This document shows, piece after piece, positions 1 to 42,900 of a stretch of DNA of 42,900 bases. The translations under genes were made by a program, and so were the position numbers. Position 1 is the stretch's first letter. Each line of letters starts with the position of its first letter. Below the pieces are notes generated by a model. That model did no database searches, was not told the DNA's origin, and was given only the letters and a program-made list of their open reading frames with translations. This DNA is from an uncultured Planctomycetia bacterium. Its GTDB lineage: Bacteria; Omnitrophota; Gorgyraeia; Duberdicusellales; 4484-171. The stretch covers positions 1 through 42,900 of the forward strand of contig CAYXBX010000001.1 in assembly GCA_964463445.1 (NCBI GenBank), read 5' to 3'.

Positions 1-2678
1 TGGAAGGTAAGGCAATAAAACTTCATCCTTTGGTGTGTGCTCCCTTTAATGCTGACTTTGATGGTGACCAGATGGCTGTCCATGTTCCTTTATCTTTAGA
101 AGCTCAGGCTGAGGCAAAGATATTGATGCTTGCTGCCAATAATATTTTTTCTTCTGCCGATGGAAGGCCGATTATTACCCCTAGTCAGGATATAATTCTA
201 GGATGCAGGTTTTTAAGCGTAGAGAAGGAAGGGGCAAAAGGAGAGGGTATTGTTTTTTCTAATCCTGATGAAGCGATTACTGCTTATCAAGATGAGGAAG
301 TAGATTTGCACGCTAAGGTAAAGCTAAGAATAGAAGAGGATAATAAAACTAAGATAGTTGAAACAACTGTAGGAAGGATAATTTTTAATCAGATTTTACC
401 AAAAGGATTCAGATTTGTAAATGAAGTTCTTAACAAGAAGAAGATTTCTAACATTGTAAGTGAATGTTATAAAAAGTTTGGCCATCATGCTACCATTGTT
501 CTTCTTGATGATTTGAAAGACTTAGGTTTTGAGTATGCCACAAAGGGTGGAGTAAGTATAGGAATGGAAGATTTAAAAATCCCGCCCCAGAAAACTGATT
601 GTATAAAAGAGGCGAATACAGAACTTTCTAAGGTAGAAGAGCAGTATCGTCGGGGGATTATTACCGAGAGAGAGCGTCATAATAAGATTATTGATATATG
701 GACACGCACTACTGATAAGGTCTCTGATTATGTATTTCAGAATCTTGACTTTTTTAATCCCATTTTTATGATGGCAGATTCAGGTGCAAGAGGTTCGCGT
801 CTTCAGATGCGTCAGCTTGCTGGAATGCGGGGGCTTATGGCAAAACCCTCAGGAGAGATTATTGAAACCCCTATTACTTCCAACTTTCGTGAAGGGTTAA
901 GTGTGTTGGAATATTTTATTTCTACCCATGGAGCAAGAAAAGGTCTTGCTGATACTGCTTTAAAGACTGCCGATGCAGGATATTTAACAAGAAGGCTTGT
1001 TGATGTTGCTCAAGAAGTGATTGTTATTGAGGATGATTGTGGGACAGTTAACGGGATTACAGTTTCTGAGATTGTAGAAGGTGATGAAGTAGTAGTTTCT
1101 CTAAAAGAAAGGATTGTTGGCAGGGTAGCTTTGGATAATATTGTAGATATAGTGAGCGATGAAATAATTGTAAAAGCAGGAGAAGAGATTATAGAGGAAA
1201 AGGCAGAGAAGATTGAAAAGCTTGGGATTGAGAAAATAAGGATAAGAAGTGTTCTTACCTGTGAATCAGAAAGGGGCGTGTGTAGAAAGTGTTATGGTAG
1301 AAACTTAGCTACGGGCAAAATGGTTGAGATTGGAGAAGCGGTAGGAGTTATTGCAGCTCAATCAATAGGTGAGCCTGGAACCCAGCTTACTATGAGGACA
1401 TTTCATATTGGAGGAACAGCCTCAAGGATTGCAGAGAGGTCGTTTATCAAGGCAAGGGAATCAGGCATCGTCAAGTATCATGGGCTTAAGGTGGTTCCTA
1501 AGGGGAAAAATTTTGTTGTTCTTAATCGTAACGGTATGATCAGCATAAATGATGAGAAGGGGATAGAACTTCAAAGAAACCCTATACCTCAAGGATCATT
1601 CATTCTTGTTGGAGACGGAGAAAGAATTGATAAGGATAAAATTTTTGTTCGGTGGGATCCTTATTCTTCGCCAATTCTTACTGAGGTTAGTGGTAAGGTG
1701 AAATATGAGGATGTAATTGAAGGTATAACTATACAAGAGGAAATGAACTTAGCAACAGGAAGAAAAGAAAGGGTTGTAATTGAGTTTAAAGGAGATTATC
1801 ATCCACAGATTCTTATCCTTTCTGATAAAGATGAGGTTTTAGGAATTTATCCTGTTCCTACAGGAGCGCATATCATGGTAGAGGAGAAAGATAAGGTTGA
1901 GGCCGGTGACGTTATTGCTAAGACACCTCGTCTGGTAGCAAAGACAAGAGATATTACAGGAGGTTTGCCCCGCGTAGCAGAGCTTTTTGAGGCACGTCGG
2001 CCTAAGAATCCCGCTGTGATTAGTGAAATAGATGGTTTTGTAGAGTTTAAAGAAGAAAAAGGGGAAAGAAAAATAATCGTGAGAAGCCCCACAGGCATGA
2101 AGAGAGAATATGCTATTCCTATAGGTACACATCCTATAGTTTATAAGGGAGATAAAGTTACTGCTGGTCAGCAGCTTACAGAGGGGCCTATTGTTTTACA
2201 AGATATCTTGCGTGTTTGCGGAGATAAGGTGTTACAGGAGTATTTGGTGAATGAGATTCAGGAAATATATCGCTTGCAGGGTGTAAGCATAAATGATAAG
2301 CATATTGAGCTGATTATCAGGGAGATGCTTAAGAAAGTTAAAATTGTTGACGCCGGCGATACAAGCTTTTTGCCTGGCGAAGCAGTAGATAAATGGGATT
2401 TTAAGAAGGAGAATGCACGTGTTCTTAAGAAGGGAGGAAAACCCGCTACAGCTGCTCCTTTACTTTTAGGAATAACAAAAGCGAGTTTAAACACCAAGAG
2501 CTTTATTTCTGCTGCAAGTTTTCAGGAGACTACCCGTGTTTTAACGGATGCAGCAAGTAGCGGTAAAGTTGATGAGCTTAAAGGTTTAAAGGAAAATGTA
2601 ATTGTGGGTCATCTTGTTCCAGCAGGGACAGGATTAAAGAAGTACCGGGAAGTTGAGGTGGAAAAATGCCAACAATAG
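1..2678 (+). CDS. rpoC: DNA-directed RNA polymerase subunit beta-prime, 5'-truncated by the window edge
   Basis: The reading frame is open to the window start (codon phase from nt 3). The catalytic Mg-binding motif NADFDGDQM lies at nt 48-74, followed by a long conserved beta-prime C-terminal region. rpsL-rpsG-fusA-tuf follow downstream. Confidence 0.97.
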
Positions 2679-3040
2679 GCCAGTTATTACGAAAACCAAG
2701 AGTTCCCAAAAAGAGGAAGTCTAAATCGCCAGCTTTAAGAATGTGCCCTCAGAAAAGAGGAGTATGTATTCAGGTAAGAACAATGACTCCTAAGAAACCT
2801 AATTCTGCTTTGCGTAAGATTGCCCGTTTAAGGCTTACTAATTCTGAAGAGGTGACTGCTTATATCCCGGGGGAAGGGCACAACCTTCAGGAACATTCTA
2901 TTGTATTAGTCAGAGGGGGAAGAGTTAAGGATCTTCCTGGTGTTCGTTATCATATTGTAAGAGGGACATTGGATACCCAAGGTGTTCAAAATAGAAAAAA
3001 ATCTCGGTCTAAGTATGGAACAAAGAGACCCAAAGGATAA
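2666..3040 (+). CDS. rpsL: 30S ribosomal protein S12
   Basis: 124 aa with [10 protein letters not shown] and [14 protein letters not shown] motifs. It overlaps the rpoC stop by 13 nt. Confidence 0.98.
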
Positions 3041-3055
3041 TAATGGAGGGTTAAG

Positions 3056-3523
3056 ATGAGAAGAAGAAGGGCACCAAAAAGAGAAGTTATTCCTGACCCT
3101 AAGTATAACTCTGAAGTCTTAAGCCATTTTATAAATATTATTATGCGAGATGGTAAAAAGAGTGTTGCTCAGAGAATAATCTATGAAGCTTTAGATACCG
3201 TAGAGAAAAAAACTAAAGAAGATGCTTTAAAGGTATTTTTTGATGCTTTAGAGAATGCCCGGCCGCGTCTTCAGGTTAAGCCTCGTCGCATTGGAGGGGC
3301 AACTTATCAGGTTCCTGTGGAGGTTTCTAAGCAGAGAGGAATTTCTATAGCTCTAAGGTGGATGAGGGACTTTGCTCGTAATAAAAAAGGCAAACCGATG
3401 AGTGTAAAGATTGCTGATGAGATAATTTCTGCTTATAAGAATGAGGGGGCAGTAATAAAGAAGAAAGAAGATACTCACAAAATGGCAGAGTCAAACAGGG
3501 CTTTTGCTCATTTTAGATTTTAA
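3056..3523 (+). CDS. rpsG: 30S ribosomal protein S7
   Basis: 155 aa, S7-like core (RRIGGATYQVPVEV). GGAGGG lies upstream. Canonical position between rpsL and fusA. Confidence 0.97.
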   Translation: MRRRRAPKREVIPDPKYNSEVLSHFINIIMRDGKKSVAQRIIYEALDTVEKKTKEDALKVFFDALENARPRLQVKPRRIGGATYQVPVEVSKQRGISIALRWMRDFARNKKGKPMSVKIADEIISAYKNEGAVIKKKEDTHKMAESNRAFAHFRF

Positions 3524-3604
3524 AGATAGATGGGCTACACAGGTGTGAAAGTAGGTAACGTAGGTAATAAACAAAATTTAGACAGTTGTAGTATAAATAA
3601 AGAG

Positions 3605-5659
3605 ATGTCTGAAATAGAATTTATAAGAAATATTGGTTTTGTTGCCCATATAGATGCGGGTAAGACTACAACTACTGAAAGGGTGCTTTTTTATAGCGGA
3701 AGAGTTTACAGGATTGGTGAAGTAGACGATGGTACTGCTACTACCGATTGGATGCAGCAAGAGAAAGAAAGGGGTATTACTATAACGAGTGCGGCAACTT
3801 ACTGTCGCTGGAAAGACTATAATGTCAATATTATTGATACGCCTGGACATATAGATTTTACTGTTGAGGTGGAGCGCGCTCTTAAAGTTTTAGATGGAGC
3901 AGTTATAATTTTCTGTGGGGTAGGTGGAGTAGAGCCTCAGTCAGAGACAGTGTGGCGCCAGGCAGATAAATACAAAGTTTCGCGTATCGCTTTTGTGAAT
4001 AAGATGGATAGAGCAGGGGCAGATTTATTATCAGTAGTGGAAGAGATGAGGGATAAGCTGGGGGCAAATGCTGCTGCTGTTCAGTTTCCTATATATGAAG
4101 ATGATGAACTTAAAGGGATAGTAGATGTTATAAGAAACGAAGCTGTGTATTATGAGGATGATTTAGGCGAAAAGATGGTAAGAAAACCGGTGCCTTCTTC
4201 TCTCTCCGAAGTCATTACTAAGTTGAGAGACGAGCTTATAGAAAGGCTCGCTGAGCTTGACGATGAGTTTATGGATAAGTTTATTAATCATAAAGAGCTT
4301 AAAGAGAGTGATTTTATTAAGACAATTCGTAAGTATGTTTTGAAGAATAAATTTTATCCAGTTTTATGTGGTTCTGCTCTGAAGAATAAAGGGATTCAGC
4401 TTCTTTTGGATGCCATATGTGATTTTCTACCCTCACCCGCTGATTTGAAGGTTGTTAAAGGGTTGCATCCTGTAAAAGGTGAAATTGAAGAAATAGAAGT
4501 AAGTCCTAAAGCCCCTTTCTGTGCTTTGTGTTTTAAGGTTTTTACTGACCCTTTTGTGGGCAAGCTTTTCTATACAAGAGTGTATGCTGGTAAAATTAAC
4601 ACTTCTTCAATTGTGTACAATGCAGCAAAGAAAAGCAAAGAAAAGATAACGAAGATTGTCAGGATGCATGCCAACAAACAAGAGATTATAAATCAAGCCA
4701 AAGCCGGCGATATTGTTTGTCTTGTAGGATTAAAAGAAACCACTACAGGCGATACTTTATGTGACCCCAAATACCCTTTGCTTTTGGAGGAAATGAAGTT
4801 TCCCGAACCGGTTGTTTCTTTGGCTATTGAGCCCAAAACAAAAGCAGACCAGGACAAATTATTTATGGCTTTAAAAAAGCTGGAGGCAGAAGACCCTTCT
4901 TTTAAAGTGTCTTATAACTCCGATACTGGTCAGAATATCATTTCAGGAATGGGCCAGCTCCATTTAGAAGTGATGGTGGAAAGGTTGCTTAGCGATTTTA
5001 GAGTCAAAGCCAGAGTGGGTAATCCACAGGTTGCCTATAAAGAAACAATTACAAAACGAGTAGAGTCGGTAGGTAAGTTTGTTCAGCAAACAGGCGGAAG
5101 GGGTCAGTATGGGCATGTTGTTTTGCTTATGGAGCCGAATAAAAAAGGAGGCGTTGTTTTTGAAAATAAGATTAAGGGAGGAGCTATTCCGCGTGATTTT
5201 ATTCCTTCAGTTAAGGAGGGAGTGTTTAATGCTGCTAACGCAGGAATTCTCGGAGGGTACTCTGTTACAGACGTAAAGGTTACACTGATTGATGGCTCTT
5301 ATCATGAGGTTGATTCTAGTGAGCTTGCTTTTAAGGTTGCTGCTGAAATCGCTTTTAAAGATGGTTTAAAGAGAGCAGGGTCAGTCTTACTTGAGCCAAT
5401 AATGGATTTAGAGGTGGTAACTCCCTTGGAGTATTTAAGTCAGGTGATTGCTGATTTGAATGTAAGAAGAGCAAAGATTACTTCCATTGCTGATAGAAAA
5501 AATGTTAAGGCAATAAGGGCAGAGGTGCCTCTGCGTGAAGTTTTTAACTACGCAGATGTGTTAAGAAACTTGACACAAGGCAGAGCTTCTTATACAATAG
5601 AGCCTTTCTACTACGAAGAGGTGCCAAAGGAGATATTAGTAAAGATATTAGGAACATAA
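3605..5659 (+). CDS. fusA: Elongation factor G
   Basis: G-domain motifs [17 protein letters not shown] and NKMDR, with full EF-G domain order. The ORF track starts at ATG 3530. I prefer ATG 3605 ([11 protein letters not shown]...) because EF-G homologues begin about 10 aa before the P-loop. The 5' end is uncertain. Confidence 0.93.
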
Positions 5660-5672
5660 TAGGAGGTGGAGG

Positions 5673-6875
5673 ATGGGAAAAGAAAAATTTGTAAGGAGTA
5701 AGCCTCATTTAAACATTGGGACCATTGGTCATGTTGACCATGGTAAAACTACTCTTACCAGTGCTATTACAAAGATTCTCGCTACCAGGGGTAAAGCCCA
5801 GGCTTTAGCTTATGAGGATATTGATAAGGCACCCGAAGAGAAAGAGAGAGGTTTAACAATTAATATATCTCACGTAGAGTATGAAACAGATAACCGGCAT
5901 TATGCTCACATTGATTGTCCTGGTCATGCCGATTACATTAAGAATATGATTACAGGTGCTGCTCAGATGGATGGTTCTATACTCGTTGTTGCTGCTACAG
6001 ATGGCCCTATGCCTCAAACTCGCGAGCATATACTCTTATCACGGCAAGTTAATGTTCCTGCTATTGTTGTGTTTGTTAATAAAGTTGACCAGGTAGACGA
6101 TAAAGAACTCATTGACTTAGTTGAGGTTGAAGTAAGGGACCTTCTTTCTAAGTATGAGTTTCCTGGTGATGAAGTGCCAGTGATTAAGGGGTCAGCGCTA
6201 GAGGCGATGGGATGTGGTTGTGGAAAAGAGGATTGCCCTAAATGTAAGCCGATTCTTGATCTTATGAAAGCTGTTGATGAATATATTCCTACACCGAAGA
6301 GAGATATAGATAAGCCTTTTCTTATGGCGGTTGAAGATGTCTTTTCCATCTCCGGAAGAGGAACAGTGGTTACTGGAAGAATAGAGAGAGGAAAGATTAA
6401 GACTGGCGAAGAGATAGAGATTGTGGGTTTAGCTCCTGAAACAAAGAAAACAGTAGTTACTGGGGTTGAAATGTTCAGGAAAACCCTTGATGAAGGAGTA
6501 GCAGGAGACAATGTAGGTCTACTCTTAAGAGGAGTAGAAAAGGAAGAGGTAGAAAGAGGAATGGTAGTGGCTGCTCCCGGGTCTATAACTCCTCATACTA
6601 AGTTTAAAGCGCAGATTTATGCTTTAAAGAAAGAAGAAGGAGGAAGGCATACTCCATTCTTTAGTGGCTACAGACCGCAGTTTTATATAAGGACAACCGA
6701 TGTAACAGGGACAATCAAGCTTCCTCAGGGTATGGAGATGGTTATGCCAGGAGATAATGCTGAGGTTGAGGTAGAACTTATCCAGCCTGTAGCTATTGAG
6801 AAGGAAATGCGTTTTGCTATCCGTGAAGGAGGCAGAACCGTAGGTGCAGGAGTAGTGACAGAGATATTGCAATAG
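5673..6875 (+). CDS. tuf: Elongation factor Tu
   Basis: 400 aa with [17 protein letters not shown] and NKVD motifs. AGGAGGTGGAGG lies upstream. Confidence 0.98.
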
Positions 6876-6905
6876 TAACACAATAGAAGTAATACCACGT
6901 AAAGT

Positions 6906-7214
6906 ATGCTTAAAATAAGAATAAAACTAAGAGCGTTTGACCATAGGATTCTTGACCAATCTGTGCAGGAGATTACAGATGTGGCTTTACGTACAGGTGC
7001 AAAAGTTAAAGGTCCCATTCCTCTACCTACTAAAAAGAAAATTTATACGGTTTTACGCTCTACAAACATAGATAAGAAGTCAAGAGAGCAATTTATGTTG
7101 GCAGTACATAAAAGGGTTATTGACTTAGATAACCCTACTGCAAAAACAATTGATGCGCTTCGTAAACTTAATCTTCCTGCAGGAGTTAATGTAGAGATAA
7201 AACAGGAAGTATAG
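6906..7214 (+). CDS. rpsJ: 30S ribosomal protein S10
   Basis: 102 aa with an [14 protein letters not shown] start typical of S10. First gene of the S10 block. Confidence 0.97.
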
Positions 7215-7276
7215 AAATAAGAGAGTAAGAAAAAAGGCAAAGAGAGGGTGAATTTTTGTCCCAACGTTAGGAAGAG

Positions 7277-7909
7277 ATGATAAAAGAAGCTTTAGGGAAA
7301 AAATTAGGTATGACGCAAGTTTTTGACGAGAGAGCTAGTTTAGTAGCTACAACAGTCATAAAAGTTGACCCTATGTGTGTGCTGGAGAAGGTTTCTTACC
7401 CTAAAGGCGTAAAAGCAAAGATTGGCTATTTTAAAATTACTTCTTCAAAGCAGAACAAGGTTAAGAAACCCATCCTGGGATATTTTAAAAAATTAGGAGT
7501 TTCTCCTTACCGTGTCATTAAAGAAGTGGATATAGAGGACGAGGATGGTCTTAAGTTAAAAGAGGAAATAGGTATAGATATATTTAAAGAAGGAGATATC
7601 GTAGATGTGCGTGCTAAGTCAAAAGGTAAGGGGTTTCAAGGAGGAATGAAGCGTCATAACTGGCGAGGTCAGCCTCGAACACATGGTTCTACGACACATC
7701 GTCGCATTGGTTCAGCAGGGGCTACCACTTTTCCTGGCAGAATTGTAAAAGGACATAGAATGCCAGGGCACATGGGCGATTCTTATACTACTATTAGGAA
7801 CCTTAAGATACTTAAGGTTGATGTTGATAAGGGAATATTGTATATAAAAGGGGCAGTTCCTGGTGCTATCAATAGCATTGTTGTTATAAAGAAACGCAAG
7901 AGCACATGA
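7277..7909 (+). CDS. rplC: 50S ribosomal protein L3
   Basis: 210 aa with a KGKGFQGGMKRHNW motif. Conserved gene order. Confidence 0.96.
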   Translation: MIKEALGKKLGMTQVFDERASLVATTVIKVDPMCVLEKVSYPKGVKAKIGYFKITSSKQNKVKKPILGYFKKLGVSPYRVIKEVDIEDEDGLKLKEEIGIDIFKEGDIVDVRAKSKGKGFQGGMKRHNWRGQPRTHGSTTHRRIGSAGATTFPGRIVKGHRMPGHMGDSYTTIRNLKILKVDVDKGILYIKGAVPGAINSIVVIKKRKST

Positions 7910-8544
7910 AGAAAATAGACGTATACAACCAGGAAGGGAAGAAGATAAAAACTGTTGAGCTTGATGAAAAGGTATTCGATGGTAAGGTGGATGAGGTTGT
8001 TCTTCATCAGGCAGTAGTTACTTTCTTGGCTAACCAGAGAAAAGGGTTGGCGAAGACAAAAAAAAGAGGAGAAGTAAGAGGAGGGGGTACTAAGCCCTGG
8101 AGACAGAAAGGGACAGGTCGAGCGCGTGTAGGTTCCATCCGTTCTCCTTTATGGCGTGGAGGAGGTATAACTTTTGGTCCTCAGCCTCGTGAGTATTCCA
8201 AAAATATGCCACGGCGAATGAAAATACGGGCTTTAAAAAGCGCTCTTAACGCCAAACTTAAAGATGGCAAAATAATGATTGTAGATACGATTGAGGTCAA
8301 AGAGCCAAAAACCAAGTTTTTGTTTGAAATATTAAAGAAGCTTAAGCTCGATGACACAAAAACTGTTTTTGTAGCAGATACAATAAACGAGAATATGAAG
8401 TTATCTTCTAGAAATCTGAAACGATTTGAATACGAAAAAGCAGATAATTTAAGCTCTTATGCAGCATTAAATTGCAAAAAGCTGCTTTTTACTCTGGATG
8501 CCTTCAAGAAAACAGAGGAGAGGATTAAGAAATGGCTGGATTGA
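7906..8544 (+). CDS. rplD: 50S ribosomal protein L4
   Basis: 212 aa with a RQKGTGRARVGSIRSPLWRGGG motif. 4-nt overlap with rplC. Confidence 0.96.
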   Translation: MKKIDVYNQEGKKIKTVELDEKVFDGKVDEVVLHQAVVTFLANQRKGLAKTKKRGEVRGGGTKPWRQKGTGRARVGSIRSPLWRGGGITFGPQPREYSKNMPRRMKIRALKSALNAKLKDGKIMIVDTIEVKEPKTKFLFEILKKLKLDDTKTVFVADTINENMKLSSRNLKRFEYEKADNLSSYAALNCKKLLFTLDAFKKTEERIKKWLD

Positions 8545-8822
8545 GCAATGTTTATATGTCAATTAAATCTCCGTTAATTACAGAAAAGGCAACTAAGTTG
8601 TCTGCTCAGAATAAATATGTCTTCTGGGTAGACAAAAGGAGCAACAGGGTTGAGGTGAAAAGAGCTATAGAAGCTATTTATAAAGTTAGGGTAGCAAAAG
8701 TAAATATCATTAATATGAAAGGTAAGACAAAAAGGTTGCGTTGGAATCAGGAGGGAAGAACTCCTGCATGGAAGAAAGCAATTGTTACTTTGCGAGAAGG
8801 AGATACTATAAAGATTACTTGA
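8532..8822 (+). CDS. rplW: 50S ribosomal protein L23
   Basis: L23-like (PLITEKA..., KVNIIN). An alternative start at ATG 8556 (MSIKSPL...) is possible. Conserved gene order. Confidence 0.93.
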
Positions 8823-8823
8823 T

Positions 8824-9669
8824 ATGGGAGTAAAGAAGTTTAAACCAGTGACGTCGGGCTTGCGTTTTAGGGTAATTTCTGATTTTTCTGAGATTACGAA
8901 GGATAAACCTTGTAAGTCTTTGGTAGTCCCTCTTAAAAAAACAGGAGGAAGGAATAACTACGGCCGGATTACCTTAAGACACAGAGGAGGGGGGCATAAA
9001 AGAAGATACAGGATTGTTGATTTTAAAAGAGATAGGTTTGATGAGGAAGCATTGGTTTTATCTATAGAGTATGACCCCAACAGAAGTGCAAGGATAGCAT
9101 TGGTAGAGTATCCTGATAAAGAAAAAAGATACATTATATGGCCCGATGGACTAAAGGTGGGAGATAAGGTTGTAAGTGCTTTTGATTCGCAGATTGATAT
9201 AAGACCCGGCAATGCCATGAGGTTAAAGCATATTCCTTTGGGTACAATAGTGCATAATATTGAGTTAGAACCTAATCGGGGTGCTAAGCTGGTTAGAAGC
9301 GCAGGAAGCTGGGCACAGCTTATGGCTAAAGAAAGAGGATTTGCCCAGCTTAAGATGCCTTCAGGAGAAGTTCGTCTTGTTAAAGTGGATTGTCGGGCTA
9401 CTGTAGGACAGGTAGGAAATATTGAGAATAATTCTATTGTGCACGGTAAAGCAGGTAGAGTGCGCTGGTTAGGAAGAAGGCCTAAGGTAAGAGGGGTAGC
9501 AATGAACCCTGTAGACCATCCACATGGAGGTGGTGAGGGTAAAGCAGGGCAGGGCAATCCTCATCCTGTAAGTCCGTGGGGTAAGCCAGCTAAAGGAGGG
9601 AAAACCAGAAGGCCTAAGAATAAGAGTAATAAGTATATACTAAAACGCCGAGGTAAAAAGAGAAGGTAA
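8824..9669 (+). CDS. rplB: 50S ribosomal protein L2
   Basis: 281 aa with RHRGGGHKR and HPHGGGEGK motifs. Confidence 0.98.
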
Positions 9670-9684
9670 ATAACGAGGAGAACA

Positions 9685-9972
9685 ATGAGCAGGTCATTAA
9701 AGAAAGGTCCTTTTGTCGATGAGAAGTTGCTGAAGAAAGTAAAGAAGGCAAAAGAAAGTTCATCGCGGACACCTATAAAGACGTGGTCAAGGGCAAGTAT
9801 GATTACTCCGGAATTTGTAGGTCTGACCATTGCTGTTCATGACGGGAAAAAGCACGTTCCTGTTTTTATTACCGAGTCAATGGTGGGGCACCGTTTGGGT
9901 GAATTTGCTCCTACCCGAACATTTCGTCAACACGGAGGGATAAAAGCCAAGAAGGCATTGCAGAAAAAATAG
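9685..9972 (+). CDS. rpsS: 30S ribosomal protein S19
   Basis: 95 aa with SLKKGPFVD and HDGKKHVPV motifs. Confidence 0.97.
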
Positions 9973-9977
9973 TTATT

Positions 9978-10334
9978 ATGGTGGCAAAGGCAGAGGTAAA
10001 ATATATAAGAATTTCACCACGGAAGCTAAGGCTGGTACTTCCTCTTGTTAAGGGATTGCCTATAGAGGAAGCATTGGCAGTCTTAAAATCCGTTAATAAA
10101 AAAGGAGCATTCTATCTGGAGAAGACTCTGCGCTCGGCAATAGCGAATGCAAAGAATAAGGGGTTTCAGGAGAGTAGCCTTTTTGTTTCAAAAGCGATTG
10201 CTAACCCAGGTCCAGCATTAAAAAGATATCGCGCTGCTTCCTTTGGTCGCGCTACTATAATAAGGAAACGCACGTCACATCTTATGGTGGAGCTGGATAC
10301 TAAAGAAAAGATAATAGAAGAAACCAAGAGGTAG
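9978..10334 (+). CDS. rplV: 50S ribosomal protein L22
   Basis: 118 aa, L22-like (RISPRKLRLV). Conserved gene order. Confidence 0.95.
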   Translation: MVAKAEVKYIRISPRKLRLVLPLVKGLPIEEALAVLKSVNKKGAFYLEKTLRSAIANAKNKGFQESSLFVSKAIANPGPALKRYRAASFGRATIIRKRTSHLMVELDTKEKIIEETKR

Positions 10335-10336
10335 AG

Positions 10337-11005
10337 ATGGGACAAAAAGTTCACCCTTTTATTTTAAGAATAGGTTTCGGTAAAGACTGGCAGTCTCGGT
10401 GGTTTAGTGAGAAGAAAAAGACTTATGTTGAATTTTTAGATGAGGATTTAAAAATAAGAAATGTTATAAAAGATTTTTACACGTTAGGTTCTATCGCAAG
10501 CCTTGTCATTGAGAGAGTTTCCCCTACCCTTATAAGAATAAGGGTAAGAACGTCACGGCCAGGAGTGATTATTGGACGTGGAGGTAAAGACATTGAGAGG
10601 CTAAAGTCCAAGATTATCGATCTTACAAAGAAGGAAGTTATCATTGATGTTGAAGAGGTAATTGAGCCCGCTTTAGAGGCTCAGTTAGTAGCAGAGCTAA
10701 TTGCTTTTCAGATTATAAAGAGGGTTAATTTCCGCAGAGCGATGAAGCGTGCTATTCAACAGGCAGTAAATTTAGGATGTGAAGGTATAAAAGTGAGATG
10801 TTCAGGAAGATTAGGAGGAGTTGAAATTGCCCGTAGCGAGAGCTATAAGTATGGTAAAATCCCTCTTCAGACTTTTCGTGCTGACATAGATTATGGCTTT
10901 AGTGTAGCAAAGACTACGTATGGGACTATTGGAGTAAAAACGTGGATATATAAAGGCATAAAGCATTTAGGTAACTATTTGGTGAAAGAGGAAGAGGAGA
11001 AGTAG
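10337..11005 (+). CDS. rpsC: 30S ribosomal protein S3
   Basis: 222 aa with an MGQKVHP start and a KH-domain pattern ([12 protein letters not shown]). Confidence 0.97.
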
Positions 11006-11007
11006 GC

Positions 11008-11418
11008 GTGTTTTTACCGAAGAGAGTTAAGTATAGAAAGACACAGCGGGGTAGACGTAAAGGGCTTGCTGTAAGTGGTTCAGAGGTGAGCTTCGGTGAG
11101 TATGGCCTTAAAGCGTTAGGGTGTGGATGGCTTAAGAATACTCAAATAGAAGCTGCAAGGATAATTCTTACACGCCGTTTGCGTCGGGGCGGTAAACTGT
11201 GGATAAGGGTATTTCCCGACAAACCTGTTACAAAAAAGCCTGCTGAGTCACGCATGGGAAAAGGCAAAGGAGAGGTAGAAGGATGGGTTGCAGTTATAAG
11301 AAGAGGTATGATGCTTTTTGAAATGGGAGGGGTCTCAGAAGAATTTGCACGGGATTCCTTTCGTCTCGTAGCTTATAAACTACCTTTTAAAACCCGTTTT
11401 GTATTAAGAAGAAGATGA
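11008..11418 (+). CDS. rplP: 50S ribosomal protein L16
   Basis: 136 aa, GTG start, RMGKGKG motif. Confidence 0.96.
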
Positions 11419-11618
11419 AGGATAAGAATATAGAATACAAAAACTTAAGTAAGGAAGAGTTAGAGGCTAAGTTAGCGGACTTAAGGAAAAATCTTATGGA
11501 GCTAAGTTTCAAGAAGAAAACTTCTCATGTAGAAAAGCCGCATCTTTTTAAGAGGACAAAGAAAGATATTGCCAGAATTCTTACAATACTTAGGGAGAAA
11601 CAAAATGAAAGAGGTTAA
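11415..11618 (+). CDS. rpmC: 50S ribosomal protein L29
   Basis: 67 aa helical K/E-rich protein at the L29 position. 4-nt overlap with rplP. Confidence 0.92.
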
Positions 11619-11859
11619 AAAAAGAAGAAAAAGAATTTTAGAGGGGATAGTGGTTTCCGATAAGATGGATAAGACCATTGTTGTTGAAGTAAGAAGGAAG
11701 TTTCTCCACCATCTTTATAAAAAGACAGTTACAAAGAGAAAGAAATTCAAAGCTCATGATGAGAAGAATGAAGCTAAGGTTGGGGATAGGGTTAAGATAA
11801 TAGAGTCTCGTCCCTATTCTAAAGAGAAAAAGTTTAATCTTCTTGAGGTGGTAAAGTGA
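11605..11859 (+). CDS. rpsQ: 30S ribosomal protein S17
   Basis: S17 core [15 protein letters not shown] chose ATG 11605 (AGGGAG lies 7-12 nt upstream) rather than the ORF-track ATG 11569, which would add a non-homologous extension. Confidence 0.93.
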
Positions 11860-12224
11860 TATATATTCGTAGTGTATTAGATGTAGCAGACAATACAGGA
11901 GCTAAGAAGGTAGCCTGTATAGGGGTTATTGGCAAGAAAAATAAAAAACAGGCTAATATAGCAGATGTGGTTACCTGCCATGTCAGGGAGATTTCTGGGA
12001 AGGATAGCCAGATAAAAAAAGGAGAAGTGGTAAGAGCTGTTATTGTAAGGACTTCTCATCCTATAAAAAGAGATGATGGCGTGCGCGTAAAATTTGATAG
12101 AAATGCCTGTGTTATCATTGATAAGCAGGGTAATCCACGAGGTACAAGAGTGTTTGGCCCTGTAGCGAGGGAATTAAGAGAAAAGTTTGGGAAAATTATA
12201 TCTTTAGCCCCTGAGGTGGTCTGA
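11856..12224 (+). CDS. rplN: 50S ribosomal protein L14
   Basis: 122 aa, GTG start, VADNTGAK motif. Confidence 0.97.
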
Positions 12225-12535
12225 TGTTGAAGGTAAAAAAAGGTGACAGAGTTAAAATCTTAAGAGGAAAAGATAGAGGAAAGGTAGGTAAGGTTCTTAA
12301 GGTTTTGTCTTCTAAAAACAGAGTTGTTGTAGAGGGAATTAATCTTGTTAAAAAGCACATGCGTAAGCGTTCAGAGGCAGAACCTGGCGGAATAAGAGAA
12401 ATACCTGCTCCTCTTCATATTTCCAATGTAAGTCTTTTTTGTTCCAATTGTAATCAAGGGGTAAGGTTTGAGGTTAAAATATTAGAAGATAAGTCAAAGA
12501 TAAGGATATGCAAGAAATGCAAAAGGGAAATTTGA
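12224..12535 (+). CDS. rplX: 50S ribosomal protein L24
   Basis: 103 aa with a KOW motif ([20 protein letters not shown]) and C-terminal CxxC...CxxC. Confidence 0.95.
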
Positions 12536-12540
12536 AAGAA

Positions 12541-13086
12541 ATGTATATTCCTCGTCTTCTAGAGGGTTATCGCAAAGATATTGTGCCAAAGATGAAAGAT
12601 AAATTTGGCTATAAAAATAACTTTGCTGTGCCACGACTTCTAAAGATAGTGGTAAATATGGGTATAGGAGAAGCTACCAGTGATGCTAAATTAGTAGAGA
12701 AATGTGCGCGCGATTTAGGTCTTATTACAGGACAAAAGCCTAAGATAACGCGGGCTCGCAAGCCAATATCTAATTTTAAGATTAGAAAGGGTATGGCTAT
12801 TGGCTGTTGTGTTACTCTAAGAAGGTATCGAATGTATGAATTTTTAGATAGGCTTATTTCTGTAGCGATACCTAGAATAAGAGATTTTAGAGGGTTTTCT
12901 CCTAATTCTTTTGACGGCAGAGGAAATTACACCTTTGGGCTTACTGAACAGACAGTATTCCCTGAAGTAGATATAGATAAAGTAGAGAAAACTCAGGGCA
13001 TGGACATAACTATTAATACAAGTGCCCAGACAGACGAGGAGGCAAGAGAGCTTCTTAGGCTCTTTGGTTTTCCCTTTAGGAGGTAG
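12541..13086 (+). CDS. rplE: 50S ribosomal protein L5
   Basis: L5-like ([15 protein letters not shown]). The start is taken at ATG 12541 (MYIPRL...), just after the rplX stop. The ORF-track start 12508 would overlap rplX. Confidence 0.94.
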
Positions 13087-13087
13087 T

Positions 13088-13282
13088 ATGGCTACTACGG
13101 CAAAGATAGAAAAGTGGAAGAGAGAGAAGACAAAGCCGAAGTATAAGACTCGTTACAGAAATCGTTGCCGGATTTGCGGTAGGCCCCGCGGCTATATTCG
13201 AGATTTTGAGTTATGCCGTATATGTTTTAGGCAATTAGCCTGGCAGGGGGTAATTCCAGGAGTTAAGAAAGCAAGCTGGTAG
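13088..13282 (+). CDS. rpsN: 30S ribosomal protein S14, short zinc-binding type (type Z)
   Basis: 64 aa from ATG 13088 ([10 protein letters not shown]...) with [10 protein letters not shown]...CRICFR (Cys4). The ORF-track start 13022 lies inside rplE. Confidence 0.95.
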
Positions 13283-13309
13283 CACTAAGAAGCAAGTTAG
13301 GAGAGTAAG

Positions 13310-13705
13310 ATGAGCAGAACAGATTTAATTAGTGATGCATTGACAATTATTCGTAACGCCTACCAGGTTCGCAAAGAGGAATCCATGATTCCCTACTCTA
13401 AAATGCTTGTGGGCATTTTAGATATTCTAAAGAGAGAGGGGTTTATTGAGAATTTTAAGGTTATGGAGATGGGTAATACTAAAAGTATTAAAGTGTATCT
13501 TAAATATGATAGGAAGAAGAAAGCAATCTCTAACATAAAGAAAATATCTAAACCTGGTAGAAGGATTTATGTTTCTAAAGACGAAATTCCAGAGGTGCTT
13601 TCTGGTTATGGGATAGCGGTAATGTCTACCTCCCACGGCATTATTACCAATAAAGAGGCGAAAAAAATAGGAGTGGGGGGGGAAGTAATCTGTTATGTGT
13701 GGTGA
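13310..13705 (+). CDS. rpsH: 30S ribosomal protein S8
   Basis: 131 aa with DxLTxIRNA-type start (DALTIIRNA) and a GGEVICYVW end. Confidence 0.96.
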   Translation: MSRTDLISDALTIIRNAYQVRKEESMIPYSKMLVGILDILKREGFIENFKVMEMGNTKSIKVYLKYDRKKKAISNIKKISKPGRRIYVSKDEIPEVLSGYGIAVMSTSHGIITNKEAKKIGVGGEVICYVW

Positions 13706-13708
13706 GAT

Positions 13709-14248
13709 ATGTCTAAGATAGGAAAACAGCCAATCGATATACCCCAGGGAGTAAAGGTCAGTATTAAAGATAGAACTATTACAGTAGAAGGGCCCAAGGG
13801 AAAACTAAACTTTGGCTTTTCTTCTCTTGTAGATGTAGAAGTCAGTGATTCTAAGATTGTTGTGAAACCCCTATCACAGGAAAAATTGGGCAAGGCTCTT
13901 TTTGGCACTACCCGCGCAGTTATTAATAATATGGTAAAAGGGGTTACAGAGGGTTTTAAGAAGGAATTAGAGATTGTAGGGGTAGGTTATAAAGCCCAGA
14001 TGAAGGGGAAAACTTTAGTATTGCAGATTGGTTTTTCCCATCCTGTGGAGATTTCTGTACCAGAAGGAATTAATGTTTCTGTTCCTTCTGCCACTAAGAT
14101 AACAATAGAGGGGATTGATAAGATAAAAGTTGGTCAGTTTGCTGCTAATATTAGAAAAATATACCCTCCTGAGCCTTATAAAGGCAAAGGTATACGTTAT
14201 TCTAATGAAGTGGTAAGGAAGAAGCTGGGTAAAGCAATGGCCAAATAA
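13709..14248 (+). CDS. rplF: 50S ribosomal protein L6
   Basis: 179 aa with an MSKIGKQPI start and the two-domain L6 pattern. Confidence 0.96.
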   Translation: MSKIGKQPIDIPQGVKVSIKDRTITVEGPKGKLNFGFSSLVDVEVSDSKIVVKPLSQEKLGKALFGTTRAVINNMVKGVTEGFKKELEIVGVGYKAQMKGKTLVLQIGFSHPVEISVPEGINVSVPSATKITIEGIDKIKVGQFAANIRKIYPPEPYKGKGIRYSNEVVRKKLGKAMAK

Positions 14249-14260
14249 GAGGAAGAGTTT

Positions 14261-14614
14261 ATGAAGCTTAAAGGAAGAGAGAGAAGACATAGAAGGATAG
14301 TAAAGAAACTTAAAGGTACTAATCAGAGGCCGCGCGTAGTTGTTTTTAGAAGTAAAAAGCATTTTTACGCACAGGTTATTGATGATAGTGAGCAAAAGGT
14401 AATTACAGGAATTTCTACTCTTAACAAAGAATTTAAAGAAAAGAATATAAAGGCTAACAACACAGAAGGGGCGAAAGTCATAGGCAAGCTGTTTGCGGAG
14501 AAATTGAAGAGCTTGGGGATAGAAAGAATAGCTTTTGATAGGGCAGGTTATAAGTATCACGGAAGAGTTAGAGCATTTGCAGAAGGAACACGGGAAGGAG
14601 GATTAATTTTCTAA
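14261..14614 (+). CDS. rplR: 50S ribosomal protein L18
   Basis: 117 aa with [24 protein letters not shown]. Confidence 0.96.
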
Positions 14615-15102
14615 TGGTGCAAGGAGAACAAAGTATAGCGCAGGAGAGAGAAGCTTTTGTAGAAAAAGTTATTTTTATCAATCGTGTCACAAAAGTAACT
14701 AAGGGTGGTAAGAACTTAGGTTTTACTGCTTTAGTCGTAGTCGGAGATGGATTATCGCGCGTTGGTTTTTCTCTTGGTAAAGCTAATGAAGTTGCTGATG
14801 CTATACGCAAAGGTATAAAGAGAGCAAAAGAGAATCTTATGGTTGTAAGGAAGGATGGCAATACCATTCCTCATGAGGTACTTGGGAAGTTTGGAGCAGT
14901 AGAGGTTTTGCTTAAACCAGCCAGCAGAGGAACGGGAGTTATTGCCTCAGCTCCTGTAAGAGCAATATGTGAATGTGCCGGTATTAAGGATATTTTAACC
15001 AAGGTATTAAAGAAATCAACAAATCCTATTAATGTTGTAAAGGCTACTTTCGATGCTTTAGGAAATTTGAAAGAGAGAAAAGATGCAGTTGCACAATCTT
15101 AA
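14614..15102 (+). CDS. rpsE: 30S ribosomal protein S5
   Basis: 162 aa with [12 protein letters not shown] and GTGVIA motifs. Confidence 0.96.
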
Positions 15103-15535
15103 TATCAAAGTTAGGGCAAAAAGAAGTAAAAGGGTAGGTAGAGGCCCTGGCAGTGGACATGGTAAGACAAGTGGTCGGGGTCATAAGGGGGCAGGTCAGA
15201 GAAAAGGAAGAACTCACTATATAGGATTTGAAGGGGGGAATGTTCCTTATTTAAGGAAGATTCCCAAGCGAGGGTTTACGCCTAAAAGAAGAAAGGAATA
15301 TCAAATTGTAAATCTGGAAAGTATTATAGAACGATTAAAGAATAAAAAAGAAATTTCTCCTAAAGAGTTAAAGGAGGCGCATTTGATAGACAGCTTAAAT
15401 ACACCTGTAAAGATTTTAGCAAGGTTAAAGAATAATTTAGACTGGAAAGCAACATTCAAGGCACACAAATTTTCTAAGAAGGCAGAAAAGGTAATTAAAG
15501 ACAGCGGAGGAAGCATAGAATGTTTAACTCAGTAA
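15083..15535 (+). CDS. rplO: 50S ribosomal protein L15
   Basis: 150 aa with [18 protein letters not shown]. It overlaps rpsE by 20 nt, which leaves no room for an L30 gene. Confidence 0.95.
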
Positions 15536-16878
15536 TAAACATCTTTAAGATTCCCGATTTAAGAAAGAAGGTTATGATTACTCTTTCTCTCTTGATTGTT
15601 TACCGGATAGGTTGTTTTGTTCCTACTCCCGGAATAGATACTTTAGCGTTGTCGAAATTTTTTGAGGAGCTTAGCCGTGCTCATGGCCAGACACTGTTGG
15701 GGATGATAAATATTTTTACAGGTGGTGCCTTAAGAAGGTTAAGTATCTTTGCCCTGGGAATTATGCCATATATTTCTGCTTCTATTATTATGCAGCTTTT
15801 AACGGCTGTTATTCCTTCTTTAGAGAAAATTGCCCATGAAGGTAGAAGTGGTTATGAAAAAATCAATCAGTACACACGTTATCTTACTTTGGGTTTATGT
15901 CTCTTTCAGGGATTTATGCTTGCTAAATGGCTTGAAAATCCTGCTAGCTTCAGAGGGACAGTAATTGTGCCTAATCCCGGCATTGGTTTTGAGATGATTA
16001 CTATACTTACTTTAGCTTGTGGAACTGTATTTATTATGTGGCTGGGAGAGCAGATTCAGGAGCGCGGTATAGGGAATGGAATTTCTTTGATTATCGCTGC
16101 CAGTATTATTTCCCGTATTCCCTCATCTTTGTATTACCTTTGGGTACTTTATTCTCCATTTAATCCTGCCCAGCGGCAAATTAGCACAATTTCTCTTATT
16201 ACTTTGCTTGCTATATGGTTTTTGATTATAGGGACAGTGGTATTTTTTACACAAGCGCAGCGTCGCATTCCTGTTCAATATGCAAGAAGAGTTGTAGGAA
16301 GACGTGTATACGGTGGTCAGAGTACTTTTCTTCCTATCCGTGTTGATATGGCAGGAGTAATTGCTATTATTTTTGCCCAGAGTGTTTTACTTTTTCCTGC
16401 TACAATTGCCAACTTTTTTCCCAAAAGTTCCTCTACTTTTGTTGGGTTTTTGCAGAGAATATTTAGGTCGGGAGGATTGTGGTATACTGTAATCTATGTA
16501 GGATTAATCATATTCTTTATGTATTTTTACACTGCTATTGTCTTTAACCCTATAGAGATTTCTAACAATTTAAAGAAGCATGGCGGATTTATCCCGGGTA
16601 TAAGGCCGGGAAAGAATACGGCAGAATATATAGATTTTGTAGCAACAAGAATTGTTTTTGTGGGTGCTTTGTATATAGCATTTGTTGCTGTTATGCCGTC
16701 GTTTATTATCAAATTTTTTCATATTCCTTCTTATGCCATTGCTTCTTTTTTTGGAGGGACTACCATTTTAATTATGGTGGGGGTGGTGTTGGATACAATG
16801 CGTCAGATTGAAGGGCAGCTTCTTATTCGGCATTATGATGGGTTTATTAAAGGGAAAACCTTAAGGGCGCGCAGATGA
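15520..16878 (+). CDS. secY: Preprotein translocase subunit SecY
   Basis: 452 aa polytopic membrane protein with SecY-like segments ([12 protein letters not shown]). GGAGGA Shine-Dalgarno (SD) sequence. Canonical position after rplO. Confidence 0.97.
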
Positions 16879-17525
16879 TAATAATTCTTTTTGGAGCACC
16901 AGGAAGCGGTAAAGGTACTCAGGCAAAAGAGATTAGCGAGTATTTTAATATCAGAAGAATATCTTTAGGCGATATCTTAAGAGAGGAAGTTAAGAGGAAA
17001 AGTTCCTTAGGTAGCCAGGTTAAACAGTTTATGGAAAAAGGCGTGCTTGTTCCCGATAGTATTGTAGGGGAAGTGGTTAAGAATAATATACCTGAAGGAG
17101 GGTTTGTTCTTGATGGTTACCCTCGTAATATAAATCAGGCTAAGTACCTGGATGAGGTTCTTTTACAGCGTAAAAAAAAGATTGACACTGCACTTTATCT
17201 TGATGTCGACGAGCCAACTGTTTTAAAGAGGTTGGAATTTAGAAGAGTCTGCAGAAATTGTTCCGCGAATTACCATCTTATTAATATGCCGCCTAAAGTG
17301 GAAGGTGTTTGTGATGTATGCGGAGGAGAGCTTATACAGAGAAAAGATGATACTCCTAGTGTTATAAAAGAGCGTCTTAAGGTATTTTTGAGTGAAAGCA
17401 GGCCTCTTTTACAGTTTTATAAAGACAAAGGTGTGCTTATAAATATAGATGCCAGAGATGAGAAAGACGAAGTTTTTAGTAGAATAAGAAAGGCAATTGA
17501 AGATGGAAGATATATTAAACAGTAA
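16875..17525 (+). CDS. adk: Adenylate kinase (Cys4 zinc lid type)
   Basis: P-loop GAPGSGKGTQ. Lid CRNC...CDVCGG. Confidence 0.96.
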   Translation: MIIILFGAPGSGKGTQAKEISEYFNIRRISLGDILREEVKRKSSLGSQVKQFMEKGVLVPDSIVGEVVKNNIPEGGFVLDGYPRNINQAKYLDEVLLQRKKKIDTALYLDVDEPTVLKRLEFRRVCRNCSANYHLINMPPKVEGVCDVCGGELIQRKDDTPSVIKERLKVFLSESRPLLQFYKDKGVLINIDARDEKDEVFSRIRKAIEDGRYIKQ

Positions 17526-18246
17526 AGAGATTATTCTTATGAGAAAGATAGGTAAATTTGCTCGCACATTTTTACAAAAGTTAAAGAAGATAATAAAGTC
17601 AGGAATGACAACTAAAGATATAGAGGAAGAGTTTGATTGTTTTCTTAACAAAATAAACTTAAAAAGTGCTTTCCGAGGGTATAATGGGTATCCTGCTTCT
17701 CTTTGTGTGTCTGTTAATGAAGAGATAATTCATGGTATTCCCCGAGAGGATAAAGTGATAAAGGACGGAAGTCTTGTGAGTGTGGATTTGGGAATAGAAA
17801 AAGACGGTCTTTTTGTAGATTGTGCTTATACCTATTTAGTGGGAAAAGTATCATCTTTAGGCAGGAAGTTGTTTAGAGTTGGGACAGCTGCTTTAAGAGA
17901 GGGGATAAAGCAGGCACGCGTAGGAAATACTACAGGAGATATAGGATTTGCCATACAAAGAGTTGTAGAAGATAGCGGTTTTTCTGTAATAAGAAGGTTT
18001 GTGGGGCATGGCATTGGTCATAAACTGCATTGTTACCCAGAGGTTCCTAACTTTGGCACACCGAAAAGCGGAGCGATTCTTAAAGAAGGTATGGTTTTAG
18101 CTATTGAGCCTATGATTTCTTCTGGAAATTATGAGGTTGATATATTAGAAGACGGCTGGACAGCAAGGACTAAAGATAAATCTTTAAGTTGTCATTTTGA
18201 GCACACAGTTGTTATTACAAAGAAGGGTCCTTATATAGTAGCTTAG
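17497..18246 (+). CDS. map: Methionine aminopeptidase, type I
   Basis: 249 aa with pita-bread-fold motifs (VDLG...DCAYT, GHGIGHKLH, LAIEPM, FEHTV). The start could also be ATG 17503. Confidence 0.94.
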   Translation: MKMEDILNSKEIILMRKIGKFARTFLQKLKKIIKSGMTTKDIEEEFDCFLNKINLKSAFRGYNGYPASLCVSVNEEIIHGIPREDKVIKDGSLVSVDLGIEKDGLFVDCAYTYLVGKVSSLGRKLFRVGTAALREGIKQARVGNTTGDIGFAIQRVVEDSGFSVIRRFVGHGIGHKLHCYPEVPNFGTPKSGAILKEGMVLAIEPMISSGNYEVDILEDGWTARTKDKSLSCHFEHTVVITKKGPYIVA

Positions 18247-18249
18247 TTT

Positions 18250-18468
18250 ATGGCTAAAGAAGAATTGATTGAGGCAGAAGGAGAAATAGTGGAAGTATTG
18301 CCTAACGCTATGTTTAGGGTAAAACTCGATAACGGGCATATAGTCTTAGCCCATGTAAGCGGGAAAATGAGAATGCATTTTATAAAAATTCTCGCCGGCG
18401 ATAAAGTAAAGTTAGAAATTTCTCCTTACGACCTTAACCGAGGTAGAATTATTTATCGTTACAAATAG
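18250..18468 (+). CDS. infA: Translation initiation factor IF-1
   Basis: 72 aa S1-like OB protein ([20 protein letters not shown]...GRIIYRYK). Confidence 0.97.
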
Positions 18469-18475
18469 GGTAGAG

Positions 18476-18589
18476 ATGAAAGTAAAATCTTCCGTAAAGA
18501 AAATATGCGATAAGTGTAAGATAATAAGGCGCAAGGGAATAGTAAGGGTTATCTGTAAAAATCCTAAACATAAGCAGCGTCAGGGATAA
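18476..18589 (+). CDS. rpmJ: 50S ribosomal protein L36
   Basis: Not in the ORF track because it is too short. My own translation is [37 protein letters not shown] (37 aa, CxxC...CxxxxH). Canonical infA-rpmJ-rpsM position. Confidence 0.95.
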
Positions 18590-18610
18590 AGTTTATTATA
18601 AGGAGGAGTA

Positions 18611-18982
18611 ATGCCAAGAATTTTAGGAGTCGATATTCCCAAGGATAAAAAGGTGAAGATATCGCTGCGTTATCTTTATGGCATTGGCCCTACAAATGCT
18701 ATGGAGGTATTAACGGCAACAAATATTGACCCTGAGAAGAGAGCGCGCGACTTAAGTGATGACGAGATTGCTCGAATCGTAAGTTACATTCAATCTCACT
18801 ATAAGATTGAGGGGGAATTAAGAAGGGAAATATCTTCCGGTATAAGAAGGTTAATAGAGATTGGTTGCTATAGAGGGTTGCGGCATAAAAGAGGACTTCC
18901 TGTAAGAGGTCAACGTACGCGTTGTAACGCCCGCACAAGAAAAGGTCCCAGAGCAAGAGTGGGCGGAGTTAAGAAGAAATAA
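18611..18982 (+). CDS. rpsM: 30S ribosomal protein S13
   Basis: 123 aa with MPRILGVDIP start and RGLRHKRGLPVRGQRT motif. Confidence 0.97.
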   Translation: MPRILGVDIPKDKKVKISLRYLYGIGPTNAMEVLTATNIDPEKRARDLSDDEIARIVSYIQSHYKIEGELRREISSGIRRLIEIGCYRGLRHKRGLPVRGQRTRCNARTRKGPRARVGGVKKK

Positions 18983-18994
18983 GGAGAAGAGGCT

Positions 18995-19387
18995 ATGGCA
19001 AAGAAGAGAAGGAGAGAAAAGAAGAAGAGAATTCATTTAACTTCTAACGCAGGAGTCGTACATATAAATGCTACTTTTAATAATACCATTATTACCGTTA
19101 CTGACTTAAATGGAAATTCTTTAGCATGGGCTTCAGGAGGGTTGATTGGATTTAAGGGGACAAAAAAGTCTACGCCTTATGCTGCTCAACTGGCAGCCCT
19201 TAATGTGGCAAAGAGAGTTAAAGAAATGGGATTAAGTGAGGTGGAGGTTGTAGTTAAAGGGCCTGGCCCAGGAAGGGAAGCAGCGATTCGTTCTCTTCAA
19301 AGTGCAGGTTTGAGTGTCAAGAGAGTAAAAGATGTTACCCCTTCTCCTCATAATGGTTGTAGGCCGAGGAAGAAGAGAAGGGTATAG
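18995..19387 (+). CDS. rpsK: 30S ribosomal protein S11
   Basis: 130 aa with [20 protein letters not shown] and [11 protein letters not shown] motifs. Confidence 0.97.
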
Positions 19388-19404
19388 CTTTAAAGGAGAG
19401 TTTT

Positions 19405-20034
19405 ATGGCAAGATACATTGATGCAAGATGCCGATTATGCCGCAGAGAAGGCATGAAGCTATTCTTGAAAGGTTTAAAATGTAATACAGAGAAGTGCCCT
19501 TTTACTAAACGTTCATATGCACCGGGTTTTCATGGTAAGAGGCAGACAAAACCTTCTTATTATGCTTTACAGCTGAGAGAAAAACAAAAAGTGAAAAGAA
19601 TATATGGTATGATGGAAAGACAGTTTAGAAGGTTTTTCTATATTGCATCGAAGTCAAAAGGGACAACAGGCGAAATATTAATTCAGCTTTTAGAAAGACG
19701 TTTAGACAATGTTATTTATCGTGCTCTTTTTTCTTTATCGCGGGCACAGGCACGTCAGATTGTGCGCTACGGGTATATTTTTGTTGGGGGAAGGCGTGTT
19801 AATATACCTTCTTATCTGGTTAAGGAGGGTGATGTCCTTCAGGTAAAAGGGAAAGAAGGCGTGTTAAAGCAGATTCGTCAGAACTACGAGATGAACTCTA
19901 AAGAAAGAAGTGTCCCTTCATGGCTCTCTGTAGATAAAAATAATCTTAAGATAGAAATAACACATTTTCCTCAAAGGGAGGATGTAACTATACCTATTAA
20001 TGAACAGTTTATTGTAGAGTTGTATTCCAAATAG
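19405..20034 (+). CDS. rpsD: 30S ribosomal protein S4 (Cys-rich N-terminus)
   Basis: 209 aa with CRLCRREG...CNTEKC and an S4 RNA-binding domain. Confidence 0.97.
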   Translation: MARYIDARCRLCRREGMKLFLKGLKCNTEKCPFTKRSYAPGFHGKRQTKPSYYALQLREKQKVKRIYGMMERQFRRFFYIASKSKGTTGEILIQLLERRLDNVIYRALFSLSRAQARQIVRYGYIFVGGRRVNIPSYLVKEGDVLQVKGKEGVLKQIRQNYEMNSKERSVPSWLSVDKNNLKIEITHFPQREDVTIPINEQFIVELYSK

Positions 20035-20081
20035 TATATAAATATTTTTTAAATGATTGCGGCGATTAAGGAGGTATTAAG

Positions 20082-21071
20082 ATGGGGATAAAATGGAGAG
20101 ACTTTCAGTTTCCCAAGAAGATTATTATTGAAGAGGAGTCTTATACCCCTTATTATGGGAAGTTTATTGCTGAACCTTTTGAGAGGGGGTATGGTATAAC
20201 ACTGGGAAATTCCTTAAGGAGAGTATTGTTGTCATCTATAGAAGGCTCAGCAGTAACAGCAGTAAGGATTGAAGGGGTTTCTCATGAGTTTTCTGCAATC
20301 GAAGGGGTAAAGGAAGATGTCCCTGAGATTATTCTTAACATAAAAAATATTGTATTGAAGTCATACTCGAAAGTTCCCAAAAAGATTTACATAAAGGCAA
20401 GTGGCGAGAAAGAAGTAAAAGCAAAAGATATTATCACCGACGATACTGTTGAGGTGATTAATCCTGATTTGCATATCGCCACTTTAACATCTAAGAACGC
20501 TAAGTTGAATATTGAGATGGATGTGGGCAGGGGGAGAGGTTTTGTTGCTGCAGAGTTTAACAAAAAGGAAGATTCGCCTATTGGCACTATTCCTGTAGAT
20601 TCAATTTTTACTCCTGTAAAAAAGGTAAGTTTTAAGGTAGAAAATACAAGAGTAGGCAACCGGACGGATTACGACCGTTTAATTATAGAGGTATGGACTA
20701 ATGCAAGCATTGAACCAAAAGAAGCTTTAATTTATGCAGCAAAAGTGTTCAGTAAACATTTAGAGCTATTCTTCTCTTTAGGGGAGATTGCGGAGGAGGA
20801 AGAGGTTGAAGAGTTGACCCCCGAAGAGATAGCTCTTTATGAGAAATTAAAATTGCCTATTTCTGAGCTAGAGCTTTCTGTAAGAAGTGCTAATTGCTTA
20901 AGAGAAGCTAATATAAAGATTCTGGCGGACTTAGTGGAAAAAACAGAGAACCAGATGCTTTCTTACCGTAATTTTGGCAAGAAGTCTCTGGTAGAAATAG
21001 TAAATCTTTTAAAAGGTATGGGATTGTCTTTAGGGATGAAGATTGATAGAAAGAGGATGCAGATAGTATGA
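20082..21071 (+). CDS. rpoA: DNA-directed RNA polymerase subunit alpha
   Basis: 329 aa with an N-terminal dimerisation domain (GNSLRRVLLSSIEG) and a C-terminal domain (LELSVRSANCLREANI). Confidence 0.97.
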   Translation: MGIKWRDFQFPKKIIIEEESYTPYYGKFIAEPFERGYGITLGNSLRRVLLSSIEGSAVTAVRIEGVSHEFSAIEGVKEDVPEIILNIKNIVLKSYSKVPKKIYIKASGEKEVKAKDIITDDTVEVINPDLHIATLTSKNAKLNIEMDVGRGRGFVAAEFNKKEDSPIGTIPVDSIFTPVKKVSFKVENTRVGNRTDYDRLIIEVWTNASIEPKEALIYAAKVFSKHLELFFSLGEIAEEEEVEELTPEEIALYEKLKLPISELELSVRSANCLREANIKILADLVEKTENQMLSYRNFGKKSLVEIVNLLKGMGLSLGMKIDRKRMQIV

Positions 21072-21559
21072 GACACAGAAAAAAAAGCGAAAAATTCTCT
21101 CGCCCTCGCGCTCAACGTAAGGCTCTCGTAAAAAGTCTCTTGCGCTCTTTGATTATCTATGAGCGCATAAGAACTACTACATCTAAAGCTAAGGCAATAA
21201 GGCCGATGGTAGAGAAGCTTATTTCTCTGGCCAAAAGAGGAGATTTACATTCTCGCAGGCTTGCATACAGTATTCTAGGAAACCATGTTCTTGTAAAGAG
21301 GCTATTTGATGATATTGGACCACGGTTTAATAATAAGAACGGTGGTTATACTAGGATATTTAATATAGGCACACGAAAAGGAGACGGTGCTAGTCTTTCT
21401 TTGGTGGAGCTTACTCAACGTAGAGAAAAACTTAAGAAAAAGAAAGAAAAGCCCAAGAAGGAAGAAGAGCCCGCAAGCGCAAGCAAGAGAGAAGAAAAGA
21501 AAGGGTTCTTCTCTGGCGTTAAGAGTGTGTTTAAAAAGAAGGATAAGGGTACTCTTTAA
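21068..21559 (+). CDS. rplQ: 50S ribosomal protein L17 with a K/E-rich C-terminal extension
   Basis: MRHRKK... start and GGYTRI motif. About 45 extra lysine/glutamate-rich residues at the C-terminus. Confidence 0.95.
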   Translation: MRHRKKSEKFSRPRAQRKALVKSLLRSLIIYERIRTTTSKAKAIRPMVEKLISLAKRGDLHSRRLAYSILGNHVLVKRLFDDIGPRFNNKNGGYTRIFNIGTRKGDGASLSLVELTQRREKLKKKKEKPKKEEEPASASKREEKKGFFSGVKSVFKKKDKGTL

Positions 21560-21604
21560 GAAAGACATTGGTTTCTTTTTTGCGATTGTTTTCTTTACTA
21601 TCTG

Positions 21605-22870
21605 ATGGGAAAAACTATAATTGAAAAGATTCTTTCTTTTCGCTCCCAAAGGTCTCTTTATGCCGACGACGTTGGTATCTGTAAAGTTGATTTTTGTTTT
21701 TCTCAAGATGGTACAACCTCTTTAGTTCTGGATGCTTTAGGTAAATTCAGTAAAAAGCCTTCTATTTCCTGTTCCTACGCTATGTTTATTGACCACAGTT
21801 CCCCTTCGCCTAATATTGGTGTATCTAAAGTTCATAGCAGGATGAGAAAGTTTTCTCATTATGCACGTAATCTTCTTTATGATGTTGGCTGCGGTATATC
21901 TCATCAGTTGGTTATCGAAGAAGGTTTTGCTTATCCGGGGAGGTTGATTTTAGGGGCGGATTCCCACACTTCAACAGCAGGAGCATTAGGTTGCGCAGCT
22001 TTTGGGGTAGGCTCAACGGATTTAGCAGTTACCTTAATCACAGGAAAGAACTGGTTTAAGGTGCCTCAGACTTATAAGATAATTCTTAAAGGAAAAATTC
22101 CTTTTGGAGTGTATAGCAAGGATATTATTCTTTATCTGATACATAAATTTACTGCTAATGGCGCTACCTACAAGGCAGTTGAGTTTGAGGGGGAAGTTGT
22201 TGATAATTTAAGTTTGGATGCCAGGTTTACAATTACTAATATGACTATAGAGTTTGGGGCAAAATGCGGCATTATAGCACCGGATAAAAAGACGCTCAAT
22301 TTTCTCAAGAGAATAGGGGTTAAAAGGATTAAGCCGGTTCATCCTGATAAAAATGCTAAATATCAGCATGTTTATGAATTTGATGTGTCTAAAATTTCTC
22401 CCTATATAGCGAAGCCACACACTGTGGATAATGGTGCTGCTATAGAGGAGATAGAAGGAATAAGAATTGACCAGGCTTATTTAGGTACCTGTACTAATGG
22501 GCGTCTTGAGGATTTAGAGATTGCCGCCAGTATAGTTAAAGGGAAGAAAGTAAACAAAGATGTGCGTTTTATTGTGGCGCCTGCTTCAAAGAAGACATAC
22601 GCTGCTGCCTTAAGGAAGGGAGTGCTTAGAGTTTTTATGGAGGCAGGAGCTATTATTCTTCCTCCTGGGTGTGGTCCTTGTGTGGGAACTCATCAAGGTG
22701 TTCCTGCGGATAAAGAGGTGGTGATTTCTACAGCCAATAGGAATTTTAAAGGTAGAATGGGAAATCCCAATGCTTTTATTTATCTGGCTTCTCCTGCTAC
22801 CGTAGCAGCTTCTGCCTTAAAGGGTGTTATAACTGACCCTAGGAGATATATTAAAAGGAGCAAGGTATAA
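21605..22870 (+). CDS. Aconitase-superfamily dehydratase, large subunit (archaeal-type LeuC/HacA-like, about 420 aa)
   Basis: 421 aa with GADSHTSTAGALG, and Fe-S ligand contexts GTCTNGR and PGCGPCVG. NRNFKGRMG motif. Confidence 0.9.
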   Translation: MGKTIIEKILSFRSQRSLYADDVGICKVDFCFSQDGTTSLVLDALGKFSKKPSISCSYAMFIDHSSPSPNIGVSKVHSRMRKFSHYARNLLYDVGCGISHQLVIEEGFAYPGRLILGADSHTSTAGALGCAAFGVGSTDLAVTLITGKNWFKVPQTYKIILKGKIPFGVYSKDIILYLIHKFTANGATYKAVEFEGEVVDNLSLDARFTITNMTIEFGAKCGIIAPDKKTLNFLKRIGVKRIKPVHPDKNAKYQHVYEFDVSKISPYIAKPHTVDNGAAIEEIEGIRIDQAYLGTCTNGRLEDLEIAASIVKGKKVNKDVRFIVAPASKKTYAAALRKGVLRVFMEAGAIILPPGCGPCVGTHQGVPADKEVVISTANRNFKGRMGNPNAFIYLASPATVAASALKGVITDPRRYIKRSKV

Positions 22871-22892
22871 TAAATAAGAAAGAGGAGGATAA

Positions 22893-23942
22893 ATGATTGA
22901 TATTAATTCTCTTTTTAAGATGACAATGGATGAAGATGCCAGTGATTTGCATATAACAGTAAATAGTCCTCCCATATTAAGAATTGATGGTAAGCTTCAT
23001 TTTACAGATTTGGAGGTTCTTTCTCCCGATGATACCAAATTTATGATTTATAGTATACTTAACGATGAGCAAAAGGCAAGTTTAGAGCGTGATAAAGAAT
23101 TGGATTTTTCCTTTTCTGCGCCGGGTCTGGATAGGTTCAGAATAAACGTGCATTACCAGAAGGGAAATTTAGAGGCAGCCTTCAGGCGTATTCCTTACAA
23201 GATTCCCACAATCGAAGAATTAGGTGTTCCTTTGGTCGCTTATGATTTAATAAGAAAACCCAATGGTTTAGTCTTGGTTACAGGCCCTACTGGTATGGGT
23301 AAGAGTACTACCTTAGCGGCGATGATTGATGTTATCAACGGAGAAAGAGAAGAGATTATTATATGTATAGAGGACCCTATTGAGTATGTTCATACCAACA
23401 AGAAGAGTGTTGTAAAGCAAAGAGAAGTTTATGCTGATACCCATTCTTTCCCTGAGGCATTAAAAAGGGCTTTGCGTCAGGATCCCGATGTTATTGTTGT
23501 TGGCGAGATGCGTGACTTAGAAACGATTGGTACTACTCTTACTGCTGCTGAGACTGGGCATTTGGTTCTTGCGACTTTGCACACACCCGATGCTCCTCAG
23601 ACCGTTCAACGAATCATTGATGTATTTCCTCCTCATCAACAAAAGCAGGTAAGAGTTCAGCTTGCTGACTGTATTCAGGGGGTAATTTCTCAGTTACTTC
23701 TTCCGCGTGCTACAGGCAAGGGGAGAGTTTTAGCTACAGAAATTATGATTGCAACTCCTGGTATCCGTAATCTGATAAGAGAAGGAGAAATAGCTCAGAT
23801 TCCTTCTTTGATACAGATGGGAGCACAATATGGTATGCATACTATGGATAAATGTTTGAAAGAGCTTTACCGTCAAGGCATAATTACCCGGGAGGTAGCG
23901 GTAAGCAAGGTTAAAAATATTGTTGAGTTTGACAATCTCTGA
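22893..23942 (+). CDS. pilT: Type IV pilus retraction ATPase PilT
   Basis: 349 aa with Walker A GPTGMGKST, Asp box, and PilT signature GIRNLIREGE. GAGGAGG SD. Confidence 0.92.
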   Translation: MIDINSLFKMTMDEDASDLHITVNSPPILRIDGKLHFTDLEVLSPDDTKFMIYSILNDEQKASLERDKELDFSFSAPGLDRFRINVHYQKGNLEAAFRRIPYKIPTIEELGVPLVAYDLIRKPNGLVLVTGPTGMGKSTTLAAMIDVINGEREEIIICIEDPIEYVHTNKKSVVKQREVYADTHSFPEALKRALRQDPDVIVVGEMRDLETIGTTLTAAETGHLVLATLHTPDAPQTVQRIIDVFPPHQQKQVRVQLADCIQGVISQLLLPRATGKGRVLATEIMIATPGIRNLIREGEIAQIPSLIQMGAQYGMHTMDKCLKELYRQGIITREVAVSKVKNIVEFDNL

Positions 23943-23946
23943 GTTT

Positions 23947-24450
23947 ATGAAATTTAAAGGCAGAGTATTTAAATTCGGTGATAATATCAACACAGACTGG
24001 ATAATTTCTGGGCGGTATAAATTTGCCATTACTGACATGAGGAAGCTTTCTCGCTATCTTTTTGAAGATATCAGGCCTGATTTTTATAAAGAGATAATTC
24101 CTCACAAATCTATAATAGTGGCAGGAGAAAATTTTGGCATGGGTTCTTCAAGAGAACAGGCTCCCTGGGTCATAAAGGAAGCAGGCATTCTGTGTGTTAT
24201 TGCGAAAAACTTTGCCCGCATATTCTATCGTAATGCTTTTAATATCGGTTTAGCTCTCATTGAAGCAGATACAACTCACTTTAGAGAGAAAGATGACTTA
24301 ATTGTTGATGTGGATAAAGGAGTTATTAAGAGAATGAGAGATAATTTCATAGTGGAGTTTCCTCCTTTTGATAATTTTCGCAAAGAGTTGATAAAAGTTG
24401 GCGGAATTATAGAGTATTTAAGGAAACACCGTAATTTTAAGGTGAAATAA
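23947..24450 (+). CDS. Aconitase-superfamily dehydratase, small subunit (LeuD/HacB-like)
   Basis: [20 protein letters not shown] start and [13 protein letters not shown] motif. The start is taken at ATG 23947, because the ORF-track start 23920 overlaps pilT. Confidence 0.9.
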
Positions 24451-25541
24451 TGGGATATGATATTACAGTGATTCCTGGTGATGGTATTGGCCCAGAAGTT
24501 ATTGATGCTACTTTGCGGTGCATTGATGCTTTGGGGTTTAAGATAAACTGGGAATTTGTCCTTGCGGGAGAACCTGCCTTAAAAGAAGAAGGTAGTATTT
24601 TACCATCCAAAACTATCGAGTCTATCAAGAAAAACAGAGTAGCCATTAAAGGTCCTATAATTACCCCTGTGGGGAGTGGTTTTAGGTCCGTTAATGTAGC
24701 TATACGTCACAGCCTTGATTTATTTGCCTGTGTAAGGCCCTCTCGATATATTGAGGGAATACCTCAGGCAAGACCTAACACAGACTTAATTGTAGTCCGG
24801 GAAAACAGTGAAGATTTATATGCAGGCATAGAGTTTGATAAAGAGACAGAAGGAGCGCAAGAAATAATCAAGTTTATTGAAAAAACAACTAATAGAGAGA
24901 TAAGAAAGGATAGTGCCATATCTATAAAACCAATATCTTCTTTTGCTTCCAGGAGGATTGTTAAGTTTGCTTTTGAATTGGCAAGAAAACAGAACCGCAA
25001 GAAAGTAACTTGTGTTCATAAGGCAAATATAATGAAGGCTACGGATGGGTTATTTTTGCAAATTTTCAGGGAGGTTGCAAAGGATTATTCTGACATTGTT
25101 GCTGAAGATATTATTGTAGATAATCTTTCCATGCAGTTAGTCTTACGTCCTCATAAATTTGATATCTTAGTGTTACCTAATCTTTATGGCGATATAATCT
25201 CGGATTTATGCGCAGGATTGATAGGAGGATTAGGGGTTGCACCAGGGGCTAATATTGGAGATGATTGTGCAGTTTTTGAACCGGTTCATGGCGCTGCCCC
25301 GAAGTATCAAGGCAAGAACAAAGTTAATCCCACCGCCACAATTCTTTCAGGTGTTATGATGCTTAAATATTTAGGTGAATTTAACGCAGCTTCTTTGCTT
25401 GAAGAGGCTACCTCTAAGGTAATAAAAGAGGGGAAATTTGTTACTTATGATTTAAAACCCAACCGTGATGACCCTACCGCTGTAGGCACAAAAGAAATGG
25501 CCGAAGCTATTATATCAAAAATACAAGAGCTGAAGAGTTAA
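24450..25541 (+). CDS. icd: Isocitrate dehydrogenase (beta-decarboxylating dehydrogenase family, ICDH-like)
   Basis: 363 aa. AIKGPIITPVGSGFRSVNVAIR and VRENSEDLYAGIEF closely resemble the ICDH substrate loop as I recall it from E. coli Icd, rather than IPMDH. The TAATG start overlaps the upstream stop. Confidence 0.85.
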   Translation: MGYDITVIPGDGIGPEVIDATLRCIDALGFKINWEFVLAGEPALKEEGSILPSKTIESIKKNRVAIKGPIITPVGSGFRSVNVAIRHSLDLFACVRPSRYIEGIPQARPNTDLIVVRENSEDLYAGIEFDKETEGAQEIIKFIEKTTNREIRKDSAISIKPISSFASRRIVKFAFELARKQNRKKVTCVHKANIMKATDGLFLQIFREVAKDYSDIVAEDIIVDNLSMQLVLRPHKFDILVLPNLYGDIISDLCAGLIGGLGVAPGANIGDDCAVFEPVHGAAPKYQGKNKVNPTATILSGVMMLKYLGEFNAASLLEEATSKVIKEGKFVTYDLKPNRDDPTAVGTKEMAEAIISKIQELKS

Positions 25542-25547
25542 TATATT

Positions 25548-26465
25548 ATGGTTAAAAAAATTTCCATAATTGGCAGCGGTTCTGTGGGAAGTATGCTTGC
25601 TTTTCATATTTTGTCTGGCTTGGATATAAAAGATTTAGTCTTGGTGGATATTTCTGGTTCTTTGGCAAAAGGGATAGCTTTGGATTTAGAGGATACAAGA
25701 GGGTTTCTTAAGTTTAATACGCATGTTTTAGGCACCTCTAATATAAATCATATTGAAAACTCAGATATTGTAGTTATCACCTGTGGCATTCCTCGCAAAG
25801 AAGGAATGACGCGTTATGATTTATTTAAGACAAATAGTAAAATTGTTATTGAAGTTACACGGAAGATAAAACGTTTAGCGCCTATGTCTTTGATAGTTGT
25901 TGTTACAAACCCTTTAGATGCAATAACTTACGTAGTTAATAAGCATAGCGGGTTCGGGCGCTTTCGTATTATGGGAATGGGGTCTTCTCTGGATTCTTCG
26001 CGCTTTCTTAACCTAATTTATAGCGAGACAAAAATATCTCCTTATAATATTGATGCGTTGGTTTGTGGCCTTCATAGTAAAGATATGTTGCCAGTTACGT
26101 CCTGTTCAAATATTAAGGGCAATTCTCTTGATGCTTTTTTAAACCAGGGCAAAATAGAAAAAATAACCCAGCGGGTTAAAGAACGCGGCAAAGAAATAGT
26201 GAGCTTTCTTAAAAACAGAAGTGCTTCTTTTGCGCCATCTTTAAGCTGTTATAAATTGATAGAGGCTATTGTCAAAGATAAAAATGAAATTATTCCTGTA
26301 TCGGTATTGCTTCAAGGAGAATACGGTTTACGGGATGTGTGTTTAGGGGTTCCCTGCGTTATTAGCCGTAAAGGGATAGATAGGATAGTTAAGCTTTGCT
26401 TGAGCGTAGAGGAAAAAGGACTTCTTAAGAAAATGAAAAGTAAGTTTTTGGAATGTATAAGGTAG
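25548..26465 (+). CDS. mdh: Malate dehydrogenase (LDH-like family)
   Basis: 305 aa with N-terminal GSGSVG Rossmann motif. GIPRKEGMTRYDL has Arg at the MDH/LDH discriminating position. Confidence 0.85.
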   Translation: MVKKISIIGSGSVGSMLAFHILSGLDIKDLVLVDISGSLAKGIALDLEDTRGFLKFNTHVLGTSNINHIENSDIVVITCGIPRKEGMTRYDLFKTNSKIVIEVTRKIKRLAPMSLIVVVTNPLDAITYVVNKHSGFGRFRIMGMGSSLDSSRFLNLIYSETKISPYNIDALVCGLHSKDMLPVTSCSNIKGNSLDAFLNQGKIEKITQRVKERGKEIVSFLKNRSASFAPSLSCYKLIEAIVKDKNEIIPVSVLLQGEYGLRDVCLGVPCVISRKGIDRIVKLCLSVEEKGLLKKMKSKFLECIR

Positions 26466-27694
26466 CAATTATTGGCGCAGGAGCAGCAGGCATTGAAGCG
26501 ACAAAGGTTTCTCTTTATTATAATCTTAAAACCATTCTTGTTGATAAAAATTATGATAGTTTTGGCGGTGTCTGTCTTAACCGCGGTTGTATCCCTGCCA
26601 AGTATTACTTAAATTCTTCGTTGCATTCGCAGAATTTAGAAGCTATATACAATAAAAAGAACGAGATAGTAGAATCTATCAAAAGGCCCACCTTAGATTA
26701 CTTTAAAAAGAAAGGTGTCAATGTACTATGGGGTCGTGCTGTATTTCTTGGCGAAAGGAAAATAAAGGTTGATGGTAAGATTGTTGAGGCGGATAGATTT
26801 GTTATTGCTTCTGGCTCAATACCTTATGAATTAATACCTGTGGATAGGAAAAAGGTATTTTTTGCTGAAGATATCTTTTCTTTTCCTTCTCTTCCTCAAA
26901 AGTTTCTTATTGTGGGAGCAGGGGCGGTAGGACTTGAGATTGCCTGTATACTGAACAATTTAAAGAAGGATACTTTGGTTATTGAGAAAGAAGGCAGGAT
27001 TATTCCCGGCTTTGATAAATTCTTAAGCTTGCGGTTAAAGAGCATTCTTGAAAGGAGAGGAATTAAGATAAAACTCAATGACGATGTTAATAACTATGAT
27101 TTAGATGAGTTTGACATGGTACTGTTGGCAACAGGAAGAAAGCCCAATCTTTACGGAATGGGTGTTGAGGAATTAGGTTTGATTAACGATAAAGGTTGGG
27201 TATGTGTTAACGAATACTTAAGGACAAATATTAGTAATATCTATGCTGCAGGGGATATCACGGGGAACAGGCTCTTAGCTTATGCAGCAGAAGAAGAGGC
27301 GCAGGTTGCTTTGGAGAATATAAAGGGCAATAAAGTTAAACTTGATTTTTCCGGGTTGGCAGAATGCGTATTTACCCAGCCTCAACTTGCCTGTGTAGGT
27401 TTGCTTGAAGAGGAAGCAAAGAAAAAGAATATAAAATACAATATAGTTAAATCCAACTTTCTCAGGTTTTCTTCTTCTTATGTTTATTCTGATACCGATG
27501 GGTTTATTGAGGTGCTTTTTGATAACAAAGAGAATATTTTGGGGGCAGGCATTGTTTCTCACAAAGCAGCAGAGCTTATAAGCCTTTTTTCTCTTGCTAT
27601 AAAGAATTCGCTTAAACTCAGTCAGCTTAAAAAGCTCACCTTTATCCATCCTACCCTTTCTGAGATTGTAAGCAAGTTTCTAAAACCCTACTAA
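26453..27694 (+). CDS. Class I pyridine nucleotide-disulfide oxidoreductase, dihydrolipoyl dehydrogenase-like (short, 413 aa)
   Basis: GAGAAG FAD motif, redox disulfide GGVCLNRGCIPAK, second Rossmann GAGAVG, and C-terminal HPTLSE. Confidence 0.8.
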   Translation: MYKVAIIGAGAAGIEATKVSLYYNLKTILVDKNYDSFGGVCLNRGCIPAKYYLNSSLHSQNLEAIYNKKNEIVESIKRPTLDYFKKKGVNVLWGRAVFLGERKIKVDGKIVEADRFVIASGSIPYELIPVDRKKVFFAEDIFSFPSLPQKFLIVGAGAVGLEIACILNNLKKDTLVIEKEGRIIPGFDKFLSLRLKSILERRGIKIKLNDDVNNYDLDEFDMVLLATGRKPNLYGMGVEELGLINDKGWVCVNEYLRTNISNIYAAGDITGNRLLAYAAEEEAQVALENIKGNKVKLDFSGLAECVFTQPQLACVGLLEEEAKKKNIKYNIVKSNFLRFSSSYVYSDTDGFIEVLFDNKENILGAGIVSHKAAELISLFSLAIKNSLKLSQLKKLTFIHPTLSEIVSKFLKPY

Positions 27695-27729
27695 TATGCT
27701 ATTTATCGGCGAAACGTTCCAAAAATACA

Positions 27730-27757
27730 TTGCTTTTTGCCTATTTTGGAGTATAAT
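27730..27757 (+). promoter_or_regulatory. Putative sigma-70 promoter upstream of glyQS
   Basis: TTGCTT (27730-27735), 16-nt spacer, TATAAT (27752-27757). Located in the 80-nt gap before glyQS. Confidence 0.5.
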
Positions 27758-27774
27758 ATTTTCTTCTTTTCTTT

Positions 27775-29109
27775 ATGGAAAAAGATAAATTATCTCAAAT
27801 AGTTTCTTTATGCCGTAGGAGGGGGTTTATCTTTGGGGGGTCTGAGCTCTATGGAGGACTTTCCAGCTTCTGGGACTACGGCCCTTTGGGTGCACGGACA
27901 AAAAAGAAAATAAAAGATATATGGTGGCATAGGTATGTTTTATCTCGCGATGATATTGTAGGGTTAGATAGTGCCATTATAATGCACAGTCTTGTTTTTG
28001 TTGCCTCCGGTCATTTAGAGGGGTTCAACGATTACCTCATAGAGTGCCCTAAATGCAAAAAGAGATTCCGCATAGATAAAATAGAGAAGGTATCTAGAAA
28101 TGAATATATATGCCCTGAATGCGCTACAACCATAGATGCTCTAAAGAACAAGCCTAAGAAATTTAACCTTATGCTTAAAACCAATGTAAGCGCCTCAGAA
28201 GATTCTCCTTTTGATGCCTATCTGCGTCCTGAGACTGCCCAGGGTATCTTTACCAACTTTCTTAATATACTAAATGTAACCCATAAGAAACTTCCCTTTG
28301 GGATTGCTCAGATTGGAAAAGCATTTAGGAATGAGGTTACTACAGGAAGCTTTATTTTTAGAATGAAAGAGTTTGACCAGATGGAGATTGAGTATTTTGT
28401 AAAGCCAGGTGAAGCGGATAAGTTTTATGAATACTGGGTAGAGGAACGTTACAGGTTTTATATAGATATTATGGGAATAAAGAAAAGTAATTTAAGAAAA
28501 CGAGAACATTCTAAAGATGAACTTGCTCATTATGCGCGTGCCTGTACTGATATTGAATACAATTTTCCTTTTGGCTGGAGTGAACTTGAGGGCATTGCTA
28601 ATAGAACCGATTATGATTTACGTAGGCACTCTCAAGTCAGCAAGAAAGACTTAACCTATTTTGATGAAGAGGCAAAGACACGTTTTTTTCCTTATGTAAT
28701 TGAGCCGTCAAGCGGAGTGGATAGAACATTTTTTGCTGTTATCTGTGATGCTTACCATGAAGAGGATGTAAAGGGGAGAAAGAGAGTTGTTCTTAGGCTG
28801 AAGCCAGAACTTGCTCCTTATACAGTGGCCATTTTCCCTTTACTTAAGAAAAATAGTGAGATTGTTGAGCTTGCAAAAAAGATTTTTTATGATATAAAAG
28901 ATAAAATACCCGCTTTTTATGACGATACAGCAGCTATTGGAAAACTGTATCGTCGTCAGGATGAGATTGGTACACCTTTTTGTATTACAGTTGACGTAGA
29001 TAGTCTGACTGACAAGAAAGTTACTCTGCGTAATCGTGACACAATGGAACAGGAAAGGATAGATACAAGCAGGGTTTTAGAAATATTGAGGGAAAAATTA
29101 AAGAGTTAG
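27775..29109 (+). CDS. glyQS: Glycine--tRNA ligase (alpha2 homodimeric type)
   Basis: 444 aa with RRGFIFGGSELYGG...WDYGPLG, class II motifs and a CxxC...CxxC insertion. Confidence 0.93.
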   Translation: MEKDKLSQIVSLCRRRGFIFGGSELYGGLSSFWDYGPLGARTKKKIKDIWWHRYVLSRDDIVGLDSAIIMHSLVFVASGHLEGFNDYLIECPKCKKRFRIDKIEKVSRNEYICPECATTIDALKNKPKKFNLMLKTNVSASEDSPFDAYLRPETAQGIFTNFLNILNVTHKKLPFGIAQIGKAFRNEVTTGSFIFRMKEFDQMEIEYFVKPGEADKFYEYWVEERYRFYIDIMGIKKSNLRKREHSKDELAHYARACTDIEYNFPFGWSELEGIANRTDYDLRRHSQVSKKDLTYFDEEAKTRFFPYVIEPSSGVDRTFFAVICDAYHEEDVKGRKRVVLRLKPELAPYTVAIFPLLKKNSEIVELAKKIFYDIKDKIPAFYDDTAAIGKLYRRQDEIGTPFCITVDVDSLTDKKVTLRNRDTMEQERIDTSRVLEILREKLKS

Positions 29110-29145
29110 TAATTATCGCGATTTTGCTTAAAGAAGGAGGTAGGT

Positions 29146-31959
29146 ATGGCAAAGAAGTTTGTATACTTCTTCGGTTCTGGTAAAGCAGAAGGTAACGCAG
29201 GAATGAAAAACCTTTTAGGCGGAAAAGGAGCCAATCTGGCGGAGATGAGCAGTATTGGCATACCAGTTCCTCCTGGTTTTACCATCACTACAGAAGTATG
29301 TAAAATATATTATGATAATAATAAAAAGTACCCTTCAGGGTTAAAAGAGCAAATAGAAAGTAACCTTAAGAAGTTAGAAAAAGCTGCCAACAAGAAATTC
29401 GGCGATAAGAATAATCCTCTTTTAGTTTCTGTAAGGAGTGGAGCAGCAGTGTCTATGCCTGGTATGATGGATACAATTTTAAACTTAGGCCTTAATGACG
29501 AGGCAGTTGAAGGGTTAGCACGTCTTACTAATAATCCGCGTTTTGCCTGGGATTCTTATCGCAGGTTTATACAGATGTTTGGAGACGTAGCAATGGGAGT
29601 GCCTCATCATGCTTTTGAACATGAGCTGGAAGAGATAAAAAGGTCAATCGCTAAAAAGAAGGGGGTAAGAGACGCTGATTCTTTGATGCAGGAAGCCCTT
29701 AATCGTGAGGTTCCTGATACAGCCTTAGACGTTGATGATTTAAAGTCCTTGGTTAGGCGCTACAAGGATATTTATAAGAAATATACTCATCAGGATTTTC
29801 CTTCCGACCCTAAAAAACAACTTATGATTGCTATAGATGCCGTGTTTGGTTCGTGGAATAATGAACGTGCCATTGCTTACCGTGAGATCAATAACATTAA
29901 AGGATTATTGGGGACAGCGGTGAATGTTCAGATGATGGTTTTTGGTAATATGGGTGACGATTCAGGAACGGGAGTAGGATTTACACGTAATCCTTCAACC
30001 GGCGATAACCACCTCTATGGGGAATTTCTTATGAATGCTCAAGGCGAAGATGTTGTAGCAGGGATAAGAACGCCTTTGCCCATAGACGGCCTAAAGAAGA
30101 AAAACAAAAAAGTTTATGAGGAGCTTCAGGCAATAAGAAAGAAGTTAGAAAAGCACTACAAAGATATGCAGGACTTTGAGTTCACAATAGAGAAGGGTAA
30201 GCTTTATATGCTTCAGACCCGTGTAGGGAAGAGAACTGCCCAGGCAGCAATTAAGATTGCCGTGGATATGGTTAAAGAGGGTTTAATCAGTAGAGAAGAA
30301 GCACTCACAAGAATTAAACCTGCTCAAATTGACCAGCTTTTACATCCTACATTTGATGAGGCAGAGGAAAAGAAAGCAAAAGTGTTTTCTAAAAGCGGTC
30401 TGCCTGCTTCACCAGGAGCAGCTATGGGTCAGGCAGTATTTACCGCCAAGGATGCTGAAGAATGGGCAAAGGAAGGTAAAGATGCCATTCTCTGTAGATT
30501 AGAGACCTCTCCCGAAGATATTAGAGGCATGAATGCAGCAAAAGGTATTCTTACCGCAAGGGGGGGTATGACTTCTCACGCTGCGGTTGTAGCAAGAGGA
30601 ATGGGTAAGTGTTGTGTTGCCGGATGTGGCGATATTGTTATGGATGAGAAAAATAAAGAGATGCGTGCCCAGGATTTAACCATAAGAGAAGGGGACTGGA
30701 TTTCTCTTAACGGGAGCAAAGGGATAGTTTATGTCGGTAAGATTAAGCTCATTTCTCCCCGCGTGAGCGGACCTTTTGGCACTCTTATGAAGTGGGCAGA
30801 CAGTATAAGAAAGCTTGGAGTGCGCACCAATGCCGATACCCCTCATGATACAAAGGTGGCGGTTGAGTTTGGCGCAGAGGGTATTGGGCTATGCCGCACA
30901 GAACATATGTTTTTTGAGGGAAAGCGGATTACCTCTTTTAGAAAGATGATTCTTGCTGCCCCAGAAGTAAGGGCTTTAAGGGAAGCTATAGAGCAGGAAA
31001 AAGATGCTAAAAAGATAGAGGAGCTTAAGGAAAAGTTGAGAGAGCCTTTAGGGCAGTACATGAATGCATTAAAGGAACTTTTACCTCTTCAGAGAGGAGA
31101 TTTTGAAGGCATATTTAAAGAATTAAAAGGAAGGCCGTGCACTATACGGTTGCTTGACCCTCCTTTGCATGAGTTTTTGCCGCATGACAGAAGTGGACAG
31201 GAAGAATTAGCCAATGCAATGGGGGTAAGTTTAGAAAAGGTAAGGGATACAGTGGAAGGCTTAAAAGAGCTTAACCCTATGTTGGGTCATCGTGGCTGCA
31301 GACTTGGTATTACTTACCCTGAAATAACCCAGATGCAAACCCGGGCGATTATTGAGGCTGCTTTAAATATCTATAAGAAAAAAAAGGTTAAGGTTAAGCC
31401 AGAGATAATGGTGCCTTTGGTAGGTAATGTTAGGGAGCTTCAGTTGCAGAAAGAAGTAATTACACGAACCATCGAGGAGGTTAAGAAAGAGAGAAGGCTT
31501 AAAAAGTTGCCTTTTGATGTTAAGATTGGTACGATGATTGAAGTGCCCCGTGCTGCCGTTACTGCCGATGAGATAGCTAAAGTTGCTGAATTCTTTTCTT
31601 TTGGCACCAACGACTTAACTCAAATGGGGTGTGGTTTTTCCCGTGATGATGCTGGCAAGTTTTTAGGGGATTATGTTAAACTGGGGATATACAAGGAAGA
31701 CCCTTTTCAAAGCTTAGATACCCTAGGTGTAGGAAAAATGGTTGAAATGGCAGTTACTTTGGGTAGAAAGGCCCGGCGGGATATAAAATTGGGGATATGT
31801 GGAGAACACGGAGGGGACCCTGCTTCAGTAAAGTTTTGCCATAAGGTAGGGCTTACCTACGTGAGTTGTTCTCCTTTCCGCGTTCCTATTGCAAGGCTTT
31901 CTGCAGCACAGGCAGTTATAGAGGAAAAGAGAAAAAGAAAGCCCAAAAAGAGAAGATAG
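29146..31959 (+). CDS. ppdK: Pyruvate, phosphate dikinase
   Basis: 937 aa with GGKGANLAEM and phosphohistidine motif GGMTSHAAVVARGMG, plus a PEP-utilising C-terminal domain (GTNDLTQ). Confidence 0.95.
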   Translation: MAKKFVYFFGSGKAEGNAGMKNLLGGKGANLAEMSSIGIPVPPGFTITTEVCKIYYDNNKKYPSGLKEQIESNLKKLEKAANKKFGDKNNPLLVSVRSGAAVSMPGMMDTILNLGLNDEAVEGLARLTNNPRFAWDSYRRFIQMFGDVAMGVPHHAFEHELEEIKRSIAKKKGVRDADSLMQEALNREVPDTALDVDDLKSLVRRYKDIYKKYTHQDFPSDPKKQLMIAIDAVFGSWNNERAIAYREINNIKGLLGTAVNVQMMVFGNMGDDSGTGVGFTRNPSTGDNHLYGEFLMNAQGEDVVAGIRTPLPIDGLKKKNKKVYEELQAIRKKLEKHYKDMQDFEFTIEKGKLYMLQTRVGKRTAQAAIKIAVDMVKEGLISREEALTRIKPAQIDQLLHPTFDEAEEKKAKVFSKSGLPASPGAAMGQAVFTAKDAEEWAKEGKDAILCRLETSPEDIRGMNAAKGILTARGGMTSHAAVVARGMGKCCVAGCGDIVMDEKNKEMRAQDLTIREGDWISLNGSKGIVYVGKIKLISPRVSGPFGTLMKWADSIRKLGVRTNADTPHDTKVAVEFGAEGIGLCRTEHMFFEGKRITSFRKMILAAPEVRALREAIEQEKDAKKIEELKEKLREPLGQYMNALKELLPLQRGDFEGIFKELKGRPCTIRLLDPPLHEFLPHDRSGQEELANAMGVSLEKVRDTVEGLKELNPMLGHRGCRLGITYPEITQMQTRAIIEAALNIYKKKKVKVKPEIMVPLVGNVRELQLQKEVITRTIEEVKKERRLKKLPFDVKIGTMIEVPRAAVTADEIAKVAEFFSFGTNDLTQMGCGFSRDDAGKFLGDYVKLGIYKEDPFQSLDTLGVGKMVEMAVTLGRKARRDIKLGICGEHGGDPASVKFCHKVGLTYVSCSPFRVPIARLSAAQAVIEEKRKRKPKKRR

Positions 31960-31962
31960 TAG

Positions 31963-32784
31963 ATGGAAGCAATAAGGGCTTACTTAGAAAGAATTAAAGA
32001 TATACCCCTTCTTTCTAAGAAGGAAGAATTGGAGCTTATCAGAAAATGTCGCAAAGGGGATATTAAGGCGCGCTGGAAGATTATAAATGCTAATTTAAAG
32101 CTTGTGGTTAACATTGCCAAGCATTATGCCCACTTCAATCTTCCTCTTATGGATTTAATTGCAGAAGGCAACATTGGCCTTATGCGTGCCATTGATAAGT
32201 TTAATCCAAAAAAAGGATATCGTTTCTCCACGTACGCTGCATGGTGGATTAGACAGGCAATTACCCGTGCTTTGATTGATCAGGGCAAAACCATTCGCAT
32301 TCCTGTGTATATGAGCGAGTATATCTCCAAGTATATAAAGGCTAAGAACAGGCTTGTGCAGAAGCTGAAGAGAGAGCCAACGCGTGCAGAGATTGCAAAG
32401 AAGATGAAATTCCCTGCAGGTAAGGTTGCTGATATTGAAATGTGGATAGAGAAAAAGGCGTCTCTGGAAGCCCCGGTTGGCACAGATGGGGATTCTCAAC
32501 TGTCTGATTTTATAAGAACCACAGGTTATACGGATACAGAACAGGAGATAGAGCATTTCTTCAGGCACGAGCGGGTATTGGAACTTCTGGATTTTGTTAA
32601 TGAAAGAGAGAGAAAGATTCTTGATTTGCGTTTTGGTATAAGCGATGGAAAGCCTCATACTTTAGCGGAGGTTTCCAAGGAGCTTAAAATCTCAAGAGAG
32701 AGAGTAAGGCAAATAGAGGACAGCGCATTAAATAAGTTACGAAAATACGCAAGGCAGCAACAGAAAGAAGAGTTAGAAATTTAA
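31963..32784 (+). CDS. RNA polymerase sigma factor, sigma-70 family (RpoD/RpoS-like, no region 1.1)
   Basis: 273 aa. Region 2 is [37 protein letters not shown], followed by IRIPVYM. Region 4 HTH is [20 protein letters not shown]. Confidence 0.9.
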
Positions 32785-32798
32785 CTAAAGGAGGGGCA

Positions 32799-33311
32799 AT
32801 GGATTTATCAAACACGATAAGAAGCATTCCTGATTTTCCTAAGGAAGGCATTCTTTTTAGGGATATTACTACCCTTCTTAATAATCCCCGTGCTTTTGCT
32901 AAATCCATAGACGACTTAGCGGCTATTTTTAAGAACAAAAAAATAGATTACATTGTTGCTGCTGAGGCAAGAGGGTTTATTTTTGCAGCAGCTTTAGCTT
33001 ATAAGTTAAAATGCGGGTTTGTTCCTGTAAGAAAACCCGGAAAACTTCCCTATAAAACCTACCGCTATACTTATAGCTTAGAGTACGGCAAGGATTCTTT
33101 AGAGATTCACCGTGACGCTTTCCCTAAAAACAGCAGGGTTTTGATTCTTGACGATTTGCTTGCTACAGGAGGCACTGCATTGGCTATTGTTAACCTGGTG
33201 AAGAAACTCAAGGCAAAAATCACTGGTATTGCCTTTTTAATCGAGCTTAAAGAGTTAAAAGGAAGAAAGAGATTGAAGAAGTATCCAGTTTATTCTCTGA
33301 TAAAATTTTAA
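32799..33311 (+). CDS. apt: Adenine phosphoribosyltransferase
   Basis: 170 aa with IPDFPKEGILFRDIT and the PRPP motif VLILDDLLATGGT. Confidence 0.95.
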   Translation: MDLSNTIRSIPDFPKEGILFRDITTLLNNPRAFAKSIDDLAAIFKNKKIDYIVAAEARGFIFAAALAYKLKCGFVPVRKPGKLPYKTYRYTYSLEYGKDSLEIHRDAFPKNSRVLILDDLLATGGTALAIVNLVKKLKAKITGIAFLIELKELKGRKRLKKYPVYSLIKF

Positions 33312-33427
33312 TTTCTTATTAGATTTAATAATTCTTTTTCTCTGTCTTTTGTTGGTTATTCTTTCTGTTAAACGCTATTTTTCAACTTTCAATTTACGTT
33401 ATACGCCATAGGCTATGCGGTCATTTA

Positions 33428-33500
33428 GCGCCCGTAGCTCAAAAGGACAGAGCGCAGGCCTCCTAAGCCTGATGTGGCCGTTCGATTCGGCCCGGGCGCA
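33428..33500 (+). tRNA. tRNA-Arg (anticodon CCT)
   Basis: Hand-folded cloverleaf. Acceptor stem GCGCCCG/CGGGCGC, D stem GCTC/GAGC, anticodon stem CAGGC/GCCTG with loop CTCCTAA, T arm GGCCG-TTCGATT-CGGCC, discriminator A. No encoded CCA. Confidence 0.9.
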
Positions 33501-33585
33501 TTTAAAGAGATAGCGTAATAGTGAGTAGTTTAAGCGTTTAGCGAACAGAAAAAATAACTGTTTTTAGGGTTAACAGACAAAATGC

Positions 33586-33614
33586 TTGACAATCAAAAAA
33601 TTGTTTGGTAAAAG
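33586..33614 (+). promoter_or_regulatory. Putative sigma-70 promoter for the porin gene (extended -10)
   Basis: Consensus TTGACA (33586-33591), 17-nt spacer, then TGgTAAAAG (TG at 33606-33607, -10 at 33609-33614). It lies about 150 nt upstream of the ATG. Confidence 0.5.
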
Positions 33615-33770
33615 AATATAAATACAGGAGAGCTTGCAACTCTAATAAACGCAAGAAGGGAGGTGAGAAGTAAAAAGAAAGACAGGAGTTGTTTAGTAAT
33701 AGTAAGAACTCATAATATCCATTATATCAAGGGAAGCCTTGTTAAAATAAAAAAGAAAAAGGAGGTTTAG

Positions 33771-35075
33771 ATGAGAAGAGTAAGCGCAAGTTTAGCTATT
33801 TTGCTTCTACTGCCTTTGGGGGTATTTGCTGCAGTAAACAGTGTAAAAGTAAGCGGAGACATTACCTCAACTGCAGTTGCCCGTGATTTCTCTTTGGGTG
33901 CAGGCGGTAACGATGACGCAAGCGATTTTATTGCTACTCAGGTGCGTTTAAGAGTGGACGCTGCTTTAACCGAAGGGGTTAATGCGGTTATACGCTTTAT
34001 CAACGAAAGGCTATGGGGAGAAGAAACCACTGATACAGACATTGACCTTGATTTAGCTTATCTTGAGATGAAAGAGTTTTTCTCGCCGGTTGCTACATTG
34101 ATTGTTGGCCGTCAGAACCTTCATTACGGAAGCGGATTGATTGTCGGCGACCCTGATACTAACCGGATTGCTTCTAGTGAGGTTCCTACGATAATGAGTG
34201 ATCTTTCCTTAAGAAAATCCTTTGATGCTGCGCGTTTAATTTTAGACTACTCTCCTTATATGCTTGATTTAATTTATGCAAAAGTTTCTGAAGGAGATAC
34301 CAATGTTAACGACGATGTAACCCTTTTTGGTGCTAATTTAAGCTATGCCTGGAACTCTTACAATGGTTTAACCAATGTTTACTTTTTTGGTTCTGATAAT
34401 GCCAGAGGCGTTAATGTTCAGGATGAGAAATCAAAAACTTATGTAGTGGGCGCAAGCACTCAGCTTTCTCCCAATGACCACCTGGTTCTTTCAGGAGAAG
34501 CTGCCTATCAGTTCGGCGATTACGCAGGTGCCACAAGCCATGCTCATTTAAGTGCCTGGGCGCTTGAATTAAGCGCAACTTATCGTTTCTTAAATGAGAA
34601 AAACGGGCAAATCGGGTTTTTCTATGCTTATCTTAGCGGCGATGATACTTCCAGCAAAAGTTACAATGGCTGGGACCCAATGTTTGAAGACCAGGTGCCC
34701 GCAGAAATAATAAACATTCTTTTTGCTCATTCCAACTGCCAGCTTTTCAGTATAAACGGCTCTTTTATGCCTCGTGAGGATTTAACCGTAGGTGCCCTTT
34801 ATGCTAAAGCCTTTTTAGCAGAGAAGTTAAGCGCAGGTACTTATATAATTACCACAGGTCCTGCTGTTGGTGGTGAAAGTAGTACAGCTACTTACACGGT
34901 AAAGTCTGGCAAGAAAGAATTAGGCGATGAGCTTGATGTTTTTGCTACTTATGATTACACTGAAGATGTTCAGTTTAAACTAACTGGCGCCTGGTTTGAG
35001 CCGGGAAGCTGGTTTGCTTCTTCTAATGACGAAAGTGCTTATTCTTTAAAGGGAAGCGTAAAAGTTGCTTTCTAA
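33771..35075 (+). CDS. Outer-membrane beta-barrel protein, porin-like (possibly alginate-export-like family)
   Basis: Signal peptide MRRVSASLAILLLLPLGVFA/AV, alternating beta-strand pattern, a GRQNLHYGSGLIVG motif, and C-terminal ...VKVAF (terminal Phe). GGAGG SD. Confidence 0.75.
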   Translation: MRRVSASLAILLLLPLGVFAAVNSVKVSGDITSTAVARDFSLGAGGNDDASDFIATQVRLRVDAALTEGVNAVIRFINERLWGEETTDTDIDLDLAYLEMKEFFSPVATLIVGRQNLHYGSGLIVGDPDTNRIASSEVPTIMSDLSLRKSFDAARLILDYSPYMLDLIYAKVSEGDTNVNDDVTLFGANLSYAWNSYNGLTNVYFFGSDNARGVNVQDEKSKTYVVGASTQLSPNDHLVLSGEAAYQFGDYAGATSHAHLSAWALELSATYRFLNEKNGQIGFFYAYLSGDDTSSKSYNGWDPMFEDQVPAEIINILFAHSNCQLFSINGSFMPREDLTVGALYAKAFLAEKLSAGTYIITTGPAVGGESSTATYTVKSGKKELGDELDVFATYDYTEDVQFKLTGAWFEPGSWFASSNDESAYSLKGSVKVAF

Positions 35076-35094
35076 GTAGAAAAGGTGATTTAAG

Positions 35095-35125
35095 CCCCGT
35101 GCATATTATATGCACGGGGTTTTTT
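35095..35125 (+). terminator. Rho-independent terminator after the porin gene
   Basis: Perfect 11-bp stem CCCCGTGCATA/TATGCACGGGG (35095-35119) with a 3-nt loop, followed by TTTTTT. Confidence 0.9.
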
Positions 35126-35126
35126 A

Positions 35127-35154
35127 TTGATTATTTTACTATCTAAAGTATAAT
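35127..35154 (+). promoter_or_regulatory. Putative sigma-70 promoter of the six-gene operon
   Basis: TTGATT (35127-35132), 16-nt spacer, consensus TATAAT (35149-35154). It lies 24 nt upstream of the ATG, which is preceded by AAGGAGG. Confidence 0.6.
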
Positions 35155-35177
35155 ATTATATTCAAAAAGGAGGCTCT

Positions 35178-35510
35178 ATGGGTGATGAGTTAAAGTTGCC
35201 TGATGAAGAAATAAGAGAAGGAGCAGCATTTGCGGCTCTATCTTATGTATTTTTTCTGTGGATTTTAGCTTTTATCTTTAAGAAAGATAATCGCTTTGCT
35301 CATTTTCATGCCCGTCAGGGGTTGGTTATTTTTGTCTTAGAGATTATATGTTTTTTTATGCCTTTTATACCTATTCTGGGAGGTTTGCTGTACGTTTGGG
35401 GATGGATTCTTCTTGTTGTTGCCTCTTTATACGGGGTTTATTCTTCTTTAACAGGAAAACTATGCCATATGCCTTTTATTACCCGTATTGCCTCTAAAAT
35501 GGTGATTTAA
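35178..35510 (+). CDS. Small membrane protein, DUF4870-like
   Basis: 110 aa with 3 predicted TM helices. The motif NRFAHFHARQGL after the first TM is typical of that family as I recall it. Confidence 0.7.
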   Translation: MGDELKLPDEEIREGAAFAALSYVFFLWILAFIFKKDNRFAHFHARQGLVIFVLEIICFFMPFIPILGGLLYVWGWILLVVASLYGVYSSLTGKLCHMPFITRIASKMVI

Positions 35511-35511
35511 T

Positions 35512-36210
35512 ATGAAAAGAAACAAAAGCAAATTTATATCCTTAGAAAAGAACAAACATATATTTGGCAATGACTTTATAAGAGGAGACACCTGGCGGGT
35601 TTTCCGTATTATGAGTGAGTTTGTAGAAGGCTTTGAGGGGCTTTCTGATATAAAAAAAGGCGTTGTATTTTTTGGTTCAAAAAGATCCCCTTCTACCAGT
35701 TCCTTTTACAAATTAGCCCGTAAAACCGCATATATTCTTACTAAGAAAGGGTATACTGTAATGACAGGTGCAGGCCCGGGCATAATGGAAGCTGCTAACC
35801 GAGGGGCAAAGGAGGCAGGTGGGACTTCTGTAGGGTTAAATATTCTTGTTCCTGAGCAGCAGGTTCCTAATAAGTTTGTTAATTACCTTTTGGAGTTCAG
35901 ATATTTCTTTGTGAGAAAAGTTATGTTTGTCAAATATTCCTGTGCCTTTGTGGTTTTTCCCGGAGGCTATGGCACTCTTGATGAGCTTTTTGAGGGGTTG
36001 GCCTTGGTTCAGACAGAAAGAATTCCTTCCTTTCCTATTATTCTTGTGGGTAAAAGTTTCTGGCGAGGTCTTTTAAGCTGGCTTAAGGAGACTTTGATAA
36101 AAGAAGGCACAATTGTTTCCTCTGATTTGTATTTATTTAAGGTTGTGGATACACCCGCTGAGGTTATAAACTCTATAAGTAGCTTTTACAGAAAGAAAAA
36201 GAAGCAGTGA
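35512..36210 (+). CDS. LOG-family protein (TIGR00730-type Rossmann fold; nucleotide 5'-monophosphate nucleosidase-like)
   Basis: 232 aa with TGAGPGIMEAANRGA and the LOG signature PGGYGTLDE. It starts 1 nt after the upstream stop. Confidence 0.85.
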   Translation: MKRNKSKFISLEKNKHIFGNDFIRGDTWRVFRIMSEFVEGFEGLSDIKKGVVFFGSKRSPSTSSFYKLARKTAYILTKKGYTVMTGAGPGIMEAANRGAKEAGGTSVGLNILVPEQQVPNKFVNYLLEFRYFFVRKVMFVKYSCAFVVFPGGYGTLDELFEGLALVQTERIPSFPIILVGKSFWRGLLSWLKETLIKEGTIVSSDLYLFKVVDTPAEVINSISSFYRKKKKQ

Positions 36211-36506
36211 AGGCTTTTTTAAGAGCGTGGTACAAATTTGATGTTGATGATATAAGGAATTCTCTTTTTGTAATAGGAGAACTAAGCGGAGAGTGTTTCT
36301 CCTGCCATAAAGTAGGTATAAGTATTGGAGAGAAAACCTGCCCTCAATGCAAAAAAGAGTTTAAGTTCATAGCTTTCAGAAGAAGAGCGGATTCTTCTGT
36401 GATAGAGCGTTTTCGCAAGAGGTATCCTAAAGAGGTGTTTGTTGACTTTGACGATTTTAAAAAAGCAGTAGGTAGAAGCTCTGCCCGCAAACTGCTTGAT
36501 ATTTAG
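36207..36506 (+). CDS. Hypothetical protein with CxxH...CxxC zinc-ribbon-like motif
   Basis: 99 aa. The GTG start overlaps the LOG stop (GTGA). CFSCHK...CPQCKK. I recognise no family. Confidence 0.55.
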   Translation: MKAFLRAWYKFDVDDIRNSLFVIGELSGECFSCHKVGISIGEKTCPQCKKEFKFIAFRRRADSSVIERFRKRYPKEVFVDFDDFKKAVGRSSARKLLDI

Positions 36507-36531
36507 TAGGTTTTTAAAAAAGGAGGAGAAA

Positions 36532-36930
36532 ATGAAAGCAGTAAAAGCACAGGAACTTTTCATAAAAGGTAAGAACAAAGTAGGTGCTTTGGCCGAATTA
36601 GCTAAGATAATTTCTTCTGGCGGCGTTAATATAAGAGCCATTTCTGCCTGGGCAGTTGGTGATGAGGCATTTTTTAGAATGCTTACTTCAGATAATGCCA
36701 AGACAAAAGAGTTATTAGCAAATAACGGGTATGCTTTTGAGGAGAAAGAGGTGGTTGTGGTTGAACTTGCGGATAAAATAGGCCAGCTTAGCTTGTTATC
36801 AGATAAATTAAAAGAAGCCAATATAGACTTAACTTATATTTATGGTACAACTTCTAAACCTGAGCATGAAGCAATACTTGTATTTTCTTCCAATGATAAT
36901 GATAAAGCAGTAGAGATTATCTCTTCCTAA
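36532..36930 (+). CDS. Tandem ACT-domain protein (small-molecule binding)
   Basis: Start taken at ATG 36532, 7 nt downstream of AGGAGGAG. Two ACT-like repeats of about 65 aa each (GKNKVGALAELAKIISSGGVNI and ADKIGQLSLLSDKLKEANIDL). Confidence 0.75.
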   Translation: MKAVKAQELFIKGKNKVGALAELAKIISSGGVNIRAISAWAVGDEAFFRMLTSDNAKTKELLANNGYAFEEKEVVVVELADKIGQLSLLSDKLKEANIDLTYIYGTTSKPEHEAILVFSSNDNDKAVEIISS

Positions 36931-36943
36931 CCTATCTTTTTAA

Positions 36944-38164
36944 ATGAGGTTATACTTTCCTCATAATTTCTTATGGGGTTCGAGTATCTCTAGTTATCAA
37001 ACCGAAGGTGGAAATATCTACAGTGACTGGTTTCTGTGGGAGAAAGAGCAAGGATTAGAACACGCAGGAGCTTCAGCCAATCATTATAAGTTTTTTAAGG
37101 AAGATATAGAGATTGCCTCTTCTTTATCTCATAATGCCTTTCGTTTTTCTCTGGAGTGGTCAAGAATTTACCCCCATAAAGACAGATTTAACGAAGTCGG
37201 CTTTAAGCATTATGAAGATGTCATAAGTACGCTTAAAAAGTACAATATAACGCCCGTTGTTACTTTACATCATTTTACCAATCCTATATGGTATACTAAA
37301 GAGGGCGGGTGGCTAAATCATAAACTTATAGATTATTTTTTGTGTTATGTAAGAAAAGCAGTCTCTCTATTAAAGGATAATGTAAAGTACTGGATAATTT
37401 TTAATGAGCCTGTGGTGTATGTTTATAATGGCTTCTTAGAAGGCATATGGCCTCCAGGGTTAAAATCCACGAAGGAAGCTTTGCGTGCCTTAAGGAATAT
37501 CTTAAGAGCCTACATTTTATCTTATCAAGAGATAAAGAGGATATACGCAGATAAAAAATCTTTTCTCTCCATAGCAAAGAATATGAGAGTGTTTATTCCC
37601 TGTTTTTATTTAAACTTTGGGCAGAACAATCTTTTTTCTTTTATAAGAAGCCGTTTCTTCAACTTCTATGTGCTGGATTATTTATACAAGAATAGATGCC
37701 TTGATTTTATTGGTTTAAATTACTATTGCGGGGAATTTACAAAAGCTAATTTTTCCCTCTGGGGCAGAGAATGCACAGACGCTCATCACAAACTTAAGAG
37801 GAATGATTTGGGATGGCTTGTTTTTCCTTCTGGCCTGTATAATTTGCTTGTTAGGCTAAGAAATTATAATCTGCCTATAGTTATAACTGAAAACGGAACA
37901 GTCACCCCCCTCGATGAAGAGTACGCCTCGTTTATGATTTCTCACATAGAGAGCGTAGCGAAAGCCATTAATGATGGAGTGGACGTTAGGGGGTATTTCT
38001 GGTGGTCTCTCCTTGACAATTTTGAGTGGGATAAAGGTTACAGCTGTAGATTTGGGTTAGTAGACGTTGATTTTAACAATTTTTCAAGGAAAATAAAGCC
38101 TTTTGCCTTAAAGTACAGAGATATATGCAGGAATAATTTTATAGACATAGAGAATGTTGACTGA
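36944..38164 (+). CDS. Glycoside hydrolase family 1 beta-glucosidase, cytoplasmic
   Basis: 406 aa with FPHNFLWGSSISSYQTEGG, acid/base NEP (IFNEPVVY) and nucleophile ITENG. No signal peptide. Confidence 0.88.
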   Translation: MRLYFPHNFLWGSSISSYQTEGGNIYSDWFLWEKEQGLEHAGASANHYKFFKEDIEIASSLSHNAFRFSLEWSRIYPHKDRFNEVGFKHYEDVISTLKKYNITPVVTLHHFTNPIWYTKEGGWLNHKLIDYFLCYVRKAVSLLKDNVKYWIIFNEPVVYVYNGFLEGIWPPGLKSTKEALRALRNILRAYILSYQEIKRIYADKKSFLSIAKNMRVFIPCFYLNFGQNNLFSFIRSRFFNFYVLDYLYKNRCLDFIGLNYYCGEFTKANFSLWGRECTDAHHKLKRNDLGWLVFPSGLYNLLVRLRNYNLPIVITENGTVTPLDEEYASFMISHIESVAKAINDGVDVRGYFWWSLLDNFEWDKGYSCRFGLVDVDFNNFSRKIKPFALKYRDICRNNFIDIENVD

Positions 38165-39998
38165 AGAGATAATATCTGCCTTTTCTCCCTTTAACCGTCT
38201 TAAAAAGAGCCAGGTTAAAGAGCTTCTTAATATCTCTTCTCTTAGAGAATACAAGAAGGGAGAAATAATCTATCGTGAGGGAGAAAACCCCGGATATTTC
38301 TATTTTCTTGTTAAAGGAAGAGTTGTTGCTATTTCGTCCATTGAAGGAAGAGAACGTGAGATAGAGCTTATAAAGAAGGGGACTCCTTTTGGCATCATCT
38401 CTCTTTTTACTAAAGATCCCCACTCTGTTACGACTAAGGCCATTGAGAATTGCCTTATTGTTGTTATAAGAGAGGATAAGTTTAGGAATTTTGTAGAGAA
38501 AAGTCCGTTTCTTGCCTTCTATTTTTCTCAGGTTCTTTCCAGGAGAGTAAAGAAACGAGCAGACAGGCCGAAGAGAATATTTAAATCCACCGGTATTGTT
38601 TCCATCTTGGACGGCGATTATATGCAGTTGTTCTCTGTGGTAATTGAGCTGGCAGGCCTTCTTAGTCTGCACAATAAAAAGGAAGTTATTGTTGTAGAGG
38701 CGTCATCTTCTGGAAGTTTTGTACTTCCTGGGGTAGTGGGTGAGAATGTAGATACTTTTAATCTTGATGGGGAATTTAGAGAAGACTTATCAGTAAGAAA
38801 GATAAAAGGAGTAAATTTCTTGTGTCTAAAGATGGATACAACTTTTAAAGATGAGTTGTTTTCCTTTGGCAACTTTCTGTTAGAGAACTACCATTTTATT
38901 TTCTATATTATCCGCAAGGAAGATATCGATTACTGGCTTACCGTTTTTAATGTTGTTAATCACATTTATATTTTGTGTAACCGGCTGGATAAAGATGTTT
39001 TTCTTTCTAAAAAGATTAAGAGCATAACAGATAAATTTAAGTACATAGAAAAGACAGTAAGAGTGATTTTGACGGATAGAGATGGCTATCCAGAGGTTGG
39101 CCAGGCTCGTAAACATAGAGACGAAGAGATTGTTATTTTAGGCAAAAGAGGGCACAAAGATTACAAAAAGAGATTGGGGCATCTGGAAAGAGTTTTAGCA
39201 GAAAAGACCTTAGGATTAGCTTTGGGCAGCGGGGGAGCATATGGTCTTGCTCATATAGGAGTTCTTAAGGCTATTGCTGAAAGCAATGTGCCTTTGGATA
39301 TGGTATGCGGTTCAAGTATTGGTTCGGTTATTGCAGCGATGTGGGCATTAGGTTTTTCTTTTAAAGATATGGGCACGGCAGTTGATTTACTCAGCAGGAG
39401 AATAAAATTGTTTTCTTTCACATCTTTTACCTTCCCCTTTAGAGGCATAGTAAAAGCGAGGCGGCTGGAAGGTGTATTTAAAGAAATATTTGGCAGACGT
39501 TCATTTAAAGACGTAGTCTGTCCTTTGGCGGTGGTTGCTTTTAATTTTAAGAAACGTCAGATAGTTGCCATAGATGAGGGGCTAATTTATAAGGCTGTAA
39601 GCGCAAGCTGTGCTATGCCGGGGATATTTGAGCCTGTTGTCTTTAATAATGAGATGTTTCTTGACGGAGGAGTGTTAAGCCCTCTTCCTACAAAGATACT
39701 TCTTCAGTTTGATATAAAGAAGATAGTGGCTGCAAACGTTACTCCTCGCCGCGAAGAAATCCGCAATGTTTATCGTAAAAAGAGTATTTTTAATGTGTTT
39801 GATTTCATCTTTGGCAGCATAGAAACTATGCAGCAGGAATTTATAAGAGGGTCTTTGGATATTTCCGATGTAGTTATACATCCTGATTTAGGAGATTTGA
39901 GCTGGACTGATTTTAGCGCTAAAGACGAATTTATAAAGAGAGGATACGAAGCTACTTTAAGAGTTCTTCCTCAGATTAAAGAACTTCTTTCTGGTTGA
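38154..39998 (+). CDS. cNMP-binding-like domain / central P-loop-less ParA-like region / patatin-like phospholipase
   Basis: 614 aa. The N-terminal CAP/CNB-type beta-roll (GEIIYREGENPGYFYFLVKGRV) has a degenerate phosphate-binding cassette. The patatin domain has oxyanion GSGGAYG, GxSxG as GSSIG (Ser388) and DGG (Asp504). It overlaps the GH1 gene by 11 nt. Confidence 0.85.
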   Translation: MLTEEIISAFSPFNRLKKSQVKELLNISSLREYKKGEIIYREGENPGYFYFLVKGRVVAISSIEGREREIELIKKGTPFGIISLFTKDPHSVTTKAIENCLIVVIREDKFRNFVEKSPFLAFYFSQVLSRRVKKRADRPKRIFKSTGIVSILDGDYMQLFSVVIELAGLLSLHNKKEVIVVEASSSGSFVLPGVVGENVDTFNLDGEFREDLSVRKIKGVNFLCLKMDTTFKDELFSFGNFLLENYHFIFYIIRKEDIDYWLTVFNVVNHIYILCNRLDKDVFLSKKIKSITDKFKYIEKTVRVILTDRDGYPEVGQARKHRDEEIVILGKRGHKDYKKRLGHLERVLAEKTLGLALGSGGAYGLAHIGVLKAIAESNVPLDMVCGSSIGSVIAAMWALGFSFKDMGTAVDLLSRRIKLFSFTSFTFPFRGIVKARRLEGVFKEIFGRRSFKDVVCPLAVVAFNFKKRQIVAIDEGLIYKAVSASCAMPGIFEPVVFNNEMFLDGGVLSPLPTKILLQFDIKKIVAANVTPRREEIRNVYRKKSIFNVFDFIFGSIETMQQEFIRGSLDISDVVIHPDLGDLSWTDFSAKDEFIKRGYEATLRVLPQIKELLSG

Positions 39999-40001
39999 TG
40001 T

Positions 40002-41024
40002 TTAGTTAATCATCACTACAGAATTCTTCCCGCCGAAAGCATCGTCTTCCTGGAGATTATTCGAGGGGTCATTTATCCATCTTCCATCCGCTATAAACTT
40101 ATAGCTGTATTTTCCTTTCTTAAGTGGCAAATCGATAGCCCAGGTATCGTTGTCTACTTTCTTAAGCTTGTAATTATCACAAGGAGCCCAGTCATTAAAT
40201 TCTCCTACCAGATAGACTTCTTTAAAATCTTTTCCTTTTAAGACGAACTTTACAAGACGTGGAGGGTGTGATATTTTTTCTATTTCCTGCGCAAGCTGGC
40301 GGTAATCTTGACTTCCACGTGAATCCTTTTTATACTCAAAGATACTTAAGCCGCTGGCAGCAGCCTCTCTAAGGTGAATATTGGTCCTGATTACGGTAGA
40401 TAAGAGAGCATTGCCAAAATATTCCTGGATTTTCTTATAGAATGATTGGGAGAATTTAAAACGTCTATCTAACTGAGTGAGGAGGTAGTGTATTTGAGGA
40501 GCTACTTTCTTATGTTCGTACAGTATTTTTATAATATTGTTTAAGTTCTCTACGCCTTTGAGAGAGAGCTCACATACCCCAATAGGGACAATAATATAAC
40601 TGCTTGATACTAAAGCACTTAGGGTAAGAACTCCCAGATTAGGGGGGCAATCTATAATGCAATATTCAAATGCTGCTTCGTATTTGTTTAGTGCGTTTGA
40701 AAGCACATCCAACTTATTCTTGTGTTCTATTAGTGATTGTTCGACGGCGCTTAAGCCAATACTGGAGGGTAACACATAGAGATTGTTGGCACGGTTTGTA
40801 AGATAACTGTTATAATCAAAAGGACGGTTGTTTATAATATTATCAAAAAAGTCAGAGGAAGTGTATTTGGGTTTTATTCCTAAAGAGAATGTAGCGTGTG
40901 CCTGGGGATCTAAATCTGCCATAAGAACGCGTCTACCCCTATTGGCTAAGGCGTAGGCTAAATTTACTGCTGTAGTTGTCTTACCGCAGCCTCCTTTCTG
41001 GTTAATCAGAGATATTATAATCAT
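40002..41024 (-). CDS. ParA/MinD-family ATPase fused to a C-terminal AMPK-beta/CBM48-type glycan-binding domain
   Basis: 340 aa with deviant Walker A and signature Lys (NQKGGCGKTT). The C-terminal 85 aa are VKFVLKGKDFKEVYLVGEFNDW...YSYKFIADGRWINDP...GGKNSVVMI. The GGAGG SD overlaps the upstream gene's last sense codons, directly abutting its TAA stop. Confidence 0.85.
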   Translation of the reverse strand: MIIISLINQKGGCGKTTTAVNLAYALANRGRRVLMADLDPQAHATFSLGIKPKYTSSDFFDNIINNRPFDYNSYLTNRANNLYVLPSSIGLSAVEQSLIEHKNKLDVLSNALNKYEAAFEYCIIDCPPNLGVLTLSALVSSSYIIVPIGVCELSLKGVENLNNIIKILYEHKKVAPQIHYLLTQLDRRFKFSQSFYKKIQEYFGNALLSTVIRTNIHLREAAASGLSIFEYKKDSRGSQDYRQLAQEIEKISHPPRLVKFVLKGKDFKEVYLVGEFNDWAPCDNYKLKKVDNDTWAIDLPLKKGKYSYKFIADGRWINDPSNNLQEDDAFGGKNSVVMIN

Positions 41025-41026
41025 CC

Positions 41027-41689
41027 TTACCTCCTTTTTCTCAATATTATCTCTTTTATTAGCACAGGCAATGAATTGATTTCATCCTGATAGAATATAA
41101 ATCTTAACTGAGTTATCCGTTTAGTATTAAGGGTGCCATCTACAATATTTTTTATTGTTATAGGTATTTCTATATAAGCAGAATCTTCTTCGGGGCTAGT
41201 TACTACTTTTTCTAAAGGACTCTTCGCGTTAGAGAAAAAATTATTATCTCTTAAGATAAGACGGATGTTGAATTTTTTTCTTACATTCTTAACTACAAGG
41301 GTTATTGTAGAGTTGGAGATGTCAATTTTATCCTTTAGATTAATAGCAAAGCCACTGTCGGCGTTAAACGGCACGTCAATCAAAATGGTGTTTTTTGTTA
41401 TTTTAGAACCTAACTGGGGGTTGATTAGAGTAATAGATGATACTAACTCATTTTTTAGTAAGCTAATCTCACTGTCTTTAAGAGGGTTTTTGTATTGAGG
41501 CAGGATTAATACATTAAAATTTAATACGAAGAAAGTTGTAAGTACAGCTATACATAGAAAAACAATTCCACCTATAACAATAATTTTTTTCTTTCTTTTT
41601 GGCTTTTTTTCTCTGGGGGAAAAGAAGGTTTTCTCTAAACGCCGCGAATCATCTAAGGAGATGGGATTAAGATTAGAGAAATCAATCAT
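41027..41689 (-). CDS. Bitopic membrane protein of unknown family (basic cytoplasmic tail, one TM, beta-rich extracytoplasmic domain)
   Basis: 220 aa. The N-terminal 35 aa end in REKKPKRKKK. The TM helix IIVIGGIVFLCIAVLTTFFVLNF spans about aa 36-58. The C-terminal domain is about 160 aa. First gene of the two-gene minus-strand operon. Confidence 0.65.
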   Translation of the reverse strand: MIDFSNLNPISLDDSRRLEKTFFSPREKKPKRKKKIIVIGGIVFLCIAVLTTFFVLNFNVLILPQYKNPLKDSEISLLKNELVSSITLINPQLGSKITKNTILIDVPFNADSGFAINLKDKIDISNSTITLVVKNVRKKFNIRLILRDNNFFSNAKSPLEKVVTSPEEDSAYIEIPITIKNIVDGTLNTKRITQLRFIFYQDEINSLPVLIKEIILRKRR

Positions 41690-41764
41690 TTATCCATCTT
41701 GTATTTGTATTTTGTACAAATTGCGATACTTTTGACCATTACAGTATGGCTAGAAGTAATTTTT

Positions 41765-41793
41765 AGTATACCATCTAATTGTGCAAAAATCAA
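41765..41793 (-). promoter_or_regulatory. Possible sigma-70 promoter for the minus-strand operon
   Basis: On the minus strand: TTGATT (reverse complement of 41788-41793), 17-nt spacer, TATACT (reverse complement of 41765-41770). Weak match, pattern only. Confidence 0.3.
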
Positions 41794-41827
41794 TATCATT
41801 TTATGCGCTGCGTTTTCTTAAAAAACC

Positions 41828-41855
41828 TTGTCATGGAGGATAAATGTGGTACAAT
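41828..41855 (+). promoter_or_regulatory. Putative sigma-70 promoter of rpsU (extended -10)
   Basis: TTGTCA (41828-41833), 16-nt spacer containing TGg, TACAAT (41850-41855). It is followed by AAAGGAGGA and ATG 41879. Confidence 0.55.
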
Positions 41856-41878
41856 ATAAACAATTAAAAGGAGGACTC

Positions 41879-42046
41879 ATGGCGGAAGTCAGAATAGAAA
41901 AACGCGAGGATTTTGAGCGGGCTTTGCATAAGTTCAAGCTTCAGTGCAAAAGAGAAGGTATTTTAAGAGAATACCGGGAGAGACAATATTATACCAAACC
42001 GTCACAAAAGAGGAGGAAGAATGTAAAGAAAAAGAAAAGAAGATAG
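41879..42046 (+). CDS. rpsU: 30S ribosomal protein S21
   Basis: 55 aa from ATG 41879 (MAEVRIEKREDFERALHKFK...YYTKPSQKRR). The ORF-track TTG start at 41828 coincides with the -35 box and is rejected. Confidence 0.93.
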   Translation: MAEVRIEKREDFERALHKFKLQCKREGILREYRERQYYTKPSQKRRKNVKKKKRR

Positions 42047-42088
42047 GATTTGGTTATGTGGGTAACTTAGAAATTTTAAGGAGATAAT

Positions 42089-42382
42089 ATGAACGAAGAA
42101 AAAAAAATATATGTAGGCAATTTAGAATATAGCATGACCGAAGAGGAACTTCAATCTGCCCTTGAGGAAAAGGGAGTTTCTGTTAAAGAGACAAGAATTG
42201 TTAAAGATAAGTTTACGGGGCGTTCCAAAGGATTTGGTTTTGTGGAAGTTAATAGTGATGAAGATGTTCAGAAAGCAATAGATTCTCTGGATGGCAAGGA
42301 GTTTAAGGGGCGTAAGCTGCGGGTAAGTAAAGCATTAAGACGTCGCCCAAAGTTTGATAGAGATAGCAGATTTAAAAGATAA
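42089..42382 (+). CDS. RRM-type RNA-binding protein
   Basis: 97 aa with RNP2 IYVGNL and RNP1 KGFGFVEV, plus a basic C-terminal tail. Confidence 0.92.
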   Translation: MNEEKKIYVGNLEYSMTEEELQSALEEKGVSVKETRIVKDKFTGRSKGFGFVEVNSDEDVQKAIDSLDGKEFKGRKLRVSKALRRRPKFDRDSRFKR

Positions 42383-42399
42383 GGTAGTTATTATTTTAA

Positions 42400-42457
42400 G
42401 GGGGTAAGATAAAAAGAGAAAAGATTCTTTTTGTTTTACCCCTTTTATTCTTTTTTT
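42400..42457 (+). terminator. Rho-independent terminator after the RRM gene
   Basis: Long hairpin GGGGTAAGATAAAAAGA / TCTTTTTGTTTTACCCC (about 42401-42442), followed by TTTTATTCTTTTTTT. Confidence 0.8.
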
Positions 42458-42739
42458 ATGGACTGCGGTAAGATAAGAGAGATTATACCACAGTATGTAA
42501 ACCATAGTTCCTCAGAGGAGAATACTCAGCTTATAGAGGAGCATTTGTGCATATGCGAAGGATGTAGAGAGTATTTAGGGGATTTTCTTGAGAAAAAAGA
42601 CATATATCGGCCGGAGGAGGCTCTCAAGAGAAATAAGAAGGAGACAGAGGATAAGAGAGTAGATTTGTTCAATATTGTAGTATTGATTCTGGGGGGAATG
42701 ATTGTATTCTTTTCTCTGCTTCTTATTCTTAGAGTATAA
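42458..42739 (+). CDS. zf-HC2 anti-sigma-factor-like membrane protein
   Basis: Start taken at ATG 42458 (MDCGKIREI...). HLCICEGC matches Hx3Cx2C. C-terminal TM helix VVLILGGMIVFFSLLLIL. Confidence 0.7.
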   Translation: MDCGKIREIIPQYVNHSSSEENTQLIEEHLCICEGCREYLGDFLEKKDIYRPEEALKRNKKETEDKRVDLFNIVVLILGGMIVFFSLLLILRV

Positions 42740-42748
42740 TTTAAATTT

Positions 42749-42900
42749 ATGTATTGGGCTATAGCTTTAGGGATTATTCAAGGGGTGACAGAGTTTCTGC
42801 CTATAAGCAGTTCTGGCCATTTATTTTTAGTAAGCTCGATTCTTGGAGGAGGTACTGATAAGATTGCTTTCTTTGTATGGCTGCATCTGGCTACTCTTTT
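42749..42900 (+). CDS. uppP: Undecaprenyl-diphosphatase (BacA/UppP), 3'-truncated by the window edge
   Basis: My own translation is [34 protein letters not shown]..., containing the UppP signature [11 protein letters not shown]. The frame is open to the window end. Not in the ORF track. Confidence 0.85.

Follow-up and report, generated by a model that had tools for sequence, protein, structure and literature searches.

Comparative analysis of six co-directional genes in a 42,900-nucleotide stretch of DNA (the window) from a MAG of the uncultivated phylum Candidatus Omnitrophota indicates that they are two separable modules, a small membrane protein-LOG-Zn-ribbon block (g1 to g3) and an ACT-GH1-lipase block (g4 to g6), with no single obligate unit. 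Judged from gene order and gene content across relatives, only the GH1 and lipase genes behave as a true functional pair, and their coupling is not obligate. On balance we favor a composite explanation in which one transcription unit carries both modules and the coupled GH1-lipase pair would act in membrane glycolipid turnover, by a mechanism that we infer from the genes.

All six open reading frames reported in a first-pass annotation were recovered, as were the strong terminator and the near-consensus promoter placed upstream of them. The features are as follows.

35092..35122, + strand: intrinsic terminator of the porin gene upstream (14-bp stem, 7 GC pairs, T-run)
35127..35154, + strand: σ70-type promoter, TTGATT-16-TATAAT (10/12 match)
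35178..35510, + strand: g1, small membrane protein, DUF4870/TIC20-like (sub-cut-off Pfam matches, order-wide orthologues)
35512..36210, + strand: g2, type-II LOG (TIGR00730) phosphoribohydrolase (Pfam, TIGR00730 and PDB matches, motif)
36207..36506, + strand: g3, orphan 99-aa Zn-ribbon protein (four invariant Cys)
36532..36930, + strand: g4, stand-alone tandem ACT (ACT_8) protein (PF01842, PF19571)
36944..38164, + strand: g5, 406-aa cytoplasmic GH1 β-glycosidase of BGPh type (PF00232, best PDB match 1VFF)
38154..39998, + strand: g6, 614-aa CNB-like/ParA-like/patatin lipase (Pfam, AF2, Foldseek)

The six genes probably share one promoter, at 35127-35154, and are most likely transcribed together as a single unit up to the convergent gene end at 39998. 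The gaps from g1 to g6 are 1, −4, 25, 13 and −11 nt, none above 25 nt; a strong SD sequence precedes g1, g3 starts at a GTG overlapping the LOG stop codon, and the g4 ATG is preceded by AAAGGAGG, with orthologues beginning at the same MKAVKAQE. Within the cluster, neither internal promoter-like sites (27 versus 21.7 expected) nor internal terminator-like sites (7 versus 6.3 expected) rose above chance. The 10/12 promoter score is the highest of the scanned region, tied with two other sites. The terminator and/or promoter 5′ of g1 are kept in four relatives whose proteins are just 42-95% identical: in L061-L064 the g1 orthologue is preceded by the TTGATT...TATAAT pair, and the hairpin is kept in L061 and L062, with its 3′ half seen in L063. 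Co-directional gaps across the window have a median of 5 nt, and 31 of 41 are ≤25 nt. Tight packing is thus the norm of this genome and by itself uninformative on functional linkage, which removes the earlier argument that packing points to linked products.

To place the cluster in context, we compared 41 relatives and 65 species-level loci. The arrangement is not confined to this genome: the six-gene order is seen again within the genus, in two other genera of its family and, with some genes substituted, in two sister families. In f3 the ACT gene is replaced or joined by one for an HbpS-like protein. The joined layout looks ancestral, and the D-L-Z context (D, DUF4870-like; L, LOG; Z, Zn-ribbon) occurs in both branches of the deepest split in the patatin tree and basally in the f1 clade. 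Nevertheless, the modules lie apart in most of family f1; about 12 of 20 relatives have ACT-GH1-lipase with neither LOG nor Zn-ribbon inside ±8 kb, and of the 55 loci in which GH1 adjoins the lipase only 9 also contain LOG. LOG presence was unrelated to that of the lipase (odds ratio 0.73, p = 1); LOG is deleted with D-Z kept in two genomes (G024 and G017), and GH1 and lipase are deleted in place with D-L-Z kept in three (G020, G028 and G029). Conserved synteny also passes the proposed boundaries, reaching the porin gene upstream and ParA-CBM48, a 220-aa protein and S21-RRM downstream, so that adjacency by itself does not define a pathway. The idea of a self-contained six-gene unit therefore holds for the reality, recurrence and apparent ancestry of the gene order, but not for its boundaries or for the membership of LOG. 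We propose that the side-by-side modules would represent retained ancestral synteny rather than a six-step pathway.

Profile searches agreed with the assigned LOG, ACT, GH1, cNMP-like and patatin domains and the orphan Zn-ribbon. The membrane protein g1 (110 aa, about three TM helices) was the partial exception: matches to DUF4870 (20 bits, cut-off 25) and TIC20 (23 bits, cut-off 28.6) exist but neither reaches its curated cut-off, and the DUF4870 name is therefore tentative. Its orthologue lies upstream of LOG/Zn-ribbon throughout the order, and still adjoins the Zn-ribbon gene in two loci where LOG is deleted. The g2 protein matches PF03641 (121.9 bits) and TIGR00730 (140.6 bits), and its best PDB matches are 5ZI9, 1WEK and 5WQ3 (E 1e-59 to 1e-63, N-terminal extension included). 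A PGGxGTxDE motif with an upstream Arg defines type II LOG (PMC5379747); g2 carries PGGYGTLDE with the Asp-Glu and an Arg 23 residues upstream, and by these marks is a catalytically intact type-II LOG. The g3 protein has four invariant cysteines (C30, C33, C45 and C48), matched no family in the Pfam profile search, has relatives in just 97 clusters among 1.84 billion representatives, and yielded a confident AF2 model (pLDDT 88.6) without a fold match in the PDB. The Zn-ribbon gene adjoins LOG in nearly the whole order, the usual layout being porin-D-(b)-L-Z, and this first module would be a housekeeping-type block, normally behind a porin gene, whose function is independent of the rest.

The GH1 and lipase genes showed a different pattern. 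GH1 lies directly upstream of the lipase and co-directional with it in 55 of 61 evaluable species-level loci, and this adjacency persists in at least four flanking contexts, including a GH57 glycogen cluster, a UvrD helicase and D-L-Z. Both genes are present in 30 genomes, neither in 7, GH1 alone in 3 and the lipase alone in none (Fisher p = 6e-6, with genomes treated as phylogenetically independent), and joint losses number at least five independent events across different genera and families. In the window clade the two genes overlap or abut, with gaps of −11, −1, 0, 2 and 3 nt. As for exceptions, in five species the lipase has no GH1 gene in its vicinity, and ACT-GH1 occurs without a lipase gene at the site in G013, G021 and G034, although G021 has a divergent lipase copy on another contig.

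PF01842 (ACT) and PF19571 (ACT_8) both score above cut-off in g4, which matches PDB 2F06 weakly, and in 35 of 51 evaluable loci an ACT gene directly precedes GH1. The g5 protein matches PF00232 at 262 bits, has the catalytic motifs NEP and ITENG, and finds its best PDB match, end to end, in 1VFF (E 4.8e-88, 39% identity). Inspection of the N-terminus by eye gave no apparent signal peptide, and the alignment of MRLYFPHNFLWG with 1VFF starts at residue 1. The enzyme of 1VFF, BGPh, associates with membranes and prefers long-alkyl β-glucosides, and a steryl glucosidase search set out from it (PMC4687101). The likeness of g5 to BGPh amounts to only 39% identity.

The lipase g6 had been described as a cNMP-like/patatin protein; both domains are there (Pfam cNMP_binding and Patatin), but a central ParA/MinD-like domain had been missed. 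The protein comprises a degenerate cNMP-like domain (~1-130), the ParA/MinD-like domain with a decayed P-loop (~146-330; AAA_31 matched in 5 of 15 orthologues, CbiA in 3 of 15) and the patatin domain (~350-614). Its AF2 model (pLDDT 84, pTM 0.84) matched PlpD, CapE/CapV and CRP/PKG CNB domains in Foldseek. The patatin dyad, S388 (GSSIG) and D504 (DGG), is invariant in 55 orthologues, and a homologue search found no full-length relatives outside Omnitrophota MAGs. In the CNB domain, the phosphate-binding cassette has lost its canonical Glu and Arg to GIISL...PHSVT, and His90 is invariant. Because these residues are replaced and class III cyclases occur in just 8 of 41 genomes, the degenerate CNB domain would gate the lipase through a non-cNMP ligand.

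Neighbors of the lipase recur. In 31 loci it is followed by an exported DUF3108-like protein, and in another clade it has AsmA-like and BamD-like neighbors; all of these are envelope- or lipid-related and favor a lipid substrate. Another frequent setting, a co-directional GH57 glycogen cluster with ParA-CBM48, could instead indicate carbohydrate storage.

We propose that the BGPh-like GH1 would strip a β-linked hexose off a lipid-like aglycone at the cytoplasmic membrane face and that the patatin domain would release ester-linked acyl chains, the two enzymes together recycling or remodeling a glycoglycerolipid, with the ACT protein serving as small-molecule sensor. The likely substrate would be a β-glycosyl-diacylglycerol from GT28 enzymes of the MGDG-synthase type; GT28 enzymes are inverting, and their products are β-linked. 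PF06925 (MGDG_synth, GT28) scored above cut-off in all 41 genomes and in only 2 of 14 control genomes, with matches in three (Bacillus subtilis, Deinococcus radiodurans and Methanocaldococcus jannaschii); it does not discriminate, since genomes without the GH1-lipase pair have it too. Of the two earlier readings, glycolipid turnover thus gains support and is plausible for GH1 and patatin (with ACT), through their coupling, the 1VFF match and the GT28 family in all 41 genomes, and not for the whole six genes. The other, joint action of LOG and GH1 on a ribotide or glucoside, loses support because these genes separate freely and are lost independently.

Among the alternatives, a carbon-storage or starvation regulon deserves the most thought, although we regard it as doubtful. 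Here GH1 and lipase would be co-regulated on different substrates: GH1 salvaging β-glucosides or β-glucan oligosaccharides, the patatin acting as an NTE-like (lyso)phospholipase or storage-lipid lipase, and ACT sensing nutrients. In about 12 species ACT-GH1-lipase comes right after a co-directional DUF4912-GH57-GH57-GH57 α-glucan cluster and faces a glycogen-binding ParA-CBM48 ATPase, the CNB-patatin architecture recalls NTE/PNPLA6, and a few species have GH1 or lipase alone. However, the GH57 context is limited to a derived subclade of the tree, co-regulation alone rarely keeps strict adjacency through at least four relocations plus joint deletion, and BGPh-type GH1 enzymes are reportedly poor on soluble disaccharides. 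It is improbable, in turn, that no functional link exists and that every adjacency, GH1-lipase included, is synteny left over in small genomes that rearrange slowly. Porin to S21-RRM synteny is indeed kept across the order of these compact genomes with small gaps throughout, but GH1 and lipase stay together through repeated changes of their flanks, joint losses recur in different genera and families, and members of the window clade have the two genes overlapping or abutting.

A single pathway for all six products, for example glycolipid turnover that also requires LOG, Zn-ribbon and membrane protein, or one that processes a glycosylated ribotide, would account for an ancestral-looking order kept in at least three families (with the HbpS-like change in f3), a common promoter and coupled or near-coupled translation in the window. 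We give it little credence, since LOG and the GH1-lipase pair are phyletically independent, the modules part in most of f1, LOG is lost where D-Z remains and GH1-lipase where D-L-Z remains, and synteny and tight packing extend beyond the operon. Far less credible still is cytokinin-like chemistry, in which LOG and GH1 would free one and the same N6-modified base, the former from the riboside monophosphate and the latter from an O-glucoside. The LOG is intact and about 50% identical to enzymes with shown phosphoribohydrolase activity, and plant GH1 enzymes deglucosylate cytokinins; yet LOG and GH1 are non-adjacent in most relatives and gained or lost independently, g5 falls in a BGPh-like clade preferring hydrophobic aglycones, and the constant partner of GH1 is the lipase. 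Equally hard to believe is a defense island with g6 as a nucleotide-activated abortive-infection lipase (CBASS/Pycsar-like effector). The patatin domain matches CapE/CapV structures (E 1e-12 to 1e-14) and PADLOC phospholipase effectors, and the CNB domain matches PycTIR-type effector models, but only at domain level. No cyclase lies in or adjoining the cluster, most carrier genomes lack class III cyclases, and the residues contacting cyclic phosphate are lost; g6 is single-copy and vertically inherited (its tree follows the taxonomic families), and its surroundings, with ribosomal and porin genes close by, are a stable housekeeping context.

Returning to glycolipid turnover by the GH1-lipase pair, we found no bacterial operon of this GH1-patatin kind in the literature searched. 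Plant patatin/galactolipid acyl hydrolases and glycolipid β-glycosidases follow a similar logic, deacylation and deglycosylation of glycosyl-diacylglycerol; they are not orthologous to g5 or g6, and the likeness is one of proposed logic. The type-IIa LOG enzymes CgLOGII (5WQ3), TtLOGII (1WEK) and 5ZI9 share with g2 the PGGxGTxDE motif and the catalytic Arg and Glu at equal spacing, with ~50% identity to 5ZI9 by eye in the printed alignment, N-terminal helix included. Their neighbors are typically DapE, dihydropteroate synthase and GpgS (PMC5379747), whereas g2 lies between the genes for a DUF4870-like membrane protein and an orphan Zn-ribbon. BGPh, the membrane-bound GH1 of Pyrococcus horikoshii (1VFF), resembles g5 in its short ~410-420 aa format, in the catalytic glutamates of NEP and ITENG and in the glycone motif NFEW. 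In contrast, g5 is bacterial and of mesophilic type and belongs to a conserved pair with a lipase, a pairing not known for BGPh; membrane association and a hydrophobic mound are features of BGPh.

For the patatin domain of g6, the best structural matches are PlpD (Foldseek E 1e-18) and CBASS CapV/CapE (E 1e-12 to 1e-14), of which CapV and CapE are ligand-activated lipases; unlike these, g6 is a core, vertically inherited gene without a partner cyclase or a secretion/autotransporter part. Neuropathy target esterase (NTE/PNPLA6) differs from g6 in having three CNB domains rather than one and an N-terminal TM anchor, and the ParA/MinD-like domain with its decayed P-loop is an insertion in g6. Both proteins place a regulatory CNB-like domain N-terminal to a patatin Ser-Asp hydrolase, and in both that domain is probably no true cNMP sensor.

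The six genes from the small membrane protein gene g1 to the lipase gene g6 had been taken in the first-pass annotation as one self-contained operon. Our analysis supports a probable single transcript, judged from its signals and layout, but not a single functional unit: the run is probably a composite of two modules, g1 to g3 (letters D, L and Z for the orthologues) and g4 to g6 (A, G and P). All six open reading frames were found as annotated, with gaps of 1, −4, 25, 13 and −11 nt, and the claimed upstream terminator and near-consensus promoter were likewise located.

Transcription signals and genes of the six-gene run (window positions)
35092-35122, plus strand: terminator hairpin with a 14-bp stem, upstream boundary of the g1 to g6 run
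35127-35154, plus strand: promoter TTGATT-16-TATAAT, match 10/12
35178-35510, plus strand: g1, small DUF4870/TIC20-like membrane protein
35512-36210, plus strand: g2, type-II LOG
36207-36506, plus strand: g3, Zn-ribbon protein
36532-36930, plus strand: g4, ACT pair (ACT_8)
36944-38164, plus strand: g5, short GH1
38154-39998, plus strand: g6, three-domain patatin lipase

The promoter score of 10/12 was the highest in the scanned region, equalled at two other sites, and the ATG of g1 is preceded by AAAGGAGG. Terminator and promoter are probably real signals, since one or both of them (hairpin, TTGATT...TATAAT pair) recurred 5' of the g1 orthologue in four relatives with protein identities of 42-95%. 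Within the run, promoter-like matches (27 versus 21.7 expected from shuffles) and terminator-like matches (7 versus 6.3) were no higher than shuffle expectation. No regulatory RNA was detected at the cluster by Rfam at a permissive threshold, the only matches being a sub-threshold one on the terminator hairpin and a tRNA gene (33428-33500, 66 bits) between the apt and porin genes. The tight packing, previously read as a sign of functional linkage, loses its force because small gaps are the norm in the window: the median over the other 41 co-directional gaps is 5 nt, and 31 do not exceed 25 nt. A compact run with a single promoter in a streamlined genome should not be taken as one pathway without comparative evidence. 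At the downstream end, the lipase gene and a convergent ParA-CBM48 gene have their stop codons 3 nt apart (39996-40004) with no terminator between them, and this convergent pairing is kept in many relatives.

To compare layouts, the six proteins were located in 40 relatives (G numbers) spanning the genus, family, order and class of the source genome (G000, a 1.03-Mb MAG, 87% complete, which named hits place in Candidatus Omnitrophota), and their neighbourhoods were then examined and scored at 65 species-level loci. Co-occurrence of the six families in the same order, which the first-pass annotation had proposed as a check, was indeed observed: G001, G002, G011 and G012 show the full order D-L-Z-A-G-P, and G003 shows it without the ACT gene. 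Sister families carry the order D-(basic protein)-L-Z-(HbpS-like, sometimes with ACT)-G-P in G030, G032, G033, G026 and G034, and in G027 this block is rearranged. The two extra genes, seen at loci L055, L056, L057, L038, L058, L059 and L139, encode a lysine-rich protein of ~130 aa between DUF4870 and LOG, and an exported HbpS-like/GlcG protein (PF03928) that takes the place of ACT, although G029 and G034 carry ACT as well as the HbpS-like gene.

Beyond these lineages the two modules part. LOG and the Zn-ribbon are neighbours almost throughout the order, normally as porin-D-L-Z, and ACT-GH1-lipase is placed elsewhere in most of family f1; of the 55 loci with GH1 adjacent, only 9 also contain LOG. 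The deepest split of the patatin tree has the D-L-Z context on either side, and this context also stands at the base of the f1 clade; the remaining contexts are nested in one derived clade of 36 species. On this phylogenetic evidence the joined layout looks ancestral and appears to have been broken later. In the conserved lineages, synteny also reaches past the operon limits: it takes in the upstream porin gene and, on the downstream side, ParA-CBM48, a 220-aa membrane protein and S21-RRM. That the two modules lie side by side is therefore best explained by synteny that has been retained.

At locus L021 of G001 (12943-13590), the orthologue of the upstream porin aligns to the window porin only over residues 1-130 and 384-434 of the latter; it may have lost ~250 internal codons or be a pseudogene. 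Contig L082 (JAIWAR010000008.1), filed as a Methanosarcinales archaeon MAG, bears an Omnitrophota-type ACT-GH1-lipase-DUF3108 block and is therefore probably mis-binned. Many TPA records named 'uncultured Planctomycetia' (binchicken MAGs) are clearly Omnitrophota relatives.

The most constant feature of the second module is the GH1-lipase pair. Of 61 evaluable species, 55 have GH1 directly 5' of the lipase and in the same orientation, and in one more a 1.1-kb gap separates the two. The pair stays intact while its flanks vary among a DUF4912-GH57-GH57-GH57(-DUF2934) alpha-glucan cluster, a UvrD helicase gene, D-L-Z and others. Among 40 scorable genomes (G035 was excluded for its short contigs, and a few apparent absences elsewhere may be assembly gaps), 30 have both genes, 7 neither, 3 GH1 only and none the lipase only (Fisher p = 6e-6, uncorrected for phylogeny). 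The seven double absences are spread over five families and over separate genera within f1, and in G020, G028 and G029 the site from which both genes were deleted can be recognised, as D-L-Z and ParA-CBM48 still bracket it. By comparison, LOG occurs independently of whether the pair is present (odds ratio 0.73, p = 1), and the earlier suggestion of a cytokinin-like pathway joining LOG to GH1 is unsupported. The pair's other neighbours are ACT, 5' of GH1 in 35 of 51 loci, and an exported DUF3108-like protein, 3' of the lipase in 31 loci, for which a sequence search of the PDB gave no match.

The coupling is not absolute. In G013, G021 and G034, ACT-GH1 is kept with no lipase gene at the site, G021 having a divergent copy on another contig. 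Conversely, five species have the lipase without GH1, three of them with BamD-like and AsmA-like neighbours. In the lipase clade without GH1 (loci L066, L084, L112 and L104), the lipase gene directly follows genes for a BamD/YfiO-like lipoprotein and for a protein of the AsmA family (lipid transport); this context hints at an envelope-lipid role of the lipase. Adjacency in ~90% of 61 species together with joint loss points to a lineage-specific, probably lipid-related function. The pairing of GH1 with a three-domain patatin is Omnitrophota-specific and undescribed in the literature searched, in which we found no relevant paper linking Omnitrophota with patatin or with glycolipid turnover. The Omnitrophota are uncultivated and ultra-small, with a physiology deduced almost entirely from genomes, and the pair offers two concrete enzymes for expression and assay.

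Pfam upheld the earlier domain calls for LOG, the ACT pair, GH1 and the cNMP-like/patatin lipase; g1 scored below the curated cut-offs for DUF4870 (20 bits, cut-off 25) and TIC20 (23, cut-off 28.6), and its sequence has three hydrophobic segments. The g2 product is predicted to be a type-II LOG phosphoribohydrolase: in its motif PGGYGTLDE the catalytic Glu follows the type-II Asp, the catalytic Arg is found 23 residues upstream (residue pattern as defined in PMC5379747), and alignments to PDB entries 5ZI9, 1WEK and 5WQ3 (E 1e-59 to 1e-63) begin in its N-terminal extension. The Zn-ribbon g3 has four invariant Cys and matched no Pfam family. A profile search returned only 97 clusters among 1.84 billion representatives, none annotated, and a word-based search only 14 close homologues, all nameless; its model is confident, yet comparison of folds gave no relative in the PDB (best E 0.25). 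Since LOG is deleted at L053 (G024) and L054 (G017) with the DUF4870-like and Zn-ribbon genes still neighbours, 150-210 nt apart, the constant partner of the Zn-ribbon may be the membrane protein rather than LOG. The g4 product matched ACT (43.1 bits, cut-off 27) and ACT_8 (36.9 bits, cut-off 23.5), and weakly PDB 2F06.

LOG/SLOG-like domains, some two or three in tandem, also occur inside giant open frames of relatives. Giant proteins are typical of Omnitrophota, and these frames appear to be such proteins carrying nucleotide-processing-like modules.

LOG/SLOG-like domains in giant frames (genome, contig, positions)
G033, C6, 75859-77067: in a 27,261-aa frame
G025, C5, 144901-149826: in a 17,786-aa frame
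G039, C4, 119299-119784: in an 8,051-aa frame
G001, C45, 1650-2867: in a 4,244-aa frame

The lipase g6 was modelled as three domains (pLDDT 84, pTM 0.84). Its N-terminal domain retains the CNB fold (PF00027, 74 bits; Foldseek CRP/PKG, 1e-9) and lacks the canonical cAMP/cGMP cassette (Glu of GELAL, Arg of RSA/RTA), reading GIISL...PHSVT, with an invariant His90 among orthologues in place of the cassette Arg. The central domain keeps a ParA/MinD-like alpha/beta fold in the model, but its P-loop has decayed in g6, which has DGDYMQLF where the deviant Walker A (K)GGxGK(T/S) would stand; many orthologues keep SGKT(T/S)Y, some are still recognisable as AAA_31 or CbiA, and AAA_31 matched in 5 of 15. 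The patatin domain (PF01734, 104.6 bits) has G386-S388-G390, D504-G505-G506 and oxyanion-loop G354/G358/G360 invariant in 55 orthologues, so that by its motifs g6 is a predicted patatin-like phospholipase (PNPLA) with an intact Ser388-Asp504 dyad. Full-length relatives were found only in Omnitrophota-type MAGs, hits from other phyla covering the patatin domain alone.

By Foldseek, the patatin domain is structurally nearest PlpD and the CBASS lipases CapE and CapV. A role for g6 as a CBASS/Pycsar defence effector is nevertheless unlikely: PADLOC matches were partial and domain-level only, the cluster holds no cyclase, and g6 is a vertically inherited core gene. Gating by cAMP or cGMP was likewise rejected as a general mechanism, given the degenerate phosphate-binding cassette and the presence of class III cyclases in only 8 of the 41 genomes. 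A class III cyclase of ~760-770 aa occurs in G001, G002, G011, G012, G032 and G015, mainly where the joined six-gene layout is kept (own genus, G011, G012, G032); most other genomes lack one, and none was found in the 87% complete G000.

The g5 product is a short, apparently cytoplasmic GH1 and a predicted beta-glycosidase (PF00232, 262.5 bits versus a curated cut-off of 22.6) whose catalytic motifs FNEP (acid/base Glu) and ITENG (nucleophile Glu) are intact. Its closest solved structure by far is 1VFF, the membrane-bound GH1 of Pyrococcus horikoshii (BGPh; E 4.8e-88, 299 bits), which shares the aligned motifs and matches in one single stretch (1-400 versus 1-408). The runner-up natural enzyme matching beyond one partial stretch scored 214 bits, and 8IN1 reached 253.5 bits over residues 5-195 only. 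Both this full-length closeness and the shortened format class g5 as BGPh-like.

In the most economical model, the second module would turn over a beta-glycosyl glycerolipid on the cytoplasmic side of the membrane, with the head group taken off by GH1 and the acyl chains by the lipase. GT28 enzymes invert and so yield beta-linked glycosyl-diacylglycerols, the linkage cleaved by GH1. An MGDG-synthase-type GT28 scored above the Pfam cut-off in 41 of 41 genomes (one to three each; for example at G000, C63, 4858-5322) and in only 2 of 14 control genomes (3 ring genomes: Bacillus subtilis, Deinococcus radiodurans and Methanocaldococcus jannaschii); this occurrence in all 41 supports substrate availability and cannot tell genomes that have the pair from those that lack it. 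Together, a GH1 from a clade favouring hydrophobic aglycones (as judged from BGPh), an intact patatin dyad and the ubiquity of GT28 point to a shared substrate. The degenerate CNB domain of g6 might bind a ligand other than a cyclic nucleotide, because class III cyclases are so sparse, and ACT could serve as an additional sensor.

The main rival holds that GH1 and the lipase are co-regulated but have chemically separate roles in a carbon-storage regulon, as suggested by their GH57 and ParA-CBM48 neighbours. In ~12 species, ACT-GH1-lipase directly follows a co-directional run of DUF4912, GH57 branching enzyme, GH57 and GH57 4-alpha-glucanotransferase(-DUF2934) genes (loci L070, L076, L077, L079, L085, L088, L089, L100, L118, L121 and L124), and the lipase is followed by the DUF3108-like exported protein, the convergent ParA-CBM48 and membrane protein genes and a radical SAM gene. 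This arrangement may be a glycogen-centred super-cluster. In its fullest form, the glycolipid-turnover model would have ACT, GH1 and the lipase, with the DUF3108-like protein in most of the family, form a ligand-gated, Omnitrophota-specific system that dismantles beta-glycosyl-diacylglycerols and feeds the sugar to the GH57/ParA-CBM48 glycogen machinery. We regard this complete scheme as improbable; if true, it would tie the remodelling of membrane glycolipids to carbon storage, in a way not described before, in bacteria that are ultra-small and possibly host-dependent.

Among known systems, the comparison for g5 is with BGPh. Identity between the two is moderate (39%). A hydrophobic mound, a basic ring, membrane association through the mound and a preference for long-alkyl beta-glucosides (long-chain aglycones) have been reported for BGPh only (PMC4687101).

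Follow-up and report, generated by a model that had tools for sequence, protein, structure and literature searches.

What lies between the sensor and the enzyme of a 614-aa protein that joins a CNB domain to a patatin lipase, does this middle part still work as a nucleotide switch, and is it tied to the ParA-family ATPase encoded beside it? The locus that raises these questions lies in a 42,900-nt stretch of DNA from an uncultured Omnitrophota bacterium, analysed here at its full length (the window). Sensor-patatin lipases of the NTE/PNPLA6-7 type are medically important, and the workings of their non-catalytic regions are poorly understood; a literature search for the CNB / MinD-ParA-like / patatin architecture found no description of it, only work on PNPLA6/7 and CapV.

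Domain architecture

The open reading frame proposed in an initial annotation of this DNA, together with every motif cited there, is present where it had been placed, and the gene divides as follows:

38154-39998, + strand: whole gene (P0001, 614 aa), CNB-like / pseudo-MinD-ParA / patatin
38154-38567, + strand: CNB domain (CAP-type beta-roll), aa 1-138 (Pfam, Foldseek)
38568-39209, + strand: central pseudo-NTPase domain of MinD/ParA (SIMIBI) fold, aa 139-352 (AF2, Foldseek, hhalign, HMMER)
39210-39995, + strand: patatin-like lipid acyl hydrolase domain, aa 353-614 (Pfam, PlpD match)

Pfam assigns only cNMP_binding and Patatin, leaving aa ~140-350 without a match, and neither a transmembrane segment nor a signal peptide was found in the 614 residues. 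The full-length AF2 model is well supported (pLDDT 87.6, pTM 0.88). A single copy of the gene occurs in 30 of 41 relatives across families and orders, and column counts below refer to an ortholog set of 96 sequences. The protein is probably soluble and cytoplasmic, a lipid hydrolase of three domains inherited vertically, as a single copy, in Omnitrophota. It belongs to a phylum-wide, unstudied family that varies known parts and is not a new kind of system.

The central domain has a MinD/ParA-type fold and has lost its nucleotide site

The region between sensor and lipase had been likened by eye to MinD/ParA ATPases, and structure prediction and profile-profile comparison both bear this out. 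The AF2 model of aa 139-352 (pLDDT 86.6, pTM 0.87) was searched with Foldseek against pdb, and the best 50 matches all fell in the MinD/ParA/NifH/Get3 superfamily (prob ~1.0, TMq 0.45-0.65), HypB, FleN, SegA and Wzc included; the model has the seven-stranded alpha/beta fold of this superfamily. A profile of the domain aligned by hhalign with bona fide MinD/ParA/CpaE-like proteins at 99.4% (E 7e-22, 189 columns), a search of PDB profiles gave MinD (4v02), ParA (3ea0), FleN and Soj as top matches, and the HMMER profile run against 1.84e9 proteins retrieved REC+AAA_31/ParA/CbiA and stand-alone ParA/MinD proteins. The source protein's own central region has no Pfam match even at E<=10; P0036 and P0130 score above the cutoff for AAA_31, and a distant subfamily carries PF10609/PF01656/PF13614 in precomputed Pfam annotation. 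The domain thus derives from a P-loop NTPase of the MinD/ParA/CpaE type.

Two remnants of the nucleotide site can be placed on the sequence:

38607-38630, + strand: Walker A remnant LDGDYMQL, aa 152-159, where the family consensus is G-x-x-x-S-G-K-T (ortholog column counts)
38889-38915, + strand: Walker B remnant YHFIFYIIR, aa 246-254 (hhalign and PDB-profile alignments)

The claim that the P-loop has been lost holds: DGDYMQL, within SILDGDYMQLF at aa 150-160, is placed by hhalign directly on KGGVGKT, and orthologs bear GxxxxGK[ST] at this position (G152 in 68, G157 in 67, K158 in 72 and T/S159 in 78 of the 96, against L, M, Q and L in the source protein). The initial annotation had overlooked that Walker B is lost as well. 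The family consensus Y-H-F-I-x-Y-E-I-P corresponds to MinD Y-D-x-I-I-I-D-x-P, and its acid (E252 in 71/96 orthologs) is Ile252 in the source protein, while Y246 and H247 persist in 94-96 of 96. Walker A is intact in 63/96 orthologs, GK[ST] of Walker A persists together with the acid of Walker B in about two thirds, and an outgroup subfamily keeps SKGVGKST and YHFIIVDL (with Asp). The two losses coincide across orthologs (Fisher p=1.4e-12) and are recurrent, with 6-9 state changes on the ortholog tree; the source protein sits in a clade in which all members have lost the site (SH-aLRT 95). The ancestral protein bore the GK[ST] of Walker A as well as an acid in Walker B, and the source lineage lost both; with both gone, canonical nucleotide binding or hydrolysis by this copy is impossible. 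Even so, an ancestral ATP-dimer switch is itself hypothetical, because the deviant Walker A signature lysine (KGGxGK[ST]) is absent from that position in 96/96 orthologs, those with an intact P-loop included, and because the Walker B acid of the P-loop-intact core orthologs is Glu, not Asp; a nearby Lys (SKGVGKST) occurs only in the distant subfamily.

The conserved partner is a glycosidase, and the link to the neighbouring ParA gene is weak

The gene closes a six-gene operon (35178-39998) bounded by a terminator-like hairpin and a promoter-like site, both from a consensus scan only. The surrounding features are:

35092-35154, + strand: candidate terminator hairpin (35092-35122), then the best promoter-like site (35127-35154), from a consensus scan only
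36496-36930, + strand: tandem-ACT protein, a conserved operon member (Pfam ACT, ACT_8; in 39/80 loci)
36944-38164, + strand: GH1 glycosidase, conserved same-strand upstream partner (Pfam Glyco_hydro_1, 262.5 bits)
40002-41024, - strand: convergent context gene, a true ParA-type ATPase fused to CBM48 (Pfam)

An Rfam scan of the window found no riboswitch. The tight, conserved genomic partner of the patatin gene is the upstream GH1 glycosidase gene, whose stop overlaps the patatin start by 11 nt and which lies directly upstream in 53 of the 71 loci with enough flank; the conserved neighbours are metabolic (GH1, ACT, LOG).

The initial annotation had instead drawn attention to the ParA-CBM48 gene, which does begin, tail-to-tail, 3 nt past the patatin stop and encodes an intact ATPase (KGGCGKTT present; AAA_31 164.5 bits, AMPK1_CBM 42.2 bits). 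It had suggested that the pseudo-ParA module might join this ATPase in a heterodimer or through a common scaffold. A physical pairing of this kind would tie the lipase to glycogen-associated positioning. The adjacency is real: the genes are convergent and within about 1 kb of each other in 17 of the 22 related genomes that hold both, order-level relatives included, and are arranged likewise in 22/52 wider loci, with synteny ending just past the block (the RRM gene is kept in only 2/80 loci). Members of the superfamily to which both folds belong function as dimers, and glycans are a theme common to the GH1 and CBM48 domains. However, phyletic coupling is absent: among 41 genomes, 22 have both genes, 8 only the patatin, 9 only the ParA and 2 neither (Fisher p=0.70), so that each gene occurs independently of the other. 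Nor does adjacency correlate with P-loop loss (11/21 vs 11/24, p=0.77). The genes are convergent and therefore in separate transcription units, a DUF3108-like gene intervenes in many relatives, and the pseudo-domain is without the signature lysine and P-loop used by canonical sandwich dimers. Compared by hhalign with the ATPase domains of ParA-CBM48 orthologs, the central domain reached 18% over only 36 columns, as against 99.4% for CpaE/MinD-like proteins, and we rejected on this ground the idea that it is a copy or specific relative of its neighbour. What stands of the suggested link is the adjacency, and we regard a functional pairing of the two proteins as improbable.

The phosphate-binding cassette is conserved and lacks the two cNMP contacts

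The N-terminal domain is a clear CNB domain (cNMP_binding, PF00027, at aa 31-116, 74.2 bits against a gathering cutoff of 27.5) and superposes on GlxR/CRP/HCN/PKG with an rmsd of 1.8-3 A. Its distinctive part is one short segment:

38388-38441, + strand: non-canonical phosphate-binding cassette (PBC) FGIISLFTKDPHSVTTKA, aa 79-96 (alignment to PKG CNB)

In a phmmer alignment with Plasmodium PKG (5dyk), I81 stands opposite the PBC Glu and H90 opposite the PBC Arg, and the Glu that contacts the ribose 2'-OH and the Arg that contacts the cyclic phosphate are absent in 96/96 orthologs. These replacements had been read correctly, but not their nature: the cassette had been called degenerate, and it is not a product of decay, because F79, G80, I82, S83 and H90 do not vary in any of the 96 orthologs, position 81 is hydrophobic in all of them, and an outgroup subfamily at ~27% identity carries the same motif. 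Such invariance points to a conserved, re-tuned site. As the PBC is without Glu and Arg, classical binding of cAMP or cGMP is unlikely, judging by the residues that line it; His90 could still bind phosphate, with a cyclic or other nucleotide as candidate ligand.

We consequently weighed whether the domain might remain a classical cAMP/cGMP sensor, with His90 replacing Arg, in an ordinary NTE-like, cNMP-regulated lipase. The strong HMM score, the close fit of the fold to cAMP-bound CRP/GlxR/HCN domains and the capacity of His to contact phosphate would all suit this, as would the ~770-aa class III cyclase encoded in both same-genus relatives. Against it stand the replacement of two universal cNMP contacts throughout the ortholog set and the distribution of cyclases: the class III enzyme occurs in 7 of the 30 genomes that bear the protein (both same-genus relatives among them) and is lacking in the other 23. 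No cyclase, CYTH included, was found in the source genome, where the P0001 domain is also the sole CNB domain; the missing cyclase is no argument alone, because the assembly is incomplete (1.03 Mb vs 1.6-1.7 Mb) and both same-genus relatives have one. Altogether we hold classical sensing to be quite improbable.

The patatin domain is probably active

Pfam Patatin (PF01734) matches aa 355-516 with 104.6 bits, above cutoff, and the closest solved relative is PlpD (5fqu; E 2.7e-22, Foldseek TMt 0.81). The catalytic motifs are:

39225-39245, + strand: glycine-rich oxyanion loop GSGGAYG, aa 358-364, with Tyr363 for the usual Arg/Lys
39309-39323, + strand: nucleophile elbow GSSIG, aa 386-390 (Ser388); G386, S388 and G390 in 96/96
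39663-39671, + strand: catalytic Asp504 in DGG, aa 504-506; D504 and G505 in 96/96

These motifs had been described as intact, which is true of the Ser388/Asp504 dyad and of the loop glycines, invariant in 96/96 orthologs, but not of loop position 363, which is Tyr or Phe in 95/96 and Arg/Lys in none. The basic residue of the glycine-rich loop is also missing from some PNPLA lipases. From its motifs the lipase is probably active, and the aromatic residue at 363 may be a hint that the substrate carries no phosphate head-group. PlpD/RssA-type patatins (5fqu, 5fya) share with the present protein the dyad of GxSxG Ser and DGG Asp as well as a helical C-terminal part, but the PlpD loop reads SGGAARG where the present family has GSGGA[YF]G. 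PlpD is also secreted, as the passenger domain of an autotransporter-type protein; the present protein is cytoplasmic and carries two regulatory domains.

A defence role is very unlikely

Patatin lipases under nucleotide-type signals (CapV and CapE of CBASS) and CNB domains fused to effectors (Pycsar) raise the possibility of an abortive-infection effector, in which a phage-induced cyclic nucleotide would bind the CNB domain and the patatin attack the cell's own membrane; activation of CapV and CapE consists in filament formation upon ligand binding (PMC12480259). PADLOC does return matches, at 44.8 bits to models of CBASS phospholipase effectors and, over the CNB part, at 25-31 bits to PycTIR and TIR-effector models, and the next structural matches of the patatin domain after PlpD are the cyclic-nucleotide-activated CapE and CapV. 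Yet these PADLOC matches are generic and domain-level. Unlike CBASS and Pycsar components, the gene is a vertically inherited, single-copy one, kept across families and orders beside GH1, ACT and LOG, in no variable defence island; there is no adjacent partner cyclase, most host genomes are without a class III cyclase, and the PBC does not have the Arg and Glu used in cNMP binding. We judge this role very unlikely.

The central domain persists under purifying selection

Across orthologs dN/dS is 0.13 in the central domain vs 0.08 and 0.09 in the flanking domains, and in pairs that have lost the P-loop the domain diverges faster (33% vs 41% identity when flank divergence is matched). Purifying selection maintains it as a folded module that lies between the sensor and the enzyme. 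That it might still be a functioning NTPase through non-canonical residues, as this selection and the retained E-x-Y-H-F motif and Glu182 could suggest, is the least probable of the readings considered, given the loss of both Walker A glycines, Lys, Thr and the Walker B acid, the family-wide correlation of Walker A and B losses, the faster evolution that follows, and a modelled beta1-alpha1 loop of only about 2 residues.

Proposed mechanism and relation to known systems

The best explanation overall, which we consider likely, is an altered-CNB sensor joined through a decayed MinD/ParA module to a patatin hydrolase, for which we infer the ligand, the substrate and the oligomeric state. The CNB-like domain would bind a ligand other than cAMP or cGMP, or offer a regulatory surface that does not change; the MinD-like domain, formerly a nucleotide-dependent switch and now perhaps a nucleotide-independent scaffold, would relay the state of the CNB domain to the lipase, probably by governing how the protein oligomerises or where the lipase domain sits; and the turnover of lipids or glycolipids may be a task that the lipase shares with the GH1 glycosidase, to which it is translationally coupled. 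Most likely the protein is a ligand-gated housekeeping enzyme that hydrolyses lipids and contains a pseudo-NTPase scaffold. A fuller version, in which 'FGIIS...PHSVT' defines a His-type CNB domain for another ligand, the MinD/ParA fold is the transducer, nucleotide-independent here, through which ligand binding leads to oligomerisation or activation of the patatin, and the enzyme, with GH1, has a non-phosphate (neutral or glyco-) lipid as its substrate, is speculative and, taken whole, rather unlikely.

For the present gene the result is modest, a further member of a phylum-wide family in a decayed state. The bacterial family as a whole places an identifiable MinD/ParA-type NTPase between sensor and lipase and offers a natural ortholog series with intact and decayed nucleotide sites; if the proposed reading is true, its lineages give natural 'before and after' pairs for the passage from ATP switch to allosteric scaffold. 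The series makes it possible to test directly, on soluble bacterial proteins, what the middle domain does and which ligand is bound. The assignment also corrects the annotation of most members, which carry only 'patatin-like' or 'NTE family' with the middle third unassigned.

Like the present protein, NTE/PNPLA6 and PNPLA7 have CNB-type domain(s) upstream of a patatin (lyso)phospholipase, and several orthologs bear the database label 'NTE family protein'. The CNB domains of NTE/PNPLA6-7 are regulatory, not catalytic; in PNPLA7, cNMP analogues shifted localisation and left activity unchanged (PMC5704489). NTE differs in having three CNB domains and an N-terminal transmembrane anchor, against one CNB domain and no anchor here. 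The Pfam model NTE_Ploop (PF24179, 223 positions), built for NTE-type proteins, is a precedent for a sensor / P-loop-like / patatin layout, but we rejected filing the protein under it: PF24179 had no match in the source genome at E<=10, did not match the orthologous gene of any of 40 relatives at E<=1, and was absent from the precomputed Pfam annotation of about 155 listed family members, and the central domain matches AAA_31, CbiA and ParA instead.

With the MinD/ParA/CpaE(TadZ) SIMIBI ATPases the central domain shares its fold, with demonstrable homology, and the two agree in strand order and in where Walker A, switch I and Walker B lie. Unlike them, the source copy is without Walker A and B and the core family without the signature lysine, and the domain is fused to an enzyme whereas MinD/ParA proteins are free positioning ATPases. 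The REC + MinD-like ATPase proteins (~395 aa) have the same layout, in which the ATPase domain comes after a sensor domain of ~130 aa at the N-terminus.

A lipase family with a MinD/ParA-like central domain

The lipase gene is one member, in a decayed P-loop state, of a family that is real, conserved and under-annotated, yet assembled from known parts. Its open reading frame (38154-39998, + strand, 614 aa) stands as initially annotated, and every motif quoted for it at that stage was found at its residues. A Pfam scan assigned two domains and gave no assignment for aa ~140-350 of the protein:

aa 31-116, lipase gene (+): cNMP_binding (Pfam, 74.2 bits)
aa 355-516, lipase gene (+): Patatin (Pfam, 104.6 bits)

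Neither a transmembrane segment nor a signal peptide was found in the protein. A model of the whole protein has high confidence scores (pLDDT 87.6, pTM 0.88), and each solved structure matching it covers at most one domain. Full-length homologs (~615 aa) number more than 250, and nearly all of them, where the source is named, are labelled Candidatus Omnitrophota; a literature search found no published description of the CNB / MinD-ParA / patatin architecture. In one related genome (G015:C256:49650-50293; central domain across two overlapping frames) and at one related locus (L057, CP070797.1; best tblastn segment beginning only at nt 9008), the ortholog has the look of a split or frameshifted gene; either a pseudogene or an assembly error could account for this.

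The central domain (aa 139-352), which the initial annotation had likened by eye to a MinD/ParA fold, belongs to the MinD/ParA superfamily, and five independent lines agree on this. First, the central region of one P-loop-intact ortholog (P0036) alone matches Pfam AAA_31 above the gathering cutoff (positions 2-166 of the 177 in the profile); in a distant ~680-aa subfamily, our outgroup, many proteins have direct AAA_31, CbiA or ParA matches, and JGI names one of them 'RssA/BcsQ'. Second, the best PDB sequences for the central-domain profile were MinD (4v02), a ParA-family ATPase (3ea0), FleN and Soj. Third, a search of 1.84 billion proteins with that profile retrieved Pfam-verified REC+MinD-like proteins (of CpaE/TadZ-like layout), stand-alone ParA/MinD proteins and AraC-fused proteins. 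Fourth, hhalign aligned the central domain with those retrieved proteins (99.4%, E 7e-22, 189 columns), pairing DGDYMQL with KGGVGKT and YHFIFYIIR with YDxIIIDxP. Fifth, when aa 139-352 were modelled with AlphaFold2 (pLDDT 86.6, pTM 0.87), the top 50 Foldseek matches were all MinD/ParA/NifH/BchL/Get3/HypB/FleN/SegA/Wzc structures. Since all five place the domain in this superfamily, the alternative of an unrelated fold, which the profile and structure searches could have returned, falls away.

Loss of the nucleotide-binding site

The proposed loss of the P-loop was borne out: most aligned homologs carry G-x3-S-G-K-T exactly where the window protein has L-D-G-D-Y-M-Q-L (L152, M157, Q158 and L159), and the Walker B acid position is I252. 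Among the 96 core-family sequences, 63 retain Walker A GK[ST] and 71 have the Walker B Glu; the two motifs tend to be lost together (both intact in 62, both lost in 22, mixed in 12; Fisher p=1.4e-12). An intact nucleotide site is ancestral, because the outgroup retains both motifs (SKGVGKST, and YHFIIVDL or FDYCILDL). A tree computed without the Walker A/B columns requires 6-9 state changes and places the window protein in a clade made up entirely of site-lost sequences (SH-aLRT 95). Residual NTPase activity of the window's central domain is, given these motif states, unlikely.

The central domain is still constrained in the window lineage, and this constraint is somewhat relaxed after P-loop loss: in comparison with an 88%-identical ortholog, the central domain had a dN/dS of 0.13, the CNB domain 0.08 and the patatin domain 0.09, and central-domain identity at matched flank divergence was 33% where the site is lost vs. 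41% where it is not. An E-x-Y-H-F motif ahead of the Walker B strand is kept in 94-96 of the 96 sequences, site-lost lineages included. The MinD/ParA signature lysine is absent from every core-family member, so even the P-loop-intact orthologs, judged by this residue, may not be canonical ATP-sandwich dimers.

A fixed variant of the phosphate-binding cassette

The substitutions reported in the phosphate-binding cassette of the CNB domain (aa 79-96) hold, as a phmmer alignment to Plasmodium PKG pairs Ile81 with the cassette Glu and His90 with the cassette Arg; their description as degenerate does not. F79, G80, I82, S83 and H90 are the same in all 96 sequences, and S91 and V92 in 95 of them; a hydrophobic residue occupies position 81 throughout, and the outgroup (~27% identity) has the identical FGIISLLTGEPHSVT cassette. 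Because it is invariant and common to the outgroup, the cassette reads as a fixed, selected variant, not decay. Classical cNMP sensing is unlikely from the state of this motif, and the ligand is probably something other than cAMP or cGMP.

Neither a class III cyclase nor a CYTH protein was found in the incomplete assembly of the window's genome (G000), where the lipase gene's CNB domain is the only one. A class III cyclase of ~770 aa, not found in G000, is encoded by each of the two same-genus genomes; across relatives, 23 of the 30 genomes with the lipase protein lack a class III cyclase. At 1.03 Mb in 127 contigs, compared with 1.6-1.7 Mb for the same-genus genomes, the G000 assembly may fall short of its 87% completeness estimate.

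The lipase domain and known systems

The catalytic dyad, initially described as intact, is so: Ser388, Asp504 and the glycines beside them show no variation. The structures closest to the patatin domain are PlpD (TMt 0.81), then CapE and CapV. Position 363 of the glycine-rich loop is Tyr/Phe in 95/96 orthologs, whereas PlpD has Arg. By analogy with PNPLA enzymes, and as a lead only, this aromatic residue may indicate that the lipase acts on a substrate that lacks a phosphate head-group.

Among characterised proteins, the nearest analogues are eukaryotic NTE/PNPLA6 and PNPLA7, in which CNB domains and a patatin domain are also combined; in PNPLA7, cNMP analogues changed localisation, not activity (PMC5704489). 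The patatin effector CapV can be switched on by ligand-driven oligomerisation (PMC12480259), a type of mechanism that a MinD-like module could by analogy supply. The Pfam NTE_Ploop model (PF24179) did not match this lipase family. Its matches in control genomes of Bacillus subtilis, Caulobacter, Sulfolobus and Methanosarcina (above cutoff in one) suggest that it cross-reacts with prokaryotic P-loop proteins.

Genomic neighbourhood

The lipase gene closes a same-strand unit, listed here with the two opposite-strand genes beyond it:

35178-39998, +: six-gene unit, lipase gene last, limits marked by a terminator-like hairpin and a promoter-like site
36944-38164, +: GH1 glycosidase, short (406 aa), NEP and ITENG catalytic motifs kept
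40002-41024, -: ParA-CBM48, convergent; genuine ParA-type ATPase (KGGCGKTT; AAA_31, 164.5 bits) with a CBM48/AMPK-beta module
41027-41689, -: 220-aa gene upstream of ParA-CBM48, no Pfam match

No other neighbour of the lipase gene is as well conserved as GH1, which lies directly upstream in 53/71 informative loci and runs 11 nt into the start of the lipase gene; its product lacks a signal peptide. This conservation and the kept motifs suggest that GH1 and the lipase share a glycolipid or glycoside-lipid pathway. An ACT gene was found in 39/80 loci. Across the whole window, Rfam gave a single match at gathering threshold, a tRNA gene (33428-33500, +; 66.3 bits).

A Pycsar/CBASS-type defence role is unlikely: PADLOC does return matches, but these are generic only, and the lipase gene is single-copy, vertically distributed, set among metabolic genes and without a partner cyclase.

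The initial annotation had further suggested a functional connection with ParA-CBM48, whose stop codon lies 3 nt from that of the patatin gene. Adjacency is indeed a conserved feature: ParA-CBM48 is convergent downstream in 22/52 informative loci, and of the 22 related genomes that have both genes, 17 have them within ~1 kb. However, each gene occurs independently of the other (both in 22 genomes, the lipase alone in 8, ParA alone in 9, neither in 2; p=0.70), their adjacency bears no relation to P-loop state (p=0.77), and the central domain is not a specific relative of the neighbouring ParA. We consider a physical interaction of the two proteins unlikely.

A scan found no terminator-like hairpin between the convergent ends (39996-40004), so read-through antisense transcription into both 3' ends is possible. 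Many relatives have a DUF3108-like secreted-protein gene between the two genes; a conserved ~240-aa signal-peptide protein (weak Pfam DUF3108 match, 21 bits, below cutoff) is encoded there on the same strand after the patatin gene (L013:9854-10754, L019:9824-10595, L031:9848-10810 and 8 other related loci), and the window's clade lacks its gene at this site. We counted full-length orthologs of ParA-CBM48 in ~31/41 related genomes, and the 220-aa gene travels with ParA-CBM48, adjoining it in 18/80 related loci.

Follow-up and report, generated by a model that had tools for sequence, protein, structure and literature searches.

A Soj-type ParA ATPase with a fused AMPK-beta-type glycan-binding module and a membrane-protein partner in Omnitrophota: a candidate glycogen tether

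ATPases of the ParA/MinD class place chromosomes, plasmids, the divisome, flagella, chemoreceptor arrays and carboxysomes within bacterial cells; to our knowledge all those studied bind DNA or membrane themselves and reach their cargo via a separate adaptor. The locus analyzed here, part of a 42.9-kb stretch of DNA (the window, to which all coordinates refer), encodes an ATPase of this class that carries a predicted glycan-binding module of its own and is preceded by a gene for a membrane protein, and it raises the question of what such an ATPase would hold, and where. An ATPase with its own polysaccharide module would put glycogen among the organized cargos or matrices of the class, with the ParA cycle wired differently. 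The organization and inheritance of bacterial glycogen, and the gating of access to it, are poorly understood, and the pair offers a concrete, cloneable two-protein system that may represent an undescribed way to organize or control the cell's glycogen store. Segregation of glycogen in E. coli appears to be passive and driven by phase separation (PMC12706056). A search of the literature for ParA/MinD proteins in connection with glycogen, CBM48, carbohydrate binding or Omnitrophota found no relevant paper, and an Omnitrophota "giant genes" preprint mentions glycogen in passing; the initial annotation's statement that no ParA with a built-in carbohydrate-binding module has been characterized holds for the literature searched. 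The fusion proteins themselves are annotated just as "AAA family ATPase" or "hypothetical protein", and not as members of an already characterized family.

The ParA-CBM fusion and its coupled partner gene

The two genes and the features of the fusion protein, here called ParA-CBM, are as follows:

40002-41024, minus strand: coding sequence of the ParA-CBM48 fusion, 340 aa, MIIISLINQKGGCGKTT..., stop codon 40002-40004 (ORF list)
40269-41024, minus strand: Soj-like ParA ATPase domain, residues 1-252 (PDB phmmer, Foldseek, conservation)
40974-40997, minus strand: deviant Walker A motif K10-G-G-C-G-K-T-T17, with signature lysine and an unusual invariant Cys13 (sequence, alignment)
40008-40259, minus strand: CBM48/AMPK-beta-type beta-sandwich, residues 256-339 (Pfam, PDB alignments, AF2 strands 256-339)
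41027-41689, minus strand: coding sequence of the bitopic partner, 220 aa, stop TAA 41027-41029 (ORF list)
41030-41034, minus strand: GGAGG Shine-Dalgarno sequence of the ParA-CBM gene, within the last codons of the partner gene (sequence)
41765-41793, minus strand: weak candidate sigma-70-type promoter of the two-gene unit, TTGATT-17-TATACT with TG extension (consensus scan)

The tight coupling first read from the sequence is evident: the GGAGG overlaps the end of the partner gene and abuts its TAA, lies 5 nt from the ATG of the ParA-CBM gene (41022-41024), and the gap between the genes is 2 nt. In most relatives this gap is -4 to about +40 nt. Promoter-like sites in the window show no excess over shuffled expectation in the consensus scan, and the scan for promoters and terminators gave nothing above background.

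The fusion is real, since Pfam places AAA_31 (3e-48; CbiA 6e-21) and AMPK1_CBM in one 340-aa ORF. Searched by phmmer against PDB sequences, the ATPase domain matches the ParA 8ray at 7e-40 and Soj (6iub and 1wcv) at ~1e-30, with MinD and McdA farther away (E 1e-18 and 1e-15). The AF2 model of ParA-CBM has a mean pLDDT of 90 and a Foldseek TM-score of ~0.9, relative to the target, against Soj/ParA; the full-length model returned ParA-type matches alone. The Walker A motif takes the form KGGC(G/A/S)KT in 65/65 fusion loci, and K10, K15 and C13, together with D37 and D125 (the Walker A' and Walker B aspartates), are each found in 66/66 members of the wider family. By motifs, aspartates and fold, ParA-CBM is a ParA/MinD (deviant Walker A, SIMIBI) ATPase. 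Its NCBIfam ParA_partition score is 108.8 bits, far under the cut-off of 180. BcsQ profiles match secondarily and far below the ParA matches (Pfam CBP_BcsQ 1.5e-12, TIGR03371 5.9e-23), with a BcsQ profile score of 81.6 bits against a cut-off of 157.85. Two other assignments were rejected: MinD, as ParA-CBM ends in a folded beta-sandwich, min genes are missing from the neighborhood and TIGR01968 scores 46.7 bits against 212.9; and a BY-kinase with transmembrane activator (CapA/CapB type), as TIGR01007 scores 32.8 bits against 108 and there is no C-terminal Tyr cluster.

The C-terminal module passes the Pfam AMPK1_CBM profile over residues 268-338 (9.8e-11, 42.2 bits against a cut-off of 26.8) and stays below the cut-off of the separate CBM_48 model of isoamylase N-terminal type (16.6 against 22.4); the CBM48/AMPK-beta assignment of the initial annotation is borne out by the first profile. 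The AMPK beta1 and beta2 CBMs match the module at E ~2e-9 (phmmer against PDB sequences), with FNDW aligned to FNNW, YKF to YKF, DGRW to DGQW and GGKNS to GTVNN. W279, K309, W316, F330 and N334 sit at the positions of beta1 W100, K126, W133, L146 and N150, the last four of which we take, from the beta1 CBM structure, to be glucan contacts; the Trp/Lys/Trp/Asn set that had been pointed out is thus kept, and F330, at the L146 position, is added to it. The substitution W100A in beta1 abolishes glycogen binding by AMPK (PMC11752127). In 56 close homologues (45-74% identity) W279, K309, W316 and N334 show no variation, and position 330 holds F in 51 and Y in the other 5. Among 66 wider members, whose CBMs are 28-62% identical, the five positions hold W (66/66), K/R (66/66), W (66/66), F/Y (66/66) and N/D (66/66), most members having Arg for the contact Lys and Asp for the contact Asn. 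A linker of 20-60 residues tethers the CBM flexibly in most of the family. An NCBIfam "T9SS plug protein" match over residues 228-314 (30.9 bits against a cut-off of 100) falls in the beta-sandwich region and was dismissed.

The non-specific DNA-binding patch of BsSoj is formed by the basic residues R189, K201, R215 and R218 (PMC6393308). R188 of ParA-CBM, at the R189 position, is present in 56/56 close homologues, and R occupies that position in 65/66 of the wider family. At the K201 position (200), 47/56 have K or R and the window protein has Q; at the R215 position (214), 50/56 have T; and at the R218 position (217), the window's clade has H and 45/66 of the wider family have K or R. The P-R-N-x-R motif is accordingly reshaped to R-T-N-I-H in the window's clade, T and H standing at the R215 and R218 positions. 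ParA-CBM also has a conserved basic face comprising R213 and K/R219, which flank these positions, together with K/R232 and R236. The DNA-binding patch of Soj appears to be kept for the most part, so the nucleoid may be involved as well.

The membrane partner

The gene upstream encodes a bitopic membrane protein, as had been proposed, whose cytoplasmic tail (...SPREKKPKRKKK) is followed by a single hydrophobic helix and, outside, by a C-terminal part rich in beta structure:

41621-41653, minus strand: conserved cytoplasmic helix DDSRRLEKTFF, residues 13-23, a candidate ParA-docking or -activating peptide (alignment, AF2 helix 13-23)
41585-41614, minus strand: basic juxtamembrane run R26-EKKPKRKK-K35 (sequence)
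41516-41584, minus strand: single transmembrane helix, residues 36-58 (hydrophobicity scan; AF2 long helix 34-61)
41039-41470, minus strand: predicted extracytoplasmic beta-jelly-roll, residues 74-217, CBM11/CBM30/CIA30-like at fold level (AF2, Foldseek)

By the positive-inside rule the N-terminus is probably cytoplasmic. The initial annotation had singled out the basic run REKKPKRKKK, but the best-conserved feature is the helix D14-S-R-R17-L18-E-K-T21-F22-F23-S-P. Among partners of the window's clade D14, R17, F22 and F23 never vary and L18 hardly does, and the generalized motif (H/R)-L-(A/E)-x-(I/T/V)-(Y/F)-(L/F) occurs in 60/60 partners, of which those outside that clade are just 11-20% identical overall to the window's partner. 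A Lys-rich run follows the N-terminal motif in nearly all of them. A word-indexed search with the single partner sequence gave 6 relatives, and it took a profile built from 50 locus-derived partners to recover the family, which comprises 775 clusters at 90% identity and, at 50% identity, 754 representatives.

The outside domain had been described as belonging to no recognized family. At the level of sequence this stands, as Pfam and NCBIfam give no match to the window's partner, with no Pfam family even at E <= 1; sub-threshold CBM_11 matches appear in just 4/37 members of the partner family, and PDB sequence searches with both partner profiles returned nothing meaningful. At the level of fold it does not: the domain, predicted by AF2 with pLDDT 83-95, models as a jelly roll of CBM11/CBM30/CIA30 type, with Foldseek matches to CBM11 (6r31, 1v0a), NDUFAF1/CIA30 (7zkq_A), CBM30, CBM29 and CBM15 at E 1e-6 to 1e-4. 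Identity of the window's partner to solved CBMs is 8-16%. It resembles the known modules (1V0A, 6R31, 1WZX, 7ZKQ_A) in the fold of its AF2 model, and differs from them in having no Pfam match and in forming the ectodomain of a small bitopic protein. An ectodomain profile led by the window's partner, and built mainly from sequences of the major clade, matches, at E 1e-28 to 1e-13, regions of large proteins that carry the Pfam labels CBM30/CBM_11. The ectodomains of the window's clade and the major clade are linked weakly (hhalign P = 0.0014, probability 18%), and for that reason homology of the two proven by sequence is not claimed; their aromatic residues show no conservation between the clades.

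In two proteins (P0344 and P0355) among the top 150 representatives, the transmembrane helix and ectodomain of the partner are fused to a cytoplasmic HD-GYP-like domain (HHERMDGSGY). The gene context of P0344 (locus L086) is uninformative. That HD-GYP-like proteins share the ectodomain suggests a sensor or regulator as a further reading, and hints that Omnitrophota have a sensor module that had so far gone unnoticed.

Distribution and gene neighborhood

The fusion occurs in no fewer than 65 species-level genomes, almost all of which belong to the uncultivated phylum Omnitrophota, Ca. Velamenicoccus archaeovorus among them. The two ORFs are no chance pair, because more than 120 full-length fusion homologues (45-94% identity) all carry PF16561 and the partner gene lies upstream of the fusion in ~55/65 fusion-bearing loci; both the fusion and the synteny of the pair therefore persist in relatives. 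A few genomes outside the phylum have the fusion without this partner (L056, L070, L077).

In ~33/65 loci, again including Ca. V. archaeovorus, the gene directly upstream of the partner gene, on the same strand and at a gap of 17-307 nt, encodes a cytoplasmic homologue of GH57 amylopullulanase, so that the order GH57-partner-ParA-CBM recurs; the enzyme is a close homologue of the Aquifex GH57 amylopullulanase (E 2.6e-87). Two loci (L002, L003) have GH57, GH77, GlgA-like and standalone CBM48 neighbors, and another (L004) has three GH57 genes nearby. In Latescibacterota (L070) the fusion is followed by two GT5 GlgA-like (glycogen-synthase-like) genes and a GH57+BE_C branching enzyme. Gene context thus supports a glycogen or alpha-glucan link independently, the GH57 genes of ~33 loci and the GlgA-like and branching-enzyme context of L070 both strengthening it, and the family is conserved across the whole phylum and tied to glycogen enzymes. 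No glycogen genes were seen near the fusion in Phycisphaerae (L077) or in a "delta proteobacterium" MAG (L056), and no alpha-glucan enzyme genes were found within the 42.9-kb window.

Conserved neighbors in the window's clade encode a patatin/cNMP protein, a cytoplasmic GH1 enzyme and an ACT protein, and two further conserved neighbors lie at some distance in the window:

33771-35510, plus strand: Alginate_exp-type outer-membrane barrel (33771-35075) and ~110-aa membrane protein (35178-35510) (Pfam; conserved neighborhood)

The barrel is found near the module in 23 loci and the ~110-aa protein in 30, immediately 3' of ParA-CBM in ~25 of them. The window adjoins a ribosomal-protein/rpoA region and has no soj-spo0J-type arrangement. 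As first noted for the immediate surroundings, parB and min genes are missing: neither a tblastn match to Spo0J nor a ParB-box motif was found in ~6 kb around 70 loci or in the whole window, on which ground canonical ParABS was rejected, and the conserved neighborhood holds no min genes, nor any synthase, secretin or pilus genes.

Possible functions of the pair

The domain architecture of the two proteins, their conserved residues and predicted folds, and the synteny and phyletic distribution set out above point most readily to an orphan Soj-type ParA that has its own alpha-glucan module and a membrane anchor or regulator, and that would tether or organize glycogen reversibly under the control of ATP; to this reading we assign a probability of roughly 45%. 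ATP binding would dimerize ParA-CBM, as it is known to do throughout the ParA/MinD class, and the dimer would display two C-terminal CBM48 modules, converting weak monovalent glucan binding into avid binding of glycogen particles, while the Soj-like basic face (R188 and its neighbors) perhaps keeps the dimer on the nucleoid. The helix R17-L18-x-x-T21-F22-F23 of the partner's cytoplasmic N-terminus would dock on the dimer and set the rate of ATP hydrolysis, and hence of release, like the N-terminal peptides of ParB, MinE and McdB. The cellular outcome would be an energy-dependent, reversible tethering or spacing of glycogen particles with respect to the membrane, and perhaps to the nucleoid as well; the cytoplasmic GH57 amylopullulanase-like enzyme that most Omnitrophota encode along with the module would act on the same polymer. 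The CBM11/30-like outer domain of the partner may serve as an envelope anchor or as an extracytoplasmic glycan input.

MinD carries a membrane-targeting helix at its C-terminus, and in MinD-MinE, as in McdA-McdB and PpfA-TlpT, the analogy proposed for ParA-CBM is a C-terminal surface-binding element that depends on the ATP dimer; in those systems the element is an amphipathic helix or a DNA-binding patch, whereas ParA-CBM has a folded CBM, at the end where MinD has its helix. The short N-terminal helix of the partner could likewise act like the contact helix of MinE or the N-terminal peptides of ParB and McdB, but it belongs here to an integral membrane protein that also has an ectodomain. The module itself is like the AMPK beta CBM (CBM48; 1Z0M, 4YEF, 4Y0G) in profile match and in its glucan-contact Trp/Lys/Trp/Asn; the AMPK module sits on a kinase scaffold, and this one, its glucan binding being predicted, on a ParA/MinD-class ATPase.

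Glycogen granules may be positioned by the pair, but directed positioning does not follow automatically, because the layout departs from the classical ParA ratchet: there the stimulator sits on the cargo, and here the stimulator would be fixed in the membrane and the cargo module is on the ATPase. Counted against the tethering reading as a whole are the window's lack of an alpha-glucan enzyme, the CBM_48 score under threshold, the ability of AMPK-type CBMs to act in protein contacts and the few fusions outside Omnitrophota that lack this partner.

The best of the alternatives, an unlikely one on balance, makes the partner a transmembrane glycan sensor whose ectodomain reports periplasmic or external carbohydrate and whose cytoplasmic helix sets the ATPase cycle of ParA-CBM, a coat of ParA-CBM48 dimers gating the access of GH57 to glycogen. 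It draws on the HD-GYP-like fusions, which have a typical sensor layout, on the recurrent GH57-partner-ParA-CBM order, on the overlap of the ectodomain family with Pfam CBM30/CBM_11 regions, and on the conserved Alginate_exp barrel gene and, in the window's clade, the conserved cytoplasmic GH1 enzyme; the unconserved ectodomain aromatics and the mere two HD-GYP fusions among the top 150 representatives weigh against it, and we know of no ParA/MinD ATPase that serves as the output of a transmembrane sensor. The fuller proposal, a transmembrane signaling device of a new kind in which external carbohydrate and cellular ATP jointly decide whether glycogen is sequestered or opened to the GH57 debranching amylase, is slightly less probable again. 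Were such signaling true, glycogen would join DNA and membrane as a third "matrix" of ParA/MinD ATPases, and the pair would be a bacterial functional analogue of the glycogen-sensing module of AMPK.

Improbable, rather than merely unlikely, is a hitch-hiking of glycogen on the nucleoid, in which the dimer would bind chromosomal DNA in the way Soj does and glycogen by means of its CBMs, and so ensure even inheritance, the partner acting as a sink or recycling factor. Retention of the R189-position Arg (56/56 and 65/66), of K/R at the K201 (47/56) and R218 (45/66) positions and of the basic face, the DNA-binding nature of the closest solved relatives (Soj/ParA) and the 20-60-residue flexible linker of most members all suit this arrangement, but it must contend with the remodelling of P-R-N-x-R to R-T-N-I-H in the window's clade and leaves the strictly conserved membrane partner without a clear role. 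PhaM and PhaF tether PHB/PHA granules to the nucleoid, and offer a likeness in a possible link of storage particle to DNA for even inheritance; they are unrelated proteins that have no ATPase cycle and serve another polymer.

Somewhat more doubtful still is that the C-terminal beta-sandwich is an Ig-like protein-interaction module, and that the ATPase assembles or localizes an envelope complex around the partner, much as BcsQ does for cellulose synthase and TadZ/CpaE do for pili. AMPK-type CBMs can double as protein-protein interfaces, as the AMPK CBM does in AMPK, and the envelope-facing domain of the membrane partner, the secondary BcsQ profile matches and the window's clade, which has no adjacent alpha-glucan gene, are in keeping with this idea. 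The invariant residues of the module, on the other hand, are exactly those of the glucan platform, alpha-glucan enzymes recur beside the module in two phyla, and the conserved neighborhood offers no synthase, secretin or pilus genes for such a complex. BcsQ-BcsR (6YAY) does combine a ParA/MinD ATPase, a polysaccharide and membrane partners, and is matched secondarily by Pfam, NCBIfam and Foldseek; here no bcs genes are nearby, and the polysaccharide implied is a cytoplasmic alpha-glucan.

A plain chromosome-partition Soj with an added accessory domain, its ParB/parS elsewhere in the genome, is very improbable: nearness to Soj/ParA in sequence and fold and the largely kept basic patch speak for it, and the lack of a ParB homologue or ParB box within ~6 kb in 70 loci or in the window, a membrane protein as constant neighbor, the ParA_partition score (108.8 against 180) and a location beside the ribosomal-protein/rpoA region speak against it. 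With chromosomal Soj/ParA proteins (Thermus, Bacillus, Helicobacter; 1WCV/2BEK, 6IUB, 8RAY) ParA-CBM shares the fold at 30-35% identity, the signature Lys, the Walker A'/B aspartates and the Arg at BsSoj R189; it differs from them in having no adjacent ParB/parS, in the altered P-R-N-x-R of the window's clade, and in its C-terminal CBM48, its invariant Walker A Cys and its membrane-protein partner.

The gene pair and its distribution

Two minus-strand ORFs lie where the initial annotation had placed them:

40002-41024, minus strand: ParA-CBM, a 340-aa Soj-like ATPase (N-terminus MIIISLINQKGGCGKTT) with a C-terminal AMPK-beta/CBM48-type module
41027-41689, minus strand: the partner, a 220-aa bitopic membrane protein encoded by the upstream ORF

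That annotation had described a ParA/MinD-type ATPase fused to a glycan-binding domain and translationally coupled to a membrane protein, an observation borne out in all details by the ORFs, the raw sequence, Pfam and alignments to PDB sequences. The minus strand reads GGAGG-TAA-GG-ATG, with the Shine-Dalgarno sequence inside the last codons of the partner gene and 2 nt between the partner stop and the ParA start. Pfam assigns ParA-CBM to AAA_31 (3e-48) and CbiA, and AMPK1_CBM matches residues 268-338 with 42.2 bits (cut-off 26.8); the CBM_48 model stays sub-threshold (16.6 vs 22.4). Because the NCBIfam ParA, RepA, BcsQ and MinD models all match below threshold only, ParA-CBM is placed in the ParA/MinD class, outside all curated functional families.

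More than 120 proteins found by a protein search are homologous over the full length of about 340 aa, and all have PF16561; their names do not go beyond 'AAA family ATPase', 'ParA family protein' or 'chromosome partitioning protein', and wherever a source is named it is a Candidatus Omnitrophota MAG. When one genome per GTDB species was scanned with a profile of the segment comprising the end of ParA plus the CBM, at least 312 relatives were confirmed. Among the best 80 of these, 65 are true fusions with KGGC(G/A/S)KT, nearly all from Omnitrophota, among them the complete Ca. Velamenicoccus archaeovorus LiM genome; Latescibacterota, Phycisphaerae, Planctomycetota and a 'delta proteobacterium' MAG contribute one each. 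The Omnitrophota-type fusion also occurs in MAGs labelled 'uncultured Planctomycetia/Planctomycetales' (loci L009, L014, L018-L020, L028, L031, L045, L046, L048 and L065-L067), nearly all of which carry the partner as well; these labels are probably coarse or wrong.

The components of the pair belong to known superfamilies, the database names for fusion and partner are all generic, and a literature search found no paper on a ParA/MinD ATPase with a carbohydrate-binding module or glycogen cargo. New here are an uncharacterised ParA system that spans a phylum, the polysaccharide-binding module fused to its ATPase, and a membrane partner of a new class.

Linkage to alpha-glucan enzymes and a proposed role

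The fusion module is repeatedly linked to cytoplasmic alpha-glucan enzymes. Upstream of the partner, on its strand and at a distance of 17-307 nt, about 33 of the 65 loci have a GH57 gene (product about 510 aa; L022:3135-4688 is an example), which gives the array GH57-partner-ParA-CBM. These loci, Ca. V. archaeovorus among them, all belong to the major clade of partners; the window's pair and its close relatives form the other, the window clade. The catalytic domain of this GH57 begins at residue 5, so the enzyme has no signal peptide, and the Aquifex aeolicus GH57 amylopullulanase, an enzyme that cuts alpha-1,4 and alpha-1,6 bonds (PMC12106739), is closely homologous to it (E 2.6e-87). Among window-clade relatives, L002 and L003 carry divergent GH57 and GH77 genes, a standalone CBM48 protein (92 aa) and a glycogen-synthase-like GT5 gene, and L004 has three genes for GH57 enzymes, one of them a branching enzyme and another an AmyA-type transferase. 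The link has cross-phylum support, since downstream of the fusion in the Latescibacterota locus L070 two GT5/GT4 glycogen-synthase-like genes and one for a GH57+BE_C branching enzyme share its strand. No alpha-glucan enzyme gene is present in the entire 42.9-kb window.

Our preferred reading, to which we give a probability of roughly 0.45, is that ParA-CBM and its partner reversibly tether or space glycogen particles relative to the membrane. ATP-driven dimerisation would turn ParA-CBM into a bivalent glycogen binder, possibly held on the nucleoid as well; the partner helix described below would dock on the dimer and control hydrolysis and release, by analogy with the ParB, MinE and McdB peptides; and glycogen particles would thereby be tethered or spaced beside their debranching enzyme. 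Unlike the classical ParA ratchet, this arrangement puts the cargo binder on the ATPase and anchors the presumed stimulator in the membrane; directed transport is therefore not an automatic consequence.

The adjacent genes in the window and its nearest relatives encode a GH1 enzyme, an ACT protein and, convergent with ParA-CBM, a cNMP-binding/patatin protein, each found beside the module in 7-8 window-clade loci. An outer-membrane barrel and a small membrane protein recur near the module in both clades. In the window, the patatin gene and these two lie as follows:

38154-39998, plus strand: cNMP-binding and patatin-like phospholipase protein, convergent with ParA-CBM
33771-35510, plus strand: Alginate_exp-type outer-membrane barrel and ~110-aa membrane protein (elsewhere L022:1368-2810 and L027:1773-3146)

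The patatin gene has its stop codon 3 nt from that of ParA-CBM and, at its start, an 11-nt overlap with the GH1 gene; a middle region of about 230 residues in its product has no domain assignment. The barrel is near the module in 23 loci and, in the major clade, lies directly upstream of GH57. The ~110-aa membrane protein, with sub-threshold Tic20/DUF4870 matches, directly follows ParA-CBM in about 25 loci and is 4.5 kb away in the window. Downstream of ParA-CBM, at 150-1800 nt, the major clade conserves a small ORF (L027:6575-6979; homologues in 39 loci) whose product is Lys-rich at the N-terminus and has a compact C-terminal part that is probably rich in beta structure. The window also encodes (36207-36506, plus strand) a 99-aa zinc-ribbon-like protein with two Cys pairs (C-x2-C ... 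C-x2-C) and no Pfam match, found near the module in 8 loci, whose start overlaps the end of a LOG/SLOG-family gene. Farther away, a PilT/T2SSE-type ATPase gene is wedged between the subunit genes of an aconitase-family dehydratase (21605-24450) and overlaps the start of the second:

21605-22870, plus strand: dehydratase large subunit
22893-23942, plus strand: PilT/T2SSE-type ATPase
23920-24450, plus strand: dehydratase small subunit

The membrane partner

In most fusion loci a same-strand ORF ends between -4 and about +40 nt from the ParA start, and in about 55 of 65 a bitopic protein of 186-270 aa is encoded directly upstream; the loci without it are mostly contig ends or non-Omnitrophota genomes. 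Partners evolve fast, as identity to the window's protein is 25-56% in its own clade and 11-20% outside. All 60 partners examined carry a cytoplasmic motif, (H/R)-L-(A/E)-x-(I/T/V)-(Y/F)-(L/F), followed by a few residues, a Lys-rich run and the TM helix; the Lys/Arg run preceding this helix would, by the positive-inside rule, keep the N-terminus in the cytoplasm. In the window's partner the motif is R17-L18-E-K-T21-F22-F23, and its clade always keeps D14, R17, F22 and F23, and almost always L18. Residues 13-23 form a helix in the AF2 prediction. The basic N-terminal peptide singled out initially is thus present, but the conserved element is this short helix instead. From these comparisons the partner appears to be obligatory to the fusion, with the cytoplasmic helix as its most conserved feature. 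A profile search gave 775 clusters at 90% identity, every one of them called 'hypothetical protein' and devoid of Pfam domains; where a source is named, it is Omnitrophota. An exhaustive HMMER search gave 754 family representatives at 50% identity.

The window's partner has no Pfam match even at E <= 1, and searches of PDB sequences with partner profiles were negative. In the AF2 model (mean pLDDT 81.6; 83-95 over residues 70-220) residues 74-217 form a beta-jelly-roll, for which Foldseek against the PDB returned CBM11 (1V0A, 6R31), the CIA30 protein NDUFAF1 (7ZKQ_A), CBM30, CBM29, CBM15 and CBM6 at E 1e-6 to 1e-4; with identities of 8-16%, the likeness is at the level of fold. In sequence, hhalign connects window-clade and major-clade partners only weakly (P = 0.0014, probability 18%, co-linear across 106 ectodomain columns), and their equivalence therefore rests mainly on the common N-terminal motif, architecture and synteny.

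Independently of the model, the ectodomain part of a partner-family profile (led by the window's protein, with major-clade sequences predominating) matches regions of large proteins of 1,300-3,800 aa, in 2-7 copies, at E 1e-28 to 1e-13; these regions carry the Pfam labels CBM30, CBM_11 or CIA30 and adjoin PKD, beta-helix and glucoamylase domains. Such multi-copy proteins include the representatives P0297, P0306, P0317, P0337 and P0347; the two scanned with Pfam, P0297 and P0306, combine the ectodomain with CBM30/CBM_11, PKD and beta-helix/NosD domains. The giant surface proteins that Omnitrophota are reported to have may be relatives of these large proteins. In two other representatives, P0344 and P0355, a cytoplasmic HD/HD_5 domain with HD-GYP-like HHERMDGSGY is followed by a TM helix and a partner-type ectodomain, which is the layout of a transmembrane sensor and suggests that the ectodomain can be reused as a sensor module outside the cytoplasm. 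(P0344, at L086:3297-4721, is flanked by AAA_22-type ATPase genes.) This use of a CBM-like ectodomain in sensor-type proteins favours the main rival to tethering or spacing, a signalling or gatekeeper role in which the ectodomain would sense an external glycan and a ParA coat would control GH57 access to glycogen; we consider it unlikely.

The ATPase and the carbohydrate-binding module

The N-terminal 250 residues are nearest to chromosomal Soj/ParA (8RAY ParA 7e-40; Helicobacter and Thermus Soj about 1e-30), with MinD (1e-18) and McdA (1e-15) remoter. An AlphaFold2 model built on 56 homologues (mean pLDDT 90, pTM 0.75) overlays Soj/ParA structures at a target-normalised TM-score of about 0.9; its last ParA helix (236-252) is followed by a 3-residue linker and a beta-sandwich (256-339). 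K10, G11, G12, C13, K15, T16, D37 and D125 are invariant among the 56 close homologues (45-74% identity), and the catalytic residues and Cys13 are kept in all 66 fusions of the wider family (the 65 loci and the window's own). The ATPase is Soj-like and an orphan, and its active site is intact. Cys13 of the Walker A motif KGGCGKT (codon at 40986-40988, minus strand) aligns with Val or Ala in Soj, ParA and related solved structures and may be a site of the dimer interface that responds to redox state or metal. Cys151 is also invariant among the close homologues.

The experimentally defined basic patch of Soj (BsSoj R189/K201/R215/R218, equal to TtSoj R182/R194/R208/R211; PMC6393308) aligns with positions 188, 200, 214 and 217 of the window's ParA-CBM. 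R188 is invariant among the 56 close homologues; position 200 is K or R in 47 of 56 and Q in the window; position 214 is T in 50 of 56; and position 217 is K or R in 45 of the 66 wider-family members, against H or a different non-basic residue in the window clade. The flanking residues R213 (window clade), K/R219, K/R232 and R236 are conserved. On this pattern non-specific DNA binding is plausible; nucleoid hitch-hiking is unlikely as an account of the system.

The last 88 residues resemble the AMPK beta1/beta2 carbohydrate-binding modules (E about 2e-9). The glucan-contact motifs proposed earlier align with AMPK beta as FNDW with FNNW, YKF with YKF, DGRW with DGQW and FGGKNS with LGTVNN, covering W100 together with K126, W133, L146 and N150, which we take to be the beta1 glucan contacts in the CBM-cyclodextrin structure. 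W100 of beta1 is essential for glycogen binding in AMPK (PMC11752127). W279, W295, K309, W316 and N334 are invariant among the 56 close homologues, and residue 330 is F in 51 and Y in 5. Throughout the 66 fusions (CBM identity to the window 28-62%) both platform tryptophans are kept; K or R fills the Lys position, F or Y that of Leu, and N or D that of Asn. The linker, 3 residues in the window clade, is about 16-67 residues longer elsewhere, so the CBM is flexibly tethered in most members. The covalently attached CBM48 is thus under strong purifying selection at its glucan-contact positions; beside this pattern, a non-glucan, protein-interaction role of the CBM in positioning an envelope complex is quite unlikely. 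An ordinary partition Soj, the closest match by ATPase domain, is highly improbable; no ParB homologue or ParB-box motif was found in 70 loci or the whole window.

The standalone 92-aa CBM48/AMPK1_CBM protein of the Omnitrophota relative L002 (L002:176-454, minus strand), encoded beside the GT5 glycogen-synthase-like gene, is 40% identical to the window's CBM; free and ParA-fused modules therefore coexist in Omnitrophota.
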